In this document: positions 1 to 24,000 of the stretch, piece after piece
Layout of the letters: each line of letters starts with the position of its first letter
Numbering within the stretch: the first letter of the stretch is position 1
From: Pradoshia sp. D12
GTDB taxonomy: Bacteria; Bacillota; Bacilli; Bacillales; Pradoshiaceae
NCBI RefSeq assembly: GCF_008935075.1
Contig: NZ_CP044545.1
Span: 2,769,587 to 2,793,586 of the forward strand
DNA length: 24,000 bases
Direction of reading: 5' to 3'
Position numbers and translations under genes: made by a program
The notes under the pieces: generated by a model
What the model saw: only the letters and a program-made list of their open reading frames with translations
Databases searched by the model: none
What the model was told of the DNA's origin: nothing

Positions 1-1239
1 GTTATCTTCATCTTTATAAACCAGTCCAAACCCCTTTTCCATAATCTTAAGAGGGCTGACTGCCTCAAGAAGCGTTACCGTATTCAAATAATCCCGCTGT
101 TTACTTTTAACTGTATGGACAGCCGCACGGGTCATGCGAGACTCTATTTGTTCAATTTCACGTATTTTTCTCGATATCGAATTCAATGGAATATTACGCT
201 CCACCGCTTTCGTGAGTGCCAACAATTGGTCTTGTTTACGTTCGAAATAAAGCTTGCTGTTCCGTGAAATACGCTCCGCCACTCTATCCAGCTGCTCTAA
301 TTTTTGTTGATATAACAGGTGGGGATATTTGAAAGCATATGATTTATGAATAGCAGACAAGCGATTTTTCTCTGTTTCAATCCGCTGATTAGAGTAACGA
401 ATCAGCTTCGTTTCCATTATAGTAATCCGTTCTGCAATATCACTTACCCTTGGCGCTGCCATTTCTGCTGCCCCAGTAGGAGTAGGAGCTCTTAAATCAG
501 CTACAAAATCACTGATCGTTGTATCTGTTTCATGGCCAACAGCTGAAATAATCGGTATTTTAGAAGCATAGATAGCTCTTGCGACTATTTCTTCATTAAA
601 TGCCCATAATTCTTCAATAGATCCACCGCCCCGACCGACAATTAAGACATCAATCGGATACTCATTTGCTTGTTCAATCGCTTTTACGATAGAGGGTGCT
701 GCCTGTTTCCCTTGAACTAAAGCCGGAAAGATCAAAATTTCCCCAATTGGATAACGCCTTTTTAAGGTCGTAATAATATCGCGAATCGCAGCTCCAGTTG
801 GAGACGTAATCACTCCAATTTTAGCCGGAAACAGGGGGATTGGCTTTTTATACATCCTTTGAAAGAGTCCTTCTTGCTCGAGCTTTTTCTTCAACTGCTC
901 AAATGCAATAAAGAGCTCTCCAATCCCATCAGGCATCATTTCTTTTATGTACATTTGATATCCGCCGGTAGGTTCATAAACACGTATTTCTCCTCGCAAC
1001 AGAACCTTCATCCCGTTTTCAGGAGTAAACGCGAGCGATTGTGCAGATTTAGCAAACATCACCGCATTAATTCTTGATTTATCATCCTTTAATGTCAAGT
1101 ACATATGACCGCTGGAATGCTTTTTGAAATTTGATATTTCTCCCTTTACATAAATATCCGCAAGATGAGGATCTGCATCAAATTTTCGTTTAATATACTT
1201 GGTTAAGGCGGCCACAGTTAAATATTGATTTTTCTCCAT
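1..1239 (-). CDS. xseA: Exodeoxyribonuclease VII large subunit, N-terminal 413 codons; the C-terminus runs off the left edge of the window
   Basis: Missing from the ORF track because it is edge-truncated. The minus-strand frame is open from the ATG at 1239..1237 down to position 1. An AGGAGG sits at complement 1251-1256. The translation MEKNQYLTVAALTKYIKRKFDADPHL... contains the XseA motif VGRGGGSIEELWAFNEE. The position downstream of nusB-folD matches B. subtilis. Confidence 0.9.
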   Translation of the reverse strand, partial: MEKNQYLTVAALTKYIKRKFDADPHLADIYVKGEISNFKKHSSGHMYLTLKDDKSRINAVMFAKSAQSLAFTPENGMKVLLRGEIRVYEPTGGYQMYIKEMMPDGIGELFIAFEQLKKKLEQEGLFQRMYKKPIPLFPAKIGVITSPTGAAIRDIITTLKRRYPIGEILIFPALVQGKQAAPSIVKAIEQANEYPIDVLIVGRGGGSIEELWAFNEEIVARAIYASKIPIISAVGHETDTTISDFVADLRAPTPTGAAEMAAPRVSDIAERITIMETKLIRYSNQRIETEKNRLSAIHKSYAFKYPHLLYQQKLEQLDRVAERISRNSKLYFERKQDQLLALTKAVERNIPLNSISRKIREIEQIESRMTRAAVHTVKSKQRDYLNTVTLLEAVSPLKIMEKGFGLVYKDEDN

Positions 1240-1280
1240 TTTATATATGGCCTCCTTCTTCGAATTATTATTTTACACAT

Positions 1281-1327
1281 AAAAAAGCTGCCGTAAATGT
1301 TATTATAGCAATTTTCGGCAGCTTTTT
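1281..1327 (-). terminator. Stem-loop with flanking A and T runs between folD and xseA; putative intrinsic terminator or attenuator
   Basis: GCTGCCG (1287-1293) pairs with CGGCAGC (1316-1322). A 22-nt loop separates the arms. An A6 run lies on the left and a T5 run on the right, so a U-tract follows the stem on either strand. Confidence 0.55.
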
Positions 1328-1348
1328 ATAATCATACTCTTTATTATT

Positions 1349-2197
1349 TTACAAAGATTTTTTAGCAACTTGAACCGTATTATACATGAGCATCGTAATT
1401 GTCATCGGACCAACACCACCGGGAACAGGCGTGATATAAGATGCTTTGTGTATGACATCATCAAAATCGACATCACCGCATAATTTATTCGATTCATCCC
1501 TGTTCATACCAACATCAATTACTATAGCGCCTTCTTTTATATCATCCGCTTTAATCATTTTAGCAATTCCCACCGCTGCAATCAGGATATCGGCCTGCTT
1601 AGTGAAGTGTCTCAGATCGACTGTTTTTGAATGACAATAGGTTACGGTCGCATTCTCATTTAAAAATAGCTGTCCGACAGGTTTGCCGACAATATTACTT
1701 CGACCCACAACCACAACATGTTTACCGGCAATCTCAATTCCTGTTTTTTGTACCATTTTTAATATCCCAAATGGTGTACAAGGCATCAATGCCTCCTGCT
1801 TGGTCATCATTCGGCCAATATTAATTGGGTGAAAACCATCTACATCCTTAGCAGGATCAATCGTTTCAATTACCCGTTTTTCATCAATATGCCCCGGTAA
1901 AGGTAACTGAACTAAAATCCCATGGATATCCGGACGATGATTCAGCTCTACAAGCTTATCAAGAAGCCTGTCTTCGGAAATAGATGCAGGGTAGGTGATC
2001 AACTCGGATTTCATCGCCAATTGTTCACATGCTTTTTCTTTATTTCGCACATATGTTTGCGATGCCTGATCGTCACCGACCAGGATAACCGCAAGACCTG
2101 GTATAATGCCGTTTTCTTTTAATAATTCAACTTCACTTGCAATCTCTTCGCGGATTGTTGCTGATATCGATTTCCCGTTAAGTATCTGTGCCGGCAT
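1349..2197 (-). CDS. folD: Bifunctional 5,10-methylene-tetrahydrofolate dehydrogenase / methenyl-THF cyclohydrolase
   Basis: 282-aa ORF with an ATG start. The N-terminus ILNGKSISATIREEI is typical of FolD, as are the motifs VGRSNIVGKPV and PVPGGVGPMT. It follows nusB as in Bacillus. Confidence 0.95.
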   Translation of the reverse strand: MPAQILNGKSISATIREEIASEVELLKENGIIPGLAVILVGDDQASQTYVRNKEKACEQLAMKSELITYPASISEDRLLDKLVELNHRPDIHGILVQLPLPGHIDEKRVIETIDPAKDVDGFHPINIGRMMTKQEALMPCTPFGILKMVQKTGIEIAGKHVVVVGRSNIVGKPVGQLFLNENATVTYCHSKTVDLRHFTKQADILIAAVGIAKMIKADDIKEGAIVIDVGMNRDESNKLCGDVDFDDVIHKASYITPVPGGVGPMTITMLMYNTVQVAKKSL

Positions 2198-2236
2198 GAC
2201 AGCAGCTCCCCCTTAAAATCTTATCATCTTTTCTAT

Positions 2237-2623
2237 TTATAAAGATTCTTTTATCTTGGATAATACTGCATTAATAAACTTCGGAGACTGATCATCCCCA
2301 AATAGTTTAGCTAATTCGATTGCTTCGTTAATGGCAGCGTTCTGCGGAACTTCTTCGTTGAATAACAGTTCGTATGTAGTTATTCTTAAAATATTACGAT
2401 CTATATTAGAAAGACGGTCCAATTTCCAATTCTCTAAATTGGATATAATAAGACTATCTATCTTTTCCAACTGATCTGTCGTTCCATTTACCAATTGAAC
2501 CAAATAGGGATCTGCCTCTGATTCTTCCACCACATGTTCTATAGCTAGTTCTCTTTCTACTTTCCCAACGTCTATTTGAAAAAGAGCTTGAAGAGCTTTT
2601 TCTCTTGCCTCTCTGCGTTTCAT
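2237..2623 (-). CDS. nusB: Transcription antitermination factor NusB
   Basis: 128-aa ORF starting MKRREAREKALQALFQ..., the canonical NusB N-terminus. An AGGAG RBS lies at complement 2636-2640. Confidence 0.95.
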   Translation of the reverse strand: MKRREAREKALQALFQIDVGKVERELAIEHVVEESEADPYLVQLVNGTTDQLEKIDSLIISNLENWKLDRLSNIDRNILRITTYELLFNEEVPQNAAINEAIELAKLFGDDQSPKFINAVLSKIKESL

Positions 2624-2843
2624 GAATAATTCTTACTCCTTTACTTTCGAAAAGTACACTAAACTTTGTGCACCTCGTATCATATATGAAATCATACCAC
2701 ATCATGACAAGTAAAGGTAGTATAGTAACATCATTTAAAGATTGTCATTAAGTGATTTACTATTAACTTACCTGCAGATGCGAACGACATCTTAGGTCTC
2801 CCATTATTTCCTTTATAGTGAACTATATACAAAATTTGTTTCC

Positions 2844-2937
2844 AAAAAATAAAAGCACTCAGTATGGCTGATCTACCCCAAGAAAGTTAGATGAATACCT
2901 AACTTAATATAGGGAAGTTCAGTTCTGAGTGCTTTTT
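2844..2937 (-). terminator. Extended rod-like stem-loop plus U-tract downstream of the asp23-family gene; probable terminator of the accB-accC-asp23 unit
   Basis: The outer 12-bp stem pairs AAAAGCACTCAG (2851-2862) with CTGAGTGCTTTT (2925-2936). The apical hairpin pairs AAGTTAG (2884-2890) with CTAACTT (2899-2905). On the minus strand the outer stem is followed by ATTTTTT (complement 2844-2850). Confidence 0.5.
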
Positions 2938-2995
2938 AGTCGGTGCGTCAGTGCCACAATGAGGGCAGCCTATACACCATTAGTTATACAATTAT

Positions 2996-3403
2996 TTAGA
3001 TTGTATCCTGGTAATCTGATTCAGCTTTAGCTGTTTCAAATTGAATGCCAACAATATGAATATTCACTTCAGTTGCTTCAAGAGCAGTCATATTTAATAA
3101 TGTTTGGCGGATATTCTCCTGTGCTTCCTGAGCTACTTTCGGGATAGATACACCGAATTTCACAAGGCAATAAACATCAATTTTAATGCTGTCCTCATTA
3201 AGTTCAACTTTTACACCTTTGCCATGATTCTTTTTACCAAGCTTTTCTACAACACCTGAAGCAAAATTACCTCGCATTTGGGCAATTCCTTCTACTTCAC
3301 TTGCTGCTATACCAGTGATCACCTCAATAACTTCAGGGGCAATTTCAACCTTGCCCAATCCATCATCATAGCTCTCTAAATCTACTGTTTGATTTTGTTC
3401 CAT
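2996..3403 (-). CDS. yqhY: Asp23/Gls24-family alkaline-shock/envelope-stress protein (YqhY equivalent)
   Basis: The motif GKVEIAPEVIEVITGIAASEVEGIA is typical of Asp23/DUF322. I moved the start from the track's TTG (3418) to the ATG at 3403, because GGAGGTG lies 7 nt upstream of that ATG. This gives 135 aa. Confidence 0.85.
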   Translation of the reverse strand: MEQNQTVDLESYDDGLGKVEIAPEVIEVITGIAASEVEGIAQMRGNFASGVVEKLGKKNHGKGVKVELNEDSIKIDVYCLVKFGVSIPKVAQEAQENIRQTLLNMTALEATEVNIHIVGIQFETAKAESDYQDTI

Positions 3404-3432
3404 GTCATACACCTCCAAATCTTCTACCTCTA

Positions 3433-4785
3433 TTATGGATTCATAACGTCATAAGTTTCAAGAAATTTTGTGTTAAAATCTCCAGAAACAAAAACATCAT
3501 GGTTCATTAACCTTAAATGAAAGGGTATGGTTGTTTCAATACCTTCGACTACAAATTCTGATAATGCACGTTTCATTTTTTGAACAGCTTCGTCTCTCGT
3601 TGGAGCATGGACTATCAATTTTGCTACCATAGAATCGTAATATGGAGGAATAAAATAGCCTGTATATGCTGCCGAATCAACCCTTACGCCAAATCCACCT
3701 GGGGGTAAATACATTTCCACTTGACCCGCTGACGGCATAAAATTTTTATTCGGATTTTCCGCATTGATTCTGCATTCAATTGCCCAACCGTTAAATTGAA
3801 CATCATTTTGCTCAACCGATAATTTTTCACCGGAGGCTACTCTGATTTGCTCCTTAATTAAATCAATTCCAGTCACCATCTCTGTAACAGGATGTTCAAC
3901 TTGAATCCTTGTATTCATTTCCATGAAATAAAATTTTCGCTTGTGATGATCGAAAATAAACTCAACTGTTCCCGCTCCGGTATAATCGACAGCTTTTGCT
4001 GCAGTCACTGCCGCTTCGCCCATTTCGGCTCTCATTTCACTATCAATTGCAGGCGAAGGTGTTTCTTCTACGAGCTTTTGCATTCTTCTTTGAATTGAAC
4101 AATCTCTTTCACCTAGATGGATGACATTCCCAAACGTGTCCCCTAAAACCTGAATTTCAACATGGCGGAAATCTTCAATAAATTTTTCAATATAAACACC
4201 GGGATTGCCAAAAGCAGTTAATGCCTCTTGGCGGGTAATGCGAAAACCTTTTAGCAGATCGGCTTCATCTCTTGCTATTCGAATCCCTTTACCGCCGCCC
4301 CCGGCAGTCGCTTTAATAATGACCGGATATCCGATGTCAGAAGCAACCTGAATGGCAGCATCTTCATCATCCACAATTCCTCTCGAACCTGGCACTACCG
4401 GTACACCGGCCGCGCGCATGGTCTCTCTAGCTACATCCTTTGTACCCATTTTTGAAATAGCATCCGCTGACGGGCCAATAAAAATCAGATGACATTCTTT
4501 ACACATTTCGGCGAAATCAGCATTTTCGGCTAAAAAGCCGTAGCCTGGATGAATAGCATCACATCCTGTTAATTTTGCCAGACTGATTATATTTACCTTA
4601 TTTAAATAACTGTCCTTAGAGGCAGTGGGCCCAATACAGTAGGCTTCATCCGCAATTTGTACATGCAGGGCAGTTTTATCAGCTTCAGAATAAACAGCTA
4701 CCGTTTCAATATCTAATTCCTTGCAGGCGCGGATAATTCGAACGGCAATTTCACCACGGTTTGCAATTAGTACTTTCTTTATCAT
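3433..4785 (-). CDS. accC: Acetyl-CoA carboxylase, biotin carboxylase subunit
   Basis: 450 aa. Starts [20 protein letters not shown], has the ATP-grasp glycine loop GGGGKGIR, and contains [14 protein letters not shown]. An AGGAGG RBS is present. Confidence 0.97.
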
Positions 4786-4798
4786 GAGTCGGTTCCTC

Positions 4799-5287
4799 CT
4801 ATTCGGCTTTTACTAAAAACAGAGGTTGACCGTATTCAATCAATTGGCCATCTTCCACCAATACTTCCACAATCTCACCGGAAACTTCAGCCTCAATTTC
4901 ATTAAACAATTTCATCGCTTCCACAATGCAAACAATTGTATCCTTCTTAACTTTTTCACCAATTTTTATGTATGGGTCTTCATCAGGCGATGATGCTCCA
5001 TAAAATGTGCCAACCATTGGCGAAGTAATCTTGTGAAGGTTGGATGGTTGTTCTGTTTTTTCTCCCACAACAGGCGGTTTCTCTTCTATACTCTCAGATT
5101 GAACCTCTTGTTTAGATACAGATTGTACTGCCGGTGCAGGCACTGGTGCATCTGTTGGTTGTATACTGTTTTCTAATCCAGTACTTTTAATAATTTTTAT
5201 TTTTGTACCCTCTTGTTCAAACTCAAACTCATTAATAGTTGTTTGGTTAATTAATTTTATAATTTCTCTTATTTCCTGTACTTTCAT
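4799..5287 (-). CDS. accB: Acetyl-CoA carboxylase, biotin carboxyl carrier protein
   Basis: 162 aa with a Pro/Ala-rich linker and the biotinyl-lysine motif [10 protein letters not shown]. It lies immediately upstream of accC. Confidence 0.95.
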
Positions 5288-5998
5288 CAGGAACCACCCC
5301 TCCTATTTATGACCAGATACTAATATAATACTATAATAGCTGGTAGAAATTCAATTTTGATAAATAGATACCCCTTTTGCAAGTTTCTAATTTTTGTTAA
5401 AAAGATTATTAAAAAAATCCAGTTATTCAGTCTGTATGCGCATACAAAACTTACTCTAGCTGCTTGATTCGGCAATGAAGTGAGTAGTTTATTTCCTCAA
5501 AAAAAGCATTTAAATTTCACTAGTAAAATCTCTATAGATCAATTTAGAAGCTTTCCTAATTTAACTCCCTCCTCTGCTTTCTCTTATGGCAGGTTATTTA
5601 CAAGTTCGATAAAAACACCTCACAATCCTTTTTATTTACATATAAAATTATTGGATTGTTTACTAAAACTAATAATCCCACCCTGAGATGAGCTACGTTA
5701 AATATCTGTAAAACTATATAAACAGAATTTTGACGGCCTGCTTTTAAAGAGTTTCCTAATCTCTCTGGACGTATTCCAGATAACCACAGATTACCTAAAA
5801 TCTTTTTCAGATACGTCAGCTTGTCCGATTCCATTTTTATTTACTGATAGATACACATACTTGCTTCTTCCTGCCAATACTAACATTATGAAAACACTGT
5901 TCACCTGATTACGCTCCATCATATGCCGGCAGATCTGATTTGAATTATATAAACTAGCAATTATGGAGGGGAATTGGCTTTTAAAACTTTCCTTACAC

Positions 5999-6033
5999 CA
6001 AAAACGATATCGGCAGCTCACCGATATCGTTTT
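5999..6033 (-). terminator. Rho-independent terminator of the spoIIIA operon
   Basis: A perfect 10-bp stem pairs ACGATATCGG (6004-6013) with CCGATATCGT (6021-6030) around a 7-nt loop. A U-tract follows on the minus strand (A run at 6000-6004 on plus). It starts 12 nt after the spoIIIAH stop. Confidence 0.85.
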
Positions 6034-6044
6034 ATAGATTGGTA

Positions 6045-6608
6045 CTATTTTTCCGGTTGAAATTCAACAGCAACTGCATTTGTTTTGCCAATTTCTTTTG
6101 TGACCATTTGGATAATTTCATTTGCAGCCCCTGCATCCTGTTTATCAGCTTTTACGGTAATTTGAATTTGATCACCATCAGCCCTTACCAATGCGTCTTT
6201 ATAACCAAGTGCAATAATCATCGTCTCTAGCATATCCTCTTTTGTGGACATTTCGGCCAATGCCTCAATCTGTGCGTGTGCTTCCACTCTCTCTTCTTCC
6301 GATAAATCGCTTGAAGCGACTTTATTTGTCAGTTCCTCTTTCTGCCTGCTTCTTTCATCATTCAGATCAATACGCATCGCTTCAAAAATAGAATCACTTG
6401 ATTCATTTGTTATAACTGTGGAAGACTCTTCATTTTCAGTTGAATCTTTAGACGAATTTGTATTTGTATTTGTTTTTTCTTTCGTAGTCTGAGTATCCTG
6501 TTCCTGATTTACCGCTGTATCCTGTGGTGTTGTTATATAATATACACTTAGCACCGCCACCAAACTTAACATCGTCAATAACCAAACTGTTTGCTTTCTT
6601 AACAACAT
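6045..6608 (-). CDS. spoIIIAH: Stage III sporulation protein AH (feeding-tube/channel component, YscJ/FliF-like domain)
   Basis: 187 aa. It has an N-terminal TM segment (MLLRKQTVWLLTMLSLVAVLSVYY), an acidic, polar low-complexity linker and a C-terminal domain. It is the last gene of an eight-gene spoIIIA cluster. Confidence 0.88.
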   Translation of the reverse strand: MLLRKQTVWLLTMLSLVAVLSVYYITTPQDTAVNQEQDTQTTKEKTNTNTNSSKDSTENEESSTVITNESSDSIFEAMRIDLNDERSRQKEELTNKVASSDLSEEERVEAHAQIEALAEMSTKEDMLETMIIALGYKDALVRADGDQIQITVKADKQDAGAANEIIQMVTKEIGKTNAVAVEFQPEK

Positions 6609-6628
6609 ATTTTTCCTCCTTAAAATCC

Positions 6629-7288
6629 TTATTTTTTAGCTGATACGGCTACACGGTGACTTGGTACATCCAGCACCCTGGTTACCGCATCAATGATTTC
6701 CTTTTTTACACGAACATCATCTGCTCCCTTTGCCACAATTAATACTCCACGAATAGCCGGTTTCTTCGTTTCTCTAACCAGAGGAACCTCTTTATCCCCT
6801 TCGCGTATAATCACAATCTTTTCATCTGTTGAAAAATCCTCAACCTTTCTCTGCCCGCCATCACGGTCTGTTTCTTCTGTTGTTTGGCGCTGCGCGACTG
6901 AATTCTTTTCGTAAACCTTTGTTTCTGTTGCGTCAATATTGACGATAACGGATACATTTGATACCCCTTGCATCGTTTCCAATGTACCCTTCAATTCACT
7001 TTCATACATTTTTTCAATATCTCCGATTGATCCAGACTTTTTTGATGAAGTTGATTTCCAGGTCGTGACCGCTTCCTCTTCTTTCTGATTTTGCGTAGAA
7101 CTCGCTTGAAAAACTTTATTTGTTTGTCCATTTTCAGAGGTGGGTTTATTCGTAAACATGCTTGCCACCATCAGTAATATACCGGCAATTAAAATAATGG
7201 CAAGATACCGATATGTTTTCTTTTGTTTGCCTCCCTCATCTCCTTTGGACAATAAGTCCTTAATCTTTTGAATCCAATCATTCTTCAA
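6629..7288 (-). CDS. spoIIIAG: Stage III sporulation protein AG
   Basis: 219 aa with a single N-terminal TM segment and a C-terminal ring-forming-type domain (VSVIVNIDAT...VAVSAKK). The TTG start overlaps the spoIIIAF stop. Operon position supports the call. Confidence 0.88.
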   Translation of the reverse strand: MKNDWIQKIKDLLSKGDEGGKQKKTYRYLAIILIAGILLMVASMFTNKPTSENGQTNKVFQASSTQNQKEEEAVTTWKSTSSKKSGSIGDIEKMYESELKGTLETMQGVSNVSVIVNIDATETKVYEKNSVAQRQTTEETDRDGGQRKVEDFSTDEKIVIIREGDKEVPLVRETKKPAIRGVLIVAKGADDVRVKKEIIDAVTRVLDVPSHRVAVSAKK

Positions 7289-7911
7289 AGCCCATCACCC
7301 CCTTCATTTAATCCGATTACAATTTTATTTGAATCGATCCCCCATATATTAGATAGTATTGTGGATAGTTCGGATGACGGTATATCATTCATATTGGTTT
7401 GTTTCTGATCAATGTTAATATCAATTTTTTCTACGGGCTGCACAACCTCTGAGCTGGACTCTTGGCTTTCTGCCACAAATACGTGTATGGTTTCAATATT
7501 TTCTACATTCATTTCTCCATTCTTATCCAAAAGTGTAATTGTAATATCTTGAATGGCATAATTACTTTGGTCCATCAGCTCCTTTTCTGCTTCATTCTTT
7601 AATTGGACAGCCATATGTTCCAATATATATGCCTGCTGTGTCTCTTCTATTTCTCTTTTCTTACTTTCCATTGAATTTTCTAATTTTGGATTTTTCCATG
7701 TACTGCTCTGCATGATTTTTTCCTGAATGTTACTTGTAAAATTTTTATTAAAAATAGATAGAATGGGAGCGATGAAAACAGCGATCAAAAGTAACCCGAT
7801 AACTAGCTTTGTATATTTCTGCATGGTCGAGTTTGGGAGAAGCATGTCCAAAATGATCGCAAATAAGATAAAAACGATTATATTAGTTACCCAGTCAGTT
7901 AAAATACTCAT
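7285..7911 (-). CDS. spoIIIAF: Stage III sporulation protein AF
   Basis: 208 aa with two N-terminal TM helices (VTNIIVFILFAIILDMLLP and LVIGLLLIAVFIAPILSIF). Operon position supports the call. Confidence 0.85.
   Translation of the reverse strand: MSILTDWVTNIIVFILFAIILDMLLPNSTMQKYTKLVIGLLLIAVFIAPILSIFNKNFTSNIQEKIMQSSTWKNPKLENSMESKKREIEETQQAYILEHMAVQLKNEAEKELMDQSNYAIQDITITLLDKNGEMNVENIETIHVFVAESQESSSEVVQPVEKIDINIDQKQTNMNDIPSSELSTILSNIWGIDSNKIVIGLNEGGDGL
7482..7510 (-). promoter_or_regulatory. Candidate internal sigma-E-type promoter inside spoIIIAF, upstream of spoIIIAG
   Basis: The minus strand reads GAATGTA-N14-CATACACG, against the sigma-E consensus kmATATT-N14-CATACAmT. An internal promoter ahead of spoIIIAG is known in B. 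subtilis. This is a motif match by eye only. Confidence 0.3.
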
Positions 7912-7923
7912 TCATTCAGCCTC

Positions 7924-9120
7924 CTATCGAACCATCATCGTGATATTTCCTGCAGCCACGATTACAGTAACAGTCAGGAAGAACATAAGGCTGACAATGG
8001 CCAATGCAGCGAAAACGAAAATGATATTTTTACTGATGATCTCGAGACACTTAATCATCTGCCCAGCTCCAAGCGGTTGTAAAATCGCTGCAGCCACCTT
8101 ATATACCATGGCGATTAACAATATCTTTAAAGCTGGAAAAGCTGTCATAATCAATAGAATGACCACACCCGCTATCCCAACTGTATTTTTTAAGAGGAGA
8201 GATGCTCCAATTACGGTATCAGCTGCATCGGTAAACATCCTTCCAACTACCGGAATAAAATTCCCAGTCACAAATTTTGCTGTTCTGATCCCAATTCCAT
8301 CCGCCACTGCAGTTGATACTCCTTGCACGGAGATCACTCCTAGAAATACGGTCATGAAGATACCCAGCAATCCCACACTCCAGGTTCGTAATAATCCAGC
8401 TAATTGAGTGACCTTGTAGTGCTCAGAAAGCATGCTGACTATGCTTAGCAGAGTCGATAGAAATAACATCGGCAAAACAATATATTCAATTAACGCTCCA
8501 CTCGTATTCATTAAAAACAGGAGCATCGGATGAAAGAATGCTGATGACAGAACACCTCCAGAGCTTGCGATTAGCGCAAGCAATAAAGGGATTAAGGCAA
8601 CCAGAAAATCCGTGATGGCGGCAATCGTATCTATCACATAATCAACTGCTACATAGAAGCTATTCAGTGCAATAATCATCAAAACCATAAAGACAATTGC
8701 ATTTGCCACTTTACTGACAGATGTTTTTTCAAATGTGCTTTGCAATGTTTGCAGAAAGACACTGAATACAGTCAACAGAATGAGCGTTCCGAGTAATTTT
8801 CCATTAGCAATAATTTCATGGAAGATGAATTTGAGAATACCACTGAGCCATTCTTTTAAAGAGAATTTTTTCTCTCCACTTATAAAATCTACAAAGCTTC
8901 CTTTTTGGGACTCAGGCAAAAAACCTCCATATTCCTCGTAAACCGAATCCCAAAATTGTTTTAAATCATCAAGAGGAATATCGCCCACATTAAATGTTTC
9001 AACAGCCTGCGTTTCTTCTGGCAAATCAGTAGAGGTGGGAGAGGCTTGAGTTGTTTGGCCATTGCTTAAGCTAAGAATTAGAAATAGAATGATGATACTT
9101 GTCCACTTTAATTGCTTCAT
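7924..9120 (-). CDS. spoIIIAE: Stage III sporulation protein AE (polytopic membrane protein)
   Basis: 398 aa with an N-terminal signal-like segment followed by multiple TM helices. Size and operon position match SpoIIIAE. Confidence 0.9.
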   Translation of the reverse strand: MKQLKWTSIIILFLILSLSNGQTTQASPTSTDLPEETQAVETFNVGDIPLDDLKQFWDSVYEEYGGFLPESQKGSFVDFISGEKKFSLKEWLSGILKFIFHEIIANGKLLGTLILLTVFSVFLQTLQSTFEKTSVSKVANAIVFMVLMIIALNSFYVAVDYVIDTIAAITDFLVALIPLLLALIASSGGVLSSAFFHPMLLFLMNTSGALIEYIVLPMLFLSTLLSIVSMLSEHYKVTQLAGLLRTWSVGLLGIFMTVFLGVISVQGVSTAVADGIGIRTAKFVTGNFIPVVGRMFTDAADTVIGASLLLKNTVGIAGVVILLIMTAFPALKILLIAMVYKVAAAILQPLGAGQMIKCLEIISKNIIFVFAALAIVSLMFFLTVTVIVAAGNITMMVR

Positions 9121-9157
9121 TTATTCTTCAGCCCCTTTAAACCTTTCACCACAATGA

Positions 9158-9541
9158 TTAGTTAGGAATCATCTGAATGACACTTTCAATAATGACCGTT
9201 AAAATTGGAATGGCCATCGTGAGGATAATAATCTTTCCAGCCAATTCAATTTTTGAAGCAATTGCACCCTGCCCAGCATCTTTTGTTATTTGTGATGTAA
9301 ATTCAGCGATATAGGCAATTCCAATGATTTTCAAAACTGTTTGTAAGTAAATCATATTCACATTTGCATTAACGGCCAATTGCTGAATCATTTGAATGAT
9401 TTCGTAGATTTTATCTATCAGAAAAAGAAATATAGCGCTTCCGACAAATACAACAAGTAAGAAAGCTAAATTTGGCTTTTGTTCCTTGATGATCATTGCC
9501 AGAAATGCTCCAACCAGTGCAACACCCGTTATCTGCAACAT
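9158..9541 (-). CDS. spoIIIAD: Stage III sporulation protein AD
   Basis: 127-aa hydrophobic protein. Operon position supports the call. Confidence 0.88.
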   Translation of the reverse strand: MLQITGVALVGAFLAMIIKEQKPNLAFLLVVFVGSAIFLFLIDKIYEIIQMIQQLAVNANVNMIYLQTVLKIIGIAYIAEFTSQITKDAGQGAIASKIELAGKIIILTMAIPILTVIIESVIQMIPN

Positions 9542-9567
9542 TTCAATGGCTCATCACCCCAATATTC

Positions 9568-9771
9568 CTATTGAAATAAAAACACGGATTTAATTCGATC
9601 AATCAACTGACCTACCACCTGTGCCACATTAAATAAGATATAAATAAAACTCACCAATATGACCCATTGTGAATATTCCTTCTTGCCCACCTGATCAAGA
9701 ATCGTATGAATGAACGCAACAATCAGCCCGACCCCTGCAATTTTAAAAATAATATCGATATCAATCCCCAT
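9568..9771 (-). CDS. spoIIIAC: Stage III sporulation protein AC
   Basis: 67-aa protein with two TM helices. Operon position supports the call. Confidence 0.88.
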   Translation of the reverse strand: MGIDIDIIFKIAGVGLIVAFIHTILDQVGKKEYSQWVILVSFIYILFNVAQVVGQLIDRIKSVFLFQ

Positions 9772-9792
9772 AACCCACTATCCTCCCTCTCG

Positions 9793-10308
9793 CTACATCA
9801 TTAAAATGGCAATGAGCAGACCTGCAAAAAAACCTAGACTTCTGGCCATTTTGTCGTATTTCACCTGCTTATCAACGGCATCTGCTTCCTCCCTCTCGAG
9901 ATGAACCAATGCCAACTGAATTTGTTTTTGCTGGCTCTCCCGATCATGTCTACCTAATGTTTCTCCGAATTGGAGAAGGATATCTATTTCTTTTTGCTGT
10001 AGTTCTGATTGTTTTCTTACCACTTCAAGACTTTCACCCCATGCTGCCGACACAGATTGATTGGCTGAGCCGAGCCTGCCTGCAAAGTCCGTAAAAAGAA
10101 TCGAAACTGGAGCAGGAATTTGTTTCGCCAGTGTTAATACCGCTTCTTTTAAGGGAGAATGCCCATACATAATTTCAGCTTCCAAAATTTGAAGTGCCGC
10201 TCGTAAATCACGGATATGTTTAGGTCTGGTGATTAATTTTTTAGAAACTTCAAAGCCGATAAGGGATGTAGCTATAACAATTAAAACTGCACCTAAAATT
10301 TTAATCAT
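9793..10308 (-). CDS. spoIIIAB: Stage III sporulation protein AB
   Basis: 171 aa, the same length as B. subtilis SpoIIIAB. It has an N-terminal TM helix, a helical cytoplasmic domain and a C-terminal TM helix. A 4-nt ATGA overlap links it to spoIIIAA. Confidence 0.85.
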   Translation of the reverse strand: MIKILGAVLIVIATSLIGFEVSKKLITRPKHIRDLRAALQILEAEIMYGHSPLKEAVLTLAKQIPAPVSILFTDFAGRLGSANQSVSAAWGESLEVVRKQSELQQKEIDILLQFGETLGRHDRESQQKQIQLALVHLEREEADAVDKQVKYDKMARSLGFFAGLLIAILMM

Positions 10309-11228
10309 ATTCTCACTCTTTCCCCATCAAATAGCACCTTGCCTGTACGATCTTTTATTTTTGATATACATCCTGGCCGATCTATTCTCTTGAGTTCCAC
10401 AATTCTCTCAAAATTAGCTTCCTGTACGATGTTTTTCATGATGGGTCTGGCTAATATATCATCAAGCGAATGTCCATGCGCCGTTATAAAGAGCGTTATA
10501 CCAGCGTTTACGGCTTCCATCATCGCCTCAGCATCTTCTATTCTTCCGATTTCATCGGCCGCAATGATTTCCGGGCTCATAGATCTAATCATCATCATCA
10601 TTCCTTCAGCCTTTGGGCAGCCATCAAGCACATCTACTCTGATACCGAAATCCATTTGTGGAACTCCTTGAACACATCCAGCAATTTCAGATCGCTCATC
10701 TACAATCCCCACTTTCATCGCACGGATCGGATAGGAGCGATCTCCACTGGAAGCATAGCGGGCTAGATCTCTTAAAAATGTTGTTTTCCCCGTTTGCGGC
10801 GGTCCGATAATCAGAGTCGATAGCCAACGATTATGATATAAATACCGAACCCATTCATTTACCAACCCCTTCTTTTGTCTGGCAATCCGGATATTAAAAA
10901 AAGTGATATCTCTAAGTCCCTTCACTCTTCCATTTTCCAGAATAACTCTCCCTGCCAAACCAATACGATGTCCTCCCTGAACGGTTATATAACCGCGTTT
11001 TAACTCTTCCTCGAGCATATAAAAGGAAAACTGGCTGACTTTATTAAGAAATAAATCTGCATCCTCCCGTAATACAGGCTTATGCCCATACGAGATTCGA
11101 TTTCCGAACATGACTTCAAGCGGTCTTCCAACTCTAATTCTTATTTCTTCAATATCCCCCGGGTTTTTGGCTATTTCTTTTAGCTCTGCGCCAATAGCCG
11201 GAGGTAATAATTCAATGATTGAATCCAT
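10305..11228 (-). CDS. spoIIIAA: Stage III sporulation protein AA (secretion-type AAA+ ATPase)
   Basis: 307 aa, the same length as B. subtilis SpoIIIAA. Walker A is GPPQTGKTT and a Walker B-like IIAADEIG is present. It is the first gene of the cluster. Confidence 0.92.
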   Translation of the reverse strand: MDSIIELLPPAIGAELKEIAKNPGDIEEIRIRVGRPLEVMFGNRISYGHKPVLREDADLFLNKVSQFSFYMLEEELKRGYITVQGGHRIGLAGRVILENGRVKGLRDITFFNIRIARQKKGLVNEWVRYLYHNRWLSTLIIGPPQTGKTTFLRDLARYASSGDRSYPIRAMKVGIVDERSEIAGCVQGVPQMDFGIRVDVLDGCPKAEGMMMMIRSMSPEIIAADEIGRIEDAEAMMEAVNAGITLFITAHGHSLDDILARPIMKNIVQEANFERIVELKRIDRPGCISKIKDRTGKVLFDGERVRI

Positions 11229-11260
11229 ATCTCTCCCTCGCCTGGTCTGTCATTATTTAA

Positions 11261-11289
11261 AATGTATTCATGGACAGGCCGTTTATGAC
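11261..11289 (-). promoter_or_regulatory. Candidate sigma-E promoter of the spoIIIA operon
   Basis: The minus strand reads TCATAAA-N13-AATACATT, against the consensus kmATATT-N13-15-CATACAmT. The -10 element ends about 33 nt upstream of the spoIIIAA ATG. spoIIIA is sigma-E dependent in B. subtilis. Confidence 0.45.
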
Positions 11290-11460
11290 TTTTTTAGAAA
11301 CAAACGCGCGGTTAAATGACTATAACCGTAAAATAAAAATCTCTTTAGATTCGGAAAAAGGTATAGAGATAGAAGAATCCAGTAAATTAATTGGAATGGC
11401 GGAACTAAGGAAAGGTGGAATTGGATGACGGGGTTGTTCACTATATATTTTGGCTTAAAC

Positions 11461-11490
11461 AAAAAACTCCCGGGAATTTATTCCCGGGAG
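11461..11490 (-). terminator. Rho-independent terminator after efp
   Basis: A perfect 10-bp stem pairs CTCCCGGGAA (11467-11476) with TTCCCGGGAG (11481-11490) around a 4-nt loop. On the minus strand a U6 tract follows (A6 at 11461-11466 on plus). Confidence 0.88.
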
Positions 11491-11506
11491 TCTTTACACC
11501 TATTTA

Positions 11507-12064
11507 TTAACCTCTTGATACATAAGATGCATCAGAAGTATTGATGATCAGTTTGTCACCTTCATTTACAAAGAAAGGAACTTGAACAGTAAGACCAGTT
11601 TCAACAGTAGCTGGTTTCGTACCGCCTGATGCTGTATCACCTTTGATACCTGGTTCTGTTTCAGTTACTACCAATGTAACAGTTGTTGGAAGCTGAACGC
11701 CAAGTGTTTCCGTTTGGAACATCATGATAGACACTTCCATGTTTTCTTTCAAGAATTTCAATTCATATTCGATTTGCTTAGATGACAATTCGATTTGATC
11801 ATATGTTTCGTTATCCATAAACACATGATTATCTCCACTTGCATATAAGTATTGCATTTTACGGTTTTCGATATGTGCTTTAGCAACTTTTTCACCAGCA
11901 CGGAAAGTTTTCTCCTGGATAGCACCTGTACGAAGATTACGTAATTTAGAACGTACAAACGCAGCTCCTTTACCAGGTTTTACGTGTTGGAATTCAATTA
12001 CTTGCCAGATACCGCCATCCACTTCAATTGTTAAACCAGTTTTAAAATCATTAACAGAAATCAT
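11507..12064 (-). CDS. efp: Translation elongation factor P
   Basis: 185 aa starting [47 protein letters not shown], an unmistakable EF-P N-terminus. Confidence 0.97.
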
Positions 12065-12085
12065 ACAATATAGCCTCCTACAGCC

Positions 12086-13147
12086 TTATAAAATAAGTAA
12101 ATCTTTCGTTGAATGAGTAAAGGTTTCGTTAGAATCATCCGTAATAAGGAGATCATCTTCAATTCTTACTCCTCCAACTCCAGGTAAATAAATACCAGGT
12201 TCACAAGTGACAGTCATGCCTTTTTCCAAAATAATATCAGATTTAGCAGAAAGTCCAGGACCTTCGTGCACTTCAAGCCCAATCCCATGTCCAAGGGAAT
12301 GACCGAAGTATTCCCCATATCCTTTGGCAGCTATGATATCTCTTGCAAGAGCATCTGCTTCGCGACCTGTCATACCCGGTTTAATATGCTCCATTGCATA
12401 CAACTGAGCTTCCAGGGTAACATCATAGATTTTCTTTAATTCATCAGTTGGGTTACCGACCGCCACTGTACGTGTAATATCAGATATATACCCATTATAA
12501 AGGGCACCGTAATCCATTGTGACAAAATCGCCTTTTTCTATTACTTTTTCTGTTGCAACACCGTGCGGCAATGCAGAACGTGCACCAGAAGCGACAATGA
12601 TATCAAATGATGATGAAGTAGCCCCTGCTTTACGCATAAAGAATTCTAATTCATTTGATACTTCTATTTCAGTTAAACCTGGACGAATATACTCAATAAT
12701 ATGTTTAAATGCAGCATCTGCTATGTCTGCTGCTTCCTTTAATATCTTAATCTCTTGCGGTGTCTTAATCAAGCGCAATTTTTCAACAACATTGGAAACA
12801 GGAACAAGTTCACCTTCCACAACTTTTTCATATAACTTATAGGTAGCATAAGTAAGGTCATCCTGTTCAAACCCGATTTTTTTTGCATTCATTTCCTTCA
12901 ATTGAGCCGCTATCTCATCTTGAATTGGTCCGCTATGTTTGACAATCTCAAATCCAACTGCCTGTTTACCCGCTTGCTCCACGTATCTAAAATCTGTAAT
13001 AAATTTTGCATCCTTCTGGGAAATTACGACTACTCCCGCTGTTCCAGTAAAGTTAGAAATATATCTGCGGTTATATGGGTTTGTAATAATGATAGCATCA
13101 ATATGTTCCTGACTTAATCTTTCACGCAATCTCTGAATTTTTTCCAT
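12086..13147 (-). CDS. yqhT: Xaa-Pro aminopeptidase/dipeptidase, M24B family (YqhT equivalent)
   Basis: 353 aa. The creatinase-like N-domain is followed by an M24 pita-bread domain with metal-ligand motifs (DYGALYNGYISDITRT, HSLGHGIGLEVHE, EPGIY...GGVRIED). It lies next to efp as in B. subtilis. Confidence 0.9.
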   Translation of the reverse strand: MEKIQRLRERLSQEHIDAIIITNPYNRRYISNFTGTAGVVVISQKDAKFITDFRYVEQAGKQAVGFEIVKHSGPIQDEIAAQLKEMNAKKIGFEQDDLTYATYKLYEKVVEGELVPVSNVVEKLRLIKTPQEIKILKEAADIADAAFKHIIEYIRPGLTEIEVSNELEFFMRKAGATSSSFDIIVASGARSALPHGVATEKVIEKGDFVTMDYGALYNGYISDITRTVAVGNPTDELKKIYDVTLEAQLYAMEHIKPGMTGREADALARDIIAAKGYGEYFGHSLGHGIGLEVHEGPGLSAKSDIILEKGMTVTCEPGIYLPGVGGVRIEDDLLITDDSNETFTHSTKDLLIL

Positions 13148-13169
13148 TGAATAGACCTCTCCCTCATGA

Positions 13170-13604
13170 TTAAGTAGTCAATAAAGCACGTAACGCCAAT
13201 TCATAGCCATTCAACCCAAGCCCTACAATTTGACCCTTCGTGACAGGGGCAGTGACAGATTGATGACGAAAAGGTTCTCTGGCATGGACATTTGAAATAT
13301 GTACTTCTATTACCGGAACTGAAATAGAGGCGATCGCATCCCGTATCGCATAGCTGTAGTGCGTAAATGCCCCTGGGTTTAAGATAATCCCTGAAGCCGA
13401 GTTTGTTTCCGCCTCATATAGCCTATCTATTATCGCTCCTTCGTAATTGGATTGAAAACACACCAATTGCGCCCCGAGTTTTATAGACTGAGTCGCTAAC
13501 GACTCTTCAAGATCTGCAAGAGTCGTTCTTCCATAAATCTCGGGCTCTCGAAACCCCAGATAATTTAGATTTGGTCCGTTGATTAAATAAATTTTTTTAT
13601 CCAT
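13170..13604 (-). CDS. aroQ: Type II 3-dehydroquinate dehydratase
   Basis: 144 aa. Contains [36 protein letters not shown] and [14 protein letters not shown], which are hallmark type II DHQase motifs. Confidence 0.93.
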
Positions 13605-13672
13605 AACCAGGCTCCCGTGTTTTAAAGTGATACTTTCAATTTTAACACAAGAGTGAAAAATTCGACTACCTA

Positions 13673-14185
13673 TTACTGGACGGAATCCACTTTTACTTTC
13701 TTTCCTTCCTCTGCCTCTAGTTTCCGTTCATGATATTCAAAACTAATGGAGTACCCGACAAATAGTCCGTACAAGACAAAGATACATAGTGTCGTTACAA
13801 TGGTATCCGCTGATAGTTCCCCAACCGTTTTCATTCCTGGAAATAATGGCCTTAATACAAGGAATGAAAGACCCCACAGAGCAATCCCATAAACAATACC
13901 AATCCAATAAGATTGCATCTTACGAAAAATAAAGGAGTAAACATAAGCAAAGAGCATAGAAATAAGACACAGGCATAAAATTGACAGTACCACGCCCATC
14001 CACCCTTTAACAAAATCGGCTTTCACCCATGTGCGAAGAAGAAATGTTGGACCTATTTCCGTAAAATGAAAATAGTGACAGATTTGAAAAATCGCACCCC
14101 AAAGCAATCCTCCATAAAATCCAACTGAATTAATTACACCATAATAGCCCATCGGCTTTTTCAGCTTTTCTTTTGCTGTTTCCAT
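13673..14185 (-). CDS. yqhR: YqhR-family integral membrane protein
   Basis: A protein with several hydrophobic segments in the syntenic yqhR position. I chose the ATG at 14185, which has GAGGTG 7 nt upstream, over the track's TTG at 14191. Confidence 0.7.
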
Positions 14186-14314
14186 ATCCAATCACCTCAC
14201 AACTGCTAGTATGTGCGAAATAGACAAAGTTCATAAGAGAAATGGAAACAATCACTAGTGAAATAGAGAAAAATTCTGTAGAATAGATAATATAGACAAC
14301 TTAACCATTATGGA

Positions 14315-15265
14315 GTGATGAATAAATTGGATAATAAGCCAATCTACGGCGGACAGGCTGTATTAGAAGGTGTAATGTTTGGAGGCAAACATTGTACCGT
14401 TACAACCATTAAACGAAAAGATGGATCATTCGATTCCTATGCATTGCCAAAAACAAGCCATCCCCTGCTGATAAAATTAAAAAAGATTCCGTTTCTGCGT
14501 GGTATTGTGGCTTTATTAGAATCCAGTGCAATCGGCTCCAAGCATTTATCTTTCTCTACAGATCGATATGACGTTGACCCAGCAGATGACCATAAGATTG
14601 AAGAAGAAGAAACGTCTAAACTGGGTATGATTTTGGGCGTAGCAGGCATTGGGATTTTATCCTTTATACTCAGTAAATTACTTTTTACCGTAGTACCAAT
14701 ATTTTTGGCTGTTATTTTTAAGAGCATAGCACCCGGAGAAACAGTACAAGTATTATTAGAAGGTTTTTTCAAACTCACATTATTATTACTATATATCTAT
14801 ATCGTATCGTTAACACCGCTCGTAAAAAGAGTCTTTCAATACCATGGGGCAGAACATAAGGTTATCAACGCATTTGAAAGCAATAAGGAATTAACGGTGG
14901 AAAATGTTCGTAACGCATCTAGATTGCATTATCGATGCGGAAGCAGCTTTATTTTATTCACCGTATTTGTTGGAGTTTTTCTATATATGTTCGTTCCTTC
15001 TGATGTCCTTTATATTCGTATTTTAAACCGAATTGCCTTAATACCAATTGTCCTAGGTGTATCATTCGAAGTACTGCAGTTAACCAATAAAGTACGTAAC
15101 GTTCCTGTATTGCGCTTTTTAGGTTATCCGGGACTATGGTTGCAGCTTTTAACGACAAAGGAACCAAGCGATGAACAAATTGAGGTAGCCATCGTATCAT
15201 TTAACAAAATGCTCGAAACTGAAAATAACTACAAACAAGGTTTACTCGAAGAAAAAATAGTGTAA
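14315..15265 (+). CDS. yqhQ: DUF1385-family membrane protein (YqhQ equivalent)
   Basis: 316 aa. Has YGGQAVLEGVMFGG near the N-terminus and a YHGAEHKVI motif, with TM segments between and after them. It is divergent from yqhR as in B. subtilis. The exact start is uncertain: GTG 14315, ATG 14318 or TTG 14327. Confidence 0.8.
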   Translation: MMNKLDNKPIYGGQAVLEGVMFGGKHCTVTTIKRKDGSFDSYALPKTSHPLLIKLKKIPFLRGIVALLESSAIGSKHLSFSTDRYDVDPADDHKIEEEETSKLGMILGVAGIGILSFILSKLLFTVVPIFLAVIFKSIAPGETVQVLLEGFFKLTLLLLYIYIVSLTPLVKRVFQYHGAEHKVINAFESNKELTVENVRNASRLHYRCGSSFILFTVFVGVFLYMFVPSDVLYIRILNRIALIPIVLGVSFEVLQLTNKVRNVPVLRFLGYPGLWLQLLTTKEPSDEQIEVAIVSFNKMLETENNYKQGLLEEKIV

Positions 15266-15351
15266 AGAATAATAAAAGAAAAATAATTTCCTTGCTTATT
15301 GTTTATTTTTTCCTAAATATGCCAATGATGCTCTTAAAGGAGGTGCTTTCT

Positions 15352-15744
15352 GTGAATCGTAAGAATTCGATGATTATTATTTATATCCTTCTTGGTTTCG
15401 CAGCTTTGGGGTTAATTTCCACTTTGATAAATAACCCGTTCGAACTAATTAAAAACGTACTCATTGGAGCCGCTGTTGTTGGGTTGATTTATTTTGTTAT
15501 TACACGATTCAGGAATGGTAACTCGGGTGGAGAGTATCAGGCATACAGGAAAGCAGCCCGAAAAACAATCAAGAAGAAACGTAAACATGAAATGATTAAA
15601 ACAAAAAGAAGCAAACATAATACACATGGATTAACTGTCATTTCTAAAGAACAGCTGATTAACAGACCTAAGAAAAAGTCAGATGTCAAACTGACTGTCA
15701 TAGAAGGAAAGAAAGCACGTAAAAAAAACCGGGCCCTTTTTTAA
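15352..15744 (+). CDS. yqhP: Small membrane protein with a Lys/Arg-rich tail (YqhP equivalent)
   Basis: The start is set at GTG 15352, with AAAGGAGGTG (15337-15346) ending 5 nt upstream. This gives 130 aa with two TM helices and a basic C-terminus. It lies in the syntenic position after yqhQ. The track's upstream extension to 15292 lacks an RBS. Confidence 0.7.
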   Translation: MNRKNSMIIIYILLGFAALGLISTLINNPFELIKNVLIGAAVVGLIYFVITRFRNGNSGGEYQAYRKAARKTIKKKRKHEMIKTKRSKHNTHGLTVISKEQLINRPKKKSDVKLTVIEGKKARKKNRALF

Positions 15745-15769
15745 AGAGTTCGGTTTTTTACGTGCTTTC
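15711..15769. terminator. Long imperfect inverted repeat between the convergent yqhP gene and the last island gene; putative bidirectional terminator
   Basis: GAAAGCACGTAAAAAAAACCG (15711-15731) pairs with CGGTTTTTTACGTGCTTTC (15751-15769), giving about 19 bp with a 2-nt bulge. The left arm overlaps the yqhP 3' end. On the minus strand a T-rich stretch follows; on the plus strand no clean U-tract does. Confidence 0.45.
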
Positions 15770-15901
15770 GTTAAAGAACAATATGATTGATACTTTAATC
15801 CTTATTTCACCTAACGGGTAAAATTAGAATAATAAGCTAGGGTGATTATAATAAAGGATAATCCATAAGTTATAGATTAAAAGTTTAACTGATAAATTGA
15901 C

Positions 15902-16510
15902 TTATTTAAATTCTCCACGATACAACCATGGAAAAAGGCCATCTAAAAATCGTTCAGTTGCCGGCATAAAATAGGAACCATAATGATAGTCAGGATCAAG
16001 AGTCGTAATAATCCAAGTGCCCTTAGTTGATTGTTCATCTATATACAGTACAGATCCGCCATCATCCGTAGCTATAAGTGTGGTAGCATGCTCTGGTGGC
16101 CAAAATACTCCGTGTTGATGCCATGTTGAATCCTCAAGCGTAATATACTTAAAAAATTCATGGTCATCATTTTTAGTTACTAACCCACTATTTGCATTTT
16201 CTTCAAGCCACCACCAAAAATTCGTCTCGCGTTCTTCCCATTTTTGATTAGGGAGCCATTCCCATGGCTGTGGACCCATAGCCACAATAATACCGCCCTG
16301 ATCAGCAAACTCATAGAACTTCTCTTTATTATCAAGCAGTATTTGACCATTTAATTGAGAAGGAACAATCAACACATCAAATCCTGTTAAATCAAAATCT
16401 TTCAATTCAAGCTGATAAATAAGAGAGTCTATGAATTGCGCATACTTTGGCTCATGAAAAGTTCTATAATGCGGCGCATGCCCGCCATAAATCACAGCTA
16501 TTTTTCTCAT
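15902..16510 (-). CDS. Uncharacterised cytoplasmic protein, paralogue B of a two-gene pair; possibly ThuA-like / class-I glutamine-amidotransferase-like fold
   Basis: 202 aa with no signal peptide or TM segment. The ATG shares one nucleotide with the upstream stop (TAATG at 16512..16508), and AAGGAG lies upstream inside the preceding gene. By eye it is about 35-40 percent identical to the upstream gene in two blocks (VLIV...KEKFYEFADQGGIIV..G...EWLP and PPEHA...DGG..LYID..STKGTWI). The fold assignment is pattern recognition only. Confidence 0.7.
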   Translation of the reverse strand: MRKIAVIYGGHAPHYRTFHEPKYAQFIDSLIYQLELKDFDLTGFDVLIVPSQLNGQILLDNKEKFYEFADQGGIIVAMGPQPWEWLPNQKWEERETNFWWWLEENANSGLVTKNDDHEFFKYITLEDSTWHQHGVFWPPEHATTLIATDDGGSVLYIDEQSTKGTWIITTLDPDYHYGSYFMPATERFLDGLFPWLYRGEFK

Positions 16511-17127
16511 TATGCCTCAACTCCTTTGGTGCGTACTATTTCCTTCTTAAGAACCTCTATAAAATGAGGAGTTATTTGATTTGTTGTGTTTTTCCGCTGA
16601 CCATATCCTAATAAACTCCTGCCAGCATGAACAATAACTGTCCCATTCGTTGTTTCACGATCAATGTACGTAATGGCCTTACCATCTGTAAATGTTAGGC
16701 AAATCTCCGCATGTTTCGGTGGCAAATAAAAACCTCTTGCAAAGAAACCTGCAACACCCTTCGTATATACCATATCCTCTACTTTTACACCTTTAAAAAT
16801 CGGTGAATCCTCAGGAACCTCTACTAGGTAATCCTGATGGCCGCGAATCTTCTTCGGCATCATTGGCGTACAGCCTGGCAGCCATTCTCTGAATAAGTGG
16901 CCACAAAAGACAACAATCTTTCCTTCGTTTAAGAATTGCTCTATTTTTTCTTTATGTTTATACAAATACTCCTGATCTGCAAAATCCGTAATAACCAAAA
17001 CTTTGTATGGAGCCAATTCAATGTTTGCAAACTCATATTCCATTAATTTAGTATGTTGACCGGATGATAATTCTGTTTTATAACCAAATGCATGATTCGG
17101 ACATAGTTCCAGTATTTTAAGTTCCAT
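16510..17127 (-). CDS. Uncharacterised cytoplasmic protein, paralogue A of a two-gene pair; possibly ThuA-like / class-I glutamine-amidotransferase-like fold
   Basis: The start is set at ATG 17127 (MELKILELCPNH...), with AAGGAGGAG at complement 17131-17139. This gives 205 aa. The track's 12-codon upstream extension runs towards repeat unit 1, overlaps it by 13 nt (17151-17163), and has no RBS. Conserved blocks shared with the downstream gene are VLVI...KEKIEQFLNEGKIVVFCGHLFREWLP and PPKHA...DGK.ITYIDRETTNGTVI. Confidence 0.7.
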   Translation of the reverse strand: MELKILELCPNHAFGYKTELSSGQHTKLMEYEFANIELAPYKVLVITDFADQEYLYKHKEKIEQFLNEGKIVVFCGHLFREWLPGCTPMMPKKIRGHQDYLVEVPEDSPIFKGVKVEDMVYTKGVAGFFARGFYLPPKHAEICLTFTDGKAITYIDRETTNGTVIVHAGRSLLGYGQRKNTTNQITPHFIEVLKKEIVRTKGVEA

Positions 17128-17150
17128 TGTATCTCCTCCTTGTGTTGAGT

Positions 17151-17273
17151 AATCTAGCTTCAACTCCTAACTCCTCGAGTCATAAGTGTAGCCACTACAG
17201 GAGGAAAGATCACCTCCCTACGTGCCTCCTCTTATGCTTGTCGGAGCTGGGCAGTCGTTTCAGCTTTTTGCGC
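17151..17273 (+). repeat. Repeat unit 1 (basic form, about 120 bp)
   Basis: AATCTAGCTTCAACTCCTAACTCCTCGAGTCATAAG + central hairpins (TGTAG-CCA-CTACA and GGAGG...CCTCC) + CTTATGCTTGTCGGAGCTGGGCAGTCGTTTCAGCTTTTTG. It ends 11 nt from the RBS of paralogue A. Confidence 0.85.
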
Positions 17274-17520
17274 AATCTAGCTTCAACGGCTAGAAGCTCA
17301 GGACATAAGCATAGTCTCTGCGGAGGGCTACAGGACGTAGGTCACGAAGGCGTTGCCACACGATGTGGCGCTCTTAGCCTTTGTTCCTTAAAGCCTTCCC
17401 CTACGAGCCTCTGTCTTATGCTCTTCGCGGGCCTACAGGATGTAGGTCATGAAGACGTTGCCACACGACGTGGCGCATTTAGTCTTCGTTCCTTAAATCA
17501 GCCGTCTCAGCTTTTTATTT
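17274..17520 (+). repeat. Repeat unit 2 (basic unit carrying two copies of the ~65-nt B module)
   Basis: Positions 17274-17428 recur at 17769-17923 with 153/155 identity (mismatches at 17389 and 17393). Positions 17414-17518 recur at 17662-17766 with 105/105 identity. Confidence 0.9.
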
Positions 17521-17768
17521 AATCCAGCTTCAGGGCCTAGCCGCTCGAGGTCGTAAGAATAGCCACTACGGAGGCCAACACGATGTTGGTCACAAAGACG
17601 TTACCACAGGATGTGGTGTCTTTAGTCTTTGTTCCATCAAACACTCTCCCTGCGCACCTCCTCTTATGCTCTTCGCGGGCCTACAGGATGTAGGTCATGA
17701 AGACGTTGCCACACGACGTGGCGCATTTAGTCTTCGTTCCTTAAATCAGCCGTCTCAGCTTTTTATGT
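17521..17768 (+). repeat. Repeat unit 3 (diverged head and diverged B module, then an exact copy of the unit-2 tail)
   Basis: The head AATCCAGCTTCAGGGCCTAGCCGCTCGAGGTCGTAAG is diverged. The B module at about 17573-17637 has compensatory stem changes. Positions 17662-17766 are identical to 17414-17518. Confidence 0.88.
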
Positions 17769-17953
17769 AATCTAGCTTCAACGGCTAGAAGCTCAGGACA
17801 TAAGCATAGTCTCTGCGGAGGGCTACAGGACGTAGGTCACGAAGGCGTTGCCACACGATGTGGCGCTCTTAGCCTTTGTTCCTAAAAACCTTCCCCTACG
17901 AGCCTCTGTCTTATGCTCTTCGCTTCTGGGCAAGCCGTTTCAGCTTTTTATTC
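17769..17953 (+). repeat. Repeat unit 4 (near-exact copy of the first 155 bp of unit 2, plus a short tail)
   Basis: Positions 17769-17923 match 17274-17428 with 2 mismatches. The tail is TTCTGGGCAAGCCGTTTCAGCTTTTTATTC. Confidence 0.9.
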
Positions 17954-18073
17954 AATCTAGCTTCGACTCCTAGGAGCTCGAGTCATAAGCAAATACTCTG
18001 CGGGGAAGAACTTTCCCTTCGAGTATTCGTCTTATGCTCTTCGCTCCTGTTCAGTCGTCTCAGCTTTTTATTT
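17954..18073 (+). repeat. Repeat unit 5 (basic form); overlaps the 3' end of the ABC ATPase gene
   Basis: Contains the 10-bp palindrome CTCCTAGGAG (17968-17977) and a long hairpin, CATAAGC-AAATACTC-TGCG-GGGAA...TTCCC-TTC-GAGTATT-CGT-CTTATG. It ends CAGCTTTTTATTT. The ATPase stop codon (17983-17985) lies inside it. Confidence 0.88.
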
Positions 18074-18771
18074 TCAAAGTAGTAGCATGCCTCTACTAAT
18101 TTTTTTGTGTAGGGATGTGTTGAGTGGTTTAGAACTTGAGAAGGAGGTCCGCTTTCGACAATGGTCCCTGTCTCAAGTACCATCATTCGATCTGCTACAT
18201 TACCAACAGACTGAATTCGGTGCGTAATGTATAAAACAGACATATGGAATTCAACCTGAAATTTCTTTAATAGATTGATGATTAACTTTTCTGTTTGCGG
18301 ATCCAGAGCAGATGTAATTTCATCGGCTATTAAAAGCTTAGGATTCATTAATAAAGCTCTAATAATAGCTAATCTCTGTTTTTGTCCTCCGGAACATTGG
18401 CTTGGTTTTTTTGCTAATAATTCCGTCGGTAAGTCCGCCTTAGCCATTAATTCTTTTATTTTCTTTTTTATTGATTCCGGCTTTTCCTTTTTAAGTACAA
18501 GCGGTTCCATTAAACTTTTCTCCATTGTCCAAAACGGGTTAAAAGAACGCTCCGGATTTTGATAAATATATTGAATCGTACAACATGGCTCTTTTTCAAC
18601 AAGTCCGCTTGTCGGTGATTGAATTCCCATAATAATTTCAGCCGTTGTAGATTTACCTGACCCTGATTCTCCTATCAAACAAATAAATTCATTGCACAAA
18701 ATCTCAAAATTGATTCCCCGAAGCACATCCTGATTTTGGTAGCTTTTATTTACATCTTGAACTCTTAACAT
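17983..18771 (-). CDS. ABC transporter ATP-binding protein, Opp/Dpp/Nik family (OppF/NikE-like), with a repeat-encoded C-terminal tail
   Basis: 262 aa. Walker A is GESGSGKST, the signature is CSGGQKQRLAIIRAL, Walker B is LLIADEITSALD and the H-loop is YITHR. The HPYTKKL motif typical of this subfamily lies near the expected C-terminus. The last ~29 codons (NKKLRRLNRSEEHKTNTRRESSSPQSICL) read through repeat unit 5. Confidence 0.9.
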   Translation of the reverse strand: MLRVQDVNKSYQNQDVLRGINFEILCNEFICLIGESGSGKSTTAEIIMGIQSPTSGLVEKEPCCTIQYIYQNPERSFNPFWTMEKSLMEPLVLKKEKPESIKKKIKELMAKADLPTELLAKKPSQCSGGQKQRLAIIRALLMNPKLLIADEITSALDPQTEKLIINLLKKFQVEFHMSVLYITHRIQSVGNVADRMMVLETGTIVESGPPSQVLNHSTHPYTKKLVEACYYFENKKLRRLNRSEEHKTNTRRESSSPQSICL

Positions 18772-20265
18772 TCATTGCACTTCCTTCATCAGTTGTTTAT
18801 CACTTAAACTAAAAATCCGATCCGAGATTGCATACGCTACATCTAAATCATGCGTGATAAATAATAGACTGATCCCATGTGAACGGACTTTTTCCTCCAA
18901 GAGTTCCACTACTTCTTTTTTCAATATAGGATCCAGCGCACTTGTGCATTCATCTGCAATCACAAAAGCTGGTTTATTTACCAGAGAGAGTGCGATTAGA
19001 GCCCGGCTCAACATGCCGCCGGAGCACTCATGCGGATACTTGTCCAAAATGTTTTTATTTAACGCGACTTCCACAACACTCTTCTCAGCTTCCACAAGAC
19101 TTATACCGGTTTCTAAAAACTGTTCTTTTATTTTTAATACTGGATTAAATGCCGCCCGTGCATCCTGATAGATAAATGAGCATGTTTTCCAGTAGTGCTT
19201 TTCTCTAAAGGATTTCTCGCGAACAGACTCACCGTCATATGTAACATCGCCAACCCAGTTCTCAGCCGGCAATAATCCGTACAAAGCTCTGGCTATCGTT
19301 GTTTTTCCACTGCCTGAAGGCCCAATCAAACTCACAATCTCTCCTCTTTTGATCGTAAGCTCGATATTTTCAACAATAGTAGTCTCGTCATATGTAACCT
19401 GCTCCAAGTGACAATATAAATCGCGAGACTTGCCGGTCACTGGTGTTGTACCCTTTTGTTTCTTTGTTTTTGAAGACTTCTTCTGTTTATCTTCCAATAA
19501 GAAAGCAAGCGAAACCGATGTGATGAGCAGCATAATCACTGGCGGCAATACAATCCATGTCCATTGGCCAGTTAAGAAAATAGATGTTTGTGTGAAAGCC
19601 ATATTTAACATGCTTCCCCAAGATATCACATTCGGGTCACCCAAACCTAGGAATGCTAAACCTGCTTCTGTCAAAACAGCAGATTGAAATGTCATCACGA
19701 ATTTAGTCTTTATGATGGGCTGCAATTGCGGAAGAATATGAGATTTCAATACATAAAAAGAACTGCCACCAAACAGCGCCGATGCTTTTACAAATTCTCT
19801 TTCTTTTAATGTTAAAACTGAGGATCGAATAATTCTCATATAACCCGGCCACGATAAAAGACTTAAAATGATTACAAGCTGAATTACACCAGAACCCGTA
19901 AAAGCAACAACCAATAATATCAAAAGCAAATTTGGAAGCACTAATAAAATATTGGCCAGCCCGTTAATGAATTTATCGAATTTCGGCAAATATCCCGCTG
20001 CCAGTCCCAGCAATACACTTAAAACTGTCGAACACAGAGCAATACAAAGTCCAATTAAGACACTTGTACGGGTTCCATATAATAATTGGCTAAATATATC
20101 CTGACCTAAACGATTTGTACCCAGCCAATGCTCAGATGAAGGAGGTTCAAACAATCCTCCGCTATAATCCATTGCTGAATAAGGAGAAAGTAATGGACCA
20201 AAGAATGCCAACAGCATGACCACGGCTAAACAAAGTAAAGGGAACTTATAGAACTTTTTCAACAT
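18772..20265 (-). CDS. Fused ABC permease (OppC/DppC/NikC-like) and ATP-binding domain (OppD/NikD-like)
   Basis: A single open frame. The N-terminal ~270 aa are polytopic. A Lys-rich linker follows (EDKQKKSSKTKKQKGTTPVTGKSRD). The NBD has Walker A GPSGSGKTT, signature CSGGMLSRALIA, Walker B FVIADECTSALD and H-loop FITHD. The start is set at ATG 20265 (MLKKFYKF), with GAGGGGG upstream. The track start at 20283 is a less likely extension. Confidence 0.88.
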   Translation of the reverse strand: MLKKFYKFPLLCLAVVMLLAFFGPLLSPYSAMDYSGGLFEPPSSEHWLGTNRLGQDIFSQLLYGTRTSVLIGLCIALCSTVLSVLLGLAAGYLPKFDKFINGLANILLVLPNLLLILLVVAFTGSGVIQLVIILSLLSWPGYMRIIRSSVLTLKEREFVKASALFGGSSFYVLKSHILPQLQPIIKTKFVMTFQSAVLTEAGLAFLGLGDPNVISWGSMLNMAFTQTSIFLTGQWTWIVLPPVIMLLITSVSLAFLLEDKQKKSSKTKKQKGTTPVTGKSRDLYCHLEQVTYDETTIVENIELTIKRGEIVSLIGPSGSGKTTIARALYGLLPAENWVGDVTYDGESVREKSFREKHYWKTCSFIYQDARAAFNPVLKIKEQFLETGISLVEAEKSVVEVALNKNILDKYPHECSGGMLSRALIALSLVNKPAFVIADECTSALDPILKKEVVELLEEKVRSHGISLLFITHDLDVAYAISDRIFSLSDKQLMKEVQ

Positions 20266-21238
20266 GTTTGCCCCCTCTAACACGTGGATCTAGTTTAGGA
20301 TAAATAGAATCTGCCAGTGCATTGCAAATCAAAATCATAACAGCAAATAATAAAAACAGACCATGCATCAATGGGTAATCCCGTGAAAGAATGGACTCTT
20401 TTAATAACTGCCCAATTCCCGGGTAAGAAAATAACGTCTCTACAAAGATTGCTCCTGTAAAGGTGTAGCCAATTCTTATCATAATCAGAGTAAATATAGG
20501 TATTAAAACATTTTTAAACGCATGTCTGAAAACTAACCGGATTTCCCTGACGCCCTTCATCTTCGCAAATTCAATGTAAGGTGAGGAAGCTACCTGAATC
20601 GTTTCATTACGCACGAGTAAATAGATCCTTGTCAGGTTTACCATGGTTAATGTCACTATTGGTAAAATAGCATACTTAGCCGCATCATTAACTTTTACCC
20701 ATATTGATTCGCTATCCATAAACGGTGTATGGGCTCCGCTCATTGGAAGCATATCCAGCATAACTCCAAACACAATAAGCAATAGCATACCGAATAAAAA
20801 TTCGGGTAAAGCGCCAATTGCCAGCATTGTTGACATGAATGTTTTATCACCTTTTTTATGATGAACCCAACCCGATAGCAGTCCTAAAAAAATACCAATT
20901 ACAATGGATAGAACAGAAGAAATTCCGACAATCCATAGCGTGTAAGAAATATGGTCCATTATGATATCATTAACAGGCAATTTATAAGTATATGAAAATC
21001 CAAAATCAAACTGTACGATGCCAACTATATAATCAATAAATTGTTCGGCCATTGAATCATTCAGCCCATAATATTCAATCATTGAATTCTTTTGTTGCTC
21101 TGTTAAAGTTGCACCACTTTCCTGCCCCTCTAAATATTCAAGAGGTCCCCCCGGCATTAGTCGAGGAAGAAAAAAATTTAAGAGAATCAAGATAAGAAGA
21201 AGAGAACCGTACAGCTTAAAAATTTTAATCATATTCAA
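20246..21238 (-). CDS. ABC transporter permease, OppB/DppB/NikB-like
   Basis: 330 aa with six predicted TM segments. It has the binding-protein-dependent transport EAA-type loop region (YIEFAKMKGVREIRLVFRHAFKN) and a C-terminal ...DPRVR motif. It overlaps both neighbouring genes. Confidence 0.9.
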   Translation of the reverse strand: MNMIKIFKLYGSLLLILILLNFFLPRLMPGGPLEYLEGQESGATLTEQQKNSMIEYYGLNDSMAEQFIDYIVGIVQFDFGFSYTYKLPVNDIIMDHISYTLWIVGISSVLSIVIGIFLGLLSGWVHHKKGDKTFMSTMLAIGALPEFLFGMLLLIVFGVMLDMLPMSGAHTPFMDSESIWVKVNDAAKYAILPIVTLTMVNLTRIYLLVRNETIQVASSPYIEFAKMKGVREIRLVFRHAFKNVLIPIFTLIMIRIGYTFTGAIFVETLFSYPGIGQLLKESILSRDYPLMHGLFLLFAVMILICNALADSIYPKLDPRVRGGKHVEKVL

Positions 21239-22808
21239 TAAACGCTGCCTTGTTATCTGTTAATGGAATTCCGTCTGAAATACCACCATATGTGTTAAAC
21301 CATTCATCAAATACATTAGCATCATAAACAAAGTAGAACGGGCGATGGTAAATCACTAATGTAGGCAGCTCTTCAGCTAAAATATCCTGCATAGAATCAA
21401 CTGTTTCGTTACGCTCTTCCCCTTCTTGAGACAGTTGTTTACTAGCCAACTCGTTAAATTCTTGATGATTGAATACAGCATTCCCAGCATATGCATTGCT
21501 TGCCTGACCAGAGAACCATAAGCGGAGGAAATCAGGATCCCCACTTAATCCAATGTGCCCTGTTAAAGCCATATCATATTTCCCTTCACTCATAGCAGTT
21601 GTAAAAGTAGCTGTATCTACTGTTTGAATTTGCAATTTCACCCCTACATCAGCAAGCATTGATCTCATTAATTCGGCTTCCTGAGGAGTAGAAGAAACCA
21701 GAAGTTTTAAGCTAAGCTCTTCTCGAACACCATTTTTATTTTTTTCATATCCGAGTGAATCTAACATTTCATTTGCTTGATCCACATCATAATCATATTT
21801 TTTTACATCTTCATTAAACCAATCCGAATCAGGTGGAATTACCCCTCCGCTACCAACAATGGTTTTGGAATTCCCCAATACTTTTTCTGCTATTTCACCT
21901 CGATTAAGTGCATAGGCAATTGCTTGACGTAGCCTTTTATCACTTAACTGTTCATTTTCCAAATTAAAAACAATACGAACTGCGCTTCCTGTTGGATTAC
22001 TTTGAAGCGCTTTAAACCCTTGTTCTTCCATTTGCTTCACTTCTGTATAGTTATACGTCATGCCGCCGGTTATTTCCCCTTTTTGCAGGGAGAGCATTTT
22101 ATTCTCTACATTCAAATATTGAACTTCCTTAACCGTAACATCACCTTTGAAATAAGCCTCATTTGCTAGGTAACGATAATTACCAGTCGAGCTGTTATAG
22201 CTATCAAGAACATATGGACCTGTACCTATTAATGCATTTTCTTCCGTATATTCCATTGGATTTTCGATTTCTGACCAGATATGCTCTGGTAGAATTGGAA
22301 GAATTCCGGAAATTTCAGTGATAAATGGGGAATATTCCTCGGTCAACGTAATTGCAACTTTGTGATTTGATATTTTCTTTAGTGAAGCTATTTTAGACAT
22401 ATCTGCATTCCACTGGAACGCATGTTTCTTAAAATAGTTATATGAAAAGACAACATCATCGGCGGTTAATGATTCTCCATCATGAAACTGCACATCTTTT
22501 TCTAAATTAAACGTGTATGTTAGCTTGTCCTCAGATACTTCCCAGGAAGATGCCAGCCAAGGAATTACCCCAGTCTCATCTTTCCAAGTAAGCGAGTCAA
22601 AAATGAAACTGCTGCGTAAATATCCTCCGGGACCATTTGAGGTAAATGTAAATGGAGATGGGAACCCACTATCTGCCCATGCAATCTTCACGGTCTTATT
22701 TTTTTCAGATGCCTTTGAATCTGTATTTGTATTTGGTGAAGTGCCACCACCTGAACATCCTGCGAGCAGGATGAATAATGATAGTAGTAAAAATGAAATC
22801 CTTTTCAT
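21225..22808 (-). CDS. Extracellular solute-binding lipoprotein, family 5 (OppA/DppA/NikA-like)
   Basis: 527 aa with a lipoprotein signal and lipobox (LLAGC, Cys18). A Ser/Thr/Asn-rich tether precedes a family-5 SBP body (SWEVSEDKLTYTFNLEKDVQFHDGESLTADDVVFSY). AAGGGAG lies 8 nt upstream of the ATG. Confidence 0.9.
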   Translation of the reverse strand: MKRISFLLLSLFILLAGCSGGGTSPNTNTDSKASEKNKTVKIAWADSGFPSPFTFTSNGPGGYLRSSFIFDSLTWKDETGVIPWLASSWEVSEDKLTYTFNLEKDVQFHDGESLTADDVVFSYNYFKKHAFQWNADMSKIASLKKISNHKVAITLTEEYSPFITEISGILPILPEHIWSEIENPMEYTEENALIGTGPYVLDSYNSSTGNYRYLANEAYFKGDVTVKEVQYLNVENKMLSLQKGEITGGMTYNYTEVKQMEEQGFKALQSNPTGSAVRIVFNLENEQLSDKRLRQAIAYALNRGEIAEKVLGNSKTIVGSGGVIPPDSDWFNEDVKKYDYDVDQANEMLDSLGYEKNKNGVREELSLKLLVSSTPQEAELMRSMLADVGVKLQIQTVDTATFTTAMSEGKYDMALTGHIGLSGDPDFLRLWFSGQASNAYAGNAVFNHQEFNELASKQLSQEGEERNETVDSMQDILAEELPTLVIYHRPFYFVYDANVFDEWFNTYGGISDGIPLTDNKAAFIEYD

Positions 22809-22842
22809 CCATACAACTCCCTTTCAACATATGATGGTTCTT

Positions 22843-22871
22843 ATCATATAACAGTTGATAATGATTATCAA
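22843..22871 (-). promoter_or_regulatory. Sigma-A-type promoter of the ABC operon
   Basis: The minus strand reads TTGATA (complement 22866-22871), a 17-nt spacer, then TATGAT (complement 22843-22848). The -10 element ends about 35 nt upstream of the binding-protein ATG. Confidence 0.6.
22856..22870. promoter_or_regulatory. Fur box, a perfect match to the Bacillus 7-1-7 consensus
   Basis: TGATAAT-G-ATTATCA matches TGATAATNATTATCA at 14/14 specified positions. It overlaps the -35 element and the spacer. A second, degenerate site, TGATGGT-T-CTTATCA (22832-22846, 11/14), overlaps the -10. The surrounding sequence continues as GATAAT-like hexamers: TGATAA TGATTA TCAATA TCATTA. Confidence 0.8.
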
Positions 22872-23051
22872 TATCATTATTTTAAAAAATTATAATCGTT
22901 TAATAAATGAGAAAAACGTCCTATACAAAATACACTATATAATGGAAAATATTACTAATATATAAAGAAAATGTTTTTATTTTCTCATTCAATTTATTAT
23001 ATCAACATATTCTTATCGTTTATAACTATTAAGAGCCACTCTTTTTGAGAC

Positions 23052-23080
23052 AAAAAAAGCACCCTACTATTAGTAGATGC
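23052..23080 (-). terminator. Putative intrinsic terminator after the patatin-like gene
   Basis: The minus strand reads GCATCTAC-TAATA-GTAGGGTGC, an interrupted stem (GCA/UGC plus CUAC/GUAG), followed by T7 (A7 at 23052-23058 on plus). It starts 30 nt after the stop codon. Confidence 0.5.
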
Positions 23081-23109
23081 TACAAAGTGTACTTGTTTAT
23101 TATTTTATA

Positions 23110-24000
23110 TCATCTGATTCGGTAAACCCAATCCTTAAGAAAATGCTTCGCCGCTTCTTTACCTTGATCAATTAATACTAGCCGCTGATTGTCAGAAATA
23201 GAAAACTCTATAAATCCCGCCTCTTTAATTGGTATAAACACAATGTTTTTAACGAATTTTCTTGAAATATATCTGGCATCATGAGCATTCCTCATCGTTT
23301 CAAATAAAGATGTAAAAAGTTCGATTGCATTATTGATATCACGCTCATGGACCACTGCTTGTTGTTTTTCTGGTACCAGCCTTAATCCCAGCACCGGTCT
23401 CTCAGCGATAACATTATCTTGATCAAACAGCCACATAGGAAAATTACTTAAAACCCCGCCATCTACGATAACCCTTTTCTCCCCTACCGTTCGAAGCGTA
23501 ATCGGCTGAAAGAAAAAGGGGACAGAGCAGCTCATACGAATCGCTCTCGCCACTAAGAACTGATTGGGGTTTATATTATATTTTGGCAGATCATCCGGCA
23601 AAACCATCAATCTTCCATTTGTTAGATCAGATGCAATAACTCTCAATTGTTTATCAGCTAAATCTGCAAATGTCCTAATATTTTTCCTGGCCAATACCTC
23701 TTTAATCCATAGCTCCAAGGCATCCCCTTTGTAAAGTCCCATACTCCAATATAATTTGAGCCATTTGGCTAGTGGAAAATGTTTATTTTTTTTTGTTTCC
23801 AATAGCTTCGTTAATTTAACGCTTTTCATAATTTCATTAATTTCGCTCCCTGAGTACCCCGCTGCTATAAACCCGGCAATGATTGCGCCTGCACTTGTTC
23901 CGGCTACTCTTTTAAACCGATATCCCTGCTTCTCTAATTCAATTACTGCCCCAATAAGAGCAAACCCTTTTATACCTCCTCCGGAAAACACTCCGTCAAT
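23110..24000 (-). CDS. yqhO: Patatin-like phospholipase (YqhO equivalent); the N-terminus runs off the right edge of the window
   Basis: Contains the oxyanion-hole motif SGGGIKG, the nucleophile elbow GTSAG (GxSxG) and the catalytic Asp motif VDGGV. The track starts at GTG 23991, but the frame stays open to 24000 (IDG upstream), so the true start is probably off-window. Confidence 0.88.
   Translation of the reverse strand: MDGVFSGGGIKGFALIGAVIELEKQGYRFKRVAGTSAGAIIAGFIAAGYSGSEINEIMKSVKLTKLLETKKNKHFPLAKWLKLYWSMGLYKGDALELWIKEVLARKNIRTFADLADKQLRVIASDLTNGRLMVLPDDLPKYNINPNQFLVARAIRMSCSVPFFFQPITLRTVGEKRVIVDGGVLSNFPMWLFDQDNVIAERPVLGLRLVPEKQQAVVHERDINNAIELFTSLFETMRNAHDARYISRKFVKNIVFIPIKEAGFIEFSISDNQRLVLIDQGKEAAKHFLKDWVYRIR

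What the first reader, a model, noticed from the sequence alone, without database searches (positions are those of the whole stretch)
15902..17127. Translationally coupled pair of paralogous unknown proteins at the distal end of the Fur-controlled block
The two cytoplasmic ORFs (205 and 202 aa) share two clear homology blocks. The first is (V/I)L(V/I)(I/V)...KEK...F...G.I(V/I)V..G....EWLP. The second is PP.HA....DG....YID...T.GT.I. I estimate 35-40 percent identity by eye in these blocks. The genes are joined by a TAATG stop/start overlap, which suggests a stoichiometric heteromer. The layout is a beta-strand, then a helix, then a G-G/K-I-V-V strand followed by a tight turn. This resembles ThuA-like, beta-galactosidase-middle-domain and class-I glutamine-amidotransferase-like folds. 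At the turn where amidotransferases carry the nucleophile, paralogue A has F-C-G-H and paralogue B has A-M-G-P. That pattern fits an active subunit paired with a degenerate one. I do not recognise either protein as a characterised family. Sitting downstream of an iron-regulated importer, they could process or release the imported cargo.
Basis: inference. Interest (0 to 1): 0.7.

Follow-up and report, generated by a model that had tools for sequence, protein, structure and literature searches.

The report
Iron-regulated two-protein partner of metal-chelate importers
Two overlapping genes encode paralogous proteins of an uncharacterised family that nearly always travel as a pair (sometimes fused), usually sit behind an iron-repressor (Fur) binding site and lie next to metal-chelate importers in several bacterial phyla, so they probably handle imported iron cargo in a way not yet described.

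Summary
On the minus strand, A (17127-16510, 205 aa) and B (16510-15902, 202 aa) share a TAATG stop/start overlap. They are true paralogues (BLASTP E 2e-16; profile-profile E 8e-20).

AlphaFold2 models are confident (pLDDT 89 and 92.5). Both have a class-I glutamine-amidotransferase/ThuA-like fold. Neither protein, nor any of 120 relatives, matches a Pfam or NCBIfam family. The NCBI name "PhoH" is a misnomer.

Comparative genomics supports the cargo idea:
- A sits directly upstream of B in 76 pairs from 79 species loci.
- 63 of those pairs lie within 7.5 kb of a metal-chelate-type ABC importer (Opp/Nik-type or FecCD-type) or of the nitrogenase-like genes found beside such an importer.
- 62 of 74 promoters carry a Fur box.
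- The window has a perfect Fur box over the importer promoter.
- Natural A-B and B-A fusions occur in Proteobacteria and Campylobacter, and all six examined lie next to such importers.

The "active A, dead B" reading is weak. A's Cys75 is kept in only 47 of 76 orthologues, and B is the more conserved subunit. The best reading is an obligate heteromer that handles imported iron chelate in the cytoplasm. The chemistry is unknown. No literature on this family was found.

The parts
16510..17127 (-). Gene A (205 aa plus stop). A-type subunit with a class-I amidotransferase/ThuA-like fold. It carries C75, H77 and H167, and the family-wide D51, Q52, D99, Y100, R131, Y154 and D156.
   Evidence: ORF and sequence. 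100% match to P0001 from Pradoshia sp. D12. AF2 pLDDT 89.2. Foldseek. Conservation.
15902..16510 (-). Gene B (202 aa plus stop). B-type subunit with the same fold. It lacks the Cys and His positions of A. It has invariant H14, E20, S51, Q52, Q81, W85, E92, R94, T96, N97, F98, W99-W101, H131, H133, D172, H176 and E186.
   Evidence: ORF. AF2 pLDDT 92.5. Foldseek. Conservation. 479 relatives.
16508..16512 (-). TAATG stop/start overlap between A and B (translational coupling).
   Evidence: Read from the sequence. The same -1 or -4 nt overlap occurs in 48 of 72 pairs in other species.
17327..17888 (-). Five tandem Bacillaceae-1 RNA motifs (17327-17393, 17432-17498, 17575-17641, 17680-17746, 17822-17888). 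They fill the 850-nt gap between the last importer gene and gene A.
   Evidence: Rfam RF01690, 71-81 bits against a gathering score of 35. Repeat families. No minus-strand promoter-like or terminator-like site in the gap.
17983..18771 (-). ABC ATPase (262 aa) with an oligo_HPY C-terminal region; last importer gene.
   Evidence: Pfam ABC_tran and oligo_HPY.
18772..20283 (-). Fused permease-ATPase (503 aa) of the Opp/Nik-type importer.
   Evidence: Pfam BPD_transp_1 plus ABC_tran.
20246..21238 (-). Permease (330 aa as the listed ORF; the true start may be further downstream).
   Evidence: Pfam BPD_transp_1.
21225..22808 (-). Family-5 solute-binding protein (527 aa). It is roughly equally distant from DppA, HbpA, CntA and NikA.
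   Evidence: Pfam SBP_bac_5. PDB sequence search.
22843..22871 (-). Sigma-A-like promoter TTGATA-17-TATGAT, overlapped by a perfect Fur box (22856-22870, TGATAATGATTATCA).

Best explanation
A and B form an obligate 1:1 heteromer of two ancient paralogous subunit types. A-type subunits have Arg at position 131. B-type subunits have His at the equivalent position and Asp172. Both use a class-I amidotransferase/ThuA-like fold whose classical Cys-His-Glu triad is not maintained.

The complex is made only under iron limitation (Fur repression). It works in the cytoplasm together with metal-chelate ABC importers. The most likely role is to receive the imported iron chelate and free or hand on the metal. 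It would do this through conserved hard-ligand and polar residues in the former amidotransferase pocket(s): Tyr154 and Asp156 in all subfamilies; His167, Asp51/Gln52, Asp99/Tyr100 and Arg131 in A; His131, His133, Asp172, His176 and the Trp99-101 cluster in B.

Shown: paralogy, near-constant pairing and fusion, the fold, Fur boxes, and importer linkage across phyla.

Inferred: physical association with the cargo, the metal-release step, and the identity of the cargo (siderophore, metallophore or haem).

In this genome the pair is the distal part of a Fur-repressed six-gene operon. It is reached by read-through across five Bacillaceae-1 RNA motifs.
For: Pairing. A lies directly upstream of B in 76 pairs from 79 one-per-species loci.

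Fusion. 21 of the 150 best representatives in a search of 1.84 billion proteins are two-domain proteins. Both A-B and B-A orders occur. They come from Pseudomonas/Aeromonas/Marinobacter, Campylobacter and Martelella.

Importer linkage.
- 63 of 76 pairs lie within 7.5 kb of an Opp/Nik-type (18) or Peripla_BP_2/FecCD-type (37) importer, of both types (2), or of the nitrogenase-like genes that accompany a FecCD importer (6) (Pfam).
- All six fusion genes examined lie next to such importers.
- In three of them the fusion gene overlaps the stop of the ABC ATPase gene by 1-4 nt.

Fur.
- The window has a perfect box over the -35 and spacer of the importer promoter.
- 62 of 74 promoters carry a box with at most 2 mismatches (40 with at most 1, 18 perfect). 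Background is 0.023 per 370 nt.
- Most stand-alone Clostridium-type pairs with unrelated neighbours have such a box 70-200 nt upstream of A (for example L011, L013, L014, L018, L020, L023, L025). A few do not (L001/L008, L021, L066).

Fold..

Conserved residues..

Precedent. A ThuA-like alpha/beta/alpha domain holds a mononuclear Fe3+ (2 Tyr + Glu, with a nearby His) in Paracoccus dimethylformamidase (PMC7686228). That enzyme, 6lvb, was a weak Foldseek hit of A.
Against: - No direct evidence of metal or chelate binding exists.
- No complex model could be computed, so it is unknown whether the conserved residues form one composite site.
- 13 of 76 pairs have no importer within 7.5 kb.
- In the window an 850-nt gap with structured RNA motifs separates the pair from the Fur promoter. 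No Fur box lies directly upstream of A.
- The associated binding proteins are not close to any binding protein with a known iron ligand. The FecCD-linked one is nearest to uncharacterised 4ovk, then MolA (HI_1472) and H. pylori CeuE. The cargo may therefore not be an iron chelate in every lineage.
- The 79 loci were the best matches to the window's B and are almost all Bacillota.
Confidence: 0.45

Rival explanations
1. A is a Cys-His amidohydrolase (amidotransferase-like glutaminase or amidase) that cleaves an amide bond in the imported chelator or another imported amide. B is a catalytically dead scaffold.
For: By register with PabA (sequence written from memory), the window's A has C75 at the nucleophile position (VVFCGH against LGVCLGH). 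H167 sits where the triad His lies (GTVIVHAG against GVQFHPE). The fold is confirmed. C or S occupies position 75 in 62 of 76 orthologues, and H167 is present in 74 of 76.
Against: - Position 75 is G, F, A, N, Q, T or Y in 14 of 76 orthologues. It is L in the second pair's A-type subunit and G or N in most fusion proteins.
- The triad Glu position is Gly.
- H167 is kept even where the nucleophile is lost, so its role cannot be only to activate Cys.
- B is more conserved than A and has its own invariant polar residues, which a passive scaffold would not need.
Confidence: 0.15
2. An iron-dependent metallo-hydrolase of the dimethylformamidase type. The pocket binds a catalytic Fe3+ through Tyr and carboxylate ligands and hydrolyses the imported chelator.
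For: The ThuA-like domain of DMFase binds Fe3+ via two Tyr and one Glu, with an essential His (PMC7686228). DMFase and the related N-acetyl-beta-phenylalanine acylase appear among A's Foldseek hits (ranks 27-50). Tyr154 and Asp156 are universal in the family, and His167 and Tyr100 are conserved in A.
Against: The fold match is weak (E 5.5e-3, TM 0.48). No residue-level superposition was possible. An iron-requiring enzyme made only under iron starvation is counter-intuitive.
Confidence: 0.1
3. An accessory or regulatory subunit of the importer itself (assembly, gating or ATPase control) with no chemistry on the cargo.
For: The fusion genes overlap the stop of the ABC ATPase gene in Campylobacter, Martelella and an unnamed metagenome contig, L094. 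The same pair accompanies two mechanistically different importer classes. That fits a generic cytoplasmic docking role.
Against: Stand-alone pairs still carrying Fur boxes exist in Clostridium. Some genomes have two pairs for one importer. The two importer classes have unrelated ATPase and permease architectures, so a shared docking surface is not obvious.
Confidence: 0.15
4. A Fur-regulated enzyme unrelated to transport, for example an iron-sparing isozyme or a stress enzyme. Its proximity to importers would reflect only shared regulation.
For: 13 of 76 pairs are stand-alone bicistronic units with unrelated neighbours, such as two-component systems, urease genes, a PTS regulator and RNase R.
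Against: Adjacency to importers recurs in Bacillota, Gammaproteobacteria, Alphaproteobacteria, Campylobacter and two unnamed metagenome contigs. It occurs with two unrelated importer types and with tight gene overlaps.
Confidence: 0.1

Closest known systems
ThuA-like / GATase1-like proteins of unknown function (PDB 4jqs BACUNI_01602, 2gk3 STM3548, 3fij lin1909; S. meliloti ThuA as the family name-giver)
   Same: Same alpha/beta/alpha fold (Foldseek E 1e-5 to 1e-4, TM 0.5-0.6). No working Cys-His-Glu triad. ThuA is likewise encoded with an ABC importer (established knowledge of the thuEFGKAB operon). UniRef labels some B relatives 'ThuA-like domain-containing protein'.
   Different: No match to the ThuA Pfam model or any other, even at E 1. 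The proteins here are an obligate pair of two paralogous subunit types. They are Fur-regulated and next to metal-chelate importers rather than sugar importers. No ThuB-type oxidoreductase is nearby.
Class-I glutamine amidotransferases (PabA, TrpG, GuaA N-domain)
   Same: Same fold. In the window's A, Cys75 and His167 fall at the catalytic Cys and His positions.
   Different: Cys is not conserved (47 of 76). There is no Glu, no Pfam GATase hit and no synthase partner. B lacks both residues.
Paracoccus dimethylformamidase, domain III (6lvb; PMC7686228)
   Same: A ThuA-like fold used to hold an Fe3+ ion through Tyr and carboxylate ligands with a nearby His. It works as a hetero-oligomer of two different subunits. 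It is a weak Foldseek hit of A.
   Different: It is a 760-aa three-domain large subunit plus an unrelated small subunit. It is not iron-regulated or transporter-linked as far as is known. Ligand equivalence could not be tested here.
Cytoplasmic haem or siderophore handling proteins encoded in Fur-controlled uptake operons (HemS/ChuS/PhuS; Fes/BesA esterases; ViuB/YqjH and FhuF reductases)
   Same: The same genomic logic: a soluble cytoplasmic protein co-regulated with, and adjacent to, a chelate importer. ChuS-type proteins are also built from two paralogous halves (established knowledge).
   Different: Unrelated folds and cofactors. No Pfam hit of A or B to any of these families.

Membership tests
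Class-I glutamine amidotransferase (triad enzymes, Pfam GATase PF00117) | Alpha/beta/alpha flavodoxin-like fold with a nucleophile elbow | tested here: met
   Foldseek hits to PabA, GuaA, TrpG, 2a9v and 1o1y at E 1e-4 to 1e-3, TM about 0.5-0.6.
Class-I glutamine amidotransferase (triad enzymes, Pfam GATase PF00117) | Conserved catalytic Cys at the elbow | tested here: not met
   C75 is present in the window's A but in only 47 of 76 orthologues (S in 15, other residues in 14). B has F, L or M at this position.
Class-I glutamine amidotransferase (triad enzymes, Pfam GATase PF00117) | His-x-Glu completing the triad | tested here: not met
   A has H167-A-G169, with no Glu. B has T169 at the His position.
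Class-I glutamine amidotransferase (triad enzymes, Pfam GATase PF00117) | Match to the family profile | tested here: not met
   No GATase-family hit for the two proteins or for 120 relatives at E up to 1.
ThuA (Pfam PF06283) | Match to the family profile | tested here: not met
   No ThuA hit at E up to 1. There were only sub-threshold hits to the families DUF7408, Glyco_hydro_42M, DUF4350 and ABC_transp_aux.
ThuA (Pfam PF06283) | Fold similarity to solved ThuA-like proteins | tested here: met
   4jqs is the top hit of B (E 9.5e-6, TM 0.53).
ThuA (Pfam PF06283) | Operon with a sugar ABC importer and a ThuB-type oxidoreductase | tested here: not met
   Neighbours are SBP_bac_5 or Peripla_BP_2/FecCD importers. 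No Gfo/Idh/MocA gene is present.
Fur regulon | Fur box in the promoter of the transcription unit | tested here: met
   A perfect 7-1-7 box at 22856-22870 overlaps the promoter. 62 of 74 homologous operons carry a box with at most 2 mismatches, against 0.023 expected per 370 nt.
Fur regulon | Derepression under iron limitation or in a fur mutant | not testable with these tools
   This needs expression data. No paper on this family was found.
Dimethylformamidase-type ThuA-like Fe3+ hydrolase | 2-Tyr-1-carboxylate Fe3+ site with an essential His in the ThuA-like domain | tested here: inconclusive
   There is a weak fold hit (6lvb, E 5.5e-3), and conserved Tyr, Asp and His residues exist.
Known cytoplasmic iron-release proteins (Fes/BesA, SIP/ViuB, FhuF, HemS/ChuS) | Sequence or fold membership | tested here: not met
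   No Pfam or NCBIfam hit. The Foldseek lists contain none of these families.
PhoH (the name given by NCBI to P0001 and relatives) | PhoH ATPase domain | tested here: not met
   No PhoH domain or P-loop family hit. The name is a misannotation.

The most novel reading that the evidence does not exclude
A and B, often with a third conserved ~172-aa FmdE-like protein, form a previously unrecognised cytoplasmic machine found in several phyla. It takes metal chelates from both type-II (FecCD) and Opp/Nik-type importers and strips the metal from them. This would be a general 'de-chelation' step that is currently unexplained for many chelates. It would also explain why the same module sits beside chelator-degrading enzymes as different as a nitrogenase-like reductase (Clostridia) and a C-P lyase (Pseudomonas/Aeromonas mobile element).
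Probability: 0.25. Interest if true: 0.8.

Novelty: new variant of a known kind. Interest (0 to 1): 0.62.

Why it matters
How iron, or another metal, leaves a chelate after import is known for only a few siderophores and for haem. This work defines a compact, testable candidate for that missing step:
- two always-paired paralogues with no family assignment;
- Fur boxes upstream in dozens of genera;
- adjacency to two unrelated importer classes from Bacillota to Proteobacteria;
- natural fusions that argue for a 1:1 complex.

It also corrects a misleading database name (PhoH). It gives specific residues to mutate: Y154, D156, H167 and R131 in A; H131, H133, D172 and H176 in B. Finally, it points to two unexplored gene clusters that may reveal new cargo chemistry: a Fur-linked nitrogenase-like system and an importer-linked C-P lyase.

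Tried and rejected
- Pfam, NCBIfam and PDB sequence searches with single sequences and with profiles found no family.
- Model coordinates are not exposed to scripts. Pocket mapping and superposition on DMFase or PabA could not be done.
- Literature searches found nothing on this family. Terms tried included ThuA-like + siderophore, nitrogenase-like + FecCD, nitrogenase-like + Fur regulon, amidotransferase-like + Fur box, FmdE + siderophore, and phnGHIJKL + TonB + ICE. The only useful paper was the DMFase structure.
- The NCBI name 'phosphate starvation-inducible protein PhoH' was considered and rejected because there is no PhoH domain.
- A Fur box directly upstream of A in the window was looked for and not found at up to 3 mismatches.
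- A first version of the promoter count under-counted because over-extended ORF starts broke the operon walk. It was debugged and corrected.
- The cargo could not be assigned from the binding proteins. The SBP_bac_5 protein is equidistant from DppA, HbpA, CntA and NikA. The Peripla_BP_2 protein is nearest to uncharacterised 4ovk, then MolA and H. pylori CeuE.
- The FmdE-like third protein and the LysR regulator seen elsewhere are not encoded in this window.
Full report
**1. What is in the window**

Two minus-strand ORFs occupy 15902-17127.
- A runs 17127->16513 with stop TAA at 16512-16510 (205 aa).
- B runs 16510->15905 with its stop at 15904-15902 (202 aa).
- The A stop and the B start share one base (TAATG).
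- Each start has a good ribosome-binding site: AGGAGG 7 nt before A and AAGGAG 10 nt before B.
- The 205-aa start of A is confirmed by a 100%-identical database protein from Pradoshia sp. D12.

BLASTP of A against B gives E 2e-16 with 28% identity over 173 aa. Profile-profile comparison of the two families gives E 8e-20.

**2. Surroundings in the window**

Upstream on the same strand lies an Opp/Nik-type importer:
- SBP_bac_5 binding protein (21225-22808);
- permease (20246-21238);
- fused permease-ATPase (18772-20283);
- ATPase (17983-18771).

A zero-mismatch Fur box, TGATAATGATTATCA, sits at 22856-22870. It overlaps a TTGATA-17-TATGAT promoter-like site just upstream of the binding-protein gene.

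Between the ATPase gene and A lie about 850 nt. This gap holds five tandem Bacillaceae-1 RNA motifs on the operon strand (Rfam RF01690, 71-81 bits). No minus-strand promoter-like or terminator-like site is found there. No Fur box lies directly before A. In other genera the corresponding gap is 13-70 nt. In this genome, Fur control of the pair therefore depends on read-through.

Downstream genes follow the B. subtilis yqhQ-yqhR-aroQ-yqhT order and are unrelated to the pair.

**3. Family and fold**

Neither protein matches Pfam, NCBIfam or any PDB sequence. None of 120 relatives matches a Pfam family either. There are only sub-threshold hits to the families DUF7408, Glyco_hydro_42M, DUF4350 and ABC_transp_aux.

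The NCBI name 'PhoH' given to A and some relatives has no support.

AlphaFold2 models are confident: pLDDT 89.2 and pTM 0.89 for A, and pLDDT 92.5 and pTM 0.91 for B. Foldseek against the PDB places both in the class-I amidotransferase/ThuA-like fold. Hits include 4jqs, 2gk3, 3fij, GH42 middle domains, PabA and GuaA, at E about 1e-5 to 1e-3 and TM 0.5-0.6.

**4. Are A and B a heteromer?**

Yes, by three independent lines of comparative evidence.
- In 79 one-per-species genome loci retrieved with B, an A orthologue lies directly upstream of B in 76 pairs.
- The stop/start overlap is -1 or -4 nt in 48 of 72 pairs.
- A profile search of 1.84 billion representative proteins found only 429 relatives. 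Of the best 150, 21 are two-domain proteins. Their sequences show genuine, divergent A-B fusions and also B-A fusions. These come from Pseudomonas/Aeromonas/Marinobacter, Campylobacter and Martelella.

Two subunit lineages are ancient. A-type subunits carry R131 and G169. B-type subunits carry His at the 131-equivalent position and D172. This holds even in a diverged second pair found in Lysinibacillus and Staphylococcus. W82, Y154 and D156 are shared by all four subfamilies.

**5. Linkage to importers and to Fur**

Of the 76 pairs:
- 37 are divergent from a Peripla_BP_2-FecCD-ATPase operon;
- 18 lie directly downstream of an Opp/Nik-type operon like the window's;
- 2 have both importer types nearby;
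- 6 are clostridial. Four of these show, within 7.5 kb, a FecCD importer together with a NifH-like gene and two small NifD/K-like genes. For the other two (on shorter contigs) the scan registered only the nitrogenase-like genes;
- 13 are stand-alone, with unrelated neighbours.

A Fur box with at most 2 mismatches lies in 62 of 74 assessable operon promoters. Of these, 40 have at most 1 mismatch and 18 are perfect. Background is 0.023 per 370 nt. Most stand-alone Clostridium-type pairs are included, though a few (L001/L008, L021, L066) lack a box.

All six fusion genes examined lie next to an importer:

| Source | Gene arrangement |
|---|---|
| Pseudomonas/Aeromonas conjugative element | LysR < fusion > Peripla_BP_2 > FecCD > ATPase > 172-aa protein > PhnGHIJKL > TonB-dependent receptor |
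| Campylobacter portucalensis | Peripla_BP_2 > FecCD > ATPase > fusion |
| Martelella | Peripla_BP_2 > FecCD > ATPase > fusion > 170-aa protein |
| L092 (unnamed NCBI assembly) | ExbBD ... B-A fusion > Peripla_BP_2 > ATPase > FecCD > FecCD |
| L093 (public sequencing-run assembly) | fusion divergent from SBP_bac_5 < 171-aa protein < permease < permease-ATPase-ATPase < HupE/UreJ |
| L094 (metagenome contig) | FecCD > ATPase > fusion |

In three of these the fusion gene overlaps the ATPase stop by 1-4 nt.

The ~172-aa protein is a third conserved component. Two of four members match Pfam FmdE at E 6.6e-4. It is not encoded in this window.

**6. The catalytic-Cys idea**

By register with PabA (written from memory), C75 and H167 of the window's A occupy the catalytic Cys and His positions, and G169 replaces the Glu. 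Among 76 A orthologues, position 75 is C in 47, S in 15, and G, F, A, N, Q, T or Y in 14. H167 is present in 74. The second pair's A-type subunit has L at 75 and G at 167. Most fusions have G or N at position 75.

B has F, L or M at the Cys position and T at the His position. Even so, B is the more conserved subunit: 57-77% identity to the window's B, against 41-62% for A in the same loci. B also carries invariant H14, E20, Q81, E92, R94, N97, W99-101, H131, H133, D172, H176 and E186.

A triad-type amidase with a dead partner is therefore unlikely as the family's general mechanism.

**7. Most likely mechanism**

Shown:
- an obligate two-subunit protein with a remodelled amidotransferase-like pocket;
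- a Fur-type operator upstream in most lineages examined;
- adjacency to metal-chelate-type importers of two unrelated architectures, in several phyla.

Inferred: the protein acts in the cytoplasm on what the importer delivers. Most simply, it binds the iron chelate and releases or passes on the metal. The conserved Tyr, Asp and His residues are typical hard Fe3+ ligands. A ThuA-like domain that holds Fe3+ through two Tyr and one Glu, with an essential His, has a structural precedent in Paracoccus dimethylformamidase (PMC7686228). That enzyme was a weak fold hit of A.

I could not test ligand equivalence or predict the complex. The rival explanations are a Cys/Ser-His amidase, an Fe-dependent hydrolase, an importer accessory subunit, and a transport-unrelated Fur-regulon enzyme. 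The cargo is unassigned because the binding proteins are not close to any with a known iron ligand.

**8. Novelty and verdict**

No paper on this family was found. Databases call the proteins hypothetical, 'ThuA-like domain-containing' or, wrongly, 'PhoH'.

The fold is known, and cytoplasmic cargo-handling proteins next to iron importers are a known kind. A paired or fused amidotransferase-like module in that role is not known. I rate it a new variant of a known kind, with interest about 0.6.

Noticed in passing
window 17327-17888 (minus strand): Five tandem copies of the Bacillaceae-1 RNA motif (Rfam RF01690, 71-81 bits) lie inside an operon, between the last ABC importer gene and gene A. A related Pradoshia MAG has a gap of about 500 nt at the same place, while other genera have 13-70 nt. 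The effect on read-through or mRNA stability is unknown.
   Followed up: partly
L012, L015, L016, L022 (Clostridium lamae, Cellulosilyticum, Romboutsia, a Bacillota MAG), about 1-6 kb upstream of the pair: A Fur-box-preceded cluster encodes a NifH-like protein (E 5e-79 to C. pasteurianum NifH) and two small NifD/K-like proteins (nearest NifE and BchB). A Peripla_BP_2-FecCD-ATPase importer is linked to it. A Crp/Fnr regulator lies between the cluster and the pair. This looks like an iron-regulated nitrogenase-like system of unknown substrate.
   Followed up: partly
L087-L089 10001-21320 (Pseudomonas aeruginosa/stutzeri, Aeromonas; Trb-type conjugative element): A fused A-B gene heads an operon with a FecCD-type importer, the FmdE-like protein, a complete PhnGHIJKL C-P lyase core and a TonB-dependent receptor. 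A LysR gene is divergent from it. This suggests uptake and breakdown of a metal-chelating phosphonate on a mobile element.
   Followed up: partly
L003 9308-9832; L086 3453-3977; L087 14520-15038; L091 11298-11810; L093 7527-8042: A conserved ~172-aa protein accompanies the pair or fusion in Bacillota, Gamma- and Alphaproteobacteria and one unnamed metagenome assembly (L093). It has invariant YHG, GPG.RD and E.VTR motifs and a weak Pfam FmdE match. It is absent from this window.
   Followed up: partly
L084 8539-9770 and equivalents in L040-L056, L070-L075: Lysinibacillus and some Staphylococcus species (S. equorum, S. shinii) carry a second, diverged pair (about 25-35% identity). It is encoded as the first two genes of the FecCD importer operon, divergent from the main pair, and shares one Fur-box region with it.
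   Followed up: partly
L046, L057, L067, L069, L077, L079, L082, L086 (Paenibacillus, Brevibacillus and other Bacillales), directly downstream of B: The operon continues with an FtsE/FtsX-like ATPase-permease pair and two predicted secreted proteins with no Pfam match. A Fur-box-preceded LysR gene lies upstream. This is a possible extracellular iron-mobilising module.
   Followed up: no
P0001, P0032, P0036, P0040, P0056: NCBI annotates A and several orthologues as 'phosphate starvation-inducible protein PhoH', although there is no PhoH domain. One copy is attributed to Vibrio vulnificus, which I guess is a contaminant contig.
   Followed up: partly
window 23110-23991 (minus strand): A patatin-like phospholipase gene lies just upstream of the Fur-controlled promoter on the same strand. 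A T-rich hairpin-like stretch separates it from the promoter. It is probably a separate transcription unit.
   Followed up: no

Follow-up and report, generated by a model that had tools for sequence, protein, structure and literature searches.

The window we analyzed, a 24,000-nucleotide stretch of the Pradoshia sp. D12 genome, contains a hairpin array between two transporter-operon genes. The upstream gene (17983..18771, minus strand) codes for an Opp/Dpp-type ABC-transporter ATPase with ABC_tran and oligo_HPY domains, and the downstream gene (16510..17127, minus strand) codes for a 205-aa protein without a Pfam domain and 100% identical to a Pradoshia sp. D12 protein. The array itself (17151..18069, minus strand, 919 bases) reads 5′ to 3′ on the strand of the flanking genes and consists of five head-to-tail units separated by 4-nt spacers. 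We refer to the outer hairpin unit as the carrier; it is ~118 nt long (116–120 nt in the basic units), and from unit 1 to unit 5 the lengths are 119, 243, 244, 181, and 116 nt. Unit 5 (17954..18069, minus strand), the first to be transcribed, is a basic 116-nt carrier hairpin with an RNA MFE of −51.7 kcal/mol and an nhmmer E-value of 2.9e-27; on the minus strand it starts AAAAAGCUGA and finishes GAAGCUAGAUU. Unit 4 (17769..17949, minus strand) spans 181 nt and bears a single module, in the apical loop (site A) of its carrier, and unit 3 (17521..17764, minus strand, 244 nt) and unit 2 (17274..17516, minus strand, 243 nt) have modules both at site A and at site B, a conserved 4-nt bulge of the 5′ arm. 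Unit 1 (17151..17269, minus strand), the last transcribed, is again a basic carrier hairpin, of 119 nt (RNA MFE −44.4 kcal/mol; nhmmer 2.1e-26), and 10 nt past it lies the ribosome-binding site AGGAGGAG of the downstream gene (17133..17140, minus strand).

A preliminary description of this region had proposed five abutting units in one orientation with common start and end motifs, and this is readily reproduced. The motif AATC[TC]AGCTTC is found at 17151, 17274, 17521, 17769, and 17954 and nowhere else in the window, and CAGCTTTTT ends at 17269, 17516, 17764, 17949, and 18069, its sole other occurrence being an unrelated one at 1327; these motif positions mark the five units. Recomputation returns the near-identical local copies it had listed (17274–17428 versus 17769–17923, 153/155; 17414–17518 versus 17662–17766, 105/105), and the proposed imperfect complementarity of unit ends, with the reverse complement of AGCTTCAACG agreeing with CGTTTCAGCT at 8/10. 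Units 1 and 5, put at about 120 bp, measure 119 and 116 nt, and the module insertions, which had been placed at the apex, past the CTTATGCTCTTCGC arm on the plus strand, or both, occupy exactly two alignment positions, the second of which is the 5′ arm in the transcribed orientation. The carrier parts of the units, of which units 1, 3, and 5 had been called clearly diverged, are 66–78% identical pairwise, the exception being units 2 and 4 at 92%; unit 3 has a 5′ arm that was recently copied from unit 2 and no longer matches the 3′ arm of unit 3. The signal of the array is far above chance by several measures: nhmmer E-values of the units reach down to 1e-27 to 1e-35, the inserted modules have Rfam E-values of 1e-11 to 1e-14, and the entire array folds at −341.5 kcal/mol (z = −8.0 versus shuffles). 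Tandem Repeats Finder reported nothing at the array, presumably because the unit lengths differ.

The array sits in an A-rich tract right where the ATPase gene ends. Homology to ATPase orthologues stops at ...YYFEN, and the final 30 codons (18072–17983) cross unit 5, so that the stop codon lies within the repeat. In Peribacillus orthologues the downstream gene begins 12 nt after the ATPase gene and the locus is therefore an empty site there; we infer from this close spacing of the same gene pair that the array arrived by insertion. Set against the Peribacillus empty site, the flanks GAAAAT| and |ACTCAA reveal no target-site duplication, in a comparison between distant species in which small duplications are perhaps obscured. 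A scan of the minus strand from 17128 to 18100 gave no promoter-like or terminator-like site, and with no promoter or terminator of its own and downstream genes that rely on upstream transcription, the array is probably co-transcribed within a polycistronic mRNA.

The ~65–67-nt module is Rfam RF01690 (Bacillaceae-1), with five full-length minus-strand matches covering model positions 1–67 of 67 and scoring 70.8–80.7 bits, where the gathering score is 35 bits. In the order of transcription these lie at site A of unit 4 (17822..17888; 70.8 bits), site B of unit 3 (17680..17746; 80.7 bits), site A of unit 3 (17575..17641; 73.7 bits), site B of unit 2 (17432..17498; 80.7 bits), and site A of unit 2 (17327..17393; 73.1 bits). 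The two site B modules are identical to each other (67/67), and that at site A of unit 2 is 65/67 identical to the module of unit 4. The preliminary description had held that no named family could be assigned from sequence, with a match to a catalogued family as the outcome that would speak against a new one; there is such a match for the module, and the statement stands for the carrier hairpin, which has no Rfam match even at E ≤ 10. Modules are restricted to the apical loop or the 4-nt bulge of the carrier hairpin, and with entry limited to these two places the carrier fold is preserved. Because three carrier copies bear the motif, the array suggests that Bacillaceae-1 is a plug-in module of a repeat family and not a stand-alone small RNA.

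Each of the five modules has one RUCCU and one RUCGU loop, where the consensus is RUCCU, so that half of the module loops in the array read UCGU against a consensus UCCU. According to the supplement of Weinberg et al. (2010), the motif "likely functions in trans", its RUCCU loops pointing to a homodimeric protein, and Gardner & Eldai (2015; PMC4333381) report a CsrA-site match for the reverse complement of the motif; we found nothing past these two papers on the carrier or on the function of RF01690. Together with the clustering of five modules, these proposals would fit an array that acts as a multivalent decoy, in which the Bacillaceae-1 modules are the functional part and their 10 loops titrate a dimeric RNA-binding protein in the manner of a trans-acting small RNA or sponge. 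We consider this unlikely. The array lacks its own promoter or terminator, and all modules seen at loci of the family are embedded in or abut a carrier, or lie within an operon or pre-rRNA. The operon-transcribed strand presents UCCU and UCGU loops rather than the GGA bound by CsrA, the CsrA proposal being concerned with the opposite strand, and the modules are dispensable, one being deleted between strains and an orthologous array in a Pradoshia metagenome-assembled genome (MAG) having a single module.

That each unit forms one long hairpin, as the preliminary description supposed, is borne out by the folds of the individual units and by the consensus structure of 31 distinct copies. In these 31 units a 40-pair structure is 88.2% paired, versus 36–45% with the partners slid, and 27 pairs show double-sided changes, versus 9–16 in the slid controls; none of 500 shuffles attained the observed pairing or covariation values, although copies of one repeat family are non-independent and the shuffle statistics therefore overstate significance. 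RNAalifold independently finds compensated pairs at 18 of 28. The carrier stems thus covary strongly as one long imperfect hairpin. G-U pairs outnumber A-C pairs only modestly (42 versus 26). Invariant motifs include the 5′ AAAAAGCUGA, a G-N-N-C bulge, tandem G.A pairs, a GCAUAAG/CUUAUG stem, CUAG, and the 3′ GAAGCURGAUU, with unit termini of AAAAAGCTGA and GAAGCTRGATT. In 29 of the 31 units, folding is more stable on the AAAAAGCUG strand than on the complement (mean MFE −51.2 versus −45.6 kcal/mol; Wilcoxon p = 1.6e-6). The AAAAAGCUG strand is also the strand of the Rfam model in the modules, the operon strand here, and the rRNA strand both in two contigs with 16S-23S spacer copies (L133 and L135) and in Weinberg's alignment for the examples from Geobacillus and B. 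pumilus. We rejected a kink-turn reading of the conserved GA loops: the G.A pairs (columns 14–15/109–110) lie within a continuous helix and are swapped for Watson-Crick pairs in other subtypes, and the GA at columns 32–33 that the K-turn register needs is not conserved.

The carrier is not confined to this locus. The family had been predicted to be modular and dispersed in the genome, and the Pradoshia MAG indeed has copies at no fewer than four loci, spread over three contigs (full-length units by nhmmer on L039, at two loci, L068, and L100); copies are also present on nine contigs of one metagenome (JAEIGA01), in Virgibacillus and Lentibacillus, and in an rRNA spacer. In Virgibacillus (L090) and Lentibacillus (L117) the units follow rpmE, and in L133 and L135 they lie 9 nt upstream of the 23S rRNA, in the 16S-23S spacer; the genes flanking the dispersed arrays are ordinary housekeeping genes at unrelated loci. 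A contig scan with the 18-mer AAAAAGCTGARACGRCTG gave mostly chance hits among the matches listed, the real ones being the Pradoshia, Virgibacillus, and Lentibacillus loci. A structured-pattern search of IMG/VR returned three matches, none confirmed by the family profile, and blastn against 72,556 plasmid and 50,697 phage records found no match. These data identify the region as tandem copies of a structured repeat that is interspersed in Bacillaceae. Orientation is not fixed: contig L039 has two arrays 4 kb apart in opposite orientation, one module in L140 is inverted relative to its carrier, and the arrays at four loci (L039a, L130, L134, and L140) run antisense to their neighboring gene or diverge from it, so sense transcription is not universal. 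A replication-strand orientation rule was considered and rejected, as local GC skew is of mixed sign and arrays in both orientations occur on one contig.

These orientations also bear on the idea that the units are orientation-specific terminators or insulators, each forming on the plus strand a hairpin followed by TTTTT that blocks antisense or convergent transcription into the operon. Every unit does finish with CAGCTTTTT on the plus strand, and the reverse strand also folds stably, but the stem beside the T-run is merely the 4-bp AGCT, and our scan left the unit ends unflagged, the weak sites that it did flag being inside modules only. Moreover, the antisense array L039a directly separates one gene's stop codon from the ribosome-binding site of the gene that follows on the same strand, such that co-transcription of the following gene would have to traverse the units in the "terminator" orientation, and the L130 and L134 arrays are just upstream of a gene start. 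We regard a terminator role as very unlikely.

The arrays also turn over between strains. Recent local duplication or recombination had been suspected from the near-identical copies, and it is upheld by three array alleles that differ by deletion of a 65-nt module and by a unit-unit hybrid: the allele in the window has five units, that in L002 has five units with one module deleted, and that in L001 has four units, of which the last is a hybrid. The species' two other assemblies, L001 and L002, lack the site B module of unit 2 (17432..17498) and share the deletion allele GAGAC|CTGTAGG. A fourth allele, on metagenome contig L141, has a different last unit, and the orthologous array of the Pradoshia MAG (L068) has a different composition with a single module. 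These strain differences show unit-unit recombination and module loss. The same array is present, with variations, in independent assemblies and metagenomes and is therefore no assembly artefact. Nor does it behave as protein-coding sequence, although plus-strand ORFs of 131 and 68 aa overlap it and two assemblies carry antisense ORFs (152 and 155 aa) annotated by gene callers; a reading frame would not persist, since the unit lengths (116–244 nt) and the 65-nt indel between strains are not divisible by three, and the called ORFs have no Pfam match. In a CRISPR array we would expect unique spacers, but these units abut with 4-nt spacers and there are thus none. Coding sequence, CRISPR, and artefact are together hardly credible explanations.

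Among known systems, the REP/BIME- or MITE-like label of the preliminary description did not hold, and among the features compared the array has none that defines REP/BIME, MITE, or bcr1. REP sequences are 20–40-bp G+C-rich palindromes with a GTAG or CGTC tag at one end, and their orientation alternates in BIMEs (PMC3733652). Like REPs, which are transcribed as stem-loops, the carrier is extragenic, often intercistronic, and clustered, and it is probably transcribed too, but its basic units are 116–120 nt, lack the GTAG/CGTC tag, and are head to tail in every array seen; neither the 24-kb window nor the sequence flanking the other arrays contains a RAYT transposase. As for MITEs, the units lack 15–30-bp terminal inverted repeats: no inverted repeat of ≥14 nt was found, the termini sharing only AGCT/AGCT and the imperfect 8/10 match. 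The bcr1 repeats are likewise interspersed in Bacillaceae and of a similar size class, and they are known to be transcribed, with compensatory changes that preserve RNA structure, but by description they are ~155 bp with 5-bp flanking direct repeats, fold as a cruciform of two independent stem-loops, and are limited to the B. cereus group, none of which applies to the carrier family. By analogy, pneumococcal BOX elements are the closest counterpart. BOX elements have modular tandem sub-units in variable number, are intergenic, transcribed, and predicted to fold, and affect the expression of neighboring genes (Delihas 2011, PMC3184786). The carrier family shares their modular, tandem, variable-number, intergenic character, but BOX sub-units follow the order A-B(n)-C, whereas in the carrier family whole hairpins are repeated and a second element is nested in their loops; the sequences are unrelated and the BOX host is Streptococcus (S. 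pneumoniae).

The array modules match RF01690 in their two hairpins, 5′ AAGGA tail, RUCNU loops, and Bacillaceae host, and family copies lie beside or inside rRNA operons, as originally described for the motif (Weinberg et al. 2010). The differences are that Rfam types RF01690 as "Gene; sRNA", a stand-alone element, whereas in the array it is an optional insert of a larger repeat, without its own transcription signals, at most two per unit, and once inverted (L140). Flanking sequences in Weinberg's Stockholm file reveal comparable composites, namely ~180–190-nt repeats in B. subtilis, which has eight Bacillaceae-1 loci, and in B. licheniformis, as well as elements in the rRNA spacers of Geobacillus kaustophilus. 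These have a long imperfect outer hairpin with Bacillaceae-1 at the apex (B. licheniformis) or in the 5′ arm (Geobacillus), the Geobacillus termini, AAAAGCGGA... and ...GAAGCUAGAC, resemble those of the carrier, and they occupy the same kinds of site, downstream of stop codons and terminators or within rRNA spacers. They are single composite copies, whereas the carrier also exists module-free and in tandem arrays, and the carrier profile matches the Geobacillus and B. subtilis outer hairpins only at an nhmmer E of about 1, so that homology is not significant. The 1997 B. subtilis genome paper reportedly describes a 190-bp element repeated about ten times.

We propose that the array is a co-transcribed, recombining structured repeat that, if active, acts on RNA as a nuclease barrier or protein dock, and we give this account, whose functional part is deduced, about an even chance of being right. 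Speaking against it are the loci with antisense or divergent arrays, the modest size of the G-U excess, the UCGU sequence in half of the module loops, and the truncated or chimeric units. Its insertion would have separated the two genes and captured the ATPase reading frame for 30 codons; it would then be transcribed within the polycistronic mRNA in the orientation that folds best, with each unit predicted to form a hairpin of −44 to −86 kcal/mol. REP sequences classically act as a 3′-exonuclease barrier that stabilizes the upstream cistron. The hairpin block may similarly serve, like an intercistronic REP or BOX, as a ribonuclease barrier or processing site, and such a barrier could make the transporter cistrons and the downstream genes independent of each other in stability. 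The ten RUCCU/RUCGU loops may be docking sites for a putative, probably dimeric RNA-binding protein, and spread to new loci would require some mobilizing or recombination mechanism. We also offer, tentatively and as a rather improbable extension, that carrier and Bacillaceae-1 together are a conserved modular cis-acting RNA domain, a portable processing or stability signal that recruits a dimeric protein. Its sites would be pre-rRNA spacers, positions after ribosomal-protein genes, and the interiors of operons; a processing nuclease, chaperone, or assembly factor would be a candidate recruit; and the domain might propagate as a repeat and enlarge by nesting domains in its own loops.

The same features could belong to a selfish DNA element, in which, much as in REP/RAYT or IS200/IS605, a transposase or recombinase uses the hairpin as its single-stranded-DNA substrate, the nesting of modules arises from that mechanism, and the RNA has no role. 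Covariation would also persist if the DNA hairpin were a transposase substrate, and folding is significant under DNA parameters as well, with z = −5.5 in unit 5 and z = −2.1 in unit 1. Scattering over unrelated housekeeping loci, the occurrence of both orientations, the module inverted in L140, and fast turnover between strains all favor this explanation, as do truncated end units, which, like chimeric units with unpaired arms (here units 2 and 3), look like decay rather than selection. Against it, MITE-length terminal inverted repeats and a target-site duplication relative to the Peribacillus empty site are missing, there is no transposase beside any array examined, and nothing similar is present in the plasmid and phage records. 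Opposite arrays 4 kb apart run contrary to a strict replication-strand rule, the folding advantage is confined to one strand, and the rRNA-spacer copies are in sense orientation in several genera, with the same post-rpmE site used in two genera. We therefore view a selfish element as a possibility, albeit a doubtful one, and retain the co-transcribed structured repeat as our working account.

Rfam has listed Bacillaceae-1 since 2010 as an sRNA whose function is unknown and whose strand is uncertain, and the array loci bear on that record. In Pradoshia and its relatives at least, the motif is optionally inserted in a larger hairpin that is itself repeated, and the flanks in the original alignment suggest the same arrangement in Bacillus and Geobacillus; the flanking genes, rRNA contexts, and folding asymmetry indicate which strand is relevant. 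The covariation-supported carrier model can now be used for genome-wide searches, and the natural alleles with and without modules, along with the empty site, provide material for testing effects on the operon mRNA. Two annotation consequences follow: the array lengthens the ATPase ORF by 30 codons, and public assemblies contain spurious antisense ORFs of 152 and 155 aa.

A regular-expression count, with both strands read, gave five sites in the 24-kb window for the start motif AATC[TC]AGCTTC, at 17151, 17274, 17521, 17769, and 17954, and six for the end motif CAGCTTTTT, at 17269, 17516, 17764, 17949, 18069, and one unrelated place. These counts bear out in full the five-unit array with common ends proposed in the preliminary description, and the two local identities claimed there, 153/155 and 105/105, were both exact on recount. 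The array (17151-18069, minus strand) consists of units of 119, 243, 244, 181, and 116 nt with 4-nt spacers between them, unit 5 being transcribed first and unit 1 last; its G+C content is 48% versus about 38% for the window. An E-INS-i alignment confines the extra length to two positions, the hairpin apex (site A) and one point in the 5′ arm of the transcribed orientation (site B), in agreement with the suggested expansion at the apex, the arm, or both. The array is real and more structured than was visible at first reading: a modular, recombining, dispersed, and structurally constrained repeat. We rank lower, or reject, a reading of these tandem units as a CRISPR array.

Rfam covariance models gave five full-length matches to Bacillaceae-1 (RF01690) in the window, all on the minus strand and scoring 70.8-80.7 bits (gathering score 35), at 17327-17393 (site A) and 17432-17498 (site B) of unit 2, 17575-17641 (site A) and 17680-17746 (site B) of unit 3, and 17822-17888 (site A) of unit 4. 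No other Rfam family exceeded threshold anywhere in the window, and the remainder of each unit, an outer hairpin of ~118 nt that we call the carrier, matched none even at E ≤ 10. The optional module of the repeat is RF01690, and the earlier view that no named family could be assigned holds for the carrier only. Each of the five modules has one RUCCU and one RUCGU loop; the two site-B modules are identical to each other, those at site A of units 2 and 4 have 2 mismatches in 67 positions, and the remaining pairs share 75-85% identity. The discoverers of Bacillaceae-1 proposed that the motif 'likely functions in trans', noted that it sometimes adjoins rRNA operons, and took its loops to suggest a homodimeric protein (PMC2864571 supplement); Gardner & Eldai point out that the discoverers left the strand in doubt, and see a likeness to CsrA sites in the reverse complement (PMC4333381). 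A literature search turned up no work on its function later than these two papers. A trans-acting sRNA or sponge is, for the array, among the readings we find weaker or reject. The findings imply that Bacillaceae-1 is one module of a repeat and not an sRNA gene, which appears to be a new point. The array does not represent a new category. It is one of the structured interspersed repeats of bacteria, and Rfam already lists its module; novelty appears to lie in the carrier family, in the two defined sites at which it takes insertions, and in its tandem arrays.

On an alignment of 31 distinct module-free carrier units (124 columns), RNAalifold predicts a single hairpin, 18 of whose 28 pairs are compensated. 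A curated 40-pair structure has 88.2% of cells paired versus 36-45% with partners slid by 1-3 columns, and 27 pairs changed on both sides versus 9-16; none of 500 shuffles equals any observed measure, and although relatedness of the copies inflates covariation statistics, the slid controls retain that relatedness yet fall far short. The single long hairpin described for each unit is thus upheld by both analyses. Covarying arm segments include GACGACU/AGGAGUC, GGGCCU/AGGCCC, and GUGUGCU/AGCACAC, and the nearly invariant GCAUAAG/CUUAUG stem changes on both sides once (GCGUAAG/CUUACG). The conserved elements that are unpaired or noncanonical are a 5′ AAAAAG, a G-N-N-C bulge, CUAG, a 3′ GAAGCURGAUU, and two tandem G.A/A.G sites, one of which becomes G-C/C-G in other subtypes. 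Because insertions at site A fall in the apical loop and those at site B in the 4-nt bulge, the carrier fold is intact after either. Of the two strands, the AAAAAGCUG strand gives the better fold in 29 of the 31 units, likewise with DNA parameters, and the carrier alignment holds 42 G-U versus 26 A-C pairs.

The array is unstable. Two other assemblies of the source species (L001 and L002) encode an ATPase identical to that of the window, repeat-derived tail included, and yet their arrays differ: L002 has five units, of which unit 2 has lost its site-B module (65 nt gone, junction GAGAC|CTGTAGG), and L001 has four, the last being a unit 2/unit 1 hybrid joined at CTTATG. The last unit is different again in metagenome contig L141, which shares the downstream gene, and the orthologous array of a Pradoshia MAG (L068) differs in the units it comprises and has only one module. 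In the window array, units 2 and 3 share 105 identical nt in their 5′ parts, a stretch that has ceased to pair with the 3′ arm of its own unit, and are therefore recent recombinants. These alleles and chimeras substantiate the recent local duplication or recombination suspected earlier.

The array lies among genes that are all on the minus strand: an Opp/Dpp-type solute-binding protein gene, a permease gene, a permease-ATPase fusion (18772-20283; 503 aa, BPD_transp_1 + ABC_tran), a second ATPase gene directly before the array (17983-18771), and, after it, a 205-aa gene (16510-17127) followed by a 202-aa gene. The fusion joins the second permease and first ATPase of an Opp/Dpp-type transporter, and recurs in the orthologue from Peribacillus and on a Logan contig with the orthologous operon. 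The same operon of Peribacillus simplex has an empty site, the ATPase (242 aa) there ending 12 nt before the orthologue of the 205-aa gene. The Pradoshia ATPase aligns to its orthologues as far as ...YYFEN, followed by 30 repeat-encoded codons, which places the array in an A-rich tract at the end of the ATPase gene. The open reading frame has no stop codon of its own; 18072-17983 (minus strand) reads ...YYFEN|KKLRRLNRSEEHK... into the first transcribed unit, with the stop inside the repeat, so the native C-terminus of ~8 residues, as in Peribacillus, has been replaced. The orthologue in a Pradoshia MAG runs 8 codons into its own first unit. The 205-aa gene has a strong ribosome-binding site 10 nt past the last array unit, and no promoter-like or terminator-like site was found on the minus strand between it and the ATPase gene; its expression and that of the next gene presumably depend, therefore, on transcription through the array. 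The array would be cotranscribed with the operon in its better-folding orientation and, by analogy with intercistronic REP and BOX elements, may act at the RNA level, both as a barrier to nucleases or a site of processing and as a docking site for protein. An antisense terminator is again a weaker or rejected reading, as is coding sequence: public gene calls place antisense ORFs over the array in L001 (6984-7442, minus strand; 152 aa) and L002 (7002-7469, minus strand; 155 aa), neither with a Pfam domain, and these and their window counterpart (17127-17522, plus strand; 131 aa) are very probably spurious. NCBI names the 205-aa product and its orthologues 'phosphate starvation-inducible protein PhoH', a name that looks unreliable; the protein has no Pfam match at all, PhoH included. 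The gene is kept beside the same ABC operon in Peribacillus and has homologues in Lysinibacillus and some clostridia.

Carrier units are genome-dispersed, as had been anticipated, occurring at several Pradoshia MAG loci, in other genera, and in metagenomes. A permissive genome-collection scan, with a profile search among the matches listed, gave at least three further places in a Pradoshia MAG (two in contig L039, one in L100) and two tandem units directly 3′ of the stop codon of rpmE (L31) in Virgibacillus byunsanensis (L090 2670-2913, minus strand) and again in Lentibacillus halophilus (L117 4431-4676, plus strand), a common placement that reflects either long retention of an old insertion or a hot spot. 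An L31-Firmicutes leader (RF03156) lies upstream of the Virgibacillus rpmE. In the metagenome collection a specific structured pattern found 17 loci, and the profile confirmed 13. Sense arrays start at or overlap the stop codon of COX4, RsgA, NIF3, and rpmE genes, as in the window; antisense or divergent arrays lie between ArsB-like and DUF6897 genes and upstream of genes for CoaX, a GntR regulator, and a PF03601 (Cons_hypoth698) protein. Two contigs, from different metagenomes (one Lake Vida brine), have a single sense carrier within the 16S-23S spacer, 9 nt upstream of the 23S rRNA 5′ end (L133 2078-2196, plus strand; L135 3237-3355, minus strand). Arrays often terminate in a unit reduced to its 5′ part. 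Modules accompany the carrier at eight further loci, nearly always in its orientation and at site B; at L140 (1-75) an inverted module follows the carrier 5′ arm, with AGGA loops on the carrier strand, the sole case among about 15 module-carrier pairs. The main rival to an RNA-level role is a selfish DNA element whose hairpin serves a transposase, which accounts for the dispersal, mixed orientations, truncated units, and inverted module but shows none of the usual hallmarks, and leaves unexplained both the strand asymmetry and the recurrent sense placement in rRNA operons. No transposase was found beside any array, the plasmid and phage collections held nothing similar to carrier units, and no target-site duplication is visible at the window array.

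Flanks in the Weinberg alignment place older Bacillaceae-1 loci in comparable settings. In Bacillus licheniformis and Bacillus subtilis a ~180-nt hairpin, placed after terminators or stop codons, has the motif at its apex, an architecture like that of the Pradoshia carrier; the Geobacillus kaustophilus copy, within the 16S-23S spacer, is enclosed in AAAAGCGGAGGCUCG...CGAGCCGAAGCUAGAC, a site-B-like composite with termini resembling those of the Pradoshia-type family; and the Bacillus pumilus copy stops 6 nt short of mature 16S rRNA. The Geobacillus kaustophilus and Bacillus pumilus examples are all sense to rRNA. Since the outer arms in these flanks have no significant homology to the Pradoshia-type carrier (E about 1), we claim shared architecture only and not proven common descent. 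The carrier bulge and its next bases (G-N-N-C-A-G-G; alignment columns 19-24) resemble the end of the module's second hairpin (CUGYAGG), and the deletion allele that distinguishes strains retains exactly CTGTAGG (L001 7256-7280). From this resemblance, module-free carrier units might have arisen by deletion from module-bearing ones instead of being ancestral to them.

Follow-up and report, generated by a model that had tools for sequence, protein, structure and literature searches.

Genetic organization of the locus

Analysis of the 24 kb window (the whole stretch of DNA under study) revealed an operon of ~7 kb on the minus strand, located between yqhP and a patatin gene. The gene order of the window is otherwise that of the B. 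subtilis yqh region, with folD, nusB, accBC, spoIIIA, efp, and aroQ, then yqhR, yqhQ, and yqhP, and further on the patatin gene. The host is a spore-forming member of the Bacillaceae, and the closest genome found was a Pradoshia MAG, whose binding protein showed 89% identity to that of the window. The features of the locus are as follows, listed in the direction of transcription.

23051..23080, minus strand: terminator-like hairpin with a T7 run, behind the patatin gene that lies upstream
22856..22870, no strand assigned: exact 7-1-7 Fur box TGATAATGATTATCA, a consensus match
22857..22875, minus strand: classical 19-bp Fur box (two overlapping 7-1-7 repeats), 18/19 match
22843..22871, minus strand: predicted sigma-A-type promoter TTGATA-17-TATGAT (-35 element at 22871-22866, -10 element at 22848-22843)
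22817..22824, minus strand: ribosome-binding site AAAGGGAG, located 8 nt ahead of the start codon (ATG at 22808), read from the sequence
21225..22808, minus strand: substrate-binding lipoprotein (SBP) of family 5 (cluster C), 527 aa, with lipobox LLAGC (Pfam SBP_bac_5, E=1e-76)
20246..21238, minus strand: permease 1, NikB/OppB-like (Pfam BPD_transp_1; NCBIfam Opp2B and Opp4B below cut-off)
18772..20283, minus strand: fused permease 2 and ATPase 1, NikC-NikD-like, 503 aa (BPD_transp_1 and ABC_tran in one ORF)
17983..18771, minus strand: ATPase 2, NikE-like and short, 262 aa (ABC_tran; NikE 162 bits, below cut-off)
17327..17888, minus strand: five copies of the Bacillaceae-1 RNA motif (RF01690), 70.8-80.7 bits (gathering score, 35)
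16510..17127, minus strand: accessory protein A (unk217), 205 aa from the likely ATG at 17127 behind an AAGGAGG ribosome-binding site
15902..16510, minus strand: accessory protein B (unk202), 202 aa, with a glutamine-amidotransferase-like/ThuA-like fold
15711..15769, minus strand: long inverted repeat, poor in GC and containing U-runs, in the gap separating unk202 from the convergent yqhP, read from the sequence

Pfam analysis showed that the Opp/Dpp/Nik-class gene set is complete and contained in one operon, comprising an SBP_bac_5 protein, two BPD_transp_1 permeases, and two ABC ATPases. The original prediction had placed a family-5 SBP downstream of the Fur box, and the first gene of the operon bears this out with its SBP_bac_5 domain and LLAGC lipobox; its top NCBIfam matches, both sub-threshold, were NikA and CntA. 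For the other transporter genes, the top NCBIfam matches were Nik, Opp2, and Cnt subunits, all below their cut-offs, and neither ATPase has the long C-terminal domain that Opp/Dpp ATPases typically carry.

The five Bacillaceae-1 copies lie on the operon strand between the ATPase 2 gene and the first accessory gene, and they were the sole Rfam matches; a riboswitch or leader RNA at the promoter, for which Rfam gave no match, was therefore rejected. Because the five repeats occupy a stretch of 820 bp that divides the ATPase 2 gene from the accessory genes, co-transcription of the accessory pair with the transporter genes is an assumption. The Pradoshia MAG has one copy of the motif in the corresponding position; five other genera have none. 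At the upstream end, the hairpin with T7 (23051..23080) insulates the operon promoter from the patatin side, and at the downstream end the inverted repeat (15711..15769) is a probable bidirectional terminator ending the operon.

The Fur box and the operon promoter

Within positions 15500-24000, TTGATA-17-TATGAT received the top promoter-like score (10/12). The site TGATAATGATTATCA (22856-22870) matched the Bacillus 7-1-7 Fur consensus TGATAATNATTATCA at 14/14 specified positions and was the only exact match to it in the window; 100 dinucleotide-preserving shuffles yielded no exact match. The box overlaps five of the six -35 bases of the predicted promoter and 10 bases of its 17-base spacer. 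Both the perfect Fur box and its overlap with the -35 element and spacer of this promoter had been claimed in the original prediction, and both hold.

A second 7-1-7 repeat with two mismatches was found at 22862-22876, overlapping the TGATAATGATTATCA box with a 6-bp offset. Read on the minus strand, the two repeats together give GATATTGATAATCATTATC (22857-22875), which matches the classical 19-bp Fur box at 18/19 positions. A single 7-1-7 repeat is the minimal Fur site, and the 19-bp box corresponds to two overlapping repeats bound by a dimer of dimers (PMC5007448; PMC11353095). Overlap of -35 and -10 elements by Fur boxes has likewise been described (PMC5007448; PMC11353095). The repeat at 22862-22876 had been overlooked earlier, as had the permease-ATPase fusion and the two accessory genes (15902-17127).

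A further site, said to match at 11/14 positions and to cover the -10 element, fared less well. A site with three mismatches does exist at 22832-22846, covering just four of the six bases of the -10 element, but sites of this kind occur at chance level, with seven TGATAATNATTATCA-like sites of at most three mismatches in the window against 4.0 expected (no enrichment), and this one is unconserved in relatives, as seen in a ten-region alignment. It was dropped as a second Fur site.

The claimed distinction from PerR and Zur sites was reproduced. The PerR consensus differs from the TGATAATGATTATCA site by two mismatches, both at discriminating positions, and the Zur consensus, by direct count, by four; both strings are reportedly those given by Fuangthong and Helmann in 2003. 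No Zur-like site with at most three mismatches was found near the operon, and the window contains no fur gene.

Conservation of the box and the module across species

A profile search with the SBP yielded 80 loci, one per species. About 45 Bacillales loci encoded a transporter with the permease-ATPase fusion together with both unk217 and unk202, and the fusion was kept in all Bacillales relatives. These loci belonged to Peribacillus, several Bacillus, Savagea, Thermoactinomycetaceae, Brevibacillus, Gorillibacterium, Tepidibacillus, and many Paenibacillus. Distant SBP homologs from Chloroflexota and Clostridia (35-44% identity) were without the pair, with one weak exception (L060), and also without the permease-ATPase fusion and the Fur box.

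A locus counted as testable if it carried the pair and its upstream DNA extended for at least 300 bp, which held for 39 species. In 32 of these, a Fur box with no more than one mismatch was located within 300 bp upstream of the first module gene, and in 37 one with no more than two. The background rate in the flanks of the same loci was 0.005 per 310 bp for sites with at most one mismatch (9 sites per 526,085 positions) and 0.022 per 310 bp for sites with at most two. Conservation in 32-37 of 39 species thus excludes chance. The two boxless exceptions were a Pseudolactococcus (L043) and a Tepidibacillus MAG (L016).

The position of the box depended on the arrangement of the module. In Bacillaceae, the SBP gene comes first and the Fur box lies ahead of it; in most Paenibacillus, the order is a gene for a 174-aa protein, unk217, unk202, and then the transporter, with the Fur box ahead of the accessory genes. 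The Fur box tracks the first gene of the module, not the binding-protein gene. When ten upstream regions from different genera were aligned, the sole invariant block was the box fused to a TTGAT -35 element, flanked by unalignable sequence, and the Fur-discriminating TGA/TCA positions (G2/C14) were invariant in all ten. The 21-bp double repeat TGATATTGATAATCATTATCA recurred in many loci, including those of Paenibacillus and Bacillus.

These patterns bear on whether Fur itself is the regulator. Fur, PerR, and Zur boxes are very similar yet distinct (PMC4324032), and with the PerR consensus just two mismatches away the box could be bound by PerR, by Zur, or by a lineage-specific Fur paralog, or could be a functionless chance palindrome. 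We regard any of these as very improbable, since the match to the Fur consensus is exact and was never reproduced in the 100 shuffles, the discriminating positions are invariant in relatives, the Zur consensus is four mismatches away with no Zur-like site nearby, and the box is conserved across 32-37 of the 39 species. Fur repression of the operon is the best-supported reading and is well supported, with Fur binding and an iron response predicted. The originally proposed Fur control of an Opp/Nik-class importer is strongly supported by a box that lies on the promoter and is conserved in 32/39 species (at most one mismatch), binding itself being a prediction.

Accessory proteins unk217 and unk202

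Neither unk217 nor unk202 gave a significant match against Pfam, NCBIfam, or PDB sequences. The two proteins are cytoplasmic and are paralogs of each other (hhalign probability 99.5%, E=3.7e-23). Conserved motifs of unk217 include DQE, WLPG, KGVAGFFARG, and YIDR..T.GT, and the invariant motifs of unk202 are TNFWWW, TWHQHG, and TLDPxxHxGxYFMPAxE; TWHQHGVFWPP and TLDPDYHYGSYFMPATERF are among its conserved motifs. The AlphaFold2 model of unk202 (pLDDT 92) adopts a class-I glutamine-amidotransferase-like (flavodoxin-like GATase1)/ThuA-like fold according to Foldseek, with matches to STM3548, lin1909, a ThuA-like protein, GATase subunits, and the IFT52 N-terminal domain (E from 2e-5, TM 0.54-0.59). 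No invariant or near-invariant Cys was present among 46 unk202 homologs or among 10 unk217 homologs, and the lack of a conserved Cys in either family excludes the canonical Cys-His-Glu amidotransferase triad.

A profile search of 1.84 billion representative proteins showed the family to be small, with 343 members at E<=0.001. Many of the top matches were proteins of 400-500 aa with two matched stretches, in which an unk217-like N-terminal half is fused to an unk202-like C-terminal half. These natural fusions are strong evidence that the two proteins of the window work together. The 174-aa protein that accompanies the pair in Paenibacillus showed a weak full-length match to FmdE (E=0.0075) in one of three sequences tested; the window has no such FmdE-like protein.

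Association of the pair or fusion with other transporters

The fusion gene occurred in three types of locus. In the first, it is the last gene of a Peripla_BP_2-FecCD-ATPase operon that is divergent from a gene for a TonB-dependent receptor; in the second, it has a TonB-dependent receptor/FecCD/ATPase unit on one side and a Peripla_BP_2 gene on the other; and in the third, it is divergent from another family-5 ABC system, which also encodes a homolog of the 174-aa protein and whose SBP is 24% identical to that of the window. Furthermore, a Cellulosilyticum-like scaffold carried the unfused pair beside nitrogenase-like genes and cluster-A importers, with no family-5 transporter accompanying the pair in that scaffold. 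As the pair or its fusion was found with three importer architectures, TonB-dependent/FecCD systems among them, it is the constant element and the transporter type the variable one.

Nitrogenase-like genes flank the pair in two loci only, both from anaerobes; we kept these neighbours as a lead and did not count them as evidence. The characterised non-nitrogenase relatives of such genes (DPOR, COR, and CfbCD) are mostly tetrapyrrole reducers (PMC13474568). In one marine locus, a HupE/UreJ-like gene (HupE/UreJ_2; Ni/Co-type) adjoins the module, which hints at a metal other than iron.

Ligand of the importer

The SBP fell short of the family cut-offs, scoring 165.3 bits against the NikA equivalog (TIGR02294; cut-off 393) and 158.9 bits against the CntA model (NF047575; cut-off 800). 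By sequence, the nearest solved structure was DppA (127 bits, about 25% identity). The AlphaFold2 model of the SBP (pLDDT 90.9) was compared with the PDB using Foldseek, giving CtaP, NikZ, AppA, NikA, CntA, and DppA at E values of 2e-35 to 1e-33 and 19-25% identity, with the top TM-score (0.78-0.79) to E. coli NikA. A comparison of the binding pocket of such a model with those of NikA, CntA, and DppA had been proposed in the original prediction. All three proteins match the model, but NikA, NikZ, CntA, DppA, and CtaP are not separated; ranks within one order of magnitude do not discriminate the ligand class, and assignment of the ligand by structure was dropped because CtaP, NikZ, AppA, NikA, CntA, and DppA were nearly equal.

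To compare binding residues, the SBP was aligned by MAFFT with E. coli NikA taken from NC_000913, at ~20% identity, so that positions are approximate. The Ni-(His)2 ligand residues of NikA, R97, R137, and H416 (E. coli mature numbering), align approximately to F131, P171, and A455 of the SBP, which are conserved in the family. Given that the NikA residues are unconserved and that no family cut-off was reached, a metal-chelate ligand is suggested by regulation and genomic context alone. No cntKLM-type biosynthesis genes or exporter were found in the window or in the loci of eight annotated relatives, in agreement with the claim that the window lacks cntKLM-like genes. The window likewise lacks a nikR-like gene, and neither it nor the loci of the eight annotated relatives showed a haem oxygenase, NEAT, or HemS/ChuX-type gene.

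Two sets of weak hints concern the cargo. The TonB receptors and binding proteins beside the fusion had haem-type families as their best matches (TonB-hemin/hemlactrns and IsdE), far below cut-off, and together with the nitrogenase-like neighbours these faintly suggest a haem-like or tetrapyrrole cargo. Faint pointers to an aminocarboxylate metallophore or another metal are the NikA/CntA-like scores, the Nik-type shortness of the ATPases, and the HupE/UreJ-like neighbour. The ligands suggested in the original prediction, namely an opine-type metallophore, haem, or a metal-peptide complex, thus all stay candidates.

The second set of hints is also the basis of an alternative in which the system takes up Ni/Co chelates in the manner of Nik/Cnt/Niu importers and the Fur-type box reflects cross-regulation or a broad-spectrum metallophore that carries Ni, Co, or Zn as well. 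Besides the NCBIfam matches of the SBP and the short ATPases, the top TM-scores of E. coli NikA and the HupE/UreJ_2 gene flanking the module in the marine locus speak for it; Ni chelates, too, can be carried by Peripla_BP_2/FecCD systems in Helicobacter. We nevertheless consider this alternative unlikely. The Nik and Cnt scores are far under their cut-offs (165 vs 393; 159 vs 800), F, P, and A stand in place of the NikA residues R97, R137, and H416, and neither a nikR gene nor a Zur box was found. The operator kept across relatives is a Fur box, and its G2/C14 positions, which are specific to Fur, are invariant in 10 aligned genera.

Still less likely is an ordinary di-/oligopeptide or nutrient importer that belongs to the Fur regulon, for example as part of an iron-sparing shift, and moves no metal. 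DppA is the closest solved structure by sequence, CtaP and AppA rank near the top of the structural matches, and the B. subtilis Fur regulon contains genes that are not for uptake, all of which would suit such an importer. However, the pair or fusion also occurs in TonB-dependent/FecCD/Peripla_BP_2 loci, which are metal-chelate systems, the ATPases are without the long Opp/Dpp C-terminal domain, and the Fur box has been maintained in about 37 species.

Comparison with known systems

B. subtilis-type Fur operators, such as those of the dhb, feu, and fhu promoters, are built from 7-1-7 repeats. The window operator shares with them the identical 15-bp consensus and two overlapping repeats forming a 19-bp box (PMC5007448), as well as the overlap with the -35 element and spacer and an ABC importer as target. 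It differs in that the target has a family-5 SBP and a permease-ATPase fusion rather than a FhuD/FeuA-type cluster-A protein with FecCD, and in that the operon encodes two extra accessory proteins.

CntABCDF (Opp1) of S. aureus is a staphylopine-metal importer under Fur and Zur repression. The cntA-F genes encode a family-5 importer repressed via Fur boxes (PMC7594338), and the window system resembles it in its family-5 SBP, short Nik-type ATPases, and promoter Fur boxes (PMC7594338); moreover, CntA is among the two best NCBIfam matches and the top structural neighbours of the SBP. Unlike Cnt, the window operon has no cntKLM and no cntE exporter. As to the dual Fur and Zur operators of Cnt, a Fur box is present here, and a search for Zur-like sites with at most three mismatches found none near the operon. 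The permease-ATPase fusion and the GATase-fold pair, in turn, are found here and are not known among the cnt genes (cntKLM, cntA-F, and cntE). S. aureus Cnt is the closest precedent for Fur-controlled chelate import at this locus.

The order of binding protein, permease, permease, ATPase, and ATPase is also that of E. coli NikABCDE, and NikA gave both the top TM-score and the best NCBIfam match of the SBP. However, the scores are below cut-off, R97, R137, and H416 are unconserved, NikR is missing, and a Fur box serves as operator. By the families' own criteria, the window system belongs to neither Nik nor Cnt.

Haem uptake via Dpp-type family-5 binding proteins occurs with E. coli DppA/MppA and Mycobacterium Dpp. 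The likeness to these systems lies in a family-5 SBP that would serve iron-limited growth, in the sub-threshold haem-type families of the Gram-negative fusion loci, and in the nitrogenase-like genes flanking the pair in two anaerobes. The differences are that none of the haem-related genes named above was seen in the window or in the loci of the eight relatives, that the haem-type matches are far below their cut-offs, and that identity to DppA is about 25%.

Proposed model

Taken together, we consider it likely that the region is the operator-promoter of a Fur-repressed iron-starvation operon, which would encode a chelate importer and a protein pair acting on its cargo. When iron is plentiful, Fe(II)-Fur, in the probable form of two paired dimers (a dimer of dimers), would occupy the 21-bp element at 22856-22876, and since this element overlaps the -35 element and spacer, RNA polymerase would be excluded by classical promoter occlusion. 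Under iron scarcity, Fur would depart, and a minus-strand transcript of ~7 kb would be made, predicted to encode the lipoprotein SBP, two permeases (the second fused to an ATPase), the second ATPase, and the GATase-fold pair. The importer most likely takes up an iron-bearing organic chelate, which, as no biosynthesis genes are linked, would be made by other organisms. The unk217 and unk202 proteins would most likely form a heterodimer that acts on the imported cargo, releasing the metal or handing it on.

The novel part appears to be a conserved module of a family-5 importer, a fused permease-ATPase, and a GATase-fold pair that also serves TonB-dependent systems. We tentatively raise the possibility, which we hold to be less than probable, that this module represents an undescribed iron-acquisition pathway in which a new cytoplasmic protein of GATase fold, two-domain or heterodimeric, often with an FmdE-like partner, processes the imported chelate. 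In such a pathway, the cargo might be a metallo-tetrapyrrole resembling haem, or else an aminocarboxylate metallophore of plant or microbial origin, and the protein would have been recruited to at least three importer architectures across phyla. A full-text literature search found no published description of the module, which does not prove that none exists.

Bacillus-type iron uptake is thought to use cluster-A (FhuD/FeuA-like) binding proteins, and its known cytoplasmic release enzymes are esterases, reductases, and haem oxygenases. The present loci add a different importer class, for which conserved Fur control is predicted in dozens of Bacillales from soil and gut, together with a family-less protein pair that is strictly co-inherited with the importer and occurs in fused form in Gram-negative TonB-dependent loci. 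If the pair does free the metal from an imported chelate, it would constitute a new metal-assimilation step and offer a handle for finding the cargo. For genome annotation, the accessory genes are a better marker of the pathway than the binding protein.

Further observations on the module loci

P. thiaminolyticus was the sole species in which an NRPS gene came after the module, and that gene has no Fur box ahead of it; linked siderophore biosynthesis was rejected on these grounds. The string 'TGATCCTGAATATCATTATGG' upstream of Paenibacillus SBP genes was also discarded as a regulatory motif, being the coding sequence for LDPEYHYG of unk202. Genes flanking the module were otherwise unconserved, except for an often-adjacent gene for a LysR-type regulator. 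This gene is itself preceded by a Fur box, at a distance of 45-70 bp, in several loci from Paenibacillus, Brevibacillus, and B. norwichensis. In the Brevibacillus locus, a cluster-A binding-protein gene also bears a Fur box, which provides an internal positive control for the motif.

Genomic setting and structure of the operon

The operon lies between yqhP and a patatin (yqhO-like) gene, in surroundings that otherwise follow the B. subtilis-like folD-spoIIIA-efp-yqh arrangement. Module neighbourhoods in other genera were quite different from that in the window, and because they differ so strongly between genera, the module looks mobile and self-contained in genome comparison. The features discussed are as follows.

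15745-23110: stretch holding the whole minus-strand operon
15902-17127: accessory paralogs unk217 and unk202
17327-17888, minus (operon) strand: Bacillaceae-1 RNA motif (RF01690), five full-length copies, 71-81 bits
18772-20283, minus strand: permease 2 and ATPase 1 fused into one 503-aa protein

The permease-ATPase fusion was retained in all Bacillales relatives and was not found in the distant Chloroflexota and Clostridia homologs, while the marine locus L092 encodes a longer, 876-aa fusion of the permease with two ATPases.

The five RF01690 copies sit within an insert of 820 bp that separates unk217 from the ATPase gene. A Pradoshia MAG carries a single copy at the equivalent position (L001:4807-4873), whereas none was found there in the five other genera examined, in which the ATPase gene and the accessory gene directly abut. 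Given five copies, one and none, respectively, the motif, reportedly classed by Weinberg in 2010 as a non-cis-regulatory RNA, behaves like a copy-number-variable repeat within an operon.

Accessory genes

Homologous loci in other genomes (L-numbers) provided the following features.

L035:7559-8866: extra accessory pair, Bacillaceae bacterium SAS-127
L012:8177-8701, L083:16091-16615, L088:3499-4023, L092:5527-6042: third accessory gene (171-174 aa)
L090, L092, L095: accessory fusion proteins P0241, P0249, P0251 and P0263
L011:15274-16218, L084:14982-15947, L085:8871-9764, L088:2298-3194, L081:8835-9740: LysR-type regulator gene
L086:16016-19904 in Pseudolactococcus hodotermopsidis, L089:5109-8279 and 18967-20612 in a Cellulosilyticum-like scaffold: neighbours of the accessory pair with nitrogenase-like products

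L035 has two accessory pairs: one downstream of the transporter and a second copy lying shortly before it, which carries Fur boxes of its own (7565 and 8866). In other phyla, the two paralogs are joined into a single fusion protein, either embedded in TonB-dependent receptor/Peripla_BP_2/FecCD loci or adjoining an unrelated family-5 ABC system. A profile search for the whole family recovered just 343 representatives among 1.84 billion proteins. The third accessory gene, a module member in 32 of the loci checked, is absent from the window and from several Bacillaceae loci; its conserved product bears a GHGGPGFRD motif and matches FmdE over its full length but weakly (E=0.0075).

Regulator and nitrogenase-like neighbours

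The module is often adjoined by a LysR-type regulator gene; none adjoins the operon in the window. A separate Fur box 45-70 bp upstream of this gene in several species suggests, from sequence, a second layer of control, perhaps substrate-responsive.

In two anaerobes (L086 and L089), the accessory pair is immediately flanked by a NifH-like and two NifD/K-like genes, accompanied by a UbiE-like methyltransferase in L086, where the locus has no Fur box, and by cluster-A (FhuD/FeuA-type) importers in L089. These neighbours may hint at a tetrapyrrole-type substrate and also at what an uncharacterised clade of nitrogenase-like proteins does.
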